Made by a program: the position numbers and the translations under genes
The notes under the pieces: model-generated
What the model saw: the letters and a program-made list of their open reading frames with translations, nothing else
What the model was told of the DNA's origin: nothing
Database searches by the model: none
In this document: positions 1 through 64,000 of the stretch, piece after piece
Position numbering within the stretch: the first letter of the stretch is position 1
Layout: the number at the start of each line of letters is the position of its first letter
Source: Candidatus Bathyarchaeota archaeon
GTDB lineage: Archaea > Thermoproteota > Bathyarchaeia > TCS64
Length of the DNA: 64,000 bases
NCBI GenBank assembly: GCA_963771885.1
Contig: CAVYVF010000023.1
Span: forward strand, 800,001-864,000
Direction of reading: 5' to 3'

Positions 1-224
1 GACTCCACTTTTTCCTTTTTCCACGCGAGCATCCGAAGTTATGCTGGGCATAAGCCTATGTGTATGGGGCTGTTGCTTGGCGAGTGTATCTCCACTTCCA
101 CCTATCAACATACGCGTATAACTGAAGACAATCCAATCCGAAAAGTAAGCAAAAAAACGTGGATAGAATACACACGCACATAAAACAAGAAAAAAATACC
201 CCTCACCAAGGGGCTTACCTGGTT

Positions 225-497
225 CTATGCCTTGAGCTTGCCGAGCTTCTCGTTAACGATCGCTAGCTTTCCCTCGAGGCGAGCCTTGACCGATTCGAGG
301 AACTCAACTTCCTCATCGACGGTCAAAGAGGCAAAGTGCATCATCATGCGCTTATGCATCCAGTGACCACCGTGGTGGCCCCAGGGACCATGGTGTCCCC
401 CACAGCCCACGTGCCGCTCATTGCCTTCGCAACACTCATTGCCTTGCTCTTCCGACTCTTCTCTAACTTCTGGCTTGTTTTCTTCACTCATCTTCAT
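225..497 (-). CDS. Small His/Gly/Cys/Met-rich protein with C-terminal coiled coil (DUF5320-like), co-transcribed with PadR
   Basis: CC..HVGCGGHHGPWGHHGGHWMH segment then EEVEFLESVKARLEGKLAIVNEKL; overlaps the PadR stop. Confidence 0.6.
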   Translation of the reverse strand: MKMSEENKPEVREESEEQGNECCEGNERHVGCGGHHGPWGHHGGHWMHKRMMMHFASLTVDEEVEFLESVKARLEGKLAIVNEKLGKLKA

Positions 498-906
498 TCA
501 CTCCCTTGGTACCCTGGAAATGCTGCTTGTAGTAGGAGGCCAGGTCGTCCAAGAGGGCTTTGCGATGAAGCATTACCTTGAGACCATTCTCAAGGACCTC
601 GGCGCCTAACGGCGTCACCGTATAGACCCGTCGGTCCACCCCCGTACCCTTCTCCTCCCACTCACTAGTAATTAGCCCGTGATGCTCCATCCTCCGTAGA
701 ATAGTGTACACCGATCCCGCCTCAAGTCTGTCCCTCTTCAGGAATCCTCGAGTGTTAAGCTCCTCCATGATCTGATAACCATGCATCGGCTTCTCGTGAA
801 TTAGACGTAGAAATAGGAACTGTGTCCAACCTCTCTCCGGGTTTGTTCTTATCATGTGGTGTCTGCAAGGGTGGTTTGTATTGCAGTCACTTCCAGAGTT
901 ACACAT
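484..906 (-). CDS. PadR family transcriptional regulator with Cys/His N-terminal extension
   Basis: PMHGYQIM, GSVYTILRRMEHHGLITSEW, RRVYTVTPLG are PadR wHTH motifs. Confidence 0.9.
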   Translation of the reverse strand: MCNSGSDCNTNHPCRHHMIRTNPERGWTQFLFLRLIHEKPMHGYQIMEELNTRGFLKRDRLEAGSVYTILRRMEHHGLITSEWEEKGTGVDRRVYTVTPLGAEVLENGLKVMLHRKALLDDLASYYKQHFQGTKGVNEDE

Positions 907-913
907 GGCGAAG

Positions 914-938
914 TTATACGTAACAATGTTACATATAA
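914..938. promoter_or_regulatory. Inverted repeat overlapping the TATA box of padR; probable PadR operator
   Basis: TTATACGTAACA-A-TGTTACATATAA (12-1-12, one mismatch); minus-strand TTTATA at 939-934, about 28 nt before the ATG at 906. Confidence 0.75.
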
Positions 939-962
939 ACCGTTCTCGCGCACGTAATTCAA

Positions 963-1160
963 CCTCTTCCTCACCGGAAAGAGAATCTTAGCATAGAAAA
1001 TCGTCTCCCCCTTAACCACCTCGAGTTTCTTCGAATAGATCTCCAACTAAGGACCAGACAACTCGAAACTCTTTTTCTCAATCCATCCATCAACGTCTCA
1101 AAGGTCTTTTTGAACTCGGTCCCCGGTCCTTTATGAGAGAAGATGCACACTTCCTTGCTG
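963..1160 (-). pseudogene. Remnant of a GyrI-like small-molecule-binding domain gene
   Basis: Joining frames gives SHKGPGTEFKKTFETLMxWIEKKSFELSGP*LEIYSKKLEVVKGETIFYAKILFPVRKR; one frameshift, one in-frame TAG, no N-terminal half. Confidence 0.55.
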
Positions 1161-1234
1161 CCCTTTCTCGAATCTTTACGCGCACGAGGGGGCATCCACT
1201 TAACCTTAAATCTCCCCGGGTTCAGGGAGACGAG

Positions 1235-1666
1235 ATGCTCCTCGAGGACTCCTTCACGGCGCGAGGCCACGCCAACATCCGCGCGACCCACGAGAAGACC
1301 ATAGAGGTCACCAGGGAGACGCACCTCACAACCCAGGGCGACTGTATCGCCGCCGTCGCCGCTGAGAAGGGGCTACGCGACCTCCCAAAAGAGATGAGGG
1401 AAGCTGCGAAACGCCCCGACTCCGTAATCTCGCTGAGCCTACGACTCGGTGACAGCGTCTTCACAACGACCGGTAGGGGGGATCCCGGAATCACTTGGGA
1501 CCACCCCACCGACATGGTGGCGAGGATGAGCGGCTACACCTGCCCCAGAACCCTCATGGTTACGCCGATAAGGCGACGATCCATATGCCCCGCAGCCTAG
1601 TACAGCAGCTGAAGAACCCCGATGCCGTCGTACAGGATTACTGTCACCATCGAGGTCCTCGGGTAA
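1235..1666 (+). CDS. DUF371 family protein (two apparent frameshifts, near 1560 and 1632)
   Basis: ARGHANIRATHEKTIEVTRETHLTTQGDCI; continues YADKA...LKNPDA in a second frame and RITVTIEVLG* in a third. Confidence 0.8.
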
Positions 1667-1769
1667 TACGATACCTATTTACAGCCCTAACCAAATTTAC
1701 GCGGCATGATCCCATCTTAATAGTATAACAATAACCTAAAAAATAAAGCTCACAGAGGATTAATACATC

Positions 1770-2018
1770 ATGACTGATATAGGGTCAGACCCATTCGGCT
1801 TCTTAGGGCATCTCGATAATGACACATTAATTATCATCGCGATTTGCATATTACTAATCTTCATTGAGATCGTCTTCGACAACCCCCTTTTATTGGTTGT
1901 AGGTTTGGTCGGCATCGTTGGGGCGATCGCCGTCCAAGCGTATAGGAATTATACTCGAAGAAAATCGCTCTACAAATACGATCCTGAAAAGGCCGCACCC
2001 ACCGGTGAATGGGATTAG
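1770..2018 (+). CDS. Small hypothetical membrane protein (2 TM)
   Basis: Two hydrophobic helices followed by a charged tail; AT-rich upstream region. Confidence 0.55.
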   Translation: MTDIGSDPFGFLGHLDNDTLIIIAICILLIFIEIVFDNPLLLVVGLVGIVGAIAVQAYRNYTRRKSLYKYDPEKAAPTGEWD

Positions 2019-2100
2019 TTTCTCGTGGCTTCAGACCAGAGAACTGACGGAAGAACTAGAAAAAGGAATGAGTAGGGATCAATAAAATGCGAAAATGAGG

Positions 2101-2631
2101 TCATATTGAAACAGAACGTGCATAACCTACAAGCTCGGCGATGTTCTCCCTTCGCGTGCAGTCGAGAGGCTTCTCATAAGCCGCCAGCATTCCCTTCTCG
2201 TCAGGCGTCCTCTCCCTCTTCAGGCTAAGCCTAAGCCGCAGAAGCGTCATCAACACCTTGTTAACAAAGTCGAGCTTGGAATAGTCAAACCCTCCGCGGA
2301 GATAAAAGAACCTGATACCCTCCCGCTGCTGCGCGGTGAAGTTGGCGTCCCTCACCTCCTCGAGAAGCCCCTCCCGAGATGGGGAAGCGCCGACCATGAA
2401 GATAATGATCTTTTTCCCCGCGAGCCTCACGAGGTTATCCCTAATGAATGCAATCCCGTTGATTCCTGTAGCGTGGAGGCTCCCCCCAAACACGACCAGA
2501 TCGTAGCCGAGGAGCCGATCAAGGCTCACTTCCCTCGCATCGAATAGATCTGCCTTCAACTCCTCCGCGATCCACCCGGCGTACCTGCTCGTAAAGCCTG
2601 AGATCGACCTGTAAACGACGACAGTCTTCAT
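2101..2631 (-). CDS. Flavodoxin-domain protein (Flavodoxin_5/HemG-like)
   Basis: VVYRSISGFTSRYAGWIAEEL, VVFGGSLHATGI, FFYLRGGFDYSKL. Confidence 0.85.
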   Translation of the reverse strand: MKTVVVYRSISGFTSRYAGWIAEELKADLFDAREVSLDRLLGYDLVVFGGSLHATGINGIAFIRDNLVRLAGKKIIIFMVGASPSREGLLEEVRDANFTAQQREGIRFFYLRGGFDYSKLDFVNKVLMTLLRLRLSLKRERTPDEKGMLAAYEKPLDCTRRENIAELVGYARSVSI

Positions 2632-2673
2632 GAAATCTCAACTTTTCAGAAGACGTAAAAACGTTGTAGTCTA

Positions 2674-2919
2674 TTAAAGGCGTTCGAGGTAGAGGCACCC
2701 GCCGGCGCAGCTCGCCTTAATCTTATCGGCGAGTCCCCTGCGCTCGATTCTCTTACCGATCACGAGCGAGAGGTACGCGGCGCTCCTCTCAACACCGTCC
2801 ACCCTCATAACGGGGCTCCCCCGCTCCATGAACTGGTCAATCATGGCATCGTACTTGCTCCTTCGCGCCTTCCTACCCCTAGCCTTCTCCTCAACGGAGA
2901 CCAGCGTGAACTCATCCAA
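2674..2919 (-). CDS. Small basic hypothetical protein
   Basis: TTG start after an AGGTGT SD-like motif; RRSKYDAMIDQF...CLYLERL. Confidence 0.6.
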   Translation of the reverse strand: MDEFTLVSVEEKARGRKARRSKYDAMIDQFMERGSPVMRVDGVERSAAYLSLVIGKRIERRGLADKIKASCAGGCLYLERL

Positions 2920-3289
2920 TAATATACACCTACCGGGAGTATGCGTCAACCACTATTTTACCCTTCACATTAATTCGATATAAACCGTCGATAAAATCAA
3001 AGTAAACATGCAGGTGCATCAACGATATTATTTTCGCTTTATGATATGCAACCTTCATAACGCTACCACCGATGTGCTCTACATCAAAACAATGATCCAG
3101 CCAACCCACATGAAAAATAGAAAGACACTAGCAGGGAATCCATTTCATGCCAGCCCAAATATATCCTATAAACGGGTTGTTTCAACCCCTTCACACGCAC
3201 CAAACCAGCCACCCGCGGCGACCCCAAGCACAGCTTAAATAATCAGCGAAGCAACCACCACACCAATTCCCCCCAAGGACCGTGCAAAG

Positions 3290-4105
3290 ATGTCTGGACA
3301 CGAAGACCTCCGGAAGATATCCCAGAAGATACGCGCAGACGTCCTCCGAGCCACATCGGAGGCGGGCTCCGGCCACCCCGGCGGCAGCCTAAGCGCCACC
3401 GACATACTCGTCACCCTCTACTGGAGGGTCCTAAAGCACGACCCAAAGAACCCCAAGTGGCCCGAGAGGGACAGATTCATCCTCAGCAAAGGCCACGCCG
3501 CCCCCGCCCTCTACACCGTCCTCGCCGAACAGGGCTACTTCCCAAAGGCCGAGCTTCACAACCTACGCGTCCACGGTAGCCTCCTCCAAGGCCACCCCGA
3601 TGCCACACGCACGCCAGGCGTCGAGGTCAGCAGCGGAAGCCTCGGCAACGGCCTCAGCATCGCATCAGGCATCGCCTCCGCGCTAAGAATCGACTGCAGC
3701 CCAAGCCGCGTCTACTGCCTCCTCGGCGACGGGGAGTGCGACGAGGGACTCGTCTGGGAGGCGGCAATGTTCGCCGCCCACCACCGCCTCGACAACCTAA
3801 CCGCCATCGTCGACAGGAACGGACTGCAGATCGACGGCCCAACCGAGAGGGTAATCGCCCTCGAGCCTCTCAGCGACAAGTGGGCCGCCTTCGGCTGGAA
3901 CGTCATAAAGGTCAGCGGCCACGACCACCAGAAGCTCCAGGAAGCCCTCGAGCAGGCAAAATGCACGACAGGCAAGCCAACAGTCATCATCGCAGACACC
4001 GTCAAGGGGAAGGGAGTCAGCTTCATGGAAGGCGTCGTCGGCTTCCACGGCAAGGCATGCACATCCGCAGAGCTTGACACCGCCTGCAGGGAACTGGAGG
4101 GATAA
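3290..4105 (+). CDS. Transketolase, N-terminal (TPP-binding) subunit
   Basis: SGHPGGSLS, RDRFILSKGH, LQGHP, GDGECDEG motifs. Confidence 0.95.
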   Translation: MSGHEDLRKISQKIRADVLRATSEAGSGHPGGSLSATDILVTLYWRVLKHDPKNPKWPERDRFILSKGHAAPALYTVLAEQGYFPKAELHNLRVHGSLLQGHPDATRTPGVEVSSGSLGNGLSIASGIASALRIDCSPSRVYCLLGDGECDEGLVWEAAMFAAHHRLDNLTAIVDRNGLQIDGPTERVIALEPLSDKWAAFGWNVIKVSGHDHQKLQEALEQAKCTTGKPTVIIADTVKGKGVSFMEGVVGFHGKACTSAELDTACRELEG

Positions 4106-4108
4106 ACT

Positions 4109-5044
4109 ATGAGTGCAAAAGCAACACGCGAAGCCTACGGCGAGTGGCTCGTCGAGACCGGTAAAACAAACAAGGACATAGTCGTCGTCGACGCCGACCT
4201 CGCCGAGTCAACGAAGACCATACTCTTCGCCAAGGCATACCCCGACAGATTCTTCGACGTAGGCGCCGCAGAGCAGAACCTCATAGACGTCGCAGCTGGC
4301 CTCGCAATCGGCGGTAAACGCGCCTTCGCCAGTAGCTTCGCCTACTTCCTCACCGGGCGCGCGTGGGACCAGATAAGAAACATCGTCGCCCACGACAACC
4401 TCAACGTGTGTCTAGTCGCAAGCCACGGCGGATTCTCCGCCGCCGCCGACGGCGCCAGCCACCTAGCGCTGCAAGACGTAGCGCTCATGCGAGTCATACC
4501 CAACATGCGCGTCGTCATCCCCGCCGACGCTGAGGAGACACGCAACGCACTCGACGCAGCAATCGCCTCGGGTGGACCATTCTACCTCCGCCTCCGCAGG
4601 GACAAGGAACCCATCCTCCAGAAGGGCTACAGATTCAAACTCGGCAGGACTGAAACGATGCGCGACGGCACCGACGTCACCATCGCCGCCTACGGCTCAA
4701 TGGTCGACGCCTCCCTCAAGGCAGCAGCCATCCTCAAGGAGAAGAAGATCGAGGCACGCGTCCTCAACGTCCACACAGTCAAGCCACTCGACACAGAGTC
4801 CCTAACCGCCGCTGCCAGGGCTACAGGCTCAGTCATCACGGTCGAGGACCACTCCATCCTCGGAGGCCTCGGCGGAGCCGTAGCTGAGGAACTCTCCGAG
4901 AGCTACCCCGTACCAGTCAAGCGCCTCGGCGCACCCGACGTCTACGGCGGATCGAGCAGGAACACAGACTCATTCCTCAAAGAGTTCGGCCTCACACCTG
5001 AGGGCATCGCCACCTCTGCGGAGCAGGTCTGCAGGCGCAGGTAG
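4109..5044 (+). CDS. Transketolase, C-terminal subunit
   Basis: TREAYG, DADLAEST, AEQNL, DGASH, VKPLD, EDHSILGGLG. Confidence 0.95.
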   Translation: MSAKATREAYGEWLVETGKTNKDIVVVDADLAESTKTILFAKAYPDRFFDVGAAEQNLIDVAAGLAIGGKRAFASSFAYFLTGRAWDQIRNIVAHDNLNVCLVASHGGFSAAADGASHLALQDVALMRVIPNMRVVIPADAEETRNALDAAIASGGPFYLRLRRDKEPILQKGYRFKLGRTETMRDGTDVTIAAYGSMVDASLKAAAILKEKKIEARVLNVHTVKPLDTESLTAAARATGSVITVEDHSILGGLGGAVAEELSESYPVPVKRLGAPDVYGGSSRNTDSFLKEFGLTPEGIATSAEQVCRRR

Positions 5045-5084
5045 GCGCACACGTTTTTTAACCCCCTCCACCAAATCCAATCCC

Positions 5085-5447
5085 ATGTTCTGGCTCGAAG
5101 TCGACTTCAAGACCCAGACGGCGACCCTCCACAGGGACGACTGCATCCACATCAAGCCCGAGGCGACCGACCGCAAAGGCGTAAACACGATGAAGGAGGA
5201 CGGCGGCTGGCTCAGCTTCTCCTCCGTCGGCGAGGCGATGAGGTATCATAAGACACAGAGGCTCAACGGCGAGGTCCAGGCGTGCCTTCTCTGCAAACCA
5301 CTCAACCACATCGCTGACGTCGCGATGGCTGGCCTCGACATAAACACGCCACGGACAGGATGCGACGCCTGTGGCACACGAGTCGATGTCCTAGACACGA
5401 AGTCAAGCTACCGCCGACTGATAGACAGGCTCCTCGGACCAAAGTAG
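5085..5447 (+). CDS. Hypothetical Cys/His-rich, likely Zn-binding protein
   Basis: HRDDCIH, CLLC and CDAC motifs; codon usage like neighbours. Confidence 0.6.
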   Translation: MFWLEVDFKTQTATLHRDDCIHIKPEATDRKGVNTMKEDGGWLSFSSVGEAMRYHKTQRLNGEVQACLLCKPLNHIADVAMAGLDINTPRTGCDACGTRVDVLDTKSSYRRLIDRLLGPK

Positions 5448-6623
5448 CTACTCGACGCCGAGGACATCCCCTGCAAGAACGGCAAAGACGCGCGCCGCCT
5501 CCTCAACCTTACTCAAGGCGACGTGCTCGTCGGGCGTGTGGCTGAGCCGAGGATCGCCTGGGCCGTAGAGGACCGTCGGTATCTTCGCGTCCCTGACTAA
5601 CCAAGCGGCGTCCGTCCCCGCCGCCTTACCGAAGAGCTTCGGCCTGAAGCCGGTCCTAGCCTCGACGACCTTGACGAGGCTCTGCACGACTAAGGCATCG
5701 GGATTGACCTCCATAGGAGGCCACTCCTCCTGTACCTTAAATGAGGCGTCGATCGTCGGGTCCTTCGCCTTAGCCCTAGCGATAGCGTCCTCTATCTGCC
5801 TCCGCGCGAACTCAGGCGTCTCACTCGGAAGTATCCGCCTGTCAATCTCAATCCTGCACTGGTCCGGGATGACATTATTCTTGGTCCCGCCGCCTATCGT
5901 CGTGACACTAAGGACGGGCTGGGGAACGTCGAAGAGCGGGTTCCAGCCCTCGAGCTCGATCTCCTTAAGGGCAGTCATGATTGTGTGCATTTTATCGATG
6001 GCGTTTACACCAAGGTGAGGGCGTGACGCGTGGCTCCCCTTCCCCCTCGTAGTTATCTCGGCCCAGATGATGCCCTTGTGAGCAATCTCGACGCGGAGGT
6101 CCGTGGGCTCTGAGACAACCGCCATATCGGCCTTGAGGCCCCTCTCGATCAGGTGGCGGGTGCCCTTCACACTTCCAGTCTCCTCGTCAGCGACCGCCGT
6201 TATCAGCAGGTCGCCCTTGAGCCTTGCACCGGATTTGACAATCGCCTCGGCGGCGGCGACCATCGAGGCGACGCCCGACTTCATATCCGCCGTTCCGCGC
6301 CCGTAGAGCTTCCCGTCCACAATCTCGCCGCCGAATGGGTCCCTCGTCCACCCATTCCCCGCCGGCACCACATCGATGTGACCATTGTAGAGGAGCACTG
6401 GCGACCCACGTGTCCCCTTGAGGCGAGCGATGACGTTTGTACGCCCCACCTCCTTCTCGACCAGCTCCACGTCGAGGCCAAGTTCCCTCAGCTTATTGGC
6501 GACCACCTCGGCGCACCCCCTCTCCCCTCCGGGCGGGTTGACGCTAGCCTCCCTGATCATGTCCCTCAGCAGATCCCTGACTGACGACCCGTCGACGAAA
6601 TCAGCCAAACTCTTAGTGTCCAA
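5448..6623 (-). CDS. M20 family ArgE/DapE-like deacylase
   Basis: NGHIDVVP, GRGTADMKSG, DEETG, SEPT, SHTPDEHV. Confidence 0.92.
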   Translation of the reverse strand: MDTKSLADFVDGSSVRDLLRDMIREASVNPPGGERGCAEVVANKLRELGLDVELVEKEVGRTNVIARLKGTRGSPVLLYNGHIDVVPAGNGWTRDPFGGEIVDGKLYGRGTADMKSGVASMVAAAEAIVKSGARLKGDLLITAVADEETGSVKGTRHLIERGLKADMAVVSEPTDLRVEIAHKGIIWAEITTRGKGSHASRPHLGVNAIDKMHTIMTALKEIELEGWNPLFDVPQPVLSVTTIGGGTKNNVIPDQCRIEIDRRILPSETPEFARRQIEDAIARAKAKDPTIDASFKVQEEWPPMEVNPDALVVQSLVKVVEARTGFRPKLFGKAAGTDAAWLVRDAKIPTVLYGPGDPRLSHTPDEHVALSKVEEAARVFAVLAGDVLGVE

Positions 6624-6691
6624 TTCCTCGCCCTCAGAAGTTTTAATCGATAAGCGTCCTCTATTAATAAAAAGTCGTTGAGGCGAGTGAC

Positions 6692-7360
6692 TTGGCTGAC
6701 GACGTTAAGATTCTAGGCATCGTAGGCAGCCCGAGGCGGGGCAACACGGAGATCCTTGTCAAAGAGGCGTTGAAGGCGGCGAGCGAGGTGGGGGGAGTTG
6801 AGACCGAGGTTCTCCACATATCGCCACTCAAGGTCCACCCATGCATCGCATGCTTCCGATGCTTCGATGAGAAGGACAGCCCGCGCGGCTGCCCGAGCTT
6901 CGACGATGACATGGAGAAGATTTACCCTAAGCTTGCGGGGTGCGACGGGCTGATAATCGCGAGCCCCGTCTACTTCGGCGGAATAACCGGGGAACTCAAG
7001 ACCATACTCGACCGCACAGAGCCCTTCGTCCGCTACGCCCGCACAGGGTACGGCGGAGGCCTTTCCAACAAGGTGGGCGGCGCCATCGCCGTCGGCTACA
7101 ACAGGAACGGCGGACAGGAGACGAGCATACAGATGATTCACAGCTACTTCCTCGTCCACGACATGATCGTCGTCGGATCGGGTCCCGCCGAGACACCTGG
7201 CTGCTACTACGGAGGCGGAGCGGTCACCCACCCGAAGAGGAGCAGGATACGCGACGCCGTTCTAGATGACGAGCTTGGTATAAGATCCTCGCGAGGACTC
7301 GGCAGAAAAGTCGCCGAGGTCGCTAAGATGGTGAAGGCAAGCCGAGCTAGCGTTTCTTAA
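6692..7360 (+). CDS. Iron-sulfur flavoprotein / NADPH-dependent FMN reductase family
   Basis: GSPRRGNT, PCIACFRC...C, ASPVYFG, RNGGQET. Confidence 0.9.
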   Translation: MADDVKILGIVGSPRRGNTEILVKEALKAASEVGGVETEVLHISPLKVHPCIACFRCFDEKDSPRGCPSFDDDMEKIYPKLAGCDGLIIASPVYFGGITGELKTILDRTEPFVRYARTGYGGGLSNKVGGAIAVGYNRNGGQETSIQMIHSYFLVHDMIVVGSGPAETPGCYYGGGAVTHPKRSRIRDAVLDDELGIRSSRGLGRKVAEVAKMVKASRASVS

Positions 7361-8168
7361 GCCAAAACTCGGCGACATCCTTTCCGGTAGCGAACCAGAC
7401 CCCCGGATCGCTCCTCATCCTCCTGATCAGCCTCTCAAGCATCACCGTCCTAGATGGGCGACCAGTGATCTGGGGGTGCATCGTCAGCACGAAGCATAGC
7501 CCCTCGTCGTAGAAGCCGCTGTACTCCTGCTCCCAGATCGAGTAGACGTGGTTCGGGTCCGTGATGGTGCGCCCGACGAGGCGGGTGCTATAGAGGAAGT
7601 AGGGGGCGTCGTCCATGATCCAGCTCACGGGCAGCTCAACGAGAGGTATCTCCTCCCCGTCGAGGCTGTGGAGGTATGGGAGGTCGGCGTTCATCATGTT
7701 GCTCGTGTACTTGAACCCATTCTCCTTGAGTAGGCGGACCGTATGCGGGGTGAACTCCCAGCTGGGCGACCTGTAGCCAGCGGGGCGCTCCGGGGTGAAG
7801 TCTTTGATGAGTGAGAGCCCCTTCGCCATGATCGCCTTCTCCTCTTCCAGCGTTACGTTGTCGAGCCACTCATGGTGGTAGCCGTGGTGGCCGACCTCGT
7901 GCCCGTCGGCGACTATCGACTCGACTGCCTCGGGGTGCTTCTCCATCGCCCAGCCGGTGACGAAGAACGTCGCCTTTAAGTCGTACTTCTTAAGCAGCTT
8001 TAGTATCCGGGGCACGCCGGCCCGAGGTCCGTATTCGCCCTGTGAGAGGGTCACGGGTCTCTCGAGGTTCTTCGCATCGCGCGCAGTCCAAAGGGACTCG
8101 GCGTCGAGGTCGAAGCTGAGGACAACAGCCATCTTCTTGGATTCCGGCCAGACACCCAATGTAATCAT
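7347..8168 (-). CDS. Polysaccharide deacetylase (CE4, PuuE/PgdA-like)
   Basis: SFDLDAE, GHEVGHHGYHH, GYRSPSW, LTMHPQITG. Confidence 0.9.
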   Translation of the reverse strand: MITLGVWPESKKMAVVLSFDLDAESLWTARDAKNLERPVTLSQGEYGPRAGVPRILKLLKKYDLKATFFVTGWAMEKHPEAVESIVADGHEVGHHGYHHEWLDNVTLEEEKAIMAKGLSLIKDFTPERPAGYRSPSWEFTPHTVRLLKENGFKYTSNMMNADLPYLHSLDGEEIPLVELPVSWIMDDAPYFLYSTRLVGRTITDPNHVYSIWEQEYSGFYDEGLCFVLTMHPQITGRPSRTVMLERLIRRMRSDPGVWFATGKDVAEFWLKKR

Positions 8169-8244
8169 GTGATTCTAGGCGGATTCAGTATAACAATCTG
8201 AGCATCGGGGCATCCATTTTATTGGCTCCCGTTACGAGATACAG

Positions 8245-9210
8245 TTGATTGCGTTGAAGATCGACTTTGGGCTTCAGATTGAGCCTCAGTTCGGCTACGA
8301 GTACTCATACCTGCGAGACGTTGCGAAGCGTGTGGAGGCAGCAGGCTTCGAGAGCATGTGGGCGAGTGACCACTTCCTCATACGCCCAGACGCTGTGGAC
8401 GTAGACTGCCTCGAGGCGTGGATGCTGCTGACGGCGCTCGCCGTTGAGACGGAGACGCTCCGCCTCGGCGCGATGGTGTCATGCCAGAACTACCGTAACC
8501 CCTGCCTCGCGGCGAAGATGGCGGCGACACTCGACAATATCAGCGGTGGTCGCCTATACTTCGGCGTAGGGGCGGGTTGGAAGGAGGTCGAGTACAAGGC
8601 GTACGGCTACGTCTTCCCGAGCCCCGGGGCGCGGGTACGTCAGCTCGACGAGGCGATCACCATCGCCAAAGAAATGTGGACGAAGCCACGCGCCAACTAC
8701 CAGGGCAAGTACTACAGCGTCAACGACTGCGTGGCGATGCCCAAACCCATACAGGACCCGCTCCCGATCCTGGTCGGAGGCACAGGCGATCAGGTGCTAA
8801 AGGTCGCCGCGAGGCACGCACAGCTGGTCAACTTCGCGTGGAACACAGACCTCAAGGTCTACGCTGAGCGACTCGGCGTCCTTGAGAATCACTGTAAGAA
8901 GCTGGGCGTAGACTACGGCTCAATACGCAAGTCCGCGGGGCTCCACCTAGCCTTGAAAGACGTCGAGGCGGGCGAACCCGCTCCATACGAGAGGTACTCG
9001 GGAGCTAAGAAGTGGGAGAGGAAGACCGCTAAGGAGGCGGCGGAGTTCGTTAATGGCTACGTCGACCTAGGAGTGAGCCACTTCGTCACCGTCTTCCCCT
9101 ACGGCTCCGAAGCGGAGTCGGCGGAGTACTTCATGGACGAGGTCGCACCCCTGATCACGGCACCCGAGGGACGGGAGAAAACGGAGCCGCAGGCACGCGA
9201 GAAACTCTAG
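8245..9210 (+). CDS. LLM-class (probably F420-dependent) oxidoreductase
   Basis: GFESMWASDHF, YRNP, TLDNISGGRLYFGVGAGW, PILVGG. Confidence 0.9.
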   Translation: MIALKIDFGLQIEPQFGYEYSYLRDVAKRVEAAGFESMWASDHFLIRPDAVDVDCLEAWMLLTALAVETETLRLGAMVSCQNYRNPCLAAKMAATLDNISGGRLYFGVGAGWKEVEYKAYGYVFPSPGARVRQLDEAITIAKEMWTKPRANYQGKYYSVNDCVAMPKPIQDPLPILVGGTGDQVLKVAARHAQLVNFAWNTDLKVYAERLGVLENHCKKLGVDYGSIRKSAGLHLALKDVEAGEPAPYERYSGAKKWERKTAKEAAEFVNGYVDLGVSHFVTVFPYGSEAESAEYFMDEVAPLITAPEGREKTEPQAREKL

Positions 9211-9212
9211 AG

Positions 9213-9593
9213 TCACAGAATCTTGTTCTGCCAGAGCCCTACGACATTGCCCTCTGTGTCCTTGAAGTAGGCGGACCAACCCATGTCGCCGACCTCCATC
9301 TTCTTTACGATGGTCTTTCCGCCGTTCTTCTCGATCTTCGTGAGGGCGGCGTCGATATCTTCGACGCTTACCGTGACGACGGTATGCAGCACCTCCTTCG
9401 TCCTCTTCATCATGCCGCCGTTTATTGCGCCGGGTCTCTTCGGCATCTGCTTCTCGTCGACCTCGGTCGTGTGGATCATCGTGTAACCCAGCTCCTTAAT
9501 ATCGTTCGTCTTCCACCCGAAAGTGGACCTGTAGAACTTCTGCGCCCTCGCCACATCGTCGGCAAGGATCTCAAAGTGCACTATCTCGTTCAT
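9213..9593 (-). CDS. VOC/glyoxalase family protein
   Basis: IVHFEI, AINGGMM, YFKDTEGNVVGLWQ. Confidence 0.9.
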   Translation of the reverse strand: MNEIVHFEILADDVARAQKFYRSTFGWKTNDIKELGYTMIHTTEVDEKQMPKRPGAINGGMMKRTKEVLHTVVTVSVEDIDAALTKIEKNGGKTIVKKMEVGDMGWSAYFKDTEGNVVGLWQNKIL

Positions 9594-9783
9594 GCAACCG
9601 CCGTTGAATCATGGGGAAACTATCAATTTAAAGCGTATCGAATCTCGCGTACCTATGAAATACTAACCCATTTTTTATAAATGGGCTCACATCGGGGCTC
9701 TTGAACCTTATAATCGGTTTAAGAATCCTAGGTATTTGAGATTGGGGCTCCTCCCCCGTTATCATCTGCAATTGATATTCTAT

Positions 9784-10653
9784 TCAGCCGACGAATAGGC
9801 GACTCATATGCGTCCTCTTGGCCAATTCCTCCATCTCGTCGTCACCCGGCTTGGGGAGATTGAGGCTTGCCGCTTCAAGCACCCTGGGAAGCAGCCTAAC
9901 GTCTCCCGTGGTGTTCAGGAATATAGTGCCCTGCCCAAGTATCCACGAAACGGCCTTGTTGATGTCGAATTGATCCTCGAAGGGCTCATACCACGTCTTC
10001 GCCGTGTGGGTCTTCTCCCCCCAAGGGCCCTTGGTGAGGGACTTTATCGTCTGAACTGCTACGCCCCTGTCCCTGCACATCGCGAGGAGCTCCCCGAACT
10101 CCCTCCGGTACTTCTCGTCGCGGTGCAACACCCAGTTCCAGGGGAGGAGGACCGAGTCGAAGTCGTACCTGCCGAGGCTCCTCATATGCATGGCTGGGGC
10201 GAATAGACCGTGCCCCGTGACGCCTATGAAGCGTGTGAGGCCCTGCTCCTTCGCCTCAGTGAGCGCGTTCAAAGCCCCATGTTCACCCATCGCCGTCTCC
10301 CACTCGGAGGGGTGTGTGAGGTTGTGGAGCTGAATCAGGTCCACGCTCTTCACCCTGAGGCGCTCTAGCGACCTCTCGAACTCCGACTTCGCCTCGACGT
10401 AGGTCCGCATACCCGTCTTCGTGGCGAGGAAGAAGTCCCCCCTCCTCCTCTCCATCCACGGCCCTATGCGCAGCTCCGCGTCTCCATAACTCGCTGCCAC
10501 GTCGATGTGGTTCACTCCGTGCCTATCGAGTACCTTGAGGGTCTCATCAGCGATCTCCTGTGTGACGTCGCCAAGTGCGGCGGCGCCGAAGAGCGTGGCG
10601 CTGCTCTGATGCCCCGTCATTCCGAACGGCTGCCTTCTAATCATGACAATCAA
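9784..10653 (-). CDS. Aldo/keto reductase
   Basis: [37 protein letters not shown]. Confidence 0.9.
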
Positions 10654-10749
10654 TGAACGAATCAGTAGGCCGGTTTAAATAATCCACGCCCCCACCGCCG
10701 AAAGGGTTAAGCAAAAAGGGCGCAACATGAGACCAAACCGGGGACCTGA

Positions 10750-11397
10750 ATGGAGTTCTTCATCGACACCGCCGACGTCGCCATGATCAAGAAGTACTAC
10801 AGCATAGGCGTCGTAGACGGGGTGACAACAAATCCGACACTCATCGCCAAGAGTGGGCGCAAGTTCGAGGACGTGGTCAAAGAGATCGCCGAGGTCGTCA
10901 AAGGCCCGATAAGCGTCGAGGCCTGCAGCAACGCCTGCGACGACCTCGTCGCCGAGTCGAAGAAGATCGCTGCCTACGGGGAGAACATCGTCGTCAAGAT
11001 ACCGATGACAGCAGAGGGGCTCAAGGCGGTCAGGATACTCGACAAACTCGACATAAAGACGAACGTGACCCTCGTCTTCAGCGCCAACCAGGCTCTCCTA
11101 GCCGCCAAAGCTGGGGCGACATACGTCAGCGTCTTCGTGGGGCGCCTCGACGACAGGGGGCAGGACGGCATGGAGGTCATACAGGAGGTCATGGACATTC
11201 TCGACAACTACGACATGCCGAGCAAGCTCATCGTCGCTAGCATAAGGCACCCTCGCCACGTCACTGACTCCGCACGCATGGGTGCACACGTCGCCACCAT
11301 CCCCCCGGACATCATCGAGAAGATGCTCAGCCACCCCCTCACTGACGACGGGCTCCGCATCTTCGCCAAGGACTGGGAGAAGGTACAGAAAGCCTAG
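10750..11397 (+). CDS. tal: Transaldolase (TalC/FSA family; Glu/Phe signature of true transaldolase)
   Basis: FIDTAD, GVTTNPTL, ISVE, VVKIP, NVTLVFS, VFVGRLDD. Confidence 0.9.
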   Translation: MEFFIDTADVAMIKKYYSIGVVDGVTTNPTLIAKSGRKFEDVVKEIAEVVKGPISVEACSNACDDLVAESKKIAAYGENIVVKIPMTAEGLKAVRILDKLDIKTNVTLVFSANQALLAAKAGATYVSVFVGRLDDRGQDGMEVIQEVMDILDNYDMPSKLIVASIRHPRHVTDSARMGAHVATIPPDIIEKMLSHPLTDDGLRIFAKDWEKVQKA

Positions 11398-11445
11398 ATT
11401 CGTAAACTGTTTAAGCCGCGCACCCGCAGAGGAGACGAGCCAGAG

Positions 11446-12543
11446 ATGAGGGCACGCACCGCTGCGCCGCTTCTAATCGCACTTCTACTCCTCGTACAGG
11501 TGGCACCGGCACAGGCCGCGACCTCCACCTACAAGTACACGGAGACCTACACCTTCGAGAACAGGGGCACCGCCCCCGCGACACTCATGCAAGACGACAT
11601 CGCCGTACCCCTCTTCCTCAGCAACGAGTTCCAGACCATCACGATCACGTCAAGCAGCCCGAGCCTCGGCGCGCCGTACGCGGACGAGGACGGCAACATG
11701 CTCTCAGACCCGAATACCAGCCTGACCATACCCCCCGGGGGAGAGGTCGTCATCACCGTCACGTACCAGATCGTATCATCTGACGTCTCCGTCCCCGCCC
11801 TCAGCCTCTCATCAGCGGGAGTCGCAGGCGACATCCCCACTGGTCTCGTCTCCAATTACACGGGCACAACCAGCACGTTCTGGGCGGACGACCCCGAAAT
11901 CGCGGACCTTGCCCGCAGCCTAACAGCAAACGAGCCGACTGTCCTCGCAAAAGTGGCGCGCCTAGTCCGCTGGTTCCACGCAAACGTCACCTACCAAAAC
12001 CACGAGATACCCCTCATGCCCGACCAAACCCTAACCCAACTAGAAGGCGACTGCGATGACCAGTCCATCCTCCTCATCAGCATGCTAAGAAGCCTCGGCA
12101 TACCCGCCTACCTCGAGATAGGCATCGTCTTCAACTCGGGGATAAGCGGGGAGGACACCTATTGGGACGGCCACCTCAGCATCAAGGAGACTGGGCTCGC
12201 GTGGCACGGCTGGGCGATGGTCTACACGCCACCCTGGGGCTGGATACCCGTCGACCTCACCCTCGTCAGCGACAACGACCCCCTCCAGATGATCAAGAAG
12301 GCCCCCCAGTACACGGCTCCCGTCGTCACCGCGATGAATATATCCGAACAGACCTACACCACCGCGGGCGAGGAAACCAGGCAGAGGATAATCGATTCCA
12401 CCATCTACATCTCCTCCGTCGAGACCGCTGAAGGCATGCAGGCGGGATGGATCAACCAGACCATGATACTCCTCGCCGTCGGCATCTCCGCTGCTGTCGC
12501 CATCATGTTCTACGTGTCCCGGCGCAGGCAACAGCCAATATAA
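11446..12543 (+). CDS. Secreted transglutaminase-like domain protein with C-terminal membrane anchor
   Basis: Signal peptide (AQA), GDCDD Cys, HGW His, W..VD Asp triad; TM helix followed by RRR. Confidence 0.85.
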   Translation: MRARTAAPLLIALLLLVQVAPAQAATSTYKYTETYTFENRGTAPATLMQDDIAVPLFLSNEFQTITITSSSPSLGAPYADEDGNMLSDPNTSLTIPPGGEVVITVTYQIVSSDVSVPALSLSSAGVAGDIPTGLVSNYTGTTSTFWADDPEIADLARSLTANEPTVLAKVARLVRWFHANVTYQNHEIPLMPDQTLTQLEGDCDDQSILLISMLRSLGIPAYLEIGIVFNSGISGEDTYWDGHLSIKETGLAWHGWAMVYTPPWGWIPVDLTLVSDNDPLQMIKKAPQYTAPVVTAMNISEQTYTTAGEETRQRIIDSTIYISSVETAEGMQAGWINQTMILLAVGISAAVAIMFYVSRRRQQPI

Positions 12544-12575
12544 ACCCGCATAACCAACCCTCACACGGTGAAGCT

Positions 12576-13097
12576 TTGGAGATACCCGAGGCCATACTGA
12601 AGAGAAAGAGCATACGCGCCTACGCCCCGAAGGGGCTCACAGATGAGGAGATCGAGACACTCATCAAGGCAGCCATAAGCGCCCCCAGCGCCGGCAACAT
12701 GCAGCCCTGGGGCTTCGTCGCCGTCAGAGATAGAGATGTGAAGGAGAAGCTCGTCGAGGCGTCTCACGGCCAGTCATTCATAGCAACGGCGCCGGTTATC
12801 ATTATCGTCTGCACGGAGGCGGCGAAGACGACGCCTCGCTACAAGGAACGGGGGGAGATGCTGTATTGTCTACAGGACACGGCAGCCGCCGTTGAGAACA
12901 TCATGATCACCGCGACAGCTAACGGGCTCGGCACATGCTGGATCGGCGCCTTCGACGAGGGAATGGCCGCCGAGGCGGTCGGGCTTCCAGCTGGCATACG
13001 CCCGGTTGCCCTGATACCCGTCGGCTACCCCGCCCAGGACCCTACACCGAGACCCCGCCGCCCCGTCTCCGAGGTCCTCCACCAAGACCACTGGTGA
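12576..13097 (+). CDS. Nitroreductase family protein
   Basis: RKSIRAY, APSAGNMQPW, GLGTCWIGAF, PVGYP. Confidence 0.92.
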   Translation: MEIPEAILKRKSIRAYAPKGLTDEEIETLIKAAISAPSAGNMQPWGFVAVRDRDVKEKLVEASHGQSFIATAPVIIIVCTEAAKTTPRYKERGEMLYCLQDTAAAVENIMITATANGLGTCWIGAFDEGMAAEAVGLPAGIRPVALIPVGYPAQDPTPRPRRPVSEVLHQDHW

Positions 13098-13145
13098 CTC
13101 CAACCCTTTTTATCGCCCCTGAGCCACCCTAGAAACCGAACAACC

Positions 13146-13913
13146 ATGCCTCAGAGATTCAGGTTCCTCGACCTAAAGGTCAACGACGCCTACACGAACA
13201 TGGCGGTGGATGAGGCTATAACAAAGGCGAGGGGAGAGGGAAAGGTTCCCGACACCCTCAGATTCTATATGTGGAAGCCGAGCGCCGTAACCCTCGGCTA
13301 CTTCCAGAGCGTCGAGGACGAGGTCAACCTCGAGGCACTCAGCCGCTTCGGCTTCAACTTGAACAGGCGCATAAGCGGGGGCGGGGCCGTCCTGAACAGC
13401 GAAACGGGGGAGATAACTTACAGCGTCATACTCAAGGAGGACGACCCACGAGTCAGCACGGACCCCGTCGAGTCCTACCACCTCCTCTGCCAGGGAATAA
13501 TCGAAGCCCTCGACGTCCTCGGCATAAAAGCCGACTTCAAGCCCATCAACGACATCGTCGTGGCTGGCAAAAAGATCAGCGGCAACGCACAGATCAGGCG
13601 CTACGGCGCCGTACTTCACCACGGCACCCTCCTCGTCGACTTCGACGCCAAACAGATGTTCGGCGTGTTGAAAATATCGAAGGAAAAACTCAGCGACAAG
13701 ATGATACAGCAAGCGGAGGAGCGCGTCACGACGATACGCCGCCTCCTCGGGCGCCAGATAGGCTTCGCAGAAGTCCGCGACGCCCTCGAGAAGGGATACA
13801 AGAAGGCACTTAACGCCGAGCTCGTAAAGAGCGAACTGACGCCCTACGAGCAGGAGTTAGTAAAGCAGTTCAGGGAACGCTACGCGAGTAGGGCGTGGAT
13901 TTACAGGAGGTAA
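13146..13913 (+). CDS. lplA: Lipoate-protein ligase A, catalytic subunit
   Basis: NMAVDEA, LGYFQS, RRISGGGAV, NDI, KKISGNAQ, HHGT. Confidence 0.92.
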   Translation: MPQRFRFLDLKVNDAYTNMAVDEAITKARGEGKVPDTLRFYMWKPSAVTLGYFQSVEDEVNLEALSRFGFNLNRRISGGGAVLNSETGEITYSVILKEDDPRVSTDPVESYHLLCQGIIEALDVLGIKADFKPINDIVVAGKKISGNAQIRRYGAVLHHGTLLVDFDAKQMFGVLKISKEKLSDKMIQQAEERVTTIRRLLGRQIGFAEVRDALEKGYKKALNAELVKSELTPYEQELVKQFRERYASRAWIYRR

Positions 13914-13918
13914 CCAAC

Positions 13919-14197
13919 ATGAAGAGATTCGAATTCAAAGTACCCGGCGGCAAGCTCCTCCGTGCCAAACTAGAGATCGTGAACGGTAGAATCACTTCCA
14001 TCCAGCTCAGCGGCGACTTCTTCATGGAGCCCGAGACTGACCTAGAGGAGCTGGAGACCAAGCTCACCGGCTTCAAGGCGGAGCCCCTCTACATCGAGCA
14101 GACAGTAGTGAGCTTCTTCACGAGCCACAAGACGGTTATGACCGGCGCACGCCCCAAGGACTTCGCCTACGTGATCAACCAAGCCATAAAAGCCTAA
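13919..14197 (+). CDS. Lipoate-protein ligase accessory (C-terminal domain) subunit
   Basis: KVPGGKLL, SGDFFMEPE; GGAGGT SD; directly follows lplA. Confidence 0.85.
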   Translation: MKRFEFKVPGGKLLRAKLEIVNGRITSIQLSGDFFMEPETDLEELETKLTGFKAEPLYIEQTVVSFFTSHKTVMTGARPKDFAYVINQAIKA

Positions 14198-14316
14198 AAA
14201 ATAGGCTTATTTTCCTTGTAACCCATTATTATCATTTTATTTCCGAAATAATCCAAAGAAAAAATATTTTCAGACGAAAAGAGAACGTTTTTAACGCCTC
14301 CTCCCTCACATTAATA

Positions 14317-14495
14317 CGTGATTCTGGAGCCACCCGACCACCGGTTAGACGAACCGTAGACGGGCGGAGAAGGAACATCCACGATCTAATTCGGGTCAAA
14401 GACCGACCCAACATCATAGTATAACGCGACGACTTCGACGAGGCCCCGACAGGGCACAAAATCATCGACATAAAGCAAAGGGAGGTGAAAAACAA
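14317..14495 (+). promoter_or_regulatory. Putative structured 5' leader of eS30 mRNA (or separate sRNA)
   Basis: TTTTTAAC at 14288-14295; nested stems CGTG/CACG, CCCG/CGGG, CGGTT/AACCG; hairpins GGGTC/GACCC and GCCC/GGGC; SD GGAGGTGA at 14481-14488. Confidence 0.45.
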
Positions 14496-14675
14496 ATACC
14501 GACACACGGTTCGCTGACGAAGGCGGGAAAGGTGAGGGCACAGACGCCAAAGCTCGAGAAGTCCACCCTCAAAGTGGGTCACGGCTCAAGCCTGAAGGTG
14601 CGCAGCCACTACACGACACGCGTGATGCACCCAAAGCCCACAGATCGCAACGGCAGACCACAGAAGAGGTTCTAG
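14496..14675 (+). CDS. rps30e: 30S ribosomal protein S30e (eS30), ATA start; absent from the ORF track
   Basis: ATA then PTHGSLTKAGKVRAQTPKLE..., 59 aa to TAG; HGSLTKAGKVR.QTPK is the eS30 signature. Confidence 0.92.
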   Translation: MPTHGSLTKAGKVRAQTPKLEKSTLKVGHGSSLKVRSHYTTRVMHPKPTDRNGRPQKRF

Positions 14676-14690
14676 CCTCTCCTCTGGTTT

Positions 14691-15815
14691 TTATTTTCTG
14701 AAATCGGGGATAGGCGGGACGCAGCGCCTAAGCCTAGTGAAGGCCCGCGTCTTCTCCTCATCCCTTACCTTCGAGGATGATATCCCATTTTTCAACACCT
14801 CGACGGCCTCATCCATGGCACACCTATCGACCGGGAACGGTACACCATCCTTGCCACCGAATGCGAAGTTGAAACGGACCGGGTCCTCCCAACTCGCCCT
14901 GTCACCGTAAATGAGCTCGGCGACGAGGCTAAGCCCCCTGACGGTCGATGGTCCAACGCCCCTGAAGGCGACCAGCTCCTCATATCCCCGTGGCTGGAAC
15001 TCATAGACGTTGCGTAGCGTGTCCCAGTTGACGTTCCGGGGCATGACGAGTTGCTCCTCCTCAGGTTTCCCCGTCCACGAGTCGAGACGCCTCTGCTTCG
15101 CGGGCACTGGAGCTAGAATGCTCCTTCGGAGCCTCTCAGGGTTCTCCTTAACGAGGTCGACGCAGGCCTTCCGGTTCTCCTCGCTGGCGGAGTTAGTCAT
15201 GTTGAGGACGTGGGGGAGGCGCGTGTCACATAGTATTGCACCCTGCGGCTCCTCGATGAACCCGTTATGCTCAAGCGGCCAGTGGTAGCGGCGTGCGTCT
15301 CCTCTCTTCTCGTTGATGCCTTGCTGGATCACAATCCACTCCCCCTTCTCGTCGAAGAGGAAGCAGTGGTGATAAAGTTGGTACCCATCCTGGACGAGGC
15401 TGTTGTCCACCTTCGCCGCCATACGGCTGCTGTAGGCGAGTTCATCGATCATATTCTCTGAGAGGTTGAACGCCTCCCCCCTATCCCTGATCTCGGTGGG
15501 GGTCTTGAGTGAGGTCTTGCCCTTGCCTCCGCAGATGGCGAGCCCAGTCTCTTCTGGGTCGATCGCCTCCTTGAGGGCGCCGCAGGTAACCGTCGTCGTC
15601 CCGCTGCTGTGCCAGTCATATCCTAGGACGCAGCTCAGGCTCTGGAAGAACCACGGGTCGCTGAGGCGCGCCATAAAGCCATCGCGCCCGTACTCGTCGA
15701 TCACGATTCCCGTGATGCAGCGCGCGAGCTCGACCATCCTGCCGAATAGCCACCGAGGCGCCTTGCCGGGGTGCAGGGGCAGCAGAGCCGTCGCGTGGGC
15801 GCACATCGGCACCAA
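14691..15815 (-). CDS. DUF763 family protein
   Basis: LPLHPGKAPRWLF, LGYDWHSSGTTT, AKVDNSLVQDGYQLYHH, FAFGGKDGVPFPVD. Confidence 0.92.
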   Translation of the reverse strand: MVPMCAHATALLPLHPGKAPRWLFGRMVELARCITGIVIDEYGRDGFMARLSDPWFFQSLSCVLGYDWHSSGTTTVTCGALKEAIDPEETGLAICGGKGKTSLKTPTEIRDRGEAFNLSENMIDELAYSSRMAAKVDNSLVQDGYQLYHHCFLFDEKGEWIVIQQGINEKRGDARRYHWPLEHNGFIEEPQGAILCDTRLPHVLNMTNSASEENRKACVDLVKENPERLRRSILAPVPAKQRRLDSWTGKPEEEQLVMPRNVNWDTLRNVYEFQPRGYEELVAFRGVGPSTVRGLSLVAELIYGDRASWEDPVRFNFAFGGKDGVPFPVDRCAMDEAVEVLKNGISSSKVRDEEKTRAFTRLRRCVPPIPDFRK

Positions 15816-15880
15816 GCTAGCCGAGGCGTGGTTAAAACCGTGAGCTACTTCGCGTGGGTGGGGAGGCGCGTGAAAGTGTG

Positions 15881-16495
15881 CTAGAGGTTCCCCGCCACGT
15901 CCTCGGCGACCACCTCGAGGCCCCTAGCTATTAGGTCGAGGCTCATATGAGGCTCTTTTTTGTCGAGAACCTGCTCAGGGAGCTTGGGGACGTGAATAAA
16001 TCCTGCAGGAATATTAAGTCGTTCCCTGGCGACGTAGTCCATCAGGTGGTAGAAAATCTGGTTGCATCCGAAGGCGCCAGCTGAATTGGATATCTCCGCT
16101 GGTACTCCAGCGGCGCGCACCTTGTCAAGCAGCCTCCTTATAGGAAGCCCCGTTAAGTAGGCGACGAGACCACCCTCCACGAGCACAGCGTCACGAGGCT
16201 TCTCGCCGCAGTTATAGGCGACCCTATTCGTGTCCGCGACGTTTACGGCGATGCGCTCAAGGTTGAGCCATGAGCCCCCACCCTGCCCCGTAGAGATGAT
16301 TGCTGCGGGTTTATGCCTCTTGATATGCCTCTCCAGTGTCCCCCGTATCTCGGCGAACCTGAGCGGAATCTCTTCCACCCTCACCGTGTACCCATTGTAC
16401 TTTCTCCCGTCGACTTTCTTACAGGCGAGTATGGATGGGTTGACCTTCTCGCCACCGAAGGGTTCGAACCCAGTAAGAAGAATGACCTTTGGCAA
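15881..16495 (-). CDS. pcp: Pyroglutamyl-peptidase I
   Basis: LLTGFEPFGGEKVNPS, ERIAVN, SNSAGAFGCN, GFIHVP. Confidence 0.95.
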   Translation of the reverse strand: MPKVILLTGFEPFGGEKVNPSILACKKVDGRKYNGYTVRVEEIPLRFAEIRGTLERHIKRHKPAAIISTGQGGGSWLNLERIAVNVADTNRVAYNCGEKPRDAVLVEGGLVAYLTGLPIRRLLDKVRAAGVPAEISNSAGAFGCNQIFYHLMDYVARERLNIPAGFIHVPKLPEQVLDKKEPHMSLDLIARGLEVVAEDVAGNL

Positions 16496-16534
16496 CGTGT
16501 ATCGTTTGAATCTGACGCATCGACTATTTGGGGC

Positions 16535-17011
16535 TTAGCCGATGAGGCGCCCGTACCTATCGACTTCCTGCCTGCGGACGCGGGTGCTGCTTATCGGCTT
16601 ACCATCATCTGCGAGGACCATCTTCATGACGAAGATGAGCAAAGGCCTGTCACCCTTCTTCACCCTGATTTGATTGATAGCCTCAGCACCTTTCTCCGTC
16701 TCCTCGCTAACGAGAATGCCCTCTATGCCACCGTCTTTAATGGAGGGACCATATGGGTCGTCGAGCGGGAAGAAGGTCGCCCTCTCGAGGAGCCCCTTCT
16801 CGCAAAGATACTTTTCTACCTCGGCTAAGCGGACATCGTATGAGTCGATATCGTGCGGCTTCTTCATCGCAGCGGCGAAGCGGTCCGTCGTTATGCCTAT
16901 GACGACCCTATCGGCGATGTTGAATGCCTCCTCGAGAAGGAACCAGTGTCCCTTATGCATGACATCGAAAGTGCCCGCGACGGTTACCGTCTTGAGCCGT
17001 TGTTCCGCCAT
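16535..17011 (-). CDS. coaD: Archaeal phosphopantetheine adenylyltransferase
   Basis: GTFDVMHKGH, DPYGP, VSEET, ISSTRVR. Confidence 0.9.
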   Translation of the reverse strand: MAEQRLKTVTVAGTFDVMHKGHWFLLEEAFNIADRVVIGITTDRFAAAMKKPHDIDSYDVRLAEVEKYLCEKGLLERATFFPLDDPYGPSIKDGGIEGILVSEETEKGAEAINQIRVKKGDRPLLIFVMKMVLADDGKPISSTRVRRQEVDRYGRLIG

Positions 17012-17076
17012 GACAGGGTCCTCTGGAACTCTCTTATCCGAAACGTCATAGAAATTAAAGTTGTTGGGTGATTATG

Positions 17077-18639
17077 CTAGACGATGCCATACCTCATCGC
17101 GAGGAACCACTTGATCAGGGGCAGCCCGATGGCAATCAGAATCGCGAAGCGTATCACGTCCGCTATCATGCCGACCTTGATCATGTCCTTCATCTTGACG
17201 TACCCCGAGCTGTAAGCGATCGCCATCGCAGGCGTAGTGCTTGGCAGGGTACTTGGAATGGTCGTCGCGATAGCCGTGCCGATTATAGGCGCGATGGGGT
17301 TGATCCCCGCCGCGACGGAGAGGGACAGCGCCAGCGGGCAGGCTACCGAGGCGGCTCCCGTGTTCGACGCCGGGTAGCTCAGCAGGAAACCTATGAGGGC
17401 GCAGGCGCCGAAGATCACGAACTCGTTAGGAGAGTTGCCCATGAAGCCCTTGAAGATGATGCCCACCCAGTTGCTGAAGCCGCTCCTCATCAGGCCGAGG
17501 CCGAGGGTTATGCCCCCACCTACTAGGAAGACTATGTCCCAGTTGATCGACTCCTGAAGCAACTCGTCCCACTTTAGCAGGGGCCTGTCCCCCGCCCTTA
17601 GAAGCGGGAAGAGGAACATGGCGAGGACGGCCGGAGCCGCCTCGGGCATGACCTTGGCTAGAAGTTGGCTGAGAGGCTGGAGGCCCGCGTTGTCAACGGC
17701 GAAGTTGGCGACCATGCCGGGGATTATCCAGAGGAGGAGCGTGAAGAGCAGCATGCCAATCGTCATCTTCTCCCCCCTCGTGATGGGGCCAAGGTCGCTC
17801 AGCTCCTTCTTCAGCGTCGAGGCGTCGAATGGGAGAGTCTTCACCTCGGGCTTGATGACCCTGTAGACGATGACCCAGGTGAGGAACAGGCCGATTATGG
17901 CGTGGATAGTGCCAATGTAGAACCAGTCGACGAAGGTGATGTTGACGCCCGTCGCCTCGAGGACGGTCTTCTTCCCGATAAGGTTGGTTGTCGTGCTAGT
18001 CAGGAAGAGCAGGCTGCCCGCGGTCGCAGCCTGTCCGAGGGCGAGCATCGTCGCGGAGCCATAAGCACTCCCCTGCTTGAAGCCCTGCCTGAGGAGGAAG
18101 GCGATGACGAAGCCGTAGACGATACTCGTAGCGGCGGTCATCGAACCGGTCATGGTAAGGAGAAAGACGGGGAGGCAGGCTACGAAGAAGGCGGCGATGG
18201 CGGGGTTTCGAGTCTTTGTGAGGCTCGCCAGCGTAAGGGCGACCCTCTTGTCGAGTCCCCAGACCTGGAACGACTTTGCGAAGACGAAGCCTGAGATTAT
18301 GACCCAGATGAGTGGGTCCATGAAGGGGGCAAGTGCCTCCTTCCATAGCATTAGTCCGACGATGCCGAAGAGTATCGGCGGAACGAGGGCAGCGAGTCCA
18401 AGTGCCGTCGTCTCAAAGACCCACCAGGTGGCGGTCCAGAGCAGGACACCGAGACCGTACTTCGGCCCCTCCATGAGGCCGATACCCGCGGCATTGGCGG
18501 CCTCCGTCATCGCCACGTCATTTGGTATGAGGAGACAGATGATGAAGAGCAGGGGTCCCAGGTAGAGGCTTATCCTCTTCATGGGCCATTTAGATGCGTT
18601 TTCCTTGCCAGCGTTCGAGCCCAAGCTGACTACCTTCAA
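17077..18639 (-). CDS. SLC13/DASS family anion (carboxylate) transporter
   Basis: Many TM helices; WWVFE, INWDIVFLVGGGITLG, SNT, LPSTTPAMAIAY. Confidence 0.85.
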   Translation of the reverse strand: MKVVSLGSNAGKENASKWPMKRISLYLGPLLFIICLLIPNDVAMTEAANAAGIGLMEGPKYGLGVLLWTATWWVFETTALGLAALVPPILFGIVGLMLWKEALAPFMDPLIWVIISGFVFAKSFQVWGLDKRVALTLASLTKTRNPAIAAFFVACLPVFLLTMTGSMTAATSIVYGFVIAFLLRQGFKQGSAYGSATMLALGQAATAGSLLFLTSTTTNLIGKKTVLEATGVNITFVDWFYIGTIHAIIGLFLTWVIVYRVIKPEVKTLPFDASTLKKELSDLGPITRGEKMTIGMLLFTLLLWIIPGMVANFAVDNAGLQPLSQLLAKVMPEAAPAVLAMFLFPLLRAGDRPLLKWDELLQESINWDIVFLVGGGITLGLGLMRSGFSNWVGIIFKGFMGNSPNEFVIFGACALIGFLLSYPASNTGAASVACPLALSLSVAAGINPIAPIIGTAIATTIPSTLPSTTPAMAIAYSSGYVKMKDMIKVGMIADVIRFAILIAIGLPLIKWFLAMRYGIV

Positions 18640-18687
18640 AATGAGCCCGACAGCTACAAGAAAAAGATATCTCTCAGCTGTTCGCCG

Positions 18688-19074
18688 TCACTTGTAGTTG
18701 CCGAAGTTTGCGTGTGCAATGCGCCAGCCATCGCAGGTCTGCTCATAGACGAGCGTGACGGGGCCCTTCTGGGGAGTCTCGGACGTCGGGCGCTTGAAGA
18801 ACCAGACCGCGCAGACCACCGCATTGTCGTCAAAGTCCTCCACGTCGACGCCCTCAAGCCACAGCTTGTTCGCCGCCTTCTTTCCGCCCTTTACGAAGCC
18901 GAATCCCTCGTGGTGCTTCACCAGAGCCTCGTAGCCCTTGATCACGCCCTGCTTCTCCGAGGAAAAGTATGTAACGCGGTCGTCTCTGAGGAAAAGCCTT
19001 TCAACCTCGTCGAGGTCGTAGGTGTTCCAGAACTTGACCCAGTCGTCGATTATCTTGGGGTTGAACTTTACCAT
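18688..19074 (-). CDS. NTF2/SnoaL-like protein
   Basis: WVKFWNTYDL...GPVTLVY...GWRIAHANF; start corrected to MVKFNP. Confidence 0.75.
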   Translation of the reverse strand: MVKFNPKIIDDWVKFWNTYDLDEVERLFLRDDRVTYFSSEKQGVIKGYEALVKHHEGFGFVKGGKKAANKLWLEGVDVEDFDDNAVVCAVWFFKRPTSETPQKGPVTLVYEQTCDGWRIAHANFGNYK

Positions 19075-19171
19075 GTATTCTCGTTGCGCCACGCGTTGAA
19101 GGGGTTTATGGTCGGAAGTATTTCTCCTCAATACAAGGTATTTTCTAGCCCTCGGGACACATGAAATGTGA

Positions 19172-20422
19172 ATGGGGATGAGGATAGGGGTCCTGGCCGA
19201 CGACCTCACCGGGGCGTTCGACACCGGTGTGCAGTTCAGGAACTGGGGTCTCTCAGTGGAGGTTCTCATCAGGGATGTCAAAGACGCCATGCTCTCGTGT
19301 GATGTCGTGGTAGTCGACACGGAGAGCCGGTTGCTGAACAGGGACGACGCCTACAGACGGGTCCGCACCGCCACAGAGAGACTCATGCAGCTCGGCGTCG
19401 AGAAGGTCTACAAGAAGGTGGACTCGACACTCCGCGGCAACATCGGGGCTGAGCTAGACGCCGCTATGGAGGCATCCAATGCAAGCTTCGCTTTCTTCGC
19501 CCCCGCCTACCCCACATACGGCCGCACGACCCTCTCAGGCAAGCAGCTAGTGGACAACACGCCTGTCGAGAAGACGGAGTACGTTGACGAACTCGGTGCG
19601 AAGACCTCAGACATCCCCGCGATAATTAGCATCCAGAGCAAGCGGCGGATCGGCCTCGTCAACCACAGCGCCGTCGAGGCAGGTGTCAACTCAATAAAGA
19701 CGCGCGTCGATGCGCTGAAGACGGAGGGCTTCGAGGTTGCCGTCTTCGACGTGCTCACCGAGAAGCACCTAATAGACATAGCCCGATCCATCGGGGATAC
19801 GAAGCTGCTGGTCGGCTCCGCCGGTCTCGCCAGCGAGGTGCCACTCGGCCTCGGGCTCCGCAGCCCCAAGCCCGTCCTCTCGGTCTGCGGCAGCACACGT
19901 CGCCTGAGCAGGACACAGGTCCACAATCTTCACGATCGCCTCGGCTTTCACGAGGTCGAAATTGGAATCACACAGCTAATAGATGGTGAGGCGGCGATGA
20001 AAGAGGAGGTTAGGCGCTGCGTCGGGGAGTCAATCGAGGCGCTCAAAGCCGGAGTCGACGTCTCTATAACGTCCGCCTCCAAAGAAAGCAGCATCGCCGA
20101 GTTCATTTCACACGCGGCAAGGCACGGGATAAAGGAAGCCGAGGCGAAGCTCTTCATCGAGGAGGCCCTTGGCGAGATAACCTCCGCCATACTCTCAGAG
20201 GCGGAAGTCCTCGGGCTGCTTCTCACAGGCGGCGCCACGGGACTCATGGTCTGCCAAAAGCTCGGTGCGGACCGCGCCTCAATAGTCGAGGAGATCGCGC
20301 CGGGAATTCCACTCCTAAGGCTGAGCACAGGCATGCCCGCCGTTACGAAAGCCGGAGGTTTTGGTGTTGATGACAGTCTCATACAGGCGACGCAGAGAAT
20401 GAGGAGGCTGATGTCGAAGTGA
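19172..20422 (+). CDS. Four-carbon acid sugar kinase (DtnK/DUF1537 family)
   Basis: LADDLTGAFD, DTESR, YKKVDSTLRGNIGAE, GRTT, GSAGLA, TKAGGFG. Confidence 0.92.
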   Translation: MGMRIGVLADDLTGAFDTGVQFRNWGLSVEVLIRDVKDAMLSCDVVVVDTESRLLNRDDAYRRVRTATERLMQLGVEKVYKKVDSTLRGNIGAELDAAMEASNASFAFFAPAYPTYGRTTLSGKQLVDNTPVEKTEYVDELGAKTSDIPAIISIQSKRRIGLVNHSAVEAGVNSIKTRVDALKTEGFEVAVFDVLTEKHLIDIARSIGDTKLLVGSAGLASEVPLGLGLRSPKPVLSVCGSTRRLSRTQVHNLHDRLGFHEVEIGITQLIDGEAAMKEEVRRCVGESIEALKAGVDVSITSASKESSIAEFISHAARHGIKEAEAKLFIEEALGEITSAILSEAEVLGLLLTGGATGLMVCQKLGADRASIVEEIAPGIPLLRLSTGMPAVTKAGGFGVDDSLIQATQRMRRLMSK

Positions 20423-21465
20423 AGCCGCTCCTCGCCATAACGATGGGGGACGCAGCCGGGATAGGCCCGGAGATAATTGCGAAGGCGCTCAGCCTCAACG
20501 AAGTGTACGATATTTGCCGCCCCTTCGTTATAGGAGACGCCTCAGCGATGGAGATGGGCGTCGAGGTCACCGGACTTAGCCTCAGGATCAACCGCGTCAC
20601 ATCACCCGAGGATGGACTCTACAGGAGGGGCGTCATCGACGTTCTTAGCCTAGATAACATCGATACTACCAGCCTCATCATGGGAAAAGCGCAGGAGATG
20701 GCTGGTCGCGCCTCCGTCGAGTTCGTCGTCAGGGCCGCCGAGATGGCGATGCGCGGCGAGGTCGACGGCATCGTCACCGCACCCCTAAACAAGGAGGCGA
20801 TGCACATGGCCGGCTACAAGTACCCAGGACACACGGAGCTACTCGCCGAGATCGGGCGCACCCAGAACTACGCCATGATGCTCCTGGCCGGCGGCCTCAG
20901 AGTCATCCATGTCACCACACACGTCGCCCTCAGGGAGGTTCCCGACCTCATCACAAAGGACCGCGTCTTCAAGAAGATACGGGTCGCCCACGAAGCGGCG
21001 AGGAATCTCGGCTTCGACAGGCCCCGTATCGGCGTCGCGGGGCTCAACCCCCACTCGGGGGAGGGCGGCCTCTTTGGCAGGGAGGAGATAGAGGTGATCA
21101 CACCAGCCATCGAGGAGGCGAGGAGGGCAGGCATGCTCGTCGAAGGCCCTATCCCACCGGACACCGTCTTCTCGAAGGCCCTCGGCGGCGTCTACGACGT
21201 CGTCGTCGCCATGTACCACGATCAGGGGCACATCCCAGTCAAGCTCCAAGGATTCCGACTCGACGAGGAGACGGGCAAGTGGGAGGACGTTAGCGGCGTC
21301 AACATGACCGTCGGGCTCCCCTTCATTAGGACGAGCGTCGACCACGGCACCGCCTACGGTAAAGCGGGGCGCAGAGAGGGCACCGCCAACCCGGAGAGCC
21401 TCGTCGACGCCATAAAGGTAGCCACCCAGATGGCCTCCGTCCGCCACGGGAAGAAAACGGCTTAA
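20419..21465 (+). CDS. pdxA: PdxA-family dehydrogenase (PdxA2-like, tetronate-4-phosphate)
   Basis: MGDAAGIGPE, TAPLNKE, GHTE, GLNPHSGE, AMYHDQG, RTSVDHGTA; overlaps the kinase stop. Confidence 0.93.
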   Translation: MKPLLAITMGDAAGIGPEIIAKALSLNEVYDICRPFVIGDASAMEMGVEVTGLSLRINRVTSPEDGLYRRGVIDVLSLDNIDTTSLIMGKAQEMAGRASVEFVVRAAEMAMRGEVDGIVTAPLNKEAMHMAGYKYPGHTELLAEIGRTQNYAMMLLAGGLRVIHVTTHVALREVPDLITKDRVFKKIRVAHEAARNLGFDRPRIGVAGLNPHSGEGGLFGREEIEVITPAIEEARRAGMLVEGPIPPDTVFSKALGGVYDVVVAMYHDQGHIPVKLQGFRLDEETGKWEDVSGVNMTVGLPFIRTSVDHGTAYGKAGRREGTANPESLVDAIKVATQMASVRHGKKTA

Positions 21466-21490
21466 TCCCACAAGCGCCTACGATCCGTCG

Positions 21491-22747
21491 ATGAGCTTCC
21501 CCAAGATGATAGAGGCAAGGCAGGTATTCGACCAGCCGAAACTCGACGACTACGTCACCGAGGTGAGGCGCCAACTCAACTCGAAGGGGCTGGCGAAGAA
21601 GGTGAAAAAGGGGCAACGCATAGCGATCACGGCTGGGAGCCGCGGTATCGCGAATATCCGCCTGATTCTCAGGACCGTCGTCGAGGAGGTCAAGGCAACC
21701 GGCGGCGAGCCCTTCATCATTCCTGCGATGGGCAGCCACGGCGGCGCCACCGCGCACGGTCAAATCGAGACCCTCCGAACCCTCGGCATCACCGAGGAGA
21801 GCGTCTGTGCCCCCATCGTGAGCAGCATGGAAGTCGACCAAATTGGGGAGATCAAGGGCACCCCCGTCTACGTCGACAGGAACGCTCTACGCGCTGACGG
21901 CATCATTATCGTCGGCCGCGTCAAGCCGCACACCGACTTCAAGGGCACGATAGAGAGCGGCATCATGAAGATGATGGCCATCGGCCTCGGCAAGCAGAAG
22001 GGGGCAGAGATGATACACCACAACCTCTACGAGGGCTACCACAATCTCCTCCCCGCAGCGGCACGCCTCATAATGCAGAAAGTTCCCATAATCATGGGCC
22101 TCGCACTCCTCGAAAACGCCTACCACGAGACATGCAAAGTCGTCGCCCTCGAGCCGGGGGAGTTCGAGGCCGCCGAGCTGGAACTCCTAAAAGAGGCAAA
22201 AGCCCTGCTACCCCGTCTCCCCTTCAAGGAGATTGACCTCCTAATCGTCGAGGAGATCGGGAAAAACATCAGCGGCGTCGGCATGGATACGAACGTCACT
22301 GGAAGATTCTGGATGCCAGGCGAGTCCGACCCCGACGCGGCGAAGATAGACAAGATAGTCGTCCTCGACCTCTCCCCGGAGACACACGGCAACGCGATAG
22401 GCATCGGACTCGCGGACCTGACGACGCGCCGCGTCTTCGACAAGATCGACTACCCGTCGACATACGTCAACTGTCTAACCCAGGGAACCTGCGCAACTGG
22501 AAAAATACCCATCTGGCTCCCAAACGACCGGGACGCGATCGACACAGCCCTACGCATAATTGGCCCTATCGACAGATCCAAAGCACGCGCCATCTTGATA
22601 AAGAACACCCAAGAACTTGAGCACCTCTGGATAAGCGAGAGCCTCGCCGAGCAGGTGAGGAAGGACAAGAAGCTTGCTAAAAGAGTGGAGCTAATCGGCG
22701 AACCCCGCGAGGTCCAGTTCGACGTCCTCGGCACCCTCATAAAATAA
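21491..22747 (+). CDS. LarA-like (lactate racemase N-terminal/DUF2088) domain protein
   Basis: AITAGSRGIANI, PAMGSHGGATA.GQ, RVKPHTDF, IESG..KM..IGLGK, GKNISGVGMDTNV. Confidence 0.75.
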   Translation: MSFPKMIEARQVFDQPKLDDYVTEVRRQLNSKGLAKKVKKGQRIAITAGSRGIANIRLILRTVVEEVKATGGEPFIIPAMGSHGGATAHGQIETLRTLGITEESVCAPIVSSMEVDQIGEIKGTPVYVDRNALRADGIIIVGRVKPHTDFKGTIESGIMKMMAIGLGKQKGAEMIHHNLYEGYHNLLPAAARLIMQKVPIIMGLALLENAYHETCKVVALEPGEFEAAELELLKEAKALLPRLPFKEIDLLIVEEIGKNISGVGMDTNVTGRFWMPGESDPDAAKIDKIVVLDLSPETHGNAIGIGLADLTTRRVFDKIDYPSTYVNCLTQGTCATGKIPIWLPNDRDAIDTALRIIGPIDRSKARAILIKNTQELEHLWISESLAEQVRKDKKLAKRVELIGEPREVQFDVLGTLIK

Positions 22748-22793
22748 TCCCGCTTCAGTCAGTCGGGACCGGGTGTGTAATCTGTGCTTTTAG

Positions 22794-23306
22794 TCAGCCC
22801 ACTTTGAGGAACTGTGCCTGGGGGGCCCCGCAGATTGTACACTTCTCGGGTGCCATCTTCTCCACGGTGTTGCCACATACCTTGCAGACGTAGTAGTCGA
22901 CGCTTTGCAGCGGCTTCTTCGTTTTCAGCGTATCTAGCGCCTTCTGGTAAAGGCCGGCGTGGACCTCCTCGACCTTATTGGCGATCGTGAAGCTCCACTC
23001 GGCCTGCTTGTTCTTCTCGCGCTGGGCGATGGCTATGAAGTCGGGGTACATCTGGCGGAACTCATGCGTCTCGCCGTTTATCGCCTCGTCGAGGTTAGAG
23101 ATGGTCATCCCGATCTTGCCCGCGACGCGCAGGTGGTTGTGAGCGTGTATCGTCTCCGCCTCAGCCGCGGCCCTGAAGAGCTTCGCGACCTGGGGCAACC
23201 CCTCCTCCTCAGCCTTCTTGGCAAAGGCGAGGTACTTCCTGTTCGCCTGAGACTCGCCAGCGAATGCTTCCATGAGCTTATCGAGTGTGTCAGTCATCAG
23301 AATCAC
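22794..23306 (-). CDS. Rubrerythrin
   Basis: AFAGESQANRKY, EAETIHA, GETHE, C-terminal CKVCG...CTICG. Confidence 0.95.
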   Translation of the reverse strand: MILMTDTLDKLMEAFAGESQANRKYLAFAKKAEEEGLPQVAKLFRAAAEAETIHAHNHLRVAGKIGMTISNLDEAINGETHEFRQMYPDFIAIAQREKNKQAEWSFTIANKVEEVHAGLYQKALDTLKTKKPLQSVDYYVCKVCGNTVEKMAPEKCTICGAPQAQFLKVG

Positions 23307-23379
23307 TGAATGTCTCTCCGATTTCTGCGTTGATAAACATTGGGTGGGCTTTTATCCCCCAGGCGCGGGGCTCTGATCC

Positions 23380-23793
23380 ATGAAGAGTGTAGTTCTGAAG
23401 ATCGGCGGTCACCGCTTCGCGGCGAGACTACTTGAGGCGGAGGCGCCGAAAACCTGCGAGGCGTTTCTGTCACGCCTCCCCATCGAGGGCAAGGTAATAC
23501 ACGCCCGCTGGAGCGGGGAGTCCGTCTGGTTCCCCATGGACCCCGTCGGCATCGACGCACCTGCGGAGAACCAGACCTGCCACCCGAGTAGAGGAGACCT
23601 CCTCTACTATCCCGGCGGAGTCAGCGAGAAGGAGCTGCTCATCCCATATGGCTCAGCGATCTTCTCAAGCAAGGTTGGGCTGCTGCAGGGTAACCACTTC
23701 GCCGTTATCACAGAGGGGCAGGAGCGGCTCGCTGAGATGGGTAAGAAGGTCCTCTGGGAGGGTGCCCAGAAGATTAGGATTGAGGAAGCCTAG
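23380..23793 (+). CDS. DUF3830 family protein
   Basis: APKTCEAF, IHARWSGE, ENQTCHPSRGDLLYYPGG, GNHF. Confidence 0.88.
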   Translation: MKSVVLKIGGHRFAARLLEAEAPKTCEAFLSRLPIEGKVIHARWSGESVWFPMDPVGIDAPAENQTCHPSRGDLLYYPGGVSEKELLIPYGSAIFSSKVGLLQGNHFAVITEGQERLAEMGKKVLWEGAQKIRIEEA

Positions 23794-24197
23794 AACCCCA
23801 AGACCACATTCTTAACCGGATCGCCGATTGGCTTCCGTGACACATACACTACATTTCCCCTTTTACTCAGCGCGTTGAATATCTCCCCTCCCATGTCCTC
23901 TACCTTAGCCTTGATCTCTCCAGATTCGCCAAAATGAATCGCGTCTGTCAGGCAGTTGTGGACGCACGCAGGCCTCCTGCCCTCGGCCTGAAGCTGCGGA
24001 CAGAGCGTGCATGCGCCGACGCCCCGCCTATCCATCTCAAAGACTGGGACGTAGAACCTGTTGAACTCGCCGGCATCGACGGTGCTAACCTTGACACGCC
24101 TTATTCCCGGGGCGAGGTCGTTCTCGTCCTTGCAGGCTATCTCGCACGCGTAACATCCTATGCACCTGTCTAGATCGACGAGGAAGGCCTTGGTCAT
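23790..24197 (-). CDS. 4Fe-4S electron-transfer subunit of the molybdopterin oxidoreductase
   Basis: CIGCYACEIAC, CTLC, PACVHNCLTDAIHFG. Confidence 0.9.
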   Translation of the reverse strand: MTKAFLVDLDRCIGCYACEIACKDENDLAPGIRRVKVSTVDAGEFNRFYVPVFEMDRRGVGACTLCPQLQAEGRRPACVHNCLTDAIHFGESGEIKAKVEDMGGEIFNALSKRGNVVYVSRKPIGDPVKNVVLGF

Positions 24198-26266
24198 GCC
24201 TTAGCCCTCCGTATGTTGCATAGGATGGTCCTGAATGCGGGCATCGCGGCGACGGGGTCGAGCTGGGTGTCGTCGGTGAGGTAGTTGATGTTTGCCTTCC
24301 CCTCCCAGCCGTGGGTGACGCTGACCACATCCTCGCGTATCCCGCACGTGAGCTTTGCCTTCATGGTCGCCTCCCCCCTGAGACCCTCTAAGATGACAGT
24401 GTCCCCCTCAGCGATGCCGAGGCTTGCCGCGGTTTTCTCATTCAACTCAGCGACGGCCTCTGGCACATACTCCCTGAGCCATGGGTAGTTACGTTGCTGC
24501 GAGTGGTGGTAGACAGCGGTCTTTGAGCCAGTGATCAAGGTGAATGGATACCTCTTCGCCGCGTCGGGCCTGCTCTTCACCGTTTCTGGTGGCTCGACGT
24601 AGCTTGGCAGGGGGTCGAATCCGAGCTTCTCCATCTGCTCCGAGTAAAGTTCAATCCTCCCTGATGGCGTGCAGAAGCCATTCTTCCTTAGAAGCCCGAT
24701 CTCGAATGGCACAGAGTACACGCCAGAGTCACCTAGGTCAGATATTTTCACGCCGAGAGGCTTGATGATCTCGTCGATGATCTCATCCTCGTCCGCGTAG
24801 TCGAAGCCATCGAGTCCCATCCTCTTCGCGAGCAGGCAGATGTACTTCCAGTCGGGGAGGCTCTCGAATAGTGGCTCCATGACCTTGTGGCTTACTTGGA
24901 AGTACTTTGTGAGTGCGAGATTCTGCGTCTTGCAGAGCTCAGTCTTCTCGAAGAAGGTGGATGCGGGAAGCACGATGTCTGCGAGCTTAGCCGTCTCGGT
25001 CATGAAGAGGTCATCTACTACCAAGAAGTCGAGGCTGGCAAGTGCCTCCCTGACCTTGGTGGTGTTTGGGTACTCCTGTATCGGGTTGGCTATTGTGCAC
25101 ATCATCGCCCTGATGGGGTGGGGCTTGCCGGTGAGTATGGCCTCGGCGAAGATGGCGGTAGCATCCTCTACAAGTGGGAACCTCTCAGCCCAAATCGGCT
25201 TCGACTTGAGCCTCTCTTTACGCGTGATGTTGCCGAGCTTGTTCCCAGGGTTGAAGAGCAGTGCCCCTTTCTTATCGATGTTTCCCGTGATGGCGAGCAG
25301 AATCGCCATGGCGCGGAGCGTGTGGGTGGAGTTAGTGTGGTGGAGCACACCCTCACGCCTGTCGAGGCACGCCGGCTTAGCGGCGGCGAACTGCCTCGCT
25401 ACCTCAACGATCTGCTCAGCGGGGATTCCCGTGACCTCTTCCGCATACTCTGGCGTATACTTCTGGACGTGCTCCGTCAACTTCTCAAAACCGATGGTGT
25501 ATTTCTCGACGAACTCAGCGTCGTGCAGACCCTCGGCGATGATGGTACGAATCATGGCGAGGAGAAGCGCCGTGTCCGTCCCAGGTTTGATGGCGAGGTA
25601 GGTGTCTGCCTTCGACGCAGTCTCTGTGAAGCGGGGATCGACTACAACCAGCTTGGCCCCCGCCTCCTTCGCATCGAGGATGTCCGACATGATACGCGGA
25701 TACCGGTGAATGAAACTTAGAGCCGGATTGGTGCCGAAGAGAATAATATATTTGGAGTTCTTGAAATCACTCCACGGCATATAGGGTTGACCTTGCGGCG
25801 CCTTCCCATATGTGTAGGTGTAACCTATCATCTTCGGACCGACACAGTAGCTCCAGTTCCCCGAATAATTCGGGGTCCCATAAGCGTAGCAGAAGCGTTG
25901 GAATATCTGCTCAATCATCTGCCGCGTGGGTCCCTTGACGAACGAAAGTGCTTCGGCTCCGTACTTCGCCTTAACTTCCAGCAAGTTTTCGGCGACGGTG
26001 TCTAATGCCTCGTCCCAAGTTATGCGCTCCCACTCTCCGCTCCCCCTCTCCCCCACCCGCTTAAGCGGGTACTTGAGCCGATCTGGGTTGTACAACATCT
26101 GCCGGGCGGAGCGGCCCTGCGCACAAAGGACGCCCCTGTTATGCGGGTTAGCTGGGTCTCCCTCGACCTTGATAACCCTGCCACCCTTCATGTAAGTAAG
26201 CATGCCACAGTCGCAGTAGCAGACCTGACACGCGTTCCTCTTGATCGTGACCCCATTCTCTGGCAT
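24194..26266 (-). CDS. Cytoplasmic Mo/W-bis-PGD oxidoreductase, catalytic subunit
   Basis: CQVCYCDC...C FS0 cluster, PDRLKYPLKRVGERG, PGTDTAL, ADIVLPA; no Tat signal. Confidence 0.93.
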   Translation of the reverse strand: MPENGVTIKRNACQVCYCDCGMLTYMKGGRVIKVEGDPANPHNRGVLCAQGRSARQMLYNPDRLKYPLKRVGERGSGEWERITWDEALDTVAENLLEVKAKYGAEALSFVKGPTRQMIEQIFQRFCYAYGTPNYSGNWSYCVGPKMIGYTYTYGKAPQGQPYMPWSDFKNSKYIILFGTNPALSFIHRYPRIMSDILDAKEAGAKLVVVDPRFTETASKADTYLAIKPGTDTALLLAMIRTIIAEGLHDAEFVEKYTIGFEKLTEHVQKYTPEYAEEVTGIPAEQIVEVARQFAAAKPACLDRREGVLHHTNSTHTLRAMAILLAITGNIDKKGALLFNPGNKLGNITRKERLKSKPIWAERFPLVEDATAIFAEAILTGKPHPIRAMMCTIANPIQEYPNTTKVREALASLDFLVVDDLFMTETAKLADIVLPASTFFEKTELCKTQNLALTKYFQVSHKVMEPLFESLPDWKYICLLAKRMGLDGFDYADEDEIIDEIIKPLGVKISDLGDSGVYSVPFEIGLLRKNGFCTPSGRIELYSEQMEKLGFDPLPSYVEPPETVKSRPDAAKRYPFTLITGSKTAVYHHSQQRNYPWLREYVPEAVAELNEKTAASLGIAEGDTVILEGLRGEATMKAKLTCGIREDVVSVTHGWEGKANINYLTDDTQLDPVAAMPAFRTILCNIRRAKA

Positions 26267-26343
26267 TCTAAAACGCGCCTCTCGACGAGGGATATATGAG
26301 GCTCGTCGTTGCGGCGTATAAAATGTCGGTCGCCAAGGCGCGG

Positions 26344-27255
26344 CTAGGTCTTGGGCAGCCTATCCCTCATCCACTTCTTCAGAGTCTCCCTGGCTGGCAT
26401 TCTCTTCTCCCAGTCGGGTTCCTCCCAGAATCCTTCGTGCCGGACGGTCACCATCTCCTCGATGCTTGTGGGCTTGCCGCACGTCGCATCCTCTCCGTAT
26501 AAGTGGGTGGGATAGTTGTAAGTCGATGGTAGCTCGCGTAGCTCACCTCGGGTGAACTCAGCTAGGATAACCCCCGAGAGGACCGCCTGATGCATGAATA
26601 TTCTGTACCTGCCATCGGCGTAGAACCTCTGGAACTCCGGCGCCTTGTATAGCTCAAGGAACGCTTCGCTCCACTTTCTTAGAAGCCGCTTCCCGGGGTG
26701 GACTGCGAGGTGGCCCGCGTTGAAATAGGGGCGTATAATGTTGCCGTCGACGTGAGTCTTCATAGGGAAGACACTGTCCTGGGTGACTCCGCATCTCTCG
26801 TAGATGAGGCTCCAGAAGTCGTCCACCGGGGCGTCTATGCGCGAGCCCACGTTCATTATATGGACGGGGCGGTAACCTACGCTCTTGCCAGCGGGTAGCA
26901 GAAAGTCTCGTGGCTCCTGCAGGACGAGGGTGTTGGCGCCCAGCCAGACCATGGTCTCGGCTTTGCCTTCAGTCCTCTCCTCTGCCTGCGCCGCGGCTGT
27001 GACCTCGGGGAGGAAGAAGAACTTTGCAGCCTCCTCATCCACCTCATAGTTGACGAACTCGACGTCCAGTGCCTTGAGTCGTTCCCCGACTACATGTGGT
27101 AGTACTGTGTTCGGCGTAACATAGAGCAGTATGGGGGAGCCTGAGAGACGACCAGCAAAGGCTCTGATGCTCTCCGCGAGGAGCAGAGCGCTCGTCCCCT
27201 TATCGCCGGGTGAGAGCGCCGCGGTGAAGACGATACTGGTGTCCAAATCGACCAC
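26344..27255 (-). CDS. Hypothetical protein, possible GT-A/GT8-like fold
   Basis: ALLLAESIRAF, PYFNAG, HQAVLS, LPSTYNYP resemble GT8-like motifs. Confidence 0.55.
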   Translation of the reverse strand: MVDLDTSIVFTAALSPGDKGTSALLLAESIRAFAGRLSGSPILLYVTPNTVLPHVVGERLKALDVEFVNYEVDEEAAKFFFLPEVTAAAQAEERTEGKAETMVWLGANTLVLQEPRDFLLPAGKSVGYRPVHIMNVGSRIDAPVDDFWSLIYERCGVTQDSVFPMKTHVDGNIIRPYFNAGHLAVHPGKRLLRKWSEAFLELYKAPEFQRFYADGRYRIFMHQAVLSGVILAEFTRGELRELPSTYNYPTHLYGEDATCGKPTSIEEMVTVRHEGFWEEPDWEKRMPARETLKKWMRDRLPKT

Positions 27256-27380
27256 AATTGTGAATCAGCGAATAGATACTTCAAACCTGCCCCTGAATTC
27301 TCCCACTTTCAGTCGAGTGGGTTACAAGGCGATTCGTATATCTTTTCAGTGCGCAGTGAATGCTGATAGTTGGTGTTACC

Positions 27381-28400
27381 ATGGAGGAGAAGGAGTACCG
27401 CGAATACCTCAGTAAACGCGGCTTGAAGGGCAGGGCCGTCGAGAAGGCGGTCGCAGCCGTCGGGGAGTTCGAGCACTCCCTAAAAGACGCGGGGAAGGAG
27501 CTGGGGTCTGCCTCCGTCGCCGACCTGAAGACGTACATATCCGGATTAGTCTCCTCGGGAGCGAATACCGAGGATCGCCTCGTCGCCCTCTCCCGATACT
27601 TCTGGCTCACGAAGAGGAACGACCTATTCTCCCACTTCGCCGCCATCCTCGGCGGCAGAGGGGTCTACGCCAGCATAAGCGAGAGACTCGGCACAATCGC
27701 CGGAGAGGAGAAACGCGGCGAAGTCTTCGACGGCTTCGAGGAGCCGCCCCTGGGCGTAACACCTGACACATACCCCGCCTGCACAAAGGAGCTACTCGAC
27801 AGGCTCGAGGCAGTACTACCTCCCGAGCAGGTGAAGACGGTGCTCGCGGGCAACCACCATAGGATACCAGTTGAGCACTTCGCAGAGATGATTAAGAGGT
27901 GGGAGAAGGCGCCGTCGATGGAGGATTTCTTAGAGGGCGAGCACGGCCGTCTCGTAGCTGAACTCGAGGACGCCATGAAATCGGGACGCCTCTGGTACGA
28001 GCAGGTCATCACCCCCGAGGTCGTCGAGTATGTGAAGAAGGACCAAACCATCCAGAACGGCGTCGTGCAGGGCGACGTCGTCCTAAAGAGCAAGATACCC
28101 TTCGCCCCCGCCACGTGGCTCAAAGAGAAGGACCCAAAGATGCGCCGATACTACGCCTGCCACTGCCAGCTCGCAAGGGAGGCGATACTAGATGACACCG
28201 CCAACCCACTTGGTACATTCTGCTACTGCAGCGCTGGCTACGAGAAGCTGCCACTCGAGGTCGTACTCGGAGCCCCGCTGGAGGTGGAGGTACTGGAGAG
28301 CGCCCTCTCCGGCGACGAAAAATGCCGATTCGCCATAAAGATACCCAAGGATAAGCTGAAGGGTAAACCTCTAAAGAAGGCGCTGCGTCCCCGAAACTGA
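27381..28400 (+). CDS. Conserved hypothetical protein with C-terminal Cys-rich V4R/DUF6144-like domain
   Basis: YYACHCQ, FCYCSAGY, VEVLESALSGDEKCRFAIKIP. Confidence 0.7.
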   Translation: MEEKEYREYLSKRGLKGRAVEKAVAAVGEFEHSLKDAGKELGSASVADLKTYISGLVSSGANTEDRLVALSRYFWLTKRNDLFSHFAAILGGRGVYASISERLGTIAGEEKRGEVFDGFEEPPLGVTPDTYPACTKELLDRLEAVLPPEQVKTVLAGNHHRIPVEHFAEMIKRWEKAPSMEDFLEGEHGRLVAELEDAMKSGRLWYEQVITPEVVEYVKKDQTIQNGVVQGDVVLKSKIPFAPATWLKEKDPKMRRYYACHCQLAREAILDDTANPLGTFCYCSAGYEKLPLEVVLGAPLEVEVLESALSGDEKCRFAIKIPKDKLKGKPLKKALRPRN

Positions 28401-28406
28401 TCCGGC

Positions 28407-28574
28407 TTGGTCGTTCTCAAGGCGATCTGCGGAAAGACATTCGAGGCGGTAAAGGTCGACGAGGAGCTCGCCGCCTATCCCGAGTACGTCTGCAGCAGGC
28501 TCTGCCCCGAGACCAGCTGTTCCAAGTACATGGACTATTTCTACGACGCCACCCACCACAACGACCCCCGCTAA
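28407..28574 (+). CDS. Small Cys-rich protein (55 aa), absent from the ORF track
   Basis: TTG 7 nt after the upstream stop; MVVLKAICGKTF...YVCSRLCPETSCSKYMDYFY...; host-like codon bias. Confidence 0.55.
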   Translation: MVVLKAICGKTFEAVKVDEELAAYPEYVCSRLCPETSCSKYMDYFYDATHHNDPR

Positions 28575-28641
28575 CGGGCTGATTCCGGGGAATGGTATAA
28601 AAATGGGTGTGCCTCCCCCAGATGTCATCGCCGGTGCATAT

Positions 28642-28890
28642 ATGGAGAAGAGGGTCTTCACGCCCGAGGGCGTCTGCTCGTCAAAGATATTCTTCACGCT
28701 CGACGCGGGGCGCGTCGTTCACGTCGATTTCCAAGACGGATGCGAAGGCAATCTGCAGGGTATAGCCTCACTTGTAGTGGGGATGGAGGTCAGTGAGGTC
28801 ATACGACGGCTCAGAGGCATCGACTGCAACTACCGCGGCACCTCCTGCCCCGACCAGCTGGCCCGGGCTCTCGAAGAGGCGCGTGACTAG
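28642..28890 (+). CDS. TIGR03905 family TSCPD-domain protein
   Basis: GVCS, GCEGNLQGI, GIDCNYRGTSCPDQLA. Confidence 0.92.
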   Translation: MEKRVFTPEGVCSSKIFFTLDAGRVVHVDFQDGCEGNLQGIASLVVGMEVSEVIRRLRGIDCNYRGTSCPDQLARALEEARD

Positions 28891-28929
28891 CGCGAGCCCA
28901 CTTATACGGGCTAAGCGTAATCCTTCCGC

Positions 28930-29790
28930 ATGAGTCACTCGCCCGGCGTAGGTAAATCAGGGAGAACTAGGGGCTTCGACAAGCCGAAGAAGGCGAAGAC
29001 CAGGAAGGTCTCTAACCGCCAATCCACGGGTCCACGCCGAGGTGTAAGCGAGGCGCAGACCTTACGGGAGGTCGTCGACAGGACACTCGCCGGTCTCGAT
29101 AACCTTGGCGCCCAGACATTCGCAACACCACCCTTCCATCAACACTATGATAGATGGCTCAAGAGCCTCATCACCGTCCTCGACGACTTCGAGGCGAGCT
29201 CCGCCGTGAAGGCAGATGACAGGTTCCACACTGACCGCGGCGAGCTCCTCACCGCCGTAGACGCGGTGCTAAAGGCGGAGCAGGTAAAGGAGGCGGAGCG
29301 AGAAAACAAGATACTCGGCACACGCGGCTCGAAAGACATGCTTCTGCAGGCGGAGCGCGAGCACGAGGCGCGGCAAAGAGAACTATCCGCCCGCAGAGAC
29401 GAGAAGTTGAAGGAGCTAGGCAGCGCCGTCGAGGCACTCCGCTCCGAGCTAGCCGTGCTGGCGGAGGAGAAGCCGGGGCTCTTAGAGAGGTTCACGAAGA
29501 AGAAGGCGCAGAGCGAGGAAACCCTGAGGGCGAGAATCACATCCGCTGATGGAGTGCTCAACGATGCAAAGGCGTCGTTCATTGAAGAGGCGGCGCGAGT
29601 GCAGAGCGAGTACGCCGAAAGGAGGCGCGGCATCCTCGAGATAGTTGCTGAGGAGCGGAAGGAGATCGAGAAGCTGGATGCTGAGGCTCAGGTCGACGGC
29701 TCGGTCGAGGTGCGCCGCGTGGCCTGCGAGGAGCTCACCGAAGCGGTCAAAGACCTCGTCGAGCGGCTCAAAGCGCCTGGACCATCCTAA
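28930..29790 (+). CDS. Coiled-coil hypothetical protein
   Basis: Basic N-terminus, LGAQTFATPPFHQHYDRWL, long Glu/Arg/Ala heptad region. Confidence 0.7.
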   Translation: MSHSPGVGKSGRTRGFDKPKKAKTRKVSNRQSTGPRRGVSEAQTLREVVDRTLAGLDNLGAQTFATPPFHQHYDRWLKSLITVLDDFEASSAVKADDRFHTDRGELLTAVDAVLKAEQVKEAERENKILGTRGSKDMLLQAEREHEARQRELSARRDEKLKELGSAVEALRSELAVLAEEKPGLLERFTKKKAQSEETLRARITSADGVLNDAKASFIEEAARVQSEYAERRRGILEIVAEERKEIEKLDAEAQVDGSVEVRRVACEELTEAVKDLVERLKAPGPS

Positions 29791-30860
29791 TTTATGCTTC
29801 TTAGAGCTTTCGCGACGCCCGAATGCCCGGCTTTCTCAGCGGCGGAGGCCGCCTCCACGACGTCGACTTCACGCGGCTTACTGCCCCAGAGCCTACACAG
29901 GTTGCCCGAGTATATCTCGTTGAGAACAGCCCGGGGAAGGTCGAGACCCGTGAAAGGCTCCTCGTAGCGGGTGAGTAGCTCGTCCGCCTCGTCGGGTGTG
30001 TAGAAGTCTTCAACCTTCTCAAGGAAGGCACGCAGCATCCACACGCGTGCTAGGTGCTCCTCGACCGTCTTGCTCATGCCTATGTCAGTGCCGAGGAATA
30101 TCCTGTCGGCATGGCGGGTGAAAAACCTCCTCCACTCCCCGCGCCTCCGACTAACCTCGTAGAGGAGCTCGACGCCGGGAGCAAGGTCCACGTGGGCGTT
30201 GGGGTATCTGGAGAAGAGATCGCCCAGTGTCTCTATGTGGGGTGAGAGGAAGAGCATGTGAGGGAAAACGACTTGGACGCCTGGGTGACGCGTGAGCACA
30301 TTCTCCACCTCCGAGTAAAGCTCCCCCTGCGTGGGGTAATCGCCCCTGAAGTAACCCCAGCCCCTCGCCTTCGCCCAGTCAGGCGTCCGCTCCTCGCTCC
30401 AGAACTCCTCGGGGTCCCCGACGTGACAGACGACAGGGAACCGTTTGTCCTCGCAGGCTTCCCAGAGCCCCTCGTAGGCGGGGGAGTCTAGAGGCGTGTG
30501 CTTGTCCCGTGTCACCGGCTTCGCACCCATCTCCCCGATGCCGTCATAGCCGAGGCCCATGAGCGACTCGACGTAGCCGCCCCAGTCGACGCTCTTCCAG
30601 CTGCCCGCCTCGAAGCTCCACGGCGCATAACCACCGGCGTAGAACCGGCCCGGATTCACCGCCTTAAGGTAGAGTGAGGAGTGGTCAGGGTTCCCGTAGA
30701 GATGCATACCGCTCAGCTGCCCGAGCCTCATCGTCTCCTCGAGCTCCCGCGACTTCGCCCCGAGGGCAGCCTCGCCAAATCTGTTATCAGCCCTCCATGG
30801 GGGCCACGGGTGGACGTGGCAGTCTATCACCGGCATGTCCGTGAAGTCTGAAAACTCCAT
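29787..30860 (-). CDS. Amidohydrolase family protein (Amidohydro_2)
   Basis: IDCHVH, CHVGDP, FPH, IFLGTD. Confidence 0.88.
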   Translation of the reverse strand: MEFSDFTDMPVIDCHVHPWPPWRADNRFGEAALGAKSRELEETMRLGQLSGMHLYGNPDHSSLYLKAVNPGRFYAGGYAPWSFEAGSWKSVDWGGYVESLMGLGYDGIGEMGAKPVTRDKHTPLDSPAYEGLWEACEDKRFPVVCHVGDPEEFWSEERTPDWAKARGWGYFRGDYPTQGELYSEVENVLTRHPGVQVVFPHMLFLSPHIETLGDLFSRYPNAHVDLAPGVELLYEVSRRRGEWRRFFTRHADRIFLGTDIGMSKTVEEHLARVWMLRAFLEKVEDFYTPDEADELLTRYEEPFTGLDLPRAVLNEIYSGNLCRLWGSKPREVDVVEAASAAEKAGHSGVAKALRSIN

Positions 30861-30980
30861 GGATCAACGGCTGGGCGTCAGCGGATAGAATTTGCGCCAA
30901 AAAAACCAATAATGACTCGTACCGATGTAGTCACCGTCTTTTCGGATAACCTATAAGCAACAACCGCATATAATATAACA

Positions 30981-31298
30981 ATGGCTTTCTCACAGCGCAG
31001 AACAAACCTACTCAGGGTGCTCGAGATCGAGTCCAAAATCAAGGACATCGAACACGGCGAGGAGTACCTGAGAGTGAAGAGGGAGATCAGGGTCCTCGAG
31101 AACGCCCACGGGGGCGGCGGGATCCTCACGGTGACCTCACCGGACGACATAAACGAGGTAGTCGAAATCAGGAAGAACAGCGTCGATGTAACGGAGTACC
31201 TCACGAAGTATAAGGGGCAGATGAGGTCAGTGATGGAGAAGATCGACTCCCTCAACGACGAGAAGATGAGGCTGAAGAAATCCCTCATCAATGGATGA
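30981..31298 (+). CDS. Hypothetical helical protein
   Basis: ATG about 28 nt after CTATAA; coherent codon usage. Confidence 0.65.
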   Translation: MAFSQRRTNLLRVLEIESKIKDIEHGEEYLRVKREIRVLENAHGGGGILTVTSPDDINEVVEIRKNSVDVTEYLTKYKGQMRSVMEKIDSLNDEKMRLKKSLING

Positions 31299-31332
31299 AG
31301 CGTAACCTGAACCATCTCACCGTTGGTGTCTC

Positions 31333-31393
31333 TTTAACATATTATGTTAAAATCGACCCAATATGAGACAATTTTTTAATATCTTTATATTAA
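31333..31393. promoter_or_regulatory. Two palindromes upstream of the zinc-ribbon gene
   Basis: TTTAACATA-T-TATGTTAAA (perfect 9-1-9, 31333-31351) and TTAATAT-CTTT-ATATTAA (31376-31393, over the TATA-like box). Confidence 0.5.
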
Positions 31394-31411
31394 GGCAGCC
31401 CCAAGATACTT

Positions 31412-31669
31412 TTGGGAGATTACATGGATCACATTTTCACGTTCAAGATGATTGTTCTAAACGATAGGCCGTCCGGGGGGAAGTTATTCAGCAAGGATAA
31501 TCTCCCAGAGTCGAAGAAGATGGATCCCTACGTCTCGGGGAAAGGCGCGCTGAACTACAACTGTGGCAAGTGCGACCACCTGATGTTGAAGTCTATCCGC
31601 CGAATCCAGATAATAGATGCCATATACAAGTGCCCAAAGTGCGGGTCTTTTAACCGGGTCAAGGTCTAG
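31412..31669 (+). CDS. Small zinc-ribbon protein
   Basis: YNCGKC...YKCPKCGSFN. Confidence 0.75.
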   Translation: MGDYMDHIFTFKMIVLNDRPSGGKLFSKDNLPESKKMDPYVSGKGALNYNCGKCDHLMLKSIRRIQIIDAIYKCPKCGSFNRVKV

Positions 31670-32166
31670 CCGCGGGTGATCGAGAAAACGGCCGGTGGCT
31701 TTTTTGAGCGTCTACGAGAGGATAGAGAGGATGCAGGAAAAGGATCCCGACAAGATGTACTGTGGAAACTTCTCCGTATACCACAAGTCAGGCGGTAACC
31801 TTCCCCCGAGGAAAACACCTCGAGTTAACAAGATACGGGTCATGAAGAGCCCCGACGACGAGTAGGCATCCTCACCTTTTCTATCAGTGAATCCTACTAG
31901 TAAGATGCCGCCGAAGACAAAGACAATGGCGGCACTCAACTAAATACGTGTGCACACCGTGATCCCCCTGTGGAATTTTAGTAGTAGCCCAACTGCAATA
32001 TCTGAAAATCTATACATTTAGCGGAGTTAATTGCGAAGAATGATGAGAACACCCTTGAATTAAATTCAAAACTCAATAATTGGATGTTTATACCAAAGCG
32101 AGTTGGTATTAGATTAATCGATTATCCAACGAGTGTGTGAAAAAAGGGAAAATGATTTACATTTGT

Positions 32167-32463
32167 TTACTTTTTAGACTTTATGTATAGTTCTATCGTC
32201 TTTGACGCCGCCATTATGGGTTCAAAAGACCAATTCATTGTATCCTTAAAGTGCAGAGAAACATTTGTCAACTGTTCCTCAGTGGTATCGTCACCATAGA
32301 GTATGAATCCCCTATACTCTCCAGGGAAAACAAAGTTATCAGACAAGGGATTAATTGGATATCTCGGGTCCTTTTTCTCTCTCGCATCAAGTAGTTCCTT
32401 GTACTTCTTGATGTTAACCTCGAAGGTTGTAGACTCCATCTCCCAGTGTGCTAACCATTTCAC
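32167..32463 (-). CDS. Small hypothetical protein (DUF3303-like), low GC
   Basis: GTG start after GAGGAGATGA; MKWLAHWE...RGFILY...WSFEPIM. Confidence 0.6.
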   Translation of the reverse strand: MKWLAHWEMESTTFEVNIKKYKELLDAREKKDPRYPINPLSDNFVFPGEYRGFILYGDDTTEEQLTNVSLHFKDTMNWSFEPIMAASKTIELYIKSKK

Positions 32464-32507
32464 AGCCTTTCATCTCCTCATAATTTGAAAAAGATGGTTT
32501 CCGATCA

Positions 32508-32765
32508 TCACGCAAAGAAATCATAGAAAAAGTTTGGCAGAATCTTGTAATCTCTAGTCCATTTAAAGGTCGCACCAGATTTTTCCCACGTAGCCCAGTC
32601 TTTTACTTCCCAGAAATATGCCCAATTATACACTTTAGTGACTGGTGCAAATTTTCCTAGGAACTTTACTCCTGGATGTTTTTCACAGTTCTTTTTGACG
32701 GCTTCGACATATTCTTCAAGTTGTTCATTCGTTCCTAGCCAATTGAAATATCCGATCACTATCAT
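32508..32765 (-). CDS. Small hypothetical protein (possible ferredoxin-like fold), low GC
   Basis: AGGTGA SD; GVKFLGKFAP...NWAYFWEVKDW. Confidence 0.6.
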   Translation of the reverse strand: MIVIGYFNWLGTNEQLEEYVEAVKKNCEKHPGVKFLGKFAPVTKVYNWAYFWEVKDWATWEKSGATFKWTRDYKILPNFFYDFFA

Positions 32766-32925
32766 TTCGCTTCACCTACAAAACGCAAGTGATGTTTTAT
32801 TTTAATTCATTATAAATTATGTATGTTTACACTTGTATACGTGCGCGGCTTTTTTTAAAACTCCAGTCAAAGATAAAGGCACTGCGCGCGCGAATACTCA
32901 ACTCTTTAGTAAAATCAGTTTTGGA

Positions 32926-33001
32926 TGGTAGCCCGGCTGAGATTCGAACTCAGGTCTAAGGGTCCAAAGCCCTCCATCCTTGTCCACTAGACGACCGGGC
33001 T
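32926..33001 (-). tRNA. tRNA-Gln (anticodon TTG), CCA encoded, no intron
   Basis: AGCCCGG/CCGGGCT acceptor stem, GAGGG-CT-TTG-GA-CCCTT anticodon arm, GTTCGAATC T-loop, ACCA end. Confidence 0.97.
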
Positions 33002-33094
33002 CCGCAAACAAGACCACGCCGTTGCATCTATAAAGGCATCCCCGGAGGGGTAAACCCAAATACCCCGCCGTCGAGGCTAGATGAGGTGTAACCA

Positions 33095-33373
33095 TTGGAG
33101 CTCACCTCGAAGCAGCGCGCCGAGCTGAAAGCGAAGGCGCATGAACTCGACCCCGTCGCCCACATAGGCAAATACGGCGTCACCCCCGAGTCGCTCGCCC
33201 ACATAGACAAAGTCCTCACCGATCACGAATTGATCAAGGTCAAGTTCCTCGGCTTCAAGGAGCGCCGCGCCGAGCTGAGCGACGAGATAGCGGGCGCCAC
33301 CAGCGCCGTCGTCATAGACGTTATCGGCAACGTCGCCATTTTGTACCGAGAGAAGCCGGAAACGTCCGAATAA
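33095..33373 (+). CDS. yhbY: YhbY/CRM RNA-binding protein
   Basis: LTSKQRAELKAKAHELDPVAHIGKYG, HELIKVKF, IGNVAILYR. Confidence 0.93.
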   Translation: MELTSKQRAELKAKAHELDPVAHIGKYGVTPESLAHIDKVLTDHELIKVKFLGFKERRAELSDEIAGATSAVVIDVIGNVAILYREKPETSE

Positions 33374-33420
33374 GAGACACCATTTTAAGCCGGATAGCCC
33401 ACCGTTCAGATAGACCCCCG

Positions 33421-33894
33421 ATGAAGTTCGACGAGACCGACGTCAGGATAATCCGCAACCTCCAGAAGGACGCGAGGACAAGCTTCGCAGACATAGCCGC
33501 CGAGTGCAGCGTCAGCGTCGACACGATAATAAAGCGGTTCCAGCGCCTCCGCAGAAACGGAGTCGTACGCGGCACAACTATACTGCTCGACCCCCGCCGC
33601 TTCGGCCTCGATTGCCCAGCCAGCTTCGAGATAGGCGTCGAACCAGTCAAGGTCTCCTCCGTCGTCGAGGCACTACGGAGGCAACCCGGCGTCGTCTTCT
33701 GCACCCCAAGCGTCGGCATGCAAAACATCTTCGCCGTCGCAGTCCTCCCAGGAATGAAGGAACTCAACACACTCTTAGAAAACATAAAGACACTACCCGA
33801 CGTCGTAGACGTAAAAACAAGCATCTGGGTCGAGGACATACTCCTATGCCCAGAGAACTTCGAACTCGAGGGCCTCAAGGGGGTCGTAGCCTGA
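33421..33894 (+). CDS. Lrp/AsnC family regulator (first copy)
   Basis: DETDVRIIRNLQKDARTSFADIA HTH plus RAM domain. Confidence 0.9.
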   Translation: MKFDETDVRIIRNLQKDARTSFADIAAECSVSVDTIIKRFQRLRRNGVVRGTTILLDPRRFGLDCPASFEIGVEPVKVSSVVEALRRQPGVVFCTPSVGMQNIFAVAVLPGMKELNTLLENIKTLPDVVDVKTSIWVEDILLCPENFELEGLKGVVA

Positions 33895-34352
33895 TGGACG
33901 AAGTAGACGAGCGAATAGTCACCATGATGACCGAGGACGCCCGCATCAGCTTCCGCAAGATGGCGAAAGAGCTCGACAAAAGCCCGGACACCATAATCAA
34001 CAGGTACCAGCGCCTCAGAGACGCAGGCGACGTCAGGGGCTCAACTATCGTCGTAGAACCCCGCATGATAGGCTACGAGGGCATGGCAGTCTTCCACATA
34101 GACGTCTACACAAGCAGCGGCGCCAAAACTGACTCCACCAGCATACTAAAGACACTCATAAAGATGCCCAACATCATCGTCGCCACCAAGACGGTCGGCG
34201 ACCACGACCTCCTCGCCATAGGCGTCATACACGACTTCGACCACCTCATGAAGCTCGGAAAGGAGATCGCGGCGCTGCCAGGCATCAAGAACATCCAGAC
34301 CGCGCTCTGGGCGGGCGACGGGGAGATCTGCCCCAGATACTTCATAATTTAG
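33894..34352 (+). CDS. Lrp/AsnC family regulator (second copy), TGATG-coupled to the first
   Basis: MDEVDERIVTMMTEDARISFRKMAKEL, TVGDHDLL. Confidence 0.9.
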   Translation: MDEVDERIVTMMTEDARISFRKMAKELDKSPDTIINRYQRLRDAGDVRGSTIVVEPRMIGYEGMAVFHIDVYTSSGAKTDSTSILKTLIKMPNIIVATKTVGDHDLLAIGVIHDFDHLMKLGKEIAALPGIKNIQTALWAGDGEICPRYFII

Positions 34353-34604
34353 CCGATAAAGATCAAGAGATAGTTCAAATATTCTTATTTCATCCGATTA
34401 CTATACTCTATTCCATATATTCTAAGATAAAATCGCTTTCAGCATCTGTTATCTCTTAGAATTGATGTGTAAAATATGACCTATTTCCCTTATTATATCT
34501 ATAAGACCTTTACAAGTTACGACAAATCCCCGGAAATACGTCTTTTTTATTCTAAAAAACTCTAAATATACTATTTCGAGTCCTTACAAGCTGGTGCCAA
34601 TCTA

Positions 34605-35837
34605 GTGAATCCCGGTGATATCGCTTGGGTGGCTGTCGCCACTGCGCTCGTCATGTTGATGACTCCAGCCCTCGGCTTCTTCTACGCTGGACTTGTTAGG
34701 CGTAAGAACCTGTTATCGACGCTGGTTCAGTGCCTCATAATCTTCGCCGTTGTAAGCCTAGTCTGGACCCTCTATGGGTACAGCCTTGTCTTCGCACCGA
34801 GTATTAACGGTGTAATCGGTGACCTATCCCTCTTTGGACTAAACGGAGTAGGCGCTGCGCCAAACTTAATCTACGCCCCGCTCATACCCGAACTCCTCTT
34901 CTTCGCATTCCAACTCAAGTTCGCGGCTATTACCCCCGCGCTTATTATCGGGGCCTTCGCGGAGAGGATACACTTCAGGTCGCTACTCATATTCATCATC
35001 CTCTGGTCCACGCTCATCTACAGCCCGGTGGCTCACTGGGTGTGGAACTCCGGAGGATGGCTTAGGGCTCTAGGCGCCATCGACTTCGCCGGTGGGCTCG
35101 TGGTCCACATCACCGCTGGTCTTTCTGCCCTCGCCGCTGCGATCGTGATAGGGCGCAGGAAGGACATCGAGAAAAAGGAGACGATGAAGCCGAGCAACAT
35201 CCCGTATGTCATCCTCGGCGCGGCTCTGCTCTGGTTCGGATGGTTCGGTTTCAATGCAGGCAGCGCGCTTGGCGCAGACAGCATCATGGTATACGCGCTT
35301 GTCAACACTAACATCGCCGCTGCGGCGGCAGCCTGTAGCTGGATGATAGTCGACTGGATAACGAAGGGTAAGCCCTCAGCGGTCGGAATGGCGGTAGGCG
35401 CCGTTTGCGGCCTCGTAGCTATTACCCCTGCTTCGGGATACGTAACTGTCATATCAGCACTCATCATTGGGCTCGTCGCCGGAATACTCTCGAACCTGAT
35501 ATCTGGTTGGAGGGCGACGAGGACTCGCGTCGATGACACACTCGACGTCTTCGCCTGCCACGGAGTAAGTGGCATTTGGGGATCGATAGCCACGGGCATC
35601 TTCGCCACACTTCTTATCAACCCAGCAGCGTTCAACGGCCTGCTCGCAGGCAACCCAGGCCTACTCTGGTCCCAAGCTATCGCAGTCGCCGTCATTGCCG
35701 CCTTCTCCTTCTTCGGCTCCTACATACTGCTTAAGATCATCAACCTCTTCTCCCCGCTGAGAGTATCCCCCGAGGATGAGGAGAAGGGGCTCGACCTCAC
35801 TGAACATGGTGAGGAAGCCTACTCCCAGCAGGACTAG
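34605..35837 (+). CDS. amt: Ammonium transporter
   Basis: LMTPALGFFYAGLV, FAAITPALI, DFAGGLVVH, LWFGWFGFNAGS, DDTLDVFACHG. Confidence 0.97.
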   Translation: MNPGDIAWVAVATALVMLMTPALGFFYAGLVRRKNLLSTLVQCLIIFAVVSLVWTLYGYSLVFAPSINGVIGDLSLFGLNGVGAAPNLIYAPLIPELLFFAFQLKFAAITPALIIGAFAERIHFRSLLIFIILWSTLIYSPVAHWVWNSGGWLRALGAIDFAGGLVVHITAGLSALAAAIVIGRRKDIEKKETMKPSNIPYVILGAALLWFGWFGFNAGSALGADSIMVYALVNTNIAAAAAACSWMIVDWITKGKPSAVGMAVGAVCGLVAITPASGYVTVISALIIGLVAGILSNLISGWRATRTRVDDTLDVFACHGVSGIWGSIATGIFATLLINPAAFNGLLAGNPGLLWSQAIAVAVIAAFSFFGSYILLKIINLFSPLRVSPEDEEKGLDLTEHGEEAYSQQD

Positions 35838-35850
35838 CCCGCCCTTCAGC

Positions 35851-36459
35851 TCAGTTTTTCAGAGCCCTTAAAACCCTATATCCCCCGCCCCTCGCGGCTA
35901 CCTCAATGTTGCCGAAAGCCTCTTCTATAAGGGCGGAGACGGTTCGCCCCCCCTTGTTTGACTGTACAACGAGCTGGAGTGAACCTCCCGAGTTGAGGTG
36001 GAGCGGTGCGTCTTTTATGATGGGTTCGACGATCTTCGCCATCCCGGCGGAGATTGGGGGATTCGTGATTATGGCGTCGAAGGTTTCGCCTTGAACGGGC
36101 TCATAGAGACTCCCCTGTATTATTGTAGCCCGGACGCTGTTACGACGCATATTCTCCTCTGCTAGGGCAACGGCACGGGAGTTGACATCGGTCATCCAGA
36201 CTCTGAGACCAGGATTCTTCTTTGCCGCTGCTATGCCTATGACGCCGTATCCGCAACCTAGGTCGAGGACCTTGCCTTCGGTTGGGAGCACCATCGACTC
36301 AACGAGGAGGCGTGTGCCGTTGTCGATCCTCTTGTGGCTAAAGACTCCGCTGCTTGTCATGAACTCCAGCTGGAAGCCATTGAGAGTAGCCCTTATGAGG
36401 CCGAGCTTCTCGGAGCTTGTAGGGTTCTCGGAAAAGTAGTGCTCGGACACCCCTACCAC
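35851..36459 (-). CDS. Class I SAM-dependent methyltransferase (RsmC/MTS-like)
   Basis: HYFS, GVFSHKRIDNGT, LDLGCGYG, TNPPI. Confidence 0.92.
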   Translation of the reverse strand: MVGVSEHYFSENPTSSEKLGLIRATLNGFQLEFMTSSGVFSHKRIDNGTRLLVESMVLPTEGKVLDLGCGYGVIGIAAAKKNPGLRVWMTDVNSRAVALAEENMRRNSVRATIIQGSLYEPVQGETFDAIITNPPISAGMAKIVEPIIKDAPLHLNSGGSLQLVVQSNKGGRTVSALIEEAFGNIEVAARGGGYRVLRALKN

Positions 36460-37433
36460 GACTTGGGGTAGGTGCCTCTCAGCATTATGACGCGCTCGGG
36501 GATGGCGGCGATGCCGTGCTCCTCCTTGACGATGGTGTCGGTGTTCATCTCCGCCTTCATAAGGGCGACTGCCTCCCCGCGCTGGGTCATCACGGCGATT
36601 AATCCCTTCGGCTCAATGCCGGACTCGAGGCGGAGTATGCCGGGGACAGCGAGCTGGGCGCCTGTGCAGAGGGCTTCGACAGCGGAGTCTCTGATCCAGA
36701 TGTGCGGCAGGAGCGACAAGGCCTCCTCGACGGGGTGTATGAGCTTCTTCAGCGGCGTCTCGTCTCCCTCATGATAGAGGTCCATCGCGTCCGCGATATC
36801 GTAGAGTGTAACCGACTGCGCCTCGAGGAAGGGACCGCTGCGCGTCCTGCGTAGCTCATGCATATCAGCGCCGCAGCCGAGGACCTCGCCGACGTCAGCG
36901 CAAAGCTTCCTTATGTATGTACCACTCTGGCAGTCCACCTTGAAGAGCCAGTTCCTGCCACCGCCTTCTAGATACTCGATCTTGTAGATCCTGCGTGTGC
37001 GTAGCCTGCGGCTTACTGCCGATCTGAGGGGCGGCCTTTGGAATATCTCGCCCTCGAACTCCTTGAGGATTGGAACCAGGCGCTTCTCCTCAACGTCCTC
37101 GTGGGTACGCATTATGGTGACGTACTGCTTACCCGCGTCCAGGAGGGCTTGGACACATTTCGAAGAGTCTTCAAGTGTGACCGGGAGTACGCCAGTGACC
37201 TTGGGATCGAGTGTGCCACCGTGGCCGACGTGGTCGAGCTCCATGAGTTTCCTCACCCAGGCAACGACCTCGTGGCTCGTAGGACCGGGAACTTTGTCAA
37301 CTATGACGACGCCGCGCTTGAGCATTTGCTGGAGGTTTCTATCCTCTGGTGGGAGGCCGAGGCTCGTGTTGAACTCCTCCTCGGCGCGCGTGTAGATGGT
37401 TCTCTTTATCTCCCAGGCGGGAATCTCCGGCAT
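36453..37433 (-). CDS. cbf5: H/ACA pseudouridine synthase Cbf5
   Basis: DKVPGPTSHEVVAW, GHGGTLDPKVTG, QRPPLRSAV, GTYIRKLC, PUA domain. Confidence 0.96.
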   Translation of the reverse strand: MPEIPAWEIKRTIYTRAEEEFNTSLGLPPEDRNLQQMLKRGVVIVDKVPGPTSHEVVAWVRKLMELDHVGHGGTLDPKVTGVLPVTLEDSSKCVQALLDAGKQYVTIMRTHEDVEEKRLVPILKEFEGEIFQRPPLRSAVSRRLRTRRIYKIEYLEGGGRNWLFKVDCQSGTYIRKLCADVGEVLGCGADMHELRRTRSGPFLEAQSVTLYDIADAMDLYHEGDETPLKKLIHPVEEALSLLPHIWIRDSAVEALCTGAQLAVPGILRLESGIEPKGLIAVMTQRGEAVALMKAEMNTDTIVKEEHGIAAIPERVIMLRGTYPKSW

Positions 37434-37588
37434 GACGTATCCCCCAGTGAATCTGTACCCGGGTCTATAAGCATGGTGCAGGCGGGCTGCTTCTTAGACG
37501 CTTTTTCCTCTGCCTGTATAACTCTAGCATTTCGGCGCCTTACGGGTATTGCGACATGCGCGCACGCATCCCGAGCAGACCCATCTAT

Positions 37589-37852
37589 CTACTTTTCCTC
37601 TTTCTTCTCTTCCGAGTCTTTCTTTAGCTTCTCTCTGTATTGCGTCACATCTGGGTGCTCCCACTCCTTCCCAATCGCCTGAGCGGTATAATCCATTCCT
37701 CCGCCGTATAGGGGGAGGTTCGAGCGGGGCTGGGTCTCCTCTGAGAGCCTCTTGTCGGGCAACGGCGGCTCCCTTCCCTCCCGGTCCGTCGCCTTCTCTT
37801 TCCTAAACAGCACCCAGAGGAGCGGGACGAAGATGAAGGCGAGTATTATCAA
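37589..37852 (-). CDS. Possible small membrane-anchored hypothetical protein
   Basis: N-terminal TM helix and charged tail; start uncertain. Confidence 0.4.
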   Translation of the reverse strand: MIILAFIFVPLLWVLFRKEKATDREGREPPLPDKRLSEETQPRSNLPLYGGGMDYTAQAIGKEWEHPDVTQYREKLKKDSEEKKEEK

Positions 37853-37979
37853 TAATAGCTTGAGGACGCTCGAAGTCCCAGATGATCACTTTCACCCACC
37901 TATGTTCCATCTCCGTAGGGGATGGCTTAAGTCTATGTGAAAAATGAAGGATTAAAGAACCACAAGGGGAGAGTTTGCG

Positions 37980-39197
37980 TTGATGGTCTCGGCTCGAAAG
38001 GTGTCCGTGGACGCAGTTCGCAGGCTTCAACTTGAGAAGCAGGGTGTAGGCGAGCCAACCAAGAAGGCGACTAAGAAGAGGATAAGGGAGACCATCGAGC
38101 GCCTCGGTTGCCTACAAATCGACACAATTAACGTCGTAGAGCGTGCCCACTACTTCACACTCTGGACGCGTCTCGGCCAGTACAGGAAGGATGATCTCTA
38201 CAAGCTAGCGTACGAGGATCGGAGCGTCTTCGAGGGGTGGGGACATGCTATGTGCTACATGCCCATGGACCACTGGCGATACCTCATAGCCGCGAACAAG
38301 GAGCGGGCACACAGCAAGGTCATACACACCGGCTGGTTTAGCCGCGTCCCAGCCGACGTCGTCGACTCCGTCCTCGAACGTGTCAAGAATGAGGGGCCGC
38401 TTGGCAGCGCCGATTTTGAGGGGAAGAAGCCGAGCGGAGGCTGGTGGGGGTGGAAACCACAGAAGCGCGCCCTCGAGGCACTCTTCAGCGCGGGCGACCT
38501 TATGGTCACGCGTCGAGATGGCTTCCAGAGGATATACGACCTTACCGAGCGCGTGCTGCCCAGCGGCGTCGACGCGTCAGAGCCAACGGCGGAGGAGCGG
38601 AACAGGTTCTTCGCCAAGCGCACGCTGGGGTCGCTTGGTGCCACGAAGCCAACCGACGTAAAGTTCTACTACCACTCTTGGTGCGTAAAGTTCAAGCTGG
38701 CAACGAAGGATGTGCAAGCACTCCTCGATGGTCTCGCCGCGGAGGGCGTCGCCGAGAAGCTGAGCGTAGATGGGCTCAAGACTCCTTACTATTGCCTCGC
38801 CGAGGATGCGACCCGCCTCGAGGGGCTCGAGAAGGAGTGGCGATACGGTGGCGTTCGCCTCATCAACTACTTCGACAGCATGCTCTGGCACGCCGACAGG
38901 TTAAATTCCCTCTTCGGGTTCGAACGCGCCCTCGAGGTCTACCTCAAACCCGAGCAGAGGAAGTACGGCTACTACAGCGTGCCCATCCTCTACGGCGATA
39001 GACTCGTTGGGCGCCTTGACCCCAAGGCAGACCGCAAGGAGAAGAAGCTCATAGTGCGGGGTCTCTGGTACGAGGAAGGATTCAAACCCGACGAAGAATA
39101 CAAGGACGCGTTCGGAAAGACGCTTGATGACTTCGCCAAGTTCAACGGCGCCGAGGAAATAGATTGGCGCCTAGAAAAGACGCCTACTTCTGCTTGA
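37980..39197 (+). CDS. YcaQ/AlkZ family DNA crosslink glycosylase (wHTH)
   Basis: LQIDTINVVERAHY (QxD), GFQRIYDL, EVYLKPEQRKYGYY, GRLDPKADR. Confidence 0.93.
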   Translation: MMVSARKVSVDAVRRLQLEKQGVGEPTKKATKKRIRETIERLGCLQIDTINVVERAHYFTLWTRLGQYRKDDLYKLAYEDRSVFEGWGHAMCYMPMDHWRYLIAANKERAHSKVIHTGWFSRVPADVVDSVLERVKNEGPLGSADFEGKKPSGGWWGWKPQKRALEALFSAGDLMVTRRDGFQRIYDLTERVLPSGVDASEPTAEERNRFFAKRTLGSLGATKPTDVKFYYHSWCVKFKLATKDVQALLDGLAAEGVAEKLSVDGLKTPYYCLAEDATRLEGLEKEWRYGGVRLINYFDSMLWHADRLNSLFGFERALEVYLKPEQRKYGYYSVPILYGDRLVGRLDPKADRKEKKLIVRGLWYEEGFKPDEEYKDAFGKTLDDFAKFNGAEEIDWRLEKTPTSA

Positions 39198-39960
39198 TGA
39201 TGCGGGTGGTGAGCTTCGGCTCGCCACGGACAGACTTTACGGCCTCGACCGCCTCCTTCACCGCCTCGTCATCGCCGTCGAGGAGGAAGAGCTTGGAGCC
39301 CTCTGCGCCGTCGATGCCGCCGCCCCCGATCGGGACGACCTCGACGCCGAAGAGCTCCTTGAACGCCTCCATCTCGGTGATTATGTAGCCGCCTACTACC
39401 ATCATGCCGCACTTGACGTCGAGTGCTATGTCGACCTTGTTTATGCCCATGCGGTTTGCGGCGTCAGTGAGGTTGATAGGGACGAGCTTCTCGAGGCCAG
39501 CCGCGATAATGGTTGTTATTCCGTTGCTCGTGAGGTAGCCCCAGACGGCGCCGATTGTTCCGCCGCCAACTCCGCCTAGGAGGATGCCGGCCTGGCCGAA
39601 GGGATCGATGGCGTTGGCGCCTTTGATGAAGATGTCGCCTGGCCCCATGTCCTTGAGGTACTCGCCGAGCTCGGGAACCTTTGCCGTCTTGACCTTGCCC
39701 TTCTGGATGACGGTGTGGTCGCCGCGGCCCTTTGCCTCGGTGATCTGAAGGCCGTCCTTAGTGACGACGCCGGCTGTGAACATACCCTTTTCTTTGATCT
39801 CCTTGCCGAGGAGCTCCTCGAGGACGTAGGCATTCGTTGTGCTCGTGGCGACGATAATTGTTCCATTCTCCTTCGCGAGCTGGACTATCGGCATGTGGGC
39901 GATCGCCTTGGCGATCAGCCTCTTCCCCTCGGATGGGGTGAGTACTACCTCTGCTAGCAA
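39184..39960 (-). CDS. Conserved hypothetical protein
   Basis: LTPSEGKRLIAKA, TTNAYV, IKGANAID, GLEKLVP, ITEMEA, GGIDGAEGS. Confidence 0.8.
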   Translation of the reverse strand: MLAEVVLTPSEGKRLIAKAIAHMPIVQLAKENGTIIVATSTTNAYVLEELLGKEIKEKGMFTAGVVTKDGLQITEAKGRGDHTVIQKGKVKTAKVPELGEYLKDMGPGDIFIKGANAIDPFGQAGILLGGVGGGTIGAVWGYLTSNGITTIIAAGLEKLVPINLTDAANRMGINKVDIALDVKCGMMVVGGYIITEMEAFKELFGVEVVPIGGGGIDGAEGSKLFLLDGDDEAVKEAVEAVKSVRGEPKLTTRIIKQK

Positions 39961-40222
39961 GTCAAATACACCGGTTCTTATGGTAGCCTCGGGGCGATCC
40001 ATTTAAAAACTTAGCTAAACAAAGCTCAGCAATGCCCCTTATCTTCGGTCTTCTGTAAAGGAAAGGTGCCCTAATACATAATCCGAATAATAATATCACA
40101 TAATACTCGGGGAATGGTAGCCTCCACGCGAGCGACTTGAGGTAAACGGAAAACACCGGATGTAGTTAGATGCCGTTTTTAGCTGGAGCATGTAAATCGT
40201 CACAGCGCAACGGAGACGCACG

Positions 40223-41038
40223 TTATACTGCGCTCTGCTCCGCCAGCGCCTCGGCGAATATTTCGCCGAACTCGGTGAGGCTGATGACCTTCATCTTGCT
40301 CCCCTTCTCGGCGTCGATAAGTCCCTTCATCTCTAGCTTCGTGACGATGCGGCTGAACTTGTTTCGGAGGGTTGAGCTCGCCGCCTTGTGGCCGAACCAG
40401 CGGATGATATCGCTTATGGACTCTGCCTCGCCGCCGTTCTCTCGAAGGAGTATGAGGAGCTTCTTCTCCCTGTCCCATTCTTTCTCCTCATGCTTTGTAT
40501 TTGGCTCGAGGCGGTAGCCGGGGAGCTGTATCTCCTTTGGCTCCTTGCTAGCCTGGTTTCGGGCGTTTTCGAACCACTTTTCGAACTGTGGGTCGCCTAC
40601 TTTGCCCGTTACGTACCACGCGGAGCGCTCTGGGGGGACGCTGTAGACGCGTGCGTTACGGAACATGAGGGCGACTGTGAGGCTGACGCCCTGGGTGATG
40701 TCGGTTGTGCTGGTGACGTCGATGAGAACCTCCTCGCCCGAGGCTCTTGCCATATTTACAACGCCGTAGATTGCCTTGAACGCGCTGCGGTGGTCCATAG
40801 GGTCGAAGCCTATGAGCTCGGGGTCAAGTATCTCGAGCTTGTCGCGTAGCTCCTCAGCGTTCTTCTGGCTCATGTAACTGAATACTGCGGTCTCATCTGT
40901 AGCCTTGGCGTTACTGTAGAGCAGATATAGCTTGGTTATGCCGTGGTGTTTGCTCCAGTATCGTATGCCGTCGAAGGGGCGGCGGAAGTGTGTGCCCACG
41001 AGAGCGACTATAATTGTCATATTAACCCCGGCTTTCAC
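40223..41038 (-). CDS. CARF-like Rossmann domain plus C-terminal winged-helix regulator (DUF6293/Csa3-like)
   Basis: IIVALVG, KLYLLYS, VLIDVTSTT, VYSVPP; wHTH SISDIIR...SRIVTKLEMKGLI...KVISLTEFG. Confidence 0.7.
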   Translation of the reverse strand: MKAGVNMTIIVALVGTHFRRPFDGIRYWSKHHGITKLYLLYSNAKATDETAVFSYMSQKNAEELRDKLEILDPELIGFDPMDHRSAFKAIYGVVNMARASGEEVLIDVTSTTDITQGVSLTVALMFRNARVYSVPPERSAWYVTGKVGDPQFEKWFENARNQASKEPKEIQLPGYRLEPNTKHEEKEWDREKKLLILLRENGGEAESISDIIRWFGHKAASSTLRNKFSRIVTKLEMKGLIDAEKGSKMKVISLTEFGEIFAEALAEQSAV

Positions 41039-41274
41039 TGTATATTATACGGATTGTAACTACATATGATTGAATATATAAAATGTTGTAGATATTTGAG
41101 ATAATCATTAGACGATTACGTAATAATGGGACAATCCGTTTTTAGTTGAGCTAAAAGTGATTGTCACGTTTAATCGATATTCGGAGTATTATGAATGCTG
41201 TGGACACGTTCTTATAGCGCGCGGGTTCAGGATGTCTCTATCTATCTCAGTCAACTCCATCGGTGAATGATGCT

Positions 41275-41538
41275 ATGAGTGAATCGAAGTCCGTCGCGAA
41301 GGTCTACTCCCTCCCAGATTGTAAAAAATGTGAGATTCTTAAGGCGTATATGAAGGAGAAAGGGATACCCTTTGAGGCCAAGTGGTTCGACACGGAGGCT
41401 CAGACGGAGTTCGTCATGTTGAACATGTTTGGCAACCCCCCGGTTCTCGTGATGGGTGATCGCTTGGCGTCGGCGGAGAACATGTTCCCCCTTGGGGAGC
41501 TGAGCGAGGAAGCGGTGAGGAGTGTTTTGAATGCTTAA
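41275..41538 (+). CDS. nrdH: NrdH/glutaredoxin-like protein
   Basis: VYSLPDCKKCEILK CxxC, NPPVL; overlaps the nrdD start. Confidence 0.8.
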   Translation: MSESKSVAKVYSLPDCKKCEILKAYMKEKGIPFEAKWFDTEAQTEFVMLNMFGNPPVLVMGDRLASAENMFPLGELSEEAVRSVLNA

Positions 41539-43792
41539 GAGGGGCAGGGATCTTCCGGTCGGTCAGACTAACATGGAGCAGTTCTACAGGGCTGAGCGCC
41601 TGTGGAAGGGCATGCCGATGGTGCGCACCACCGACGGCTACCTTGTGGAGTGGAACAAGGCGAGGATAGTGGATCAGCTCGTCCGCGAGACTGAGCTGGC
41701 TGAGACCATGTTCGGCATCCAGCCTCTCAGCCCGTTGAAGGCGGAGAAGCTGAGCGCCGAGGTCGAGAGGCGCATCAAACTCTTCAAGCCCAAGGTCGTC
41801 TCCGGCCCAATGGTGAGGGAGATCACGAACAATGTGCTCCTCGAGTGGAGCGAGTCGGAGAACATGCCCGAGCTGCAGGTCTTCAGGAACATCCTGACTC
41901 GTGTCGGTGTGCCTGTGGTTGACGCGTACGAGATCGACACGGGCAGCGGCTTCGAGGCGAAGGAGAACGCGAATCTTCAGCCGAACCCGGAGACGGTGCA
42001 TAAGAAGAAGGCGGACAGGCTCAGTAAGGAGCAGTACCTGCTTCTGATGGACCCGACGCTAGCGACGGCGCACCACCAGGGTGACATTCACATCCACACG
42101 CTGGAGTACTTCGGCAGCCGTCCCTTCTGTCAGGACTGGGACCTGAGGTACTTCCTCTACTACGGGCTCATCCCCGATGGCTCGGGCTTCAGGAGCAGCG
42201 TGGCTGGTCCGGCGAAGCAGCCGGAGGTCGCCATACTGCACAGCGTGAAGGTGTTGGCTGCGGGGCAGACGAACTTCAGCGGCGGGCAGGGCTTCATGTA
42301 CTACACGATGTTCCTCGCCCCATTCCTACGCGGCTTGCCATATGAGAAGGTGAAGCAGCTCGCGCAGATGATGTTCTACGAGTTGACTCAGACCTACGTC
42401 ACCCGCGGCGGGCAACTCGTCTTCAGCAACATTCAGCTGCCGATGGGCGTACCGGACATATGGAAGAACGTCCCCGTGGTCATGAAGGGAAAGATAGGTC
42501 CTGACACCTATGGCAGCTACGAGGATGAGGTTCAGATGTTCTTCCGCGCCATCACCGAGGTGGCGCTTGAGGGGGACTACTGGGGCAAGCCATTCAACTT
42601 CCCAAAGAACGAGAACTACGTCTCCCCCGAGTTCTTCAAGCCGGAGTACGACGACCTCTGGATGCTCGTCCACGAGAGCGTGGGCAAGTTCGGGGCACCT
42701 TACTTCGACAACATGCTCCCGACATACCGCGGCTACGGCAACGGCATCAGCTGCTACCAGTGCTGCGCGTACCAGTTCGCGAACACCCCTGAGACTGACC
42801 CCAAGTTCCACGAGAAGCTGAACTTCGATGAGGGGCAGCACTTCAGCATGGGTGGCTGGCAAGTCGTCAGCCTCAACATGCCCCGCATGGCATACCGCGC
42901 CAACGGCGACTACGATAAACTGCTGGAGGCGGCGCAAGAGAACATGCGTATGGCGATCGACGTCTTCAAAGCGAAGCAGTTCTGGATGAAGAAAGCCCTC
43001 GCCAATAACATGGTGCCTTTCGCCACGCAGACCCCGAGGGATCCACGCACGGGGAAGGTGGGGCCGCCGGCCGTCGACTTCAGCGAGCTGGTGAACGTCA
43101 TCGGCGTCGTGGGAGTCAACGAGATGGTCCAGCACTTCACGGGGAAGCAGCTGCACGAGGACCCCGACTCCGTAAAGCTGGCGGTCAGGCTCCTGCTTGA
43201 CATGGAGAAGTACCGGAAGGGGCTTGAGATGAGGAACGGGTTCAAGGTTATGCTAGCCCGTACGCCCGCGGAGTCCACAGCGCAGACCTTCGCCGTGGCC
43301 GACCTCGTCTCGCCGTCCTACAAAAAGTTCGCCGTGAGCACGGTGAAGGGCGACATGGAGGGCGCAGCCTCGATATACAAGGGGAAGCGCGACTTGCCCG
43401 TCTACTACAGCAACGGCACACACACCTACGTTGGCGCCAAGATCCCACTCGGGAAGAAGATAGACATCGAGCACAAGTTCTTCCCCATACTCAGCGGCGG
43501 CAACATCTTCCATGCCTGGCTCGGCGAGGCGTGCAGCGACCCGGAGGCTCTCTACAAGTTGACTCAGCGCATCTGCAGGAACAGCCAGATCGGGTACTTC
43601 AGCTACACGAAGGACCTGACGGTGTGCAGCAAGTGCGCGAGCACATCGGCGGGGATGCTCAAGACGTGCCCTAGTTGCGGCTCGGAGAACGTGCGCTGGT
43701 GGAGCAGAATCACTGGGTACTACACGGACGTGACGGGGTGGAATGAGGGCAAGCGCGCGGAGCTCATGGACCGCTATCGCGTCACCATCTAA
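41531..43792 (+). CDS. nrdD: Class III anaerobic ribonucleoside-triphosphate reductase with ATP cone
   Basis: ATP cone VRTTDGYLVEWN, GDIHIH, RPFC, YQCC, TPAEST, CSKC..CPSC, SRITGY glycyl-radical motif. Confidence 0.97.
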   Translation: MLKRGRDLPVGQTNMEQFYRAERLWKGMPMVRTTDGYLVEWNKARIVDQLVRETELAETMFGIQPLSPLKAEKLSAEVERRIKLFKPKVVSGPMVREITNNVLLEWSESENMPELQVFRNILTRVGVPVVDAYEIDTGSGFEAKENANLQPNPETVHKKKADRLSKEQYLLLMDPTLATAHHQGDIHIHTLEYFGSRPFCQDWDLRYFLYYGLIPDGSGFRSSVAGPAKQPEVAILHSVKVLAAGQTNFSGGQGFMYYTMFLAPFLRGLPYEKVKQLAQMMFYELTQTYVTRGGQLVFSNIQLPMGVPDIWKNVPVVMKGKIGPDTYGSYEDEVQMFFRAITEVALEGDYWGKPFNFPKNENYVSPEFFKPEYDDLWMLVHESVGKFGAPYFDNMLPTYRGYGNGISCYQCCAYQFANTPETDPKFHEKLNFDEGQHFSMGGWQVVSLNMPRMAYRANGDYDKLLEAAQENMRMAIDVFKAKQFWMKKALANNMVPFATQTPRDPRTGKVGPPAVDFSELVNVIGVVGVNEMVQHFTGKQLHEDPDSVKLAVRLLLDMEKYRKGLEMRNGFKVMLARTPAESTAQTFAVADLVSPSYKKFAVSTVKGDMEGAASIYKGKRDLPVYYSNGTHTYVGAKIPLGKKIDIEHKFFPILSGGNIFHAWLGEACSDPEALYKLTQRICRNSQIGYFSYTKDLTVCSKCASTSAGMLKTCPSCGSENVRWWSRITGYYTDVTGWNEGKRAELMDRYRVTI

Positions 43793-43946
43793 ACTTTAAT
43801 ACTTACTTTTCATCACCGCAAGACTACTTATTTTAGGAATTTAATCACTGTCGTCCTCGCTTCTGTCGATTCTCGCTTATCAATCAGAGAGTAGAGCAGC
43901 TCACGCCGCTGCCTCAGCTTATATCTGCTGAACCAGATCATTTTCC

Positions 43947-45330
43947 ATGACCGACTTTTCGAAGGTTGATTGCTTCATCCTCGATAGGATGTCAGAGACG
44001 CGACTCCCCGGAGTGAGCCTCGCCGCCGTTGAGAACGGCAAGGTAGTCTACACCCGTGGCTATGGGTTGCGTGACGTGGCGAAGGGCAAGCCAGCGACTC
44101 CCGATACTATCTTCTGCATCGGGAGCATCACGAAGTCGTTCACCTGTATCGCTATAATGCAACTGGAGGAGAGGGGACTTCTTAGCGTCGACGACCCAGT
44201 GGAGAAGCACCTGCCAATCAGGCTCCACGCCAAAGGAAAGCCCGTTAAGATCAGGCACCTGATGAGTCATACCAGTGGCATTCCCGCGACGGCCTACGCG
44301 GAGGCGGCGATACGCAACGCGATGAAGTCGGCGGATACCTACCTACCCCTCGCGTCGGGGGCGGACATGTATACCTTCCTCGACGGCGCCGAGGAGTGGG
44401 CACACAACGAGCCAGGGGAACGCTGGTACTACCTCAATGAAGGCTTCCGCCTACTCGGCGAGATAGTGGAGAAGGTGAGCGGGGAGAAGTACGTCGACTA
44501 CATCAAGGATCACAGTACTCGACCCCCTCGGCATGGCTCGCAGCACCTTCAGCCCAGACGCCGTTGATGCTGATCCCGACGCTGCAACCCCTTACATTGT
44601 CACACGCACCGGCGAACAACTACCTAGCACCTACCCCTACGGCATCGTCGGCAGCGACGGCGGCCTCGTTAGCAGCGCCAACGAGATGGCGGAGTACCTC
44701 AAGATGCTCCTCAACAAGGGCAAGACGGGCAGGAAGCAAGTGCTATCAGCCGCCTCCCTCGCCGAGATGACGAAACCACGCATAAAGACCCCCGACCAGC
44801 CTTGGATCACCAAGACCGTGCGCCACTACGGCTACGGCCTCGGCATCAATGTGGACCCGAGCGGCCCCACGGTCATCAGCCATGGAGGCAGTGTCTCCAC
44901 CGCGACAGCCCAGATCGCCTTCGTCCCCGAGGAAGGCATCGGAGTCATCGTCCTCGCAAACGGCACCGGCTACCCCCTCGCCACCATCGCTGACTACGCC
45001 CTCGCCGCCCTAGCCGGCCGCAACCCCGACCAGCTTCCGGCTATACGCTTCGAAAACACACTCACCGACCTCACCGGCAACTACGAGACATACAAGCACA
45101 CAATGAAGGGACGCGTCACCCGCCGCGGCAGCATCCTCCAGCTCGACACGGGCGACAAGTACCGCGACGTCGCCGTCCCACTCATACCCCTCGACTGGGA
45201 GTCACCCACCAAGACCTTCGAATCCCCCACCGGCGAGCGCAAACAGATCGCCGAGTTCTATAAGATGGACGGCGAACAATACTTAATCTACGAGCGATAC
45301 AAGTTCAAGCGTGTAGGCAAGAACCCATAA
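43947..45330 (+). CDS. Serine hydrolase (beta-lactamase-like S12 peptidase, Pab87-like); frameshift near 44515
   Basis: GSITKS (SxxK), LMSHTSG, YLN; continues LGM...SHGG in the next frame. Confidence 0.88.
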
Positions 45331-45437
45331 CTATACCGCCTTAGCCTCGACCGCCTTTTTTCAGAAGAGAAGACATAAGCCATCAATCGAATAGATCAAC
45401 ACCTCAATCTTTTAACCGACAAAACCGACAACAAGCC

Positions 45438-45644
45438 ATGAGTCAGAAGACCCAATCCGGGGCGGAGCACCTGCTCGCCCTCATCAGGGAACGCTACGGC
45501 AACCGCCTCACACCCAAGGAGCTCGACGAGGTACGCGCTAGCCTCACCGCCATACTCGACGGAGCCGCCATCATGCGTGCCGTAAAACTCGAGAACGGCG
45601 ACGAGCCCAACCAGACCTTCAAGCCGGAGGGCGACCCGGAGTGA
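45438..45644 (+). CDS. Small GatC/AtzG-like amidase partner
   Basis: 68 aa, LRAVKLENGDEP..F-type C-terminus; GTGA overlap with the amidase. Confidence 0.6.
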   Translation: MSQKTQSGAEHLLALIRERYGNRLTPKELDEVRASLTAILDGAAIMRAVKLENGDEPNQTFKPEGDPE

Positions 45645-47032
45645 AGTCCTCCGTCTTCGTCCCCATCTCCAAGCTATCCCGACAAATCAAGGCGGGGAGG
45701 GTATCCCCCGTGGAGCTCGCCGAGACCTTCCTCGACCGCCTCGAAAAGAAGGGTCCCCGCTTTAACTCCCTCGTCACGCTCACCCGGAGCCTTGCCCTAA
45801 AGCAGGCTAGGAAGGCGGAGAAGGAGATCGAGGAGGGCAACTATCGGGGACCTCTCCACGGTATACCTTGGGGCGCCAAGGACCTGCTGTCCACTAAGGG
45901 CATCCCCACTACGTGGGGCGCCGAGCCCTTCAGGAACCGCATCATTGACACGGACGCAACTGCCGTCGTAAAACTCCGCGAAGCGGGCGCCGTCCTCTGC
46001 GCCAAGCTCGCCATGATAGAGTTCGCCGGCGGAATGGGATACCGACAGCCCAATGCTTCACTTACCGGCCCCCCACGCAACCCATGGAACCCCGAAACCT
46101 GGACCGGCGGCTCCTCAAGCGGCTCCGGGGCTGCCGTTGCCGCGGGGCTCATCCCATTCGCCATAGGCTCCGAGACCTGGGGCAGCATCCTCAGTCCAGC
46201 CAACAACTGCGGCGTCTCCGGGCTCCGACCTACATACGGGCGAGTCAGCCGTCGCGGAGCCATGGCGCTTTGCTGGACTCTCGACAAGCTCGGGCCTCTC
46301 GCCCAGACGGCGGACGACTGTGGTGTTATACTCGAAGCCCTCGCGGGGCCCGACTCACTCGACACGACCACGATCCAGAAGCCGTGGCACTACAATCCAC
46401 GTGCGCCTAAACGCAGACCACGTCTTGCTGTCCTCCGCGGAGTAGCCGACGACGCAAACCCCGAGGTCAAGGATAACTTCGAGAAGGCCCTCAAGGTTAT
46501 TCGCAGTTACGCTAACGTCGAGGAGATCGAGTTACCTGATCTACCCTATGAGGCGATCACCCGCACCATCCTGAACGCGGAGGCGGCGAGCGCCTTCGAG
46601 GACCTCGTGGAAAACGGCACGGTAAGTAAACTCACTGCCCCCGAGGATCACTGGGGACCTTACGCGCGCACGGCTCTCCTCGCCACCGACTACCTGCGTG
46701 CTATGCGCCTCCGCACGAAGATGGTCAAGGTGACCGCGGAAGCAATGGCGTCCTACGACGCAGTCGCTGCACCGAGCGCCAAGAAGCCGGCGACCCCGAT
46801 AACAGAGGAGTTCCGTAAGGTCGCCCCAGGCGCCACGAAGGACATCATGGGCGCGATCGGAAACGGCTGCGGACTCCCCGCCATAAGCGTCCCTGACGGT
46901 TTCACGGAGGCGGGGCTACCAACAGGAATCCAGTTCATGGGCAAGCCCTACCAGGAGAACACTGTCATAGCCATAGCCAGAGCCTACCAGAGCCTCACTG
47001 ACTGGCACACGCGTCACCCGGAGGAGGACTAG
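45641..47032 (+). CDS. Amidase signature family enzyme
   Basis: GPLHGIPWGAKD, GGSSSGS, GSETWGSI, GLPTGIQ. Confidence 0.95.
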   Translation: MKSSVFVPISKLSRQIKAGRVSPVELAETFLDRLEKKGPRFNSLVTLTRSLALKQARKAEKEIEEGNYRGPLHGIPWGAKDLLSTKGIPTTWGAEPFRNRIIDTDATAVVKLREAGAVLCAKLAMIEFAGGMGYRQPNASLTGPPRNPWNPETWTGGSSSGSGAAVAAGLIPFAIGSETWGSILSPANNCGVSGLRPTYGRVSRRGAMALCWTLDKLGPLAQTADDCGVILEALAGPDSLDTTTIQKPWHYNPRAPKRRPRLAVLRGVADDANPEVKDNFEKALKVIRSYANVEEIELPDLPYEAITRTILNAEAASAFEDLVENGTVSKLTAPEDHWGPYARTALLATDYLRAMRLRTKMVKVTAEAMASYDAVAAPSAKKPATPITEEFRKVAPGATKDIMGAIGNGCGLPAISVPDGFTEAGLPTGIQFMGKPYQENTVIAIARAYQSLTDWHTRHPEED

Positions 47033-47418
47033 ATGACTCCCCCCGTCACGGGCTCTATCACCTTCTTCTACTACGACGACCTCGAACGCGCTGCCCGCTT
47101 CTACGGCGAGACACTTGGATTTCAGCTCGTCAATGACCCCGGCTTCGCCAAGGTCTACCATGCAGGCGCCGGGATACACGTGGGGCTCGTCGACGGGCAC
47201 CGGGGCTCCATGAAGCCCACGAAGGACAAGCCAGTAATGCTAAGCCTCTTCGTAGACGACGTAGACGCATGGTACAGGCACCTCCTCGCCGGGGGCTAAA
47301 GCTCGACCCGCCCACTGAGCCCGGTTACAACCCGATGCGCGTCCTTATCTTCAAGGATCCCGAGGGCTACACCCTCGAGTTCCTCCAGTGGCTCACACCA
47401 AACGGAAAGATGGCGTAG
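47033..47418 (+). CDS. VOC family protein; frameshift near 47290
   Basis: ITFFYYDDLERAARFYG; continues FKDPEGYTLEFLQW in another frame. Confidence 0.8.
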
Positions 47419-47467
47419 CGCCGATTAGCCCCAACCTTAAACGCGGGGCGAACCACGCCCTAATGGG

Positions 47468-48061
47468 ATGAAGGCTACTGGGTTCACCCTCAGGTACATA
47501 GCTATTTACGCGGTGGTTTTCGCCGCCGTTGTATGGGTGTTCGGCGTCATACCCTCCAGCGGAGTAGAAGCCGCCACAGCGCAGACCACAACTTGGTTCC
47601 TTGCACTCCTCGGGCACGCGACGATCTGGGTGCAAGCCGACGGGTATACGACGCTCACCCTCGCCGGGCAGCGCGACGTAACCGTAACCATCGTGCGCGA
47701 ATGCACCGCCCTCAACGTCTTCGGCGTCATGGCCGGGCTCATACTCCCCCTACAGGCTAGCTGGATACGAAAAGCGAAGGGCATCACAGTTGCAGGACTC
47801 CTACTATTCGCCCTGAACATCCCCCGAATAGCCCTTACCGTCTACCTCACAGCCTACGATACCTGGCCCTTCACGCTAATCGCGGAGAGGAGCCTCGATA
47901 CCTACCACTACCCCCTAAGCTTCGCCTTTGGCGTCATAGGCGTCGCCGTGACGATACTCGCCGTCTCGAGACTGACAACCCCCGAACTAGAAAAAACCCT
48001 GCTGGGGATCGTTGACAAGACCGTAGGCTCTAGCGACCGAGCTTCTCGAGACTCCCCTTGA
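47468..48061 (+). CDS. Archaeosortase/exosortase family membrane protein
   Basis: IVRECTA (Cys), LNIPRI (Arg), TYH (His) triad within TM helices. Confidence 0.8.
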   Translation: MKATGFTLRYIAIYAVVFAAVVWVFGVIPSSGVEAATAQTTTWFLALLGHATIWVQADGYTTLTLAGQRDVTVTIVRECTALNVFGVMAGLILPLQASWIRKAKGITVAGLLLFALNIPRIALTVYLTAYDTWPFTLIAERSLDTYHYPLSFAFGVIGVAVTILAVSRLTTPELEKTLLGIVDKTVGSSDRASRDSP

Positions 48062-48251
48062 GCCCTGCCCTCAATAACTCGGCGTCGGAACCGACTCGGC
48101 GGTAGCGCCACCCCGGGTTCACTAACTCGACTTAGTGGTCGACAGCCTCACGGCGTATCCGCGTTGACCCTCGGGCATACGCCAAGTCTATGTCTAGAAT
48201 CGATTAACGCCTACTAGGCGGGGGTGGTCTGAAAACCTGGTTAAGAGGAGT

Positions 48252-48590
48252 TTACTCTTCCTCTTCCTTCTTCTTCTTCGGGGCCTTCTTGACCTCGACG
48301 TCCTCTTCCTTTCTGATGCTTATGGCGATGGTGGAGACGTTTCTCTTCCCGCCGTCCTGGCCCTCGAGTTCTTCTGTCCCGATTTCTACCTCGGGTTTTG
48401 TGACACCTGTTAGGAACCTGTTTCTACAGACCTCGGCGACATCGACCGCGGTGCTGATAGCTTGGCCTCTCGCCTTTAGGACGACGCCGTCTGCGCCCTT
48501 CTGGTTAAAGGCTGTGAGAACTGCCATTACGTAGGTCATTACGGGTTTGCTGCCGATGTAGATGATGCTGTCTTCTGTCATGTCGATCAT
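48252..48590 (-). CDS. albA: DNA/RNA-binding protein Alba
   Basis: IYIGSKPVMTYV, LKARGQAISTAVDVAE, NVSTIAI. Confidence 0.95.
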   Translation of the reverse strand: MIDMTEDSIIYIGSKPVMTYVMAVLTAFNQKGADGVVLKARGQAISTAVDVAEVCRNRFLTGVTKPEVEIGTEELEGQDGGKRNVSTIAISIRKEEDVEVKKAPKKKKEEEE

Positions 48591-48723
48591 GTAGACGTAG
48601 CTGCAGTGCTTAAAAAAGTATAGAGTCTCTCCCGTTGTATGGATGAAGACGCTGAATTGGTTCTAGCGTTGAAGAGGTACGGGATGCATCCAACTTTTTA
48701 GGAGTAAGATACAACATCTACCC

Positions 48724-49198
48724 GTGTCGGTTCACGACTCATTCATGAGGCGAGCGTTCGACCTCGCGGCTTCTGCAGCCTCCAAGGGTAACCACCCATT
48801 CGGCGCCGTCCTCGTCTACTCAGGCGAGGTCACACTCACCGCCGAGAACACTGTTAACACGAGCATGGACCAGACGCGCCACGCCGAATTAAACCTAGTC
48901 GCCGAGGCACGTAGAACCTATCCCCAGCGACCACCTCTCCGAGTGTACGCTCTATGCGAGCACCGCTCCCTGCCCCATGTGCGCCTACGCTATCTGGGAG
49001 GCAGGGATAAAGCGGATCGTCTACGGGGTAACATACGAAACATTCGCCAGACTCGTAACAAAGGGTGCCCCCTACATCACTGTAGAGGAAATCTATAAGC
49101 AACTCAAGACACCCGCCGAGATCATCGGTGGAGTGCTAGAGGAAGAAGGAACAAGGGTATATAGAAACTGGCCCAAGCCGAAGATCAATCACGCTTAG
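48724..49198 (+). CDS. Nucleoside/guanine deaminase family; frameshift near 48925
   Basis: GNHPFGAVLV, HAE; PCPMC..AI..AGIKRIVYG in a second frame. Confidence 0.85.
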
Positions 49199-51988
49199 CT
49201 ATCCCTGCTCGTGAGGTATTTCCTGACCTCATCTATGAGTAGGACTGTAGGGGCGAGAAGGGATAGTGTGAGCCAGTCCGCGGGTCCAGCGCTGCAGTGC
49301 CGAAGATAGGCTGTAGGAATGGCACGTAGACGATCGCCGCGAGCAGCGCGAGTTCGATAAGAATTCCGATTGGTATCCACCTGTTTGTAAATGGGTTCGA
49401 TTTGAGGGCGGAGTGGAGCCCGACGCGTGTCGAGATCGAGGTTGCCGAGCTGCCCCGCCATTATGCCGACCATCACAGCGGTAGTCCCCATAGCGTAAAC
49501 CCGCGGGTCGGCGATGGTCGGCAGAGCCATACTGCCACCCCCCGCGCGTCCAGACGTCAAAGGCGTAGAGCACCGAGACGGCGCCGACGACAACACCGAT
49601 GATGGCTGCTCTCCCAACGTATCCCAAATCCATCAGCTTGACACTCCTCGCCCTCGGAGGCCTCTTCAGCACATCCGACTCGGGCGGCTCTGTGATGAGC
49701 GCGAGTGAGACGGGTATCTCAAGTATCAGGTCGATGGCGAGGACCTGGACCACGAGTAGGGGAAGCGGGATGCCCAGGATTATAAAGGCGACGAAGGTCA
49801 CCAGCTCGGCGAAGTTGTGGGTGTAGACGTAGTAGACGAACTTGCGTAGGTTGTCGTACGTCGCCCTGCCGAGCCTGAGCCCCTCGACGATCGATGTGAA
49901 GTCGTTGTCGAGGAGCACCATGTCAGCGGACTCCCGCGCCACGTCGGTGCCGCCTGCCCCCATGGCGATGCCGACGTTCGCCTCAATCAGTGCAGGGGAG
50001 TCGTTCACACCGTCCCCGGTGACGGCGACCGTCTCCCCCTTTGCCATGAGTGCACTTACAACCCTCAGCTTATGCTCAGGGGTCGTCCTCGCAAACACGA
50101 TATCCCCAGAGTCGAGAATCCGCGACAACTCCTCGTCGCTCATCTCGTTCAACTCGGCGCCGGTCACAGCCACGTGGCCCGAGTCGGGTAGGATGCCGAC
50201 CCTTCTCGCGATAGCCTCCGCCGTTAACTCATGATCACCGGTGATCATGATGACCTTGACGCCGGCGCTCTTGGCCTGGCGTACGGCTGCCTCAGTCTTA
50301 GGCCTCGGAGGGTCGCGCAGGGCGGCGAGACCGAGTAGGGTCATCTCCTTCTCGACCTCGGGGCCCACATCGGTGCCGCTGGGTAACTCCCTAGAAGCCA
50401 TAGCGAGCACCCTGTAACCCTCAGACGCGAAGGTGGTTATCTGGCGCGTTATCTCGGCAATCGTCGTGTCGGTTAGTGGCTCGACCTTACCGTCATTGAA
50501 TATCGATGTGCAACGCGCTAACACGTCGTAACATGATCCCTTCGTGTATGCCTTACTTGAACCGCTATTAGTAGCATGGATAGAGGTCATCATCCTCCTC
50601 GCCGAGTCGAATGGGAGAAGTCCCGTACGGGGTTTCTCAGCCAACGCGATTGCGGCGTTGAAGTCGCCTTTGCCGGCGAAGACGAGGAAGGCGCCGTCCG
50701 TGGGGTCGCCTAGGACCGACCACCGCTCAATTCTATCAGTCGGGGCAACAAGTTTTGCGTTGGTACAGAAGGCGGAGACCTCGAAGAGGCTGACGAGGTG
50801 GGGCCTCTCCCCCGGGTTATGCGCCTGCCCTCGACGGTGACGAAACCCTCGGGGCTGTATCCATCGCCCGTGACCTCGAAGACCTTCCCCGTCGCCCAGA
50901 GCTTCTCCACCATCATCTCCCCGCTAGTTATCGTCCCCGTCTTGTCGACGCAGAGTACGGTCATCGAGCCGATGGTCTCTATCGCGGAGAGGCGTTTGAC
51001 GACAACGTTCCTCTTCGCCATGCCAAGTGCGGTGATGGCGAGGCTCAGTGAGACGGTGAGCTGGAAGCCCTCGGGGACGAGGCTGATCATTACTCCGATT
51101 GCGAATAGTATGCTCTCGATTACTGTGAGGTTGACGAAGCTCTTGGCGACGAGGAAGAAAGAGTGCCCACGGCGACGGAGAGAATGAGATTGAGCTTCGC
51201 CGTTCTGTCGATGTCCCTCTGCAGGGGGCTGAGGGGTTCCTCGATCTGACTTGAGAGGGCGACGATTCTCCCGAACTGGGTATCCTTCCCAGTCGTTAAG
51301 AACTACTCCCTCGCTACACCTGAGACAATCGTGGTGCCCGCGAAGAGCAGGTTCTGATACTCCACCGCATTGTTAACAGTCATCCCCGGCGTCATGTCGA
51401 CGAAGCGTCTAAGCGCCTCGGATTCGCCGGTGAGAATCGAGTTGTCGACGGAGACTTCGAAGGCGCTGACGAGGCGGAGGTCGGCAGGAACCCTGTCCCC
51501 CTCGTTGAGGACAACAATGTCCCCCGGCACTACATTACGGCACCTCGACTTCGACCTCGACGCATCGCGGAAGACCTTGGCTTTCGTCGGAATCATCTTG
51601 GTGATGGTCTGGACGGCCTGCTCGGCGCGGTACTCCTGGAAGATGCTGAATGCGACGTTGATTATCACGACCGCCAGTATTGCGGCCCCCATCTGGATCG
51701 AGCCCGGGTCGCTGTAGGCGTACCCACTAAAGAAGCTGAGTGCCGAGGCGAAGAGGAGCAGAAGGTTGAATGCGTTCCTGATCTGGAGGATTATTCTGCT
51801 CGTTAGGCTCCTTTTCTTGGCGTGGGAAGTGTATTGGGGCCGTATTTCTGCAGCCTATCCGCTGCCTTGTCCTCGGTTAACCCGTCTGGGCCTGACTGAA
51901 GGCGCCTGTAGACCTCATCGACCCTCGATAAAGCGTATTCGTCGTAGCCTGACCTCTCCCCCACCCACCATCCCCCCCGAAATAGCAT
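49195..51988 (-). CDS. Cation-transporting P-type ATPase (P2-like), broken by several frameshifts
   Basis: YGPN, TGES, PEG, DKTGT, DPPR, MITGD, GDGVND motifs in order across frames. Confidence 0.88.
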
Positions 51989-52092
51989 AAACTAAATCTG
52001 TCTCTCTCTCAACCCCGAATCTCATTGAAGATAATCTTTAGTGATTATATCAGTGGTGCCGTTTGGCACCGTATCTAGAAGACGGGACCGAG

Positions 52093-52287
52093 TTACAACT
52101 CGGTCTTGGCGCAGGTGATCTTTGCTAGGACTTCGTCCGCCGCCTTCGCCTCGAGCTTTATGGTGAAGAGGTTGCCGGGAGTCCTCAGCTTGAGCTTGGT
52201 GACCTCGCCGAGCTTCTTGACTTTGCACTCGCTCGCCTTCTCGGATATCTTGAGGAACTCGTCTACGTTTGTGATCTCTTTCGGCAT
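52093..52287 (-). CDS. rpl38e: 50S ribosomal protein L38e (eL38)
   Basis: MPKEITNVDEFL...KVKK...TKLKLRT..LFT matches the eL38 pattern. Confidence 0.85.
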   Translation of the reverse strand: MPKEITNVDEFLKISEKASECKVKKLGEVTKLKLRTPGNLFTIKLEAKAADEVLAKITCAKTEL

Positions 52288-52346
52288 AGCCTACACCGTG
52301 TCTTGACAAATGAAATGGAGGAGGATATTTAGCCTTTCGGTCAGTG

Positions 52347-53606
52347 CTAGACCTCGAACTCTTCGCCCTGTTTGGGTGCGGTCGCCTTGAGGCCGACCTC
52401 GTCCTGCGCCCATTGGGCGAGGAAGTCGCAGCTGTCCGGCTCGCCGTGGATGACGTAGATGTCCGGCTTACCCTTGAGTCCCTTTATGAAGTTCTGGAGG
52501 GGCGTCGCTCCTGTGTGGCTGCTGAAGTCGAAGTGGCGAACCTTTGCGAGGACCTTCTCGTCCCTCTCGGCGACGTTGAAGGTGCCCTGCTCGAGGAGCT
52601 TGTTGCCGCCTGTGCCGGGGACCTGGAAGCTGACGAGGAAGATCGCGTTCTCTGGGCGGAAGCCCAGTTTCTCCATGTAGAAGACGGCCGTGCCTCCCTG
52701 AAGCATACCGCTCGGGGCGACGATGACGTCCGCCTGGCTGATCGCCTTGCGCCTGTCTCTCCAGCCCCTGACTTCTTGGACGCGCATGCACGCCTGCTCG
52801 AACTGTGCCGGAGTCTTTACCGAGTCCTGCTTGTCTAGCAGTATGCGGTCAACCGCACGCGCCATTCCGTCGATGACCATAGTGCCCTCGAAGCCGTGCG
52901 CGTGGAGAATGTTGAACATCTCCTGGCTCCTGCCCACCGCGAATGCGGGGACGAGGACCTTGCCGCCCTCGTTCACCACGTCCTTGACGGCTTTCACGAA
53001 GTCGATCTCTAACTGCTTTCTCTCTGGGTGATCGTGCGTCGCGTAAGTCGACTCGATTACTACGGCGTCATACTTCTTCTTCGGCACCTTCGCGGCGGTG
53101 CAGATCCTCGTCTCCACCGTGTTGAAGTCGCTCGTGTAGAGTATGTTCTTCCCGTTTGTCTCGATGTCGACCATTGCTGAGCCGGGGATGTGCCCCGCGT
53201 TCTGCAGGTTGAAGTTGATGTCCTTGAGCTTGACCTCCTGCCCGTAGGCGAGGTCGTTCTTCTGCTTCATCATGTTGTCAAGCTCGATGTACTCGAAGGG
53301 CAAGTAGTAGTTGTTGAGCTTGATCATGTCTTCGATGAGTAGCTTCGATATTTCGGCCGTCGTAGCCGTGCAGAAGAGTGGCTTCTTCTCGCTGAGGTAG
53401 AACATGGGAACCCCGCCGCTATGATCGAGGTGCGCGTGGGCGAGTACGATTCCGTCGAGGTCCTTCGCCCTTACGTGGGCGGGGAACTCGGTCGGCTCGC
53501 CGATCTTGACGCCGTATTCTAGTAGTAATTTGGCCTCATTCGTCTGAAGGAGAACCGCATTACGGCCTACCTCATGGGTTCCACCCATGAATCCTAACTT
53601 TACCAT
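52347..53606 (-). CDS. MBL-fold beta-CASP ribonuclease (aCPSF2-like, no KH domains)
   Basis: GGTHEVGR, HAHLDHSG, AGHIPGS, ESTY, PAFAVGRSQE, FSSH, IHGE. Confidence 0.92.
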   Translation of the reverse strand: MVKLGFMGGTHEVGRNAVLLQTNEAKLLLEYGVKIGEPTEFPAHVRAKDLDGIVLAHAHLDHSGGVPMFYLSEKKPLFCTATTAEISKLLIEDMIKLNNYYLPFEYIELDNMMKQKNDLAYGQEVKLKDINFNLQNAGHIPGSAMVDIETNGKNILYTSDFNTVETRICTAAKVPKKKYDAVVIESTYATHDHPERKQLEIDFVKAVKDVVNEGGKVLVPAFAVGRSQEMFNILHAHGFEGTMVIDGMARAVDRILLDKQDSVKTPAQFEQACMRVQEVRGWRDRRKAISQADVIVAPSGMLQGGTAVFYMEKLGFRPENAIFLVSFQVPGTGGNKLLEQGTFNVAERDEKVLAKVRHFDFSSHTGATPLQNFIKGLKGKPDIYVIHGEPDSCDFLAQWAQDEVGLKATAPKQGEEFEV

Positions 53607-53741
53607 TGCTATCTATACCTATCCTAGGCAACGAAGCGACCCGCTTTTGTACAGGCATGTGCGCCTACGGATCGTCGAGTCCTTTCCCCGGCTACCTATC
53701 TGGTGTCCTGGGGGGACGGTGCATCTTTCCTTTTGGTGCAC
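53607..53741 (-). promoter_or_regulatory. Putative three-hairpin structured 5' leader of the beta-CASP RNase gene
   Basis: Minus strand: TTTTTAAG (53773-53766); stems GTGCA/TGCAC, GTCC-CCCC/GGGG-AAA-GGAC, CGATCCG-TAGGC/GCCTG-CGGGTCG. Confidence 0.5.
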
Positions 53742-53804
53742 TTATACCTTGCTGCTTATTCATCACTTAAAAATCTGATGGACGGTGCAACCACCGATTT
53801 GGGC

Positions 53805-55423
53805 TCATTTCCGGGTCTTGAGGGTGTTGGATAGGGCTTGGTATGCGTCGCTTGTCCAGGGATCGTTGCTCCAGATTGTGGTGAGGTTTATGCGGGCTTG
53901 GTTGCAGGCGTCCATGAGGGTGGACTCGACCTCGTCGTCGAGGTCGCCTTTTCCTCTGTGTATGTAGACGGCTCTGTGTCCGCTCTTGGTCACGTATTCG
54001 GCGACGGCGCTGTGCGGTGTAGCGGATGGTCTCATGGTCTAGTGGGGTCGCTATCTCGAACTGGCTGAGGGGATAGGTCTCGGATAGGTCTGCGGGCACG
54101 ACTCCGTATGGGGCGGCGTAGAAGCAGAAGTGGAGTCCATCGGTGTCCTTCCCCCATCTCGTTGTATAGGTGCTGGCGTAGGCGTCTGTACTCCTCACTT
54201 CCATCGAAGGGACGGTGGGGAGGCGTAGTTATGAGTAGTAGCGTATCAGCAGCTGTTGGTCTCTGGTAGTTGTCCTTGAGGAGGCGTTTGTATCGTGTCA
54301 CCTCGGGGCGGGCTAGGCTGTGCTGGTCGTAGTAGAAGACGCCGTGACCCTTGAAAGCCGGGCTTCCCCTCTCGAGGTCGTCTCGGTACTCCCCGAGGTG
54401 CTTGAGGGCGGATGTCATCGCTGGGTGTCCCCTGGCGCGTCTCTCGACGAGGTCGTAGAGGCTCCCCTCGTGGATCGCCTGCTTGACGGCGTCGATCTCT
54501 GCCATGCAAACGTGTAGGTTGTGCTCGGCGAGGAGTCGCTCGCGCTCCGCTTTCGTCGCGTTCTTGAGTCCGTCGGCGCCGTGTTGCCTGCAGACTGGGC
54601 AGCTGCATGGGAGGTAGTTGACGTCCTCGAGGCGGAGAGTGCCATGGGGTGTCATGTAGCGCCCGTCCTTCGCGTAGAGTGCGTAGCTGGCGGAGTCGAA
54701 TAGGTCGCAGCCCAGAGCCGCGGCGAGGCTGAACATCATTGGGTGTCCAGCACCGAAGAGGTGAAGGGGACGATCCGGGGGCAGGTTGCGCTTCGCTATC
54801 GCGATCATGTCGACGAGAACAGGAAACATGTAGCGCTCCATGACCTCAGTGGGGCTGCCAAGGGCATGTATCTGGAATGGCATCGCGCCGATGCTCTTTG
54901 CCGACTTTGCGACGAGATCCAGATGCTTGCCCCCCTGCACTGGTCCGACCCAGAGGGCGTCGCTGTCCTCGATGAGAGGTAGCGCCGCCTCGGCTCGGCG
55001 AAGCGTCTCGTCGACCGTGAACTCGACCTTCTCGCGGGGGACGTCCCAACCTGTGGGTATGTCGAGGATGACGGCTATGTCGCTCCCTATCTTCATCTGG
55101 TACTCGATGATCTCGGGTTGCGTGACCTCTACTCCGCCATAGACGAGTATCTGATAGGCTCCAGAGTCCGTCATGACGACCCCGTCATAGTCGAGAAGCT
55201 TGTGTATGTCGAGATTTGGGACGGAGCCGAAGTTACGCTTGGCGAGGTAACTGTTCGTGATGACTATGTCAGCGTGGAACTCCTTCCTCATCCTTTTCGG
55301 CGGGATGACCTGAGTGAGAGGGTTGATGACGGGCATGAAGGCGGGGGTCTCTACCGTGCCCCCCTTTGTCTTGAGGCGCCCGATCCTCCCCATGAGGTCC
55401 CTGTCCCTGAGCTCAAATGCCAT
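53805..55423 (-). CDS. tgtA: Archaeosine tRNA-guanine(15) transglycosylase, catalytic part; two frameshifts near the 3' end
   Basis: ETPAFMPV, MTDSGAYQ, LDIPT, PVQGG, HLFGAGHP, DLFDSASY, CSCPVC, HNL. Confidence 0.95.
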
Positions 55424-55531
55424 ATTGTGCTGGGGTGTGTGACGCCGGGTATTTCACCTTGGCGGAAAGAATGGATCGACCCACAGAGGAAAACGCCCAC
55501 AATCTGCAGTTGAAAAAAATTGGGGCTCTTA

Positions 55532-55954
55532 TCAGCCCTGTGTCTCTGCCTTGAACCTCGCGAAGATGTCTCTGACCCTGTCGGCGGCGGGACCCGTACC
55601 CTCGATGACGCCGGTCTCGTTGAGCCTTATCTTGCCCATGACGATGATTATCCTTGCCTCAGGGACGATCTGGACCATGTTGGGGAACACCTTCTCGAGC
55701 CTCTCCTTCAACCCCTCGAGGTTGAAGGGCCTCTCGGATGCGAGTATGCGGGCTACACTGGCGCCGGCGATGAAGACTCTGTGCGCCTTCCCGCGCTCCG
55801 TGTTCACATTGCCTAGGCAGATGCTCAGCGTGTTCTGGTCGTAGCCGAGTAGCTCGCCGTCGTAGGACTTGCCTGCGATGTCGAAGACCGCGACGGGCTT
55901 GCCCACAAGGAGGCCGAGTTCCTCGAAGAATTTCCTGCTGGTTACAGCCGCCAT
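55532..55954 (-). CDS. Lsm/SmAP3-type RNA-binding protein
   Basis: Sm fold (GKSYDGELLGYD..LSICL) plus C-terminal domain (LEKVFPNMV...GTGPAADRV). Confidence 0.88.
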   Translation of the reverse strand: MAAVTSRKFFEELGLLVGKPVAVFDIAGKSYDGELLGYDQNTLSICLGNVNTERGKAHRVFIAGASVARILASERPFNLEGLKERLEKVFPNMVQIVPEARIIIVMGKIRLNETGVIEGTGPAADRVRDIFARFKAETQG

Positions 55955-56035
55955 CTTCTCTAACCTCTAGACCACAGATACCCATCCCATATATAAAAAT
56001 GCCAAAGTCTGCCGCTGGGTGGATTTGCTGTCAAT

Positions 56036-56266
56036 CTACGGGTTGAGCCGCCTGAAGGTTGGAGTGTAGTCCTCGCCGCCGCCCTCCTTAGCCTTCATAG
56101 CCTTCATGAGGGCGGTTGCCTCGGCGGGCGTCTCGGCGCGCCCGTAAACGCGTAGGGTTCGGAGGTCTGTTCTGCCGTTGCAGTTAGGGCATGTGCGGGT
56201 CTGGTTCGCGGTGTTTGCGAGCATGAGTTCGCTGCAGCGCGGGCACCTCACGACTATATACATCAT
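56036..56266 (-). CDS. DUF1922-like zinc-ribbon protein
   Basis: YIVVRCPRC...RTCPNC. Confidence 0.75.
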   Translation of the reverse strand: MMYIVVRCPRCSELMLANTANQTRTCPNCNGRTDLRTLRVYGRAETPAEATALMKAMKAKEGGGEDYTPTFRRLNP

Positions 56267-56841
56267 AGTTCCCTCAGTAGCGCCTCGGTCTCGGGGTGGC
56301 TCATCCAGTCTACCTCGCCGTGGGTAGGCTCGACCTCACCGTCGAGCGCCGCCATGATTAACCTTACAGTGTCCTCGGGATCTCCACTTGTTGTGTCTAT
56401 CTCGAGCACCTTGATGGGTTCCTGCGCGGCGAGGGCGTCAGCGAGGCACGTGCCGAGCAACTCGGCCTCGACGTTCTCCCTGACTTTGCGGGTACTATAG
56501 CCGCGTGCCTTCAACTCCTCCCTCAGCACCCATGGTGCGCGCCGGAGGACAACCGTGAGGCTCGTATCATCGCGCGGCGCGACCTCGGGCGAGTAGTGGC
56601 CGTCTATAACTACGTCCCCCGAGGTGCTCGCGACTATGTTCAGTATAGCGTGCCTGAGCGCCCTCATGTCAGCGATCGTCGTGGCACGCCCTTGGTCCCA
56701 GCCCTGGCTGAGGCCACCATCCTTGACGAGGCGGGTCAACTCGATGTGCTCAGCGTGCAGTTCCGCGGCAAGGAGGGTAGAAACAGTCGTCTTGCCGGTG
56801 CCCGGTACTCCGGTGACGACGATGAGTTGCCGTTCGACCAT
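56263..56841 (-). CDS. Adenylate kinase, AK6/Fap7 family
   Basis: TGVPGTGKTT, VVIDGH, RGYSTRKVRENVEAE, EIDTT. Confidence 0.9.
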   Translation of the reverse strand: MVERQLIVVTGVPGTGKTTVSTLLAAELHAEHIELTRLVKDGGLSQGWDQGRATTIADMRALRHAILNIVASTSGDVVIDGHYSPEVAPRDDTSLTVVLRRAPWVLREELKARGYSTRKVRENVEAELLGTCLADALAAQEPIKVLEIDTTSGDPEDTVRLIMAALDGEVEPTHGEVDWMSHPETEALLREL

Positions 56842-56853
56842 TTCGGATTCCGC

Positions 56854-57369
56854 TTAGGGCTTTTCGCTTTCTGCCTTCATCTTTAGCATGTCGCCGATGG
56901 TCTTCGCGCCCGTCGCCTTCGCCAGAATCTTCCCTTTATCCGTGTCGATCCTCTCCACGATGTCGAGGCTGAGATACTTTTTGATCTTTGAGATCAGCCT
57001 GTTGTCAGGCGTTAGCTCCTGCTTCTCGAGGTTCTTTACGACGGACTCCTTTTCCTGCATCTTCTTCGCGAGATCCTTTTCGCTGAGACCTAGCTTCTGA
57101 CGCGCCTTCCTGATCTCCTTGCCGTAGTCCTCGATAAGTTCGAGTGATTCGACTGTTTCGACGTCGTTTCGCACTCGTTTTCGTGGTGCGGGCTGGGGGC
57201 TCGTCTGAACCCAGCCGCTCGGCGCAGCCTTGACAGGCGCTGGCCTGCTAGTTCCCCACTCACTTGAGCCGAACTGAGCGCACTTACCACAAACCGTGAG
57301 TTTAGCGCCCTCTATCACTTGTTTCTGGGGTGGCCCCATTATCTCTTTTCCACAAACCTCGCATCTCAT
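56854..57369 (-). CDS. mbf1: Multiprotein bridging factor aMBF1
   Basis: MRCEVCG...IEGAKLTVCGKC zinc ribbon, HTH IRKARQKLGLS, TIGD. Confidence 0.93.
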   Translation of the reverse strand: MRCEVCGKEIMGPPQKQVIEGAKLTVCGKCAQFGSSEWGTSRPAPVKAAPSGWVQTSPQPAPRKRVRNDVETVESLELIEDYGKEIRKARQKLGLSEKDLAKKMQEKESVVKNLEKQELTPDNRLISKIKKYLSLDIVERIDTDKGKILAKATGAKTIGDMLKMKAESEKP

Positions 57370-57703
57370 GGCGGAGCCTCACATATGAGGCGAGAAATCA
57401 ACTTATAAAGGAAAGCGTCTCCGAAAAGCCGGACGATGCCGTCTCTCCACATCGTCCACTGCCCCATTCACCTTCTCGAAGAACTGCGCGCACAAGGAGT
57501 TGGAAAGCAACAACAGGGTCGATTCAAGTCTACTGCGGGACACTTACGCCAATTTTGAGGTGGCGCTCGATCCGGAGAGGTGGCGCGCAATGCTGGAGAC
57601 CTCAACAAGGGACTTTAGAACCTCATCTAGAGCACGAAGACTAGGCTGAGAAGGAGCACACCAGCAACACCTAATAACGGATTGTTCACCCATCTGAGGT
57701 GAA

Positions 57704-58171
57704 ATGGATGCTGACCTGAGGCGGATACGCGCCGTTGCCGATTTCCAGTATGGCCGGGGGGCTGGCGCCGCCCTCTTCCCAGACGAGGTGCGCATCGTCC
57801 ACTCCCGTAATACGGGGAGGATCAGGCACATCTACATCGATAAGGAGCTTCAGGCGACCTTCCGTCCGACCGATGGCGTCTTCACACTCACGATGGCAGC
57901 CGCCAAACGCCTCATTGAGTTGGTCCCCGACCTCACCTATGTCGTCGAGGTGACCGAAGACGCTGCCGAGTTCGTGGCTCAGGGAAAGAACGTCTTCGCC
58001 AAACACGTTACATGCGCTGGGGATAAGTTACGCCCCGGAGACGAGGTCATAATAACCTCAAAGCAGGGCGTGATAGGCGTCGGAAAAGCGCTCCTCCTAG
58101 CCGAGGAAATGAAGGCGTTCAAGACCGGTGTCGCCGTAAGGACCCGCCGCGGATCGGAGACGGACGCCTAA
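57704..58171 (+). CDS. TGT C2 + PUA domain protein (separate C-terminal part of archaeosine TGT)
   Basis: RIRAVADFQYGRGAG, TGRIR, GKNVFAKHV, RPGDEV, GVAVRTRRG. Confidence 0.88.
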   Translation: MDADLRRIRAVADFQYGRGAGAALFPDEVRIVHSRNTGRIRHIYIDKELQATFRPTDGVFTLTMAAAKRLIELVPDLTYVVEVTEDAAEFVAQGKNVFAKHVTCAGDKLRPGDEVIITSKQGVIGVGKALLLAEEMKAFKTGVAVRTRRGSETDA

Positions 58172-59002
58172 CTACTTCTCGAACTTGTCGCCGAGCTTCG
58201 TCTTCTTCCGCGTTTCACCCTTGCTGAAGTGGGCGAGGCGGGCAGCGGAGTCGTTTCCCTTCTCCATCTCCCTCGCCTCGTCGGCGGTCTTCGCCGCTTG
58301 TCGGAGCAGCTCGTGCGCTGCGGCGAGAATGGGTAGGTACCTCTCTGGCTCCTCGACCTTGAAGGTGCCCTCGGTGCTGAGATTCGCGACGCGGCGGCTT
58401 GCCTCGAATGCCGCCATCGCCTTACCCTGCGCAAAGGGATTCAAGATATGAGCTGCTGCGAGGGCCGCCTCCTTCTCGATAACCACCTGTGGCAGCGTCG
58501 GTTTCTCGCCCTTCCCAATCTGCTCGATGACCTTGTCAAGTTCCTGCTGAACTATCCTGAACGAGCCGGTGACGGCGAGGACCCTTATAGCGTCCGCGTT
58601 GAAGAGCGCCATCTCGACGGGATCGAGGAAGCTCTGCTTAGCGCCAATCATCGGGTCGTTGGTGACGACGATGTATCCGACGCCTTCAACTGGGTTCTCT
58701 TTCAGCGTTTTCCTGCTCGGCTCGTCGGAGACGACGATGATGGGTTTCCCTGCGACTCTGAGTGCCTCGCGCGCCTTTGTCGGCCCAGGCATAGCGGCGT
58801 TCGGTGAAACTACGACGTAGAGGTCCGAGGGGATGCCTAGTGCCAATTTCGCCACCTCCAGTGAGGCGTCCTCCTCCATACTAACACTCGAGGAGACGAC
58901 CCTCATCTGAAGGTCCTTACGCCCACTCCTCTCGTCGAGCAAGGCGTCAATCAGCGTAGTAGTTGCGATGTACCCGATCTTCACGAAAGTGACCTTAACC
59001 AC
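58172..59002 (-). CDS. mtd: F420-dependent methylene-H4MPT dehydrogenase
   Basis: LLDERSGRKD, SPNAAMPGPTKARE, DPMIGAKQSFLDPVEMALFNAD, AHELLRQAA..ADEAREMEK. Confidence 0.87.
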   Translation of the reverse strand: MVKVTFVKIGYIATTTLIDALLDERSGRKDLQMRVVSSSVSMEEDASLEVAKLALGIPSDLYVVVSPNAAMPGPTKAREALRVAGKPIIVVSDEPSRKTLKENPVEGVGYIVVTNDPMIGAKQSFLDPVEMALFNADAIRVLAVTGSFRIVQQELDKVIEQIGKGEKPTLPQVVIEKEAALAAAHILNPFAQGKAMAAFEASRRVANLSTEGTFKVEEPERYLPILAAAHELLRQAAKTADEAREMEKGNDSAARLAHFSKGETRKKTKLGDKFEK

Positions 59003-59321
59003 AGGAATCACGGCTCTGAATACGCTTCTCATAGACGATTATAAAAGAAATTCCTCGAAACATTGCGTATGCGACAAACTGCGAAAGGGCTCCGTATATT
59101 GAGGCGTATGGTGAACCATTAACCGAAACAGTATAAAAACTACCTGTATAACTCCGACATTTGACTTTTCCATACAAACATCTAGTGCTACAGTGATCAT
59201 CGCATTGCTCGGATGATGTAAAACAGGATAGCCTAAACCCGGAAAGATAACCCGCCTGATAAAATGGTAATTGAAACATCTATCCAATCGACGCAGCATC
59301 TACACTTCAGAGGTATAGGGC

Positions 59322-59945
59322 ATGTCATTCGATAAAAGGTGGGCAGGCTCAGATTCCCCGCCCCTTGGCAAGGCACTTAAGGATATGATTAATCCCCCGG
59401 GTGCGCTCAAGCCGCGCATGGAATACGCCACGAAGCGGATACAGACGCAGGTCCAGAAGCTGGACCGCGAGTCCCAGCGCATGGCCGAGAGGGACAAGAG
59501 TCTCTTTGCCAAGGTCGTCGATGCCTACCAGAAGCACGACACCCCACATGCAAACATCTACGCAAGGGAACTCGCCGAGCTCCGGAAAATGCAGAAGACG
59601 ATACTCAACGCGAAACTCGCCCTCGACCAGATAATGATGCGCATTGAGGCGGTGAGCGAGCTAGGTGACATCGCTTACACGTTGCTGCCCGTAATCGGCG
59701 TCATGCGCGACGTCATGATTGGGATGTCAAGTGTCAACCCCCAGATAGCCAAGGAAATGGGTGAGATCAGCAACATCCTCAGCGGTATAGTAATGGATGC
59801 TGGGGCGACAGGTGGCATGACCCTCAACTTCGAGTCTGCGAATGAGGACTCCGCCAAGATAATGGAGGAGGCCGCTAGCGTCGCAGAGTCTAGGATGAAG
59901 GACACCTTCCCCGAACTACCTAAGGACGGCAGACTCCCTACCTAG
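59322..59945 (+). CDS. ESCRT-III/Snf7 protein (CdvB1/2-like)
   Basis: ERDKSLFAKVV, ANIYARELAELRK, LALDQI..RIE.V.ELGD, KIMEEA, FPELP. Confidence 0.9.
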   Translation: MSFDKRWAGSDSPPLGKALKDMINPPGALKPRMEYATKRIQTQVQKLDRESQRMAERDKSLFAKVVDAYQKHDTPHANIYARELAELRKMQKTILNAKLALDQIMMRIEAVSELGDIAYTLLPVIGVMRDVMIGMSSVNPQIAKEMGEISNILSGIVMDAGATGGMTLNFESANEDSAKIMEEAASVAESRMKDTFPELPKDGRLPT

Positions 59946-59975
59946 GCAACCATTTTATCCGCCGAGGCGCAGCCG

Positions 59976-60662
59976 TTGGTGAGCCAGTTGAAGGTATCGA
60001 TAAGCCTCGGCGGAAGCCTCCTCACCCGCACCATGGACGCCGCTTCCTATAGCCAATACGCGGACGTCCTCAGACGCTTACACGATGGGGGGCACACGGT
60101 TGTCGTTACCTGTGGAGGCGGCAGACCCGCCCGCCAATACATCTCGATAGCCAAGGATTTGAACTCCTCACGGAGTCTCCAGGACAACCTGGGGATACTG
60201 GCGACACACGTCAACGCCCTCCTACTCATTGCTGCGCTAGGCGACGCCGCAGATCCGCGGGTGCACCGCAGAGCCGATGAGGTGAGGCGCCACCTCGGTG
60301 AAAGGATACTAGTAGGCGGAGGCCACAAGCCGGGAAGCAGCACAGACTACAGGGCTGTGATATTCGCTGAAGCGATCTGCGCGGACCTGATTATCAACGC
60401 CACCGACGTCCCCGGTATCTACGATAAGAACCCCAAGACCAACCCAGACGCCCGCAAACTTGATACACTTAGCTACGCGGAACTTGAGATAATAGTCAAG
60501 GCGAACACTCGTCAGGCACCGGGCGAGTATGGACTTTTTGACCTTAAGGCGGTCGGGCTCGCTGGAAGGCTTGGCATACCCCTCATCTTCGTCGATGGCA
60601 CAGACCCTGAGGAGATAATAAGAGCGGTTACGGGTGGGCATCATGGCTCGACGGTCCGCTGA
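59976..60662 (+). CDS. pyrH: UMP kinase, archaeal type
   Basis: ISLGGS, GGGRPARQYI, LGILATHVNA, PGSSTD, NATDVPGIYDKNP. Confidence 0.92.
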   Translation: MVSQLKVSISLGGSLLTRTMDAASYSQYADVLRRLHDGGHTVVVTCGGGRPARQYISIAKDLNSSRSLQDNLGILATHVNALLLIAALGDAADPRVHRRADEVRRHLGERILVGGGHKPGSSTDYRAVIFAEAICADLIINATDVPGIYDKNPKTNPDARKLDTLSYAELEIIVKANTRQAPGEYGLFDLKAVGLAGRLGIPLIFVDGTDPEEIIRAVTGGHHGSTVR

Positions 60663-60880
60663 GCCGTCGGTTAAACTGAGAAACGGTACTTAAATTACTG
60701 TTAATCCCGTTCATCGACCAAGAAAAAATGGTTATTATCGGTTCAGACTGAAAACACTAAAGATAGATGAAACGAAGTCTAAACTACCCATTTTCATTGG
60801 AAGGGTGCTGAAGCAACCATCAAGACAAGGTAACCTATATATGGCGTGATCCATAGAAGGTGCGTCGAGGCCGAGGAAAC

Positions 60881-62130
60881 ATGAGTGGAAACGCCCCCCT
60901 AGACAGGCTACGCGCGCAGAGGATGCTTGAGCAGCTCGAGAACCTGCAGGGGCGTGGCACCGAGCTCGTCAGCGTCTACGTACCCCCTGGCAAGCAGGTC
61001 TCTGAGGTCATGAATGACCTCGAAACGAGTGGGGCACCGCAGTAAACATCAAGTCTAAGACGACGCGAAAGAACGTGCAGGACGCCTTCACGAAGGTCAT
61101 GGAGCGCCTCAAGCTCTTCAAGACCATACCCCCCACCGGTGTGGCCATATTCGCGGGCAACATCGCGAGCAACCAGCTCGGCGTTGGTGACATGCAGACC
61201 TTCGTCATCGTCCCCCCCGAGCCCATCAGCATCTACTACTACCGCTGCGAGCACCAGTTCCTGCTCGATCCACTATTCAACATGCTCGCCGCCAAGGACA
61301 TCTACGGCCTCGTCGTCATAGACTCTAAGGACGCTATCTTCGGCTTCCTCAAGGGCAATCGAACCGAAATTATAAAGCAATACAGCAGCGGGGTTCAGGG
61401 CAAGACGCGCGCTGGAGGCCAGTCGAGCCGGCGCTACGAGCGCCTTCGGGACATGCATCTTAACGAGTGGTATATACGACTCGGCGGCTATTTCACCGAG
61501 CACTTCCGTGGTGTCCCCGGTCTAAAGGGTATGATCGTCGGTGGTCCCGGCCCCACGAAGGAGGACTTCATTAACGGTAATTATCTCCACTACGAGCTCA
61601 AGGACAAGGTGCTCGCCCAAATCGACACCGGCTATACGGGGCCTGAGGGCATAAAGGAGCTCGTCAACCGCAGCCGTGACATTATGAAGGACGCCCGCTA
61701 CTACGAGGAGCGTAAGAACGTCCAGGAGTTCCTCAAGCACCTCGGTGCTGACGACGGCCTTGGAACATATGGTGAGCAGGAGATATTCCAGGCGCTCAAG
61801 GGGCAGAACGTCCAGCTCCTCCTCATAAGCGAGAACGTCCGTCGGACCCTATTCAGGCTCAAGTGCAAGGCGTGCGGTCACGTGGAGAACAAGGTAGTCG
61901 ACAACGACAAGGCCGTCGATTTCGAGTCCAACCTCTCCTCATTCAAGTGCTTAAAGTGCGGCGGTGAAGTCGAGCTTCTTGAGAAGAAGGACCTCATCGA
62001 GGCGCTCATCGAGATGGCGGAGGTGGCGAACGCGCGCGCTGAGCTCATCTCCGGCAACACGGAGGAGGGTGACATGCTCCTCCGCAGTTTCGGAGGCCTA
62101 GCCGCGGTGACGAACTACCGGACCTTCTAG
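60881..62130 (+). CDS. prf1: Peptide chain release factor aRF1; one-base frameshift near 61020
   Basis: GRGTELVSVYVPP; continues EWGTAVNIKS (NIKS), YRC and AGGQS in the next frame. Confidence 0.95.
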
Positions 62131-62624
62131 CCCTTTCTCTTCTTCAGGTAAACGTCTATTACTGGATCTACACACTCCCATTCCCCGTCCTCGGCAAGGA
62201 CTTGCCTATCCTCTTCAGAGGTCGGTACGGTTTCGAAGCTGCATCCCTCGTCCCCAAGTATCATGTTCTTTGTATGTATCATCTTCTTCGAGGGGTCGGT
62301 GGCCATTGTCTTTGCGGGGTCAATTAGGCAGTAGAGGGCGCCGAGTTCAGGCTCGCCTAACTCCATCATTACCTTGCCTAGCTCGCATAGCTCCGGTTTG
62401 CCCTCCCTGCGCTCCCAGAAGCCGTACCGTGGGAGCCCCTGGTGACCTGCCGCTGTCCAGTTAGCGACGTTGACTCCGTACTTCTTTATCGACTTGAGTA
62501 TCAGTCTCTTTCCCTCTTCCCAGCCAAACTCGTCTACGAGTGTCCGGGCGTAGGAGAGGTGTAACAGCGCGAGGCGCTGGGTGACGACCTTGACCTCGTT
62601 CTCCGCCTCGTTCAGCGGTACCAT
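62127..62624 (-). CDS. ATC-hydrolase-like (V4R-like) protein
   Basis: RLALLHLSYARTLVDEFG, CEL, LGALYCLIDPAK, GDEGCSF. Confidence 0.75.
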   Translation of the reverse strand: MVPLNEAENEVKVVTQRLALLHLSYARTLVDEFGWEEGKRLILKSIKKYGVNVANWTAAGHQGLPRYGFWERREGKPELCELGKVMMELGEPELGALYCLIDPAKTMATDPSKKMIHTKNMILGDEGCSFETVPTSEEDRQVLAEDGEWECVDPVIDVYLKKRKG

Positions 62625-62676
62625 CTTCTCGGGCAACTTGATCGATCGACCCTGTGGACTGGGGCAATAAAATGGT

Positions 62677-64000
62677 TTAGCCTGCGGGGGTGGGTATCCA
62701 CCACTCCTCACCACGCTCCGTGGTGATGTACTCGGGCCACCTCATGTCGACGGGGGCCTTGAAGTCCTTCGGGAGCAATGGTGGGACCCACTTGGAGCCG
62801 CCTATGCCTCCGCCTGTCCTCTCCTCGAACTCCTTCCTGCACTGGGCCAGCTCCGCCGGCTTAGTGAGGAGGTCCACCAGGGTCGCCCCGATCACCTTGC
62901 CTCCGGTGAATATCATGGGGTCGATCGTGGCGGGATAACCAGCCATGGCGTTGCCCGCCCAGTGGGGGTATGAGTATCCGGGTTTAGGTGCCTTGAGTAC
63001 GGCCTTCGCCGTGAACATCCTTACGGACGGGCTGTGCCAGGTGTAGTCGACGTAGTCGTCGGCGCCGAAGTGCATCTGCCATGGCTCAAGTGTCTTCCTC
63101 TGCTCCGCCTCGTAGTCGGCGGGAGCTATTAGCTTCTGGCACGCCTCGGTGAATGGGTCCTCCATGGGTTCGAGGCCGAGGCTCTCCTGTATCTGGCGGC
63201 CGAACTTTTTCGCTTTGTCCCCGTACTTGGTTGGTCCCACGATCTCGTGGTTAGAGTAAGTTATGTCCGTCAATGCGTTGTTGGGTAGGCCGACGCGTGT
63301 CTTCGTCACCCACCTAGTTGTGAGCTTGCAGAAGGCTATCTCGGCGACGTGCTTGGCGTTGTTCTCGAGCACGTCGTATATCTGTTGCGCCATGGCGAGG
63401 GTGGGCGTCCTCCAGGCGTACTGTATCTGCCCAATTCTAGGCGGTAGGTTGTCGCTGGTGCACTGTCCCGCTACCATGACGAACTCGTTCAGCGTCCAGT
63501 AGCCGCCATGGGGGAGCATCGCCTCCTTCGTGTACTTGGTCGTCGTGTACATGAGGCAGATTGCGTCAAGGGCTGCTGGGCACCTCCCGCCCGCGTGCCC
63601 TCCAACCTTCATCGGCCCCATCGGTTTGAACCACTTCTCTGGCTCCAGACACTCGAAGGTGAAGACTACGCTCCAGTAAGCGCCCATCTGCGTCTCCTTG
63701 AGCGCCGTGTTGACAAATGACGGGTGGTAGCAGATGGAGGCGTCGTGGTCGTCGAAGTAGCCCCACGCGGCGTGGACGGGTTTGGAGCCGCAGACCTTCT
63801 CGGCCGGCTCACCGAATATCTTGAGGGTACCCTTGAGACCATGTTTGTCCATTGCCGCTTTGGCGGCTAGGATGCCAGCGAGCGCCGTAGTGCCCAGCGC
63901 AGAGTGGGGGTCGGTGTGTCCGGCTGCCCACCTGTTCAAGCCGTCCCGGGGTTCTTGCCTCGGCACGGGCTTCTGTGAAGTGCCAGGCACAGCGTCATAC
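62677..64000 (-). CDS. M20 amidohydrolase (AbgB-like), 5' end outside the window
   Basis: YDAVPG, GHTDPHS, GEPAEK, YHP, ADDYVDYTWHSP. Confidence 0.85.
   Translation of the reverse strand, partial: YDAVPGTSQKPVPRQEPRDGLNRWAAGHTDPHSALGTTALAGILAAKAAMDKHGLKGTLKIFGEPAEKVCGSKPVHAAWGYFDDHDASICYHPSFVNTALKETQMGAYWSVVFTFECLEPEKWFKPMGPMKVGGHAGGRCPAALDAICLMYTTTKYTKEAMLPHGGYWTLNEFVMVAGQCTSDNLPPRIGQIQYAWRTPTLAMAQQIYDVLENNAKHVAEIAFCKLTTRWVTKTRVGLPNNALTDITYSNHEIVGPTKYGDKAKKFGRQIQESLGLEPMEDPFTEACQKLIAPADYEAEQRKTLEPWQMHFGADDYVDYTWHSPSVRMFTAKAVLKAPKPGYSYPHWAGNAMAGYPATIDPMIFTGGKVIGATLVDLLTKPAELAQCRKEFEERTGGGIGGSKWVPPLLPKDFKAPVDMRWPEYITTERGEEWWIPTPAG

Follow-up and report, generated by a model that had tools for sequence, protein, structure and literature searches.

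A CARF-winged-helix protein facing an anaerobic ribonucleotide reductase operon in Bathyarchaeia: a candidate regulator of dNTP synthesis outside CRISPR defence

CARF domains are, to our knowledge, known almost only as receptors for the messengers of type III CRISPR systems. CARF proteins form homodimers whose ligand pocket lies at the two-fold axis, and in some of them the domain is joined to a winged helix-turn-helix (wHTH), as in Csa3/Csa3a (Sso1445; PDB 2WTE, 6W11, 6WXQ), a transcription factor of Sulfolobales associated with CRISPR-Cas of type I-A or III, and in the ring nucleases Sis0811 and SSO1393 (PDB 7PQ2, 3QYF). The transcriptional control of ribonucleotide reductase (RNR) is well understood in bacteria through NrdR, a repressor built from a Zn-ribbon and an ATP-cone (TIGR00244), and is hardly understood in archaea. 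Csa3 binds cyclic tetra-adenylate (cA4) through two motifs, Phi-G-F-(N/D)-x-z-F in the loop between strand 1 and helix 1 and small-small-G-Phi-R in the loop between strand 4 and helix 4 (PMC8844856). The polar motif that follows strand 4 in CARF domains, [DN]x[ST]xxx[RK], ends in a lysine or arginine, and families without this residue may bind other ligands (Makarova 2014, PMC4012209). HFX_2341 of Haloferax mediterranei, the only studied member of its family, has been characterised as a global repressor that also affects cas genes (PMC11434293). Searches of the open literature found no description of an RNR-linked CARF regulator.

The window analysed here, a stretch of 64,000 nucleotides from a Bathyarchaeial genome, contains a CARF-wHTH protein encoded next to RNR genes. 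Its gene (40223..41020, minus strand) encodes 265 aa from the ATG at 41020 plus a stop codon, and the open frame reaches a GTG at 41038 (271 aa). On the opposite strand follow a gene for an nrdH-like redoxin of glutaredoxin fold with a CKKC motif (41263..41538, plus strand; likely start ATG 41275) and nrdD1 (41531..43792, plus strand), whose product is a class III (anaerobic) RNR (TIGR02487, E 3e-149; PF13597, 6.7e-138) carrying the glycyl-radical motif SRITGYY and a weak ATP-cone signal (E 0.049). The first-pass annotation had pointed out this divergent layout and the Rossmann-like N-terminus and C-terminal wHTH of the protein, and our analysis confirmed the observation. The CARF domain has the Rossmann-like fold and comprises residues 1 to about 170 (40511..41020, minus strand); the part C-terminal to it is encoded at 40226..40495 (minus strand), and the order is CARF, then a wHTH of MarR-like type; an effector nuclease is absent. 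Both the CARF fold and the wHTH are real. A curated CARF profile, PADLOC CARF3--CARF PDLC01866, matched residues 7-261 at E 2.6e-11 (profile positions 1-203 of 207); seven more CARF3 models of PADLOC also matched. A profile search of the PDB with the sequence alone gave no significant match (best FliG, E 0.026; Csx1 6qzq, E 0.24). The nearest named Pfam families were HFX_2341_N (PF19810, E 7.8e-6) and DUF6293_C (PF22665, E 3.6e-5), both below their gathering thresholds (26.8 bits where 30 are required, and 24.6 where 27 are); one or both of these thresholds are passed by several representatives that match the regulator's profile at E 1e-61 to 1e-8, and one orthologue cluster bears the NCBI name 'HFX_2341 family transcriptional regulator domain-containing protein'. 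Like the regulator, HFX_2341 is chromosomal, vertically inherited and unlinked to CRISPR, whereas the abstract and Results of the study that describes it, to which our comparison is confined, contain no link to RNR (PMC11434293). The Bathyarchaeial protein adds an RNR-linked variant to proteins of the Csa3/HFX_2341 kind, and, combining a CRISPR-type ligand sensor with a DNA-binding part, it likely switches the adjacent RNR genes under the control of a small molecule.

The putative ligand pocket differs from that of Csa3. The two proteins share 13-15% identity, and the regulator is about 55 residues longer, with an extra conserved linker, LPGYRLEP. Its loop after strand 1 reads V8-G9-T10-H11-F12-R13-R14 instead of cA4 motif 1, and its loop after strand 4 reads I/V102-T103-S104-T105-T106-N/D107, so that T-S-T-T-N/D stands where motif 2 would be. 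Because both motifs are absent, the sensing of cyclic oligoadenylates in the manner of Csa3 is disfavoured. The terminal K/R of the general strand-4 motif is also missing, as residues 102-112 contain no basic residue, while D101-x-T103-S104-T105-T106 is invariant among orthologues and position 107 is N (D in the window protein); a paralogue linked to ssb has K at the position where the regulator has none. The ligand is probably not cA4 bound in the Csa3 way, and our most plausible guess is a nucleotide or nucleotide-derived metabolite. Crn1-like ring nucleases have a conserved Lys/Trp and a catalytic GxS/T motif, which the G9-T10-H11 loop resembles but does not fit, and, in distinction to Sis0811 and SSO1393, no source of cyclic oligoadenylates was found in the regulator's genome. 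This genome is 92% complete, and no Cas10 (Csm1 or Cmr2) and, in a crude scan, no CRISPR array was found in it; the sole cas trace found is a Cas1 fragment about 545 kb away, and the earlier statement that no cas gene lies within the window holds. The window contains no defence gene either. The gene is single-copy in its genome and occurs in 63 of the 70 genomes of its own family, in the manner of a core gene. For these reasons, a role in antiviral signalling, as a Csa3-like oligoadenylate sensor or a Crn1-like ring nuclease that couples infection to dNTP supply, appears very improbable.

The spacer between the divergent genes carries a conserved set of elements, in which the box TTTGRGACAATYC, its inverted copy and GTATTAT lie at fixed spacing between two TATA-like boxes. 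The first TATA-like box, AATATATAAAA (41073..41083, minus strand), is the predicted promoter element of the regulator, about 50-53 nt from its start codon, and ATAT[AT]TAA occurs at this fixed distance in 46 of 49 aligned spacers; the second, TTATAG (41212..41217, plus strand), is the predicted nrdH-nrdD promoter, and by a loose pattern a TATA-like element occupies its aligned position in 49/49. Block A, TAATGGGACAATCCG (41124..41138, plus strand; PWM score 16.4; family consensus TTTGRGACAATYC), is a candidate operator half-site that reads GACA[AT][AT] in all 49 spacers and GACAAT in 41 of them. Block B, GTGATTGTCAC (41157..41167, plus strand), is an inverted copy of block A at 28 nt centre to centre, takes the form GTGATTAT/GTGACYAT in other clades, and was found in 45/49 spacers by a loose pattern. 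Block C, GTATTAT (41186..41192, plus strand), is the most invariant element of the spacer (GTATTA in 48/49); it lies 55-57 nt downstream of block A, a spacing kept in 43/49, and is also retained in a locus whose regulator is 52% identical (L105) and in genome G060. An extra box copy, ATTTGAGATAATCAT (41094..41108, plus strand), ranks 7th among 4.9 million genome positions by PWM score (18.3) and, in the spacer alignment, is conserved in the closest relatives only. Because Rfam gave no family in 40900-41700 at E<=1, the spacer or leader appears to lack a known riboswitch. In other clades the nrdH leader contains TAGTGT-N18-ACACTA, conserved in 15/15 sequences and absent in the window's own clade. 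An RNA stem-loop at this place is not supported (only one of six pairs with a compensatory change; consensus -3.3 kcal/mol), and the element may be a DNA site. Contigs from RNA libraries leave 41028-41308 uncovered, a gap that carries no conclusion.

Taken together, we propose that the protein, a Csa3-like combination of CARF and winged helix, controls transcription in response to a ligand. Its targets would be its own gene, the divergent nrdH-nrdD operon and, in a subset of genomes, another anaerobic RNR operon; we give this explanation about an even chance of being right. A dimer would bind the spacer boxes through its wHTH domains, and a small molecule bound in the CARF pocket, whose residues (G9-T10-H11..R13-R14 and D101-x-T-S-T-T) are strictly conserved, would alter DNA binding and thereby tune RNR transcription. 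Since the boxes are situated upstream of each of the two TATA-like boxes, the protein would act slightly more probably by activation or in an architectural way than by simple occlusion.

The adjacency to RNR genes is conserved throughout one Bathyarchaeial order: of the 52 loci that could be evaluated there, 49 show the divergent pairing, and in rearranged loci (L045/G048, G070) the regulator again faces an RNR gene, a different one. Within one order, such adjacency could be due to inheritance alone, because the whole neighbourhood is syntenic: the block of DS272, AlkZ and Cbf5 accompanies the same loci, with DS272 downstream in 53/57. DS272 belongs to no Pfam or NCBIfam family and has only hypothetical clusters in the Atlas; its structural model (pLDDT 78.8) weakly resembles RpiA/ribose-1,5-bisphosphate isomerase (E 3.7e-4, TM 0.34). 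We considered recoding in DS272 homologues and discarded it, because the in-frame stops fall upstream of the real start. The synteny leaves a less probable alternative, in which the regulator acts broadly, as a general or global transcription factor like HFX_2341, its position beside RNR genes is inherited, and the boxes are autoregulatory sites or ordinary promoter elements. Several observations fit it. G060 (95% complete) keeps the regulator without an RNR neighbour and has no NrdD1-type match, and both there and in L024/G213 the regulator and blocks A and C are retained where the RNR neighbour is absent, so that the spacer boxes may serve only the regulator's own promoter. The top genome-wide PWM matches precede unrelated genes (for example C23:413284, C2:470173 and window position 31361), the paralogues adjoin ssb instead of RNR genes, and deletion of HFX_2341 in H. 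mediterranei had broad effects, altering many transport and metabolism genes (PMC11434293). What speaks against the global factor is that the new neighbour after rearrangement is again an RNR gene, that a different putative regulator fills the same slot in lineages without this one, and that another RNR promoter, not homologous to the first, carries the box as well.

This second promoter belongs to nrdD2-nrdG, upstream of which the block-A word was found in 6/6 genomes of one sub-clade; the six promoters are homologous to each other and thus do not count as six independent observations. The TTTGRGACAATYC box is missing in 17 of 18 nrdD promoters of genomes without the regulator, which speaks for the proposal. 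Other findings speak against it: in three regulator-bearing genomes with another NrdD2 sub-clade, the box is absent from all three nrdD2 promoters (scores 2.9-5.3); a weaker related word, TTTTGACAATC (scores 7.6-11.6), occurs in the nrdD2 promoters of one family that lacks the regulator; and the other RNR-related promoters of the window's genome (NrdD3-like, class II-like and a third nrdG) have no box.

The paralogues, 34-39% identical to the regulator, may point to a broader role, as they lie directly downstream of ssb in five of six loci and beside RNR genes in none of the six. In L101 and L102 an adjoining gene encodes an ATP-dependent DNA ligase, and in L100 Rad51/RadA is found at a distance of about 3 kb. 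Together with an AlkZ-like DNA glycosylase, encoded in the window some 1 kb away from the regulator, and the report that Csa3a activates DNA repair genes (PMC8844856), they would fit a regulator that answers replication stress or DNA damage through a wider programme of DNA replication and repair, with RNR, ssb and ligase genes among its targets and the RNR operon as the most visible one. However, the best ssb candidate in the window's genome has no block-A box upstream, the ssb-linked paralogue loci also lack the box (scores 4-10), and ssb is found in none of the 57 orthologue loci; we regard such a programme as unlikely.

As for the relation to NrdR, the protein had been proposed as an archaeal NrdR analogue for lineages lacking NrdR. 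TIGR00244 indeed has no match in the window's genome, but, of 401 genomes of the class, 119 encode a true NrdR, with its gene directly upstream of nrdD2, and 17 genomes of the regulator's family have both proteins. We therefore dropped the idea of mutually exclusive alternatives; the regulator is better seen as a parallel system than as a substitute, because NrdR exists in the class and co-occurs with it. The distribution also disagrees with a general replacement, since NrdD is near-universal (379/401) and the regulator is found in 77/401. A PF19810 six-frame search of five regulator-less genomes gave one weak match and has little power, because it misses the regulator in its own genome. The proposed role resembles that of NrdR in that a small regulator that would sense a ligand is encoded beside RNR genes and may act through boxes at two RNR operons. 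The boxes of NrdR are paired partial palindromes about 15-16 bp apart (PMC13584703). The two proteins are not homologous and differ in fold, the regulator having neither Zn-ribbon nor ATP-cone. The original reading is thus supported in part: the CARF fold, the wHTH, the conserved adjacency and the box at a second RNR operon speak for it, while an NrdR analogue for lineages lacking NrdR does not fit. In families without the regulator, proteins composed of wHTH, ATP-cone and an NrdD-like part without the radical glycine are encoded directly upstream of nrdH-nrdD1. They occupy the equivalent position but are unrelated and are transcribed in the same direction as the operon, not divergently, and another conserved element, TACAGAATTTTATAC, is found in their promoters. 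Three regulator types alternate before Bathyarchaeial RNR operons.

A bolder reading, which we consider less likely than not, is that a CARF domain was recruited outside defence into a dedicated switch for dNTP synthesis, which binds GACAAT/GTATTAT boxes in front of two anaerobic RNR operons and senses a ligand of nucleotide type that is not cA4, and that it is one of three interchangeable RNR-dedicated regulators, with NrdR and the wHTH-ATP-cone-dead-NrdD protein, each travelling with its own RNR module. If this is true, the RNR-linked CARF-wHTH subfamily, whose pocket is strictly conserved but non-canonical, would offer a concrete example of a CARF domain that senses ligands for core metabolism. 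The system would also be tractable, because a single protein of 265 aa, some 250 bp of DNA and defined boxes could lead to the ligand and to the logic of dNTP control, and the alternation of regulator types before these operons allows the question to be approached comparatively. It would thereby bear on how dNTP synthesis is controlled in an abundant uncultured class of archaea.

Of the readings weighed, the most likely is that the regulator is a putative local transcription factor which controls anaerobic RNR operons and its own gene in response to a ligand; we give this about an even chance. It would resemble Csa3 and HFX_2341 in kind, while differing in its pocket and having no CRISPR link. 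No description of a CARF regulator linked to RNR turned up in a literature search. The source is a Bathyarchaeial metagenome-assembled genome (2.46 Mb, 23 contigs, 92% complete, 6.7% contaminated) that carries the regulator gene in single copy. Its ORF (40223-41038, minus strand) was judged real, and we placed the start at the ATG at 41020 because homologues are mostly 265 aa long (61-95% identity among the 120 homologues listed) and a possible start codon (ATG, TTG or GTG) aligns with residue 7 in 47 of the 49 related loci. Across a spacer of 224-254 nt (GC 0.35-0.36 vs 0.573 for the window) lies an nrdH-like gene with a glutaredoxin fold and a CKKC motif, whose family matches are below threshold (TIGR02196, E 1.5e-7; TIGR02194, E 1.2e-5) and which overlaps the class III RNR gene nrdD (TIGR02487, E 3e-149) by 8 nt. 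These ORFs and family matches, together with a scan of the 72 window ORFs that found no defence or cas genes, bear out the divergent layout without a cas gene in the window described in the first-pass annotation. In four metatranscriptome runs from a single sediment study, contigs of 95-99% identity cover the regulator gene's 5' half and extend across the nrdH-nrdD junction, with DNA carry-over possible and the contigs lacking transcript ends. A Pab87-type beta-lactamase-fold peptidase gene is present as two overlapping plus-strand ORFs, 43947-44567 (Beta-lactamase N-terminal part) and 44533-45330 (C-terminal part and Pab87 octamerisation domain), as a result of a frameshift, pseudogenisation or misassembly.

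Two Pfam families match the regulator below threshold, HFX_2341_N (26.8 bits, cut-off 30) and the winged helix DUF6293_C (24.6 bits, cut-off 27), and PADLOC CARF3 models match it end to end (E 2.6e-11). Against the whole chain, Sis0811/SSO1393 scored 14.4-15.2 over 195-201 residues and Csa3 scored 11.0, while a viral winged helix scored 10.9 against the C-terminal 88 residues; because of these profile matches and scores, the initial description as CARF-like plus wHTH is correct. The pocket loops V-G-T-H-F-R-R and T-S-T-T-N/D are invariant among orthologues and differ from the motifs Phi-G-F-(N/D)-x-z-F and small-small-G-Phi-R, which a passage of PMC8844856 assigns to cA4 binding by Csa3. The regulator has no basic residue after CARF strand 4, and a passage of Makarova et al. 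(PMC4012209) considers other ligands possible for CARF families without it; a Lys at this position is kept in the ssb-linked paralogues, unlike the RNR-linked orthologues. Cas10 was not found in the genome (92% complete), a crude scan of it gave no CRISPR array, and its sole cas trace is a Cas1 fragment ~545 kb away. A cOA or defence role for the regulator is, in our estimation, very improbable.

Among 57 related loci, 5 end too near the gene to judge, and nrdH and nrdD are divergent from the regulator at 217-285 nt in 49 of the 52 evaluable ones. Elsewhere, N's mask nrdH (L036), nrdH is reduced to a 5' remnant (L024), an extra ATP-cone NrdD2-type gene heads the divergent operon (L045, and likewise genome G048), or an NrdD2-type gene is the divergent neighbour (genome G070). 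Plain conservation alone proves little, since DS272 (the gene downstream of the regulator), AlkZ and Cbf5 are likewise syntenic around it, which favours a general regulator held beside RNR by synteny, a possibility we rate at some way below even. For this reason the rearranged loci (L045/G048, G070) carry weight. Evidence against a dedicated RNR link comes from genome G060 (95% complete), in which the retained regulator has a sugar-kinase-like gene upstream instead of an RNR neighbour and NrdD1-type matches are absent, and from paralogues (34-39% identity): in 5 of 6 loci these immediately follow an Ssb-like OB-fold gene, in none of the 6 are they beside RNR, and three have DNA ligase or Rad51/RadA nearby. 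A broader DNA-metabolism regulator seems to us unlikely.

The AlkZ-like DNA glycosylase gene (37980-39197, plus strand; PF06224, E 6e-64) lies ~1 kb away from the regulator, and the synteny of the two genes holds in most loci. DS272 (39184-40002, minus strand; 258-272 aa) is downstream of the regulator in 53 of 57 loci, truly starts ~15-18 residues inside its ORF and matched no family; its model has a weak likeness to the RpiA/ribose-1,5-bisphosphate isomerase/DeoR-C sugar-phosphate fold. In paralogue loci L099 and L101-L104 (families f16, f23), ssb and the regulator form an apparent gene pair, and an ATP-dependent DNA ligase gene follows directly in L101 and L102, split in L101 into overlapping minus-strand ORFs (4853-5521, 5470-6687).

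Alignment of 49 spacers revealed two TATA-like boxes, each ~50 nt from its own gene, and between them three conserved blocks at fixed spacing: block A (41124..41138), TTTGRGACAATYC, with GACA[AT][AT] in 49/49; block B (41157..41167), an inverted GTGATTRT; and block C (41186..41192), GTATTAT, in 48/49. The A-to-C distance is 55-57 nt in 43/49. When a PWM trained on block A alone was run over the whole genome, the promoter of the second RNR operon, nrdD2-nrdG (contig C1), ranked 5 of 4.9 million positions. This box, with an upstream AATTGTT, occurs in all 6 genomes of that NrdD2 sub-clade (scores 13.4-18.5), 5 of which have a detected regulator, the sixth genome being 75% complete. As controls, 13.4 was reached by just 0.9% of 223 AT-rich windows of 200 nt; regulator-less nrdH/nrdD1 promoters scored below 13.4 in 17 of 18 cases, with the different element TACAGAATTTTATAC instead; scores were 2.9-5.3 in three genomes that have the regulator and a different NrdD2 sub-clade; and seven regulator-less nrdD2 promoters scored 7.6-11.6, with the related TTTTGACAATC. 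The box was not found at the remaining RNR-related promoters of the genome, and unrelated genes follow the top genome-wide matches, which may be further targets or chance. Because blocks A and C persist in G060 and L024, which have no RNR operon, they belong at minimum to the regulator's own promoter, consistent with putative autoregulation.

The top matches (C23:413284, 22.4; C2:470173, 20.1; window 31361-31375, 18.8) sit in AT-rich intergenic DNA ahead of small genes, the last before an 85-aa Com-like Zn-ribbon ORF. NrdD2 of the source genome is split (C1:42643-43533 and 43538-44797, ORFs of 296 and 419 aa, then nrdG), either a disrupted gene or an assembly artefact; one in-frame stop occurs in the same region in several relatives in the search table. 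In 15 loci of other clades (within L016-L057), and not in the window's own clade, the stretch from the nrdH TATA-like box to the start codon contains an inverted repeat, TAGTGT-N18-ACACTA; as the repeat is conserved in sequence without covariation, it is more likely a candidate DNA site for a protein than a hairpin in the RNA.

Among 1.84 billion representative proteins, a profile search picked up no more than 82 relatives at E<=1e-3, of which 16 reached E<=1e-30. Of 401 Bathyarchaeial genomes sampled, 77 have the regulator, with orthologues in one order (f1 63/70, f2 1/1, f3 4/6, f4 1/1), homologues of 34-39% identity in f16 (2/5) and f23 (5/10), and none in the remaining families (e.g. f11 0/104, f26 0/59). 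NrdD (TIGR02487) is near-universal (379/401), and the NrdD1 type, our own label for the kind of enzyme encoded in the window, is found in 119/401, including regulator-less families (e.g. f29 16/18). The suggestion that the regulator substitutes for NrdR in archaea did not hold up: true NrdR (TIGR00244, above cut-off) is present in 119/401 genomes (f11 98/104, f1 18/70) and accompanies the regulator in 17 f1 genomes, so the latter is no stand-in for a missing NrdR. NrdR in some archaea is already noted in a passage of PMC9110341. Directly downstream of NrdR there is typically a second NrdD with an ATP-cone, labelled NrdD2 by us (e.g. L108, L109, L113-L116, L119, L122), and therefore NrdR-NrdD2 and CARF-wHTH-NrdH-NrdD1 modules coexist in the class.

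In regulator-less families, a 724-774 aa wHTH (DUF7347/ArsR-like), ATP-cone and NrdD-like protein, whose radical glycine is missing in 5/5 copies checked, is encoded directly upstream of and co-directionally with nrdH-nrdD1 (L123, L127-L129, L131-L139, L141; e.g. L133:825-3134, minus strand), and TACAGAATTTTATAC is conserved in the promoter that follows. An Lrp/AsnC-type protein fills this slot in one family. The occupation of the same slot by these proteins suggests that the nrdH-nrdD1 operon is habitually accompanied by a local regulator of varying type.
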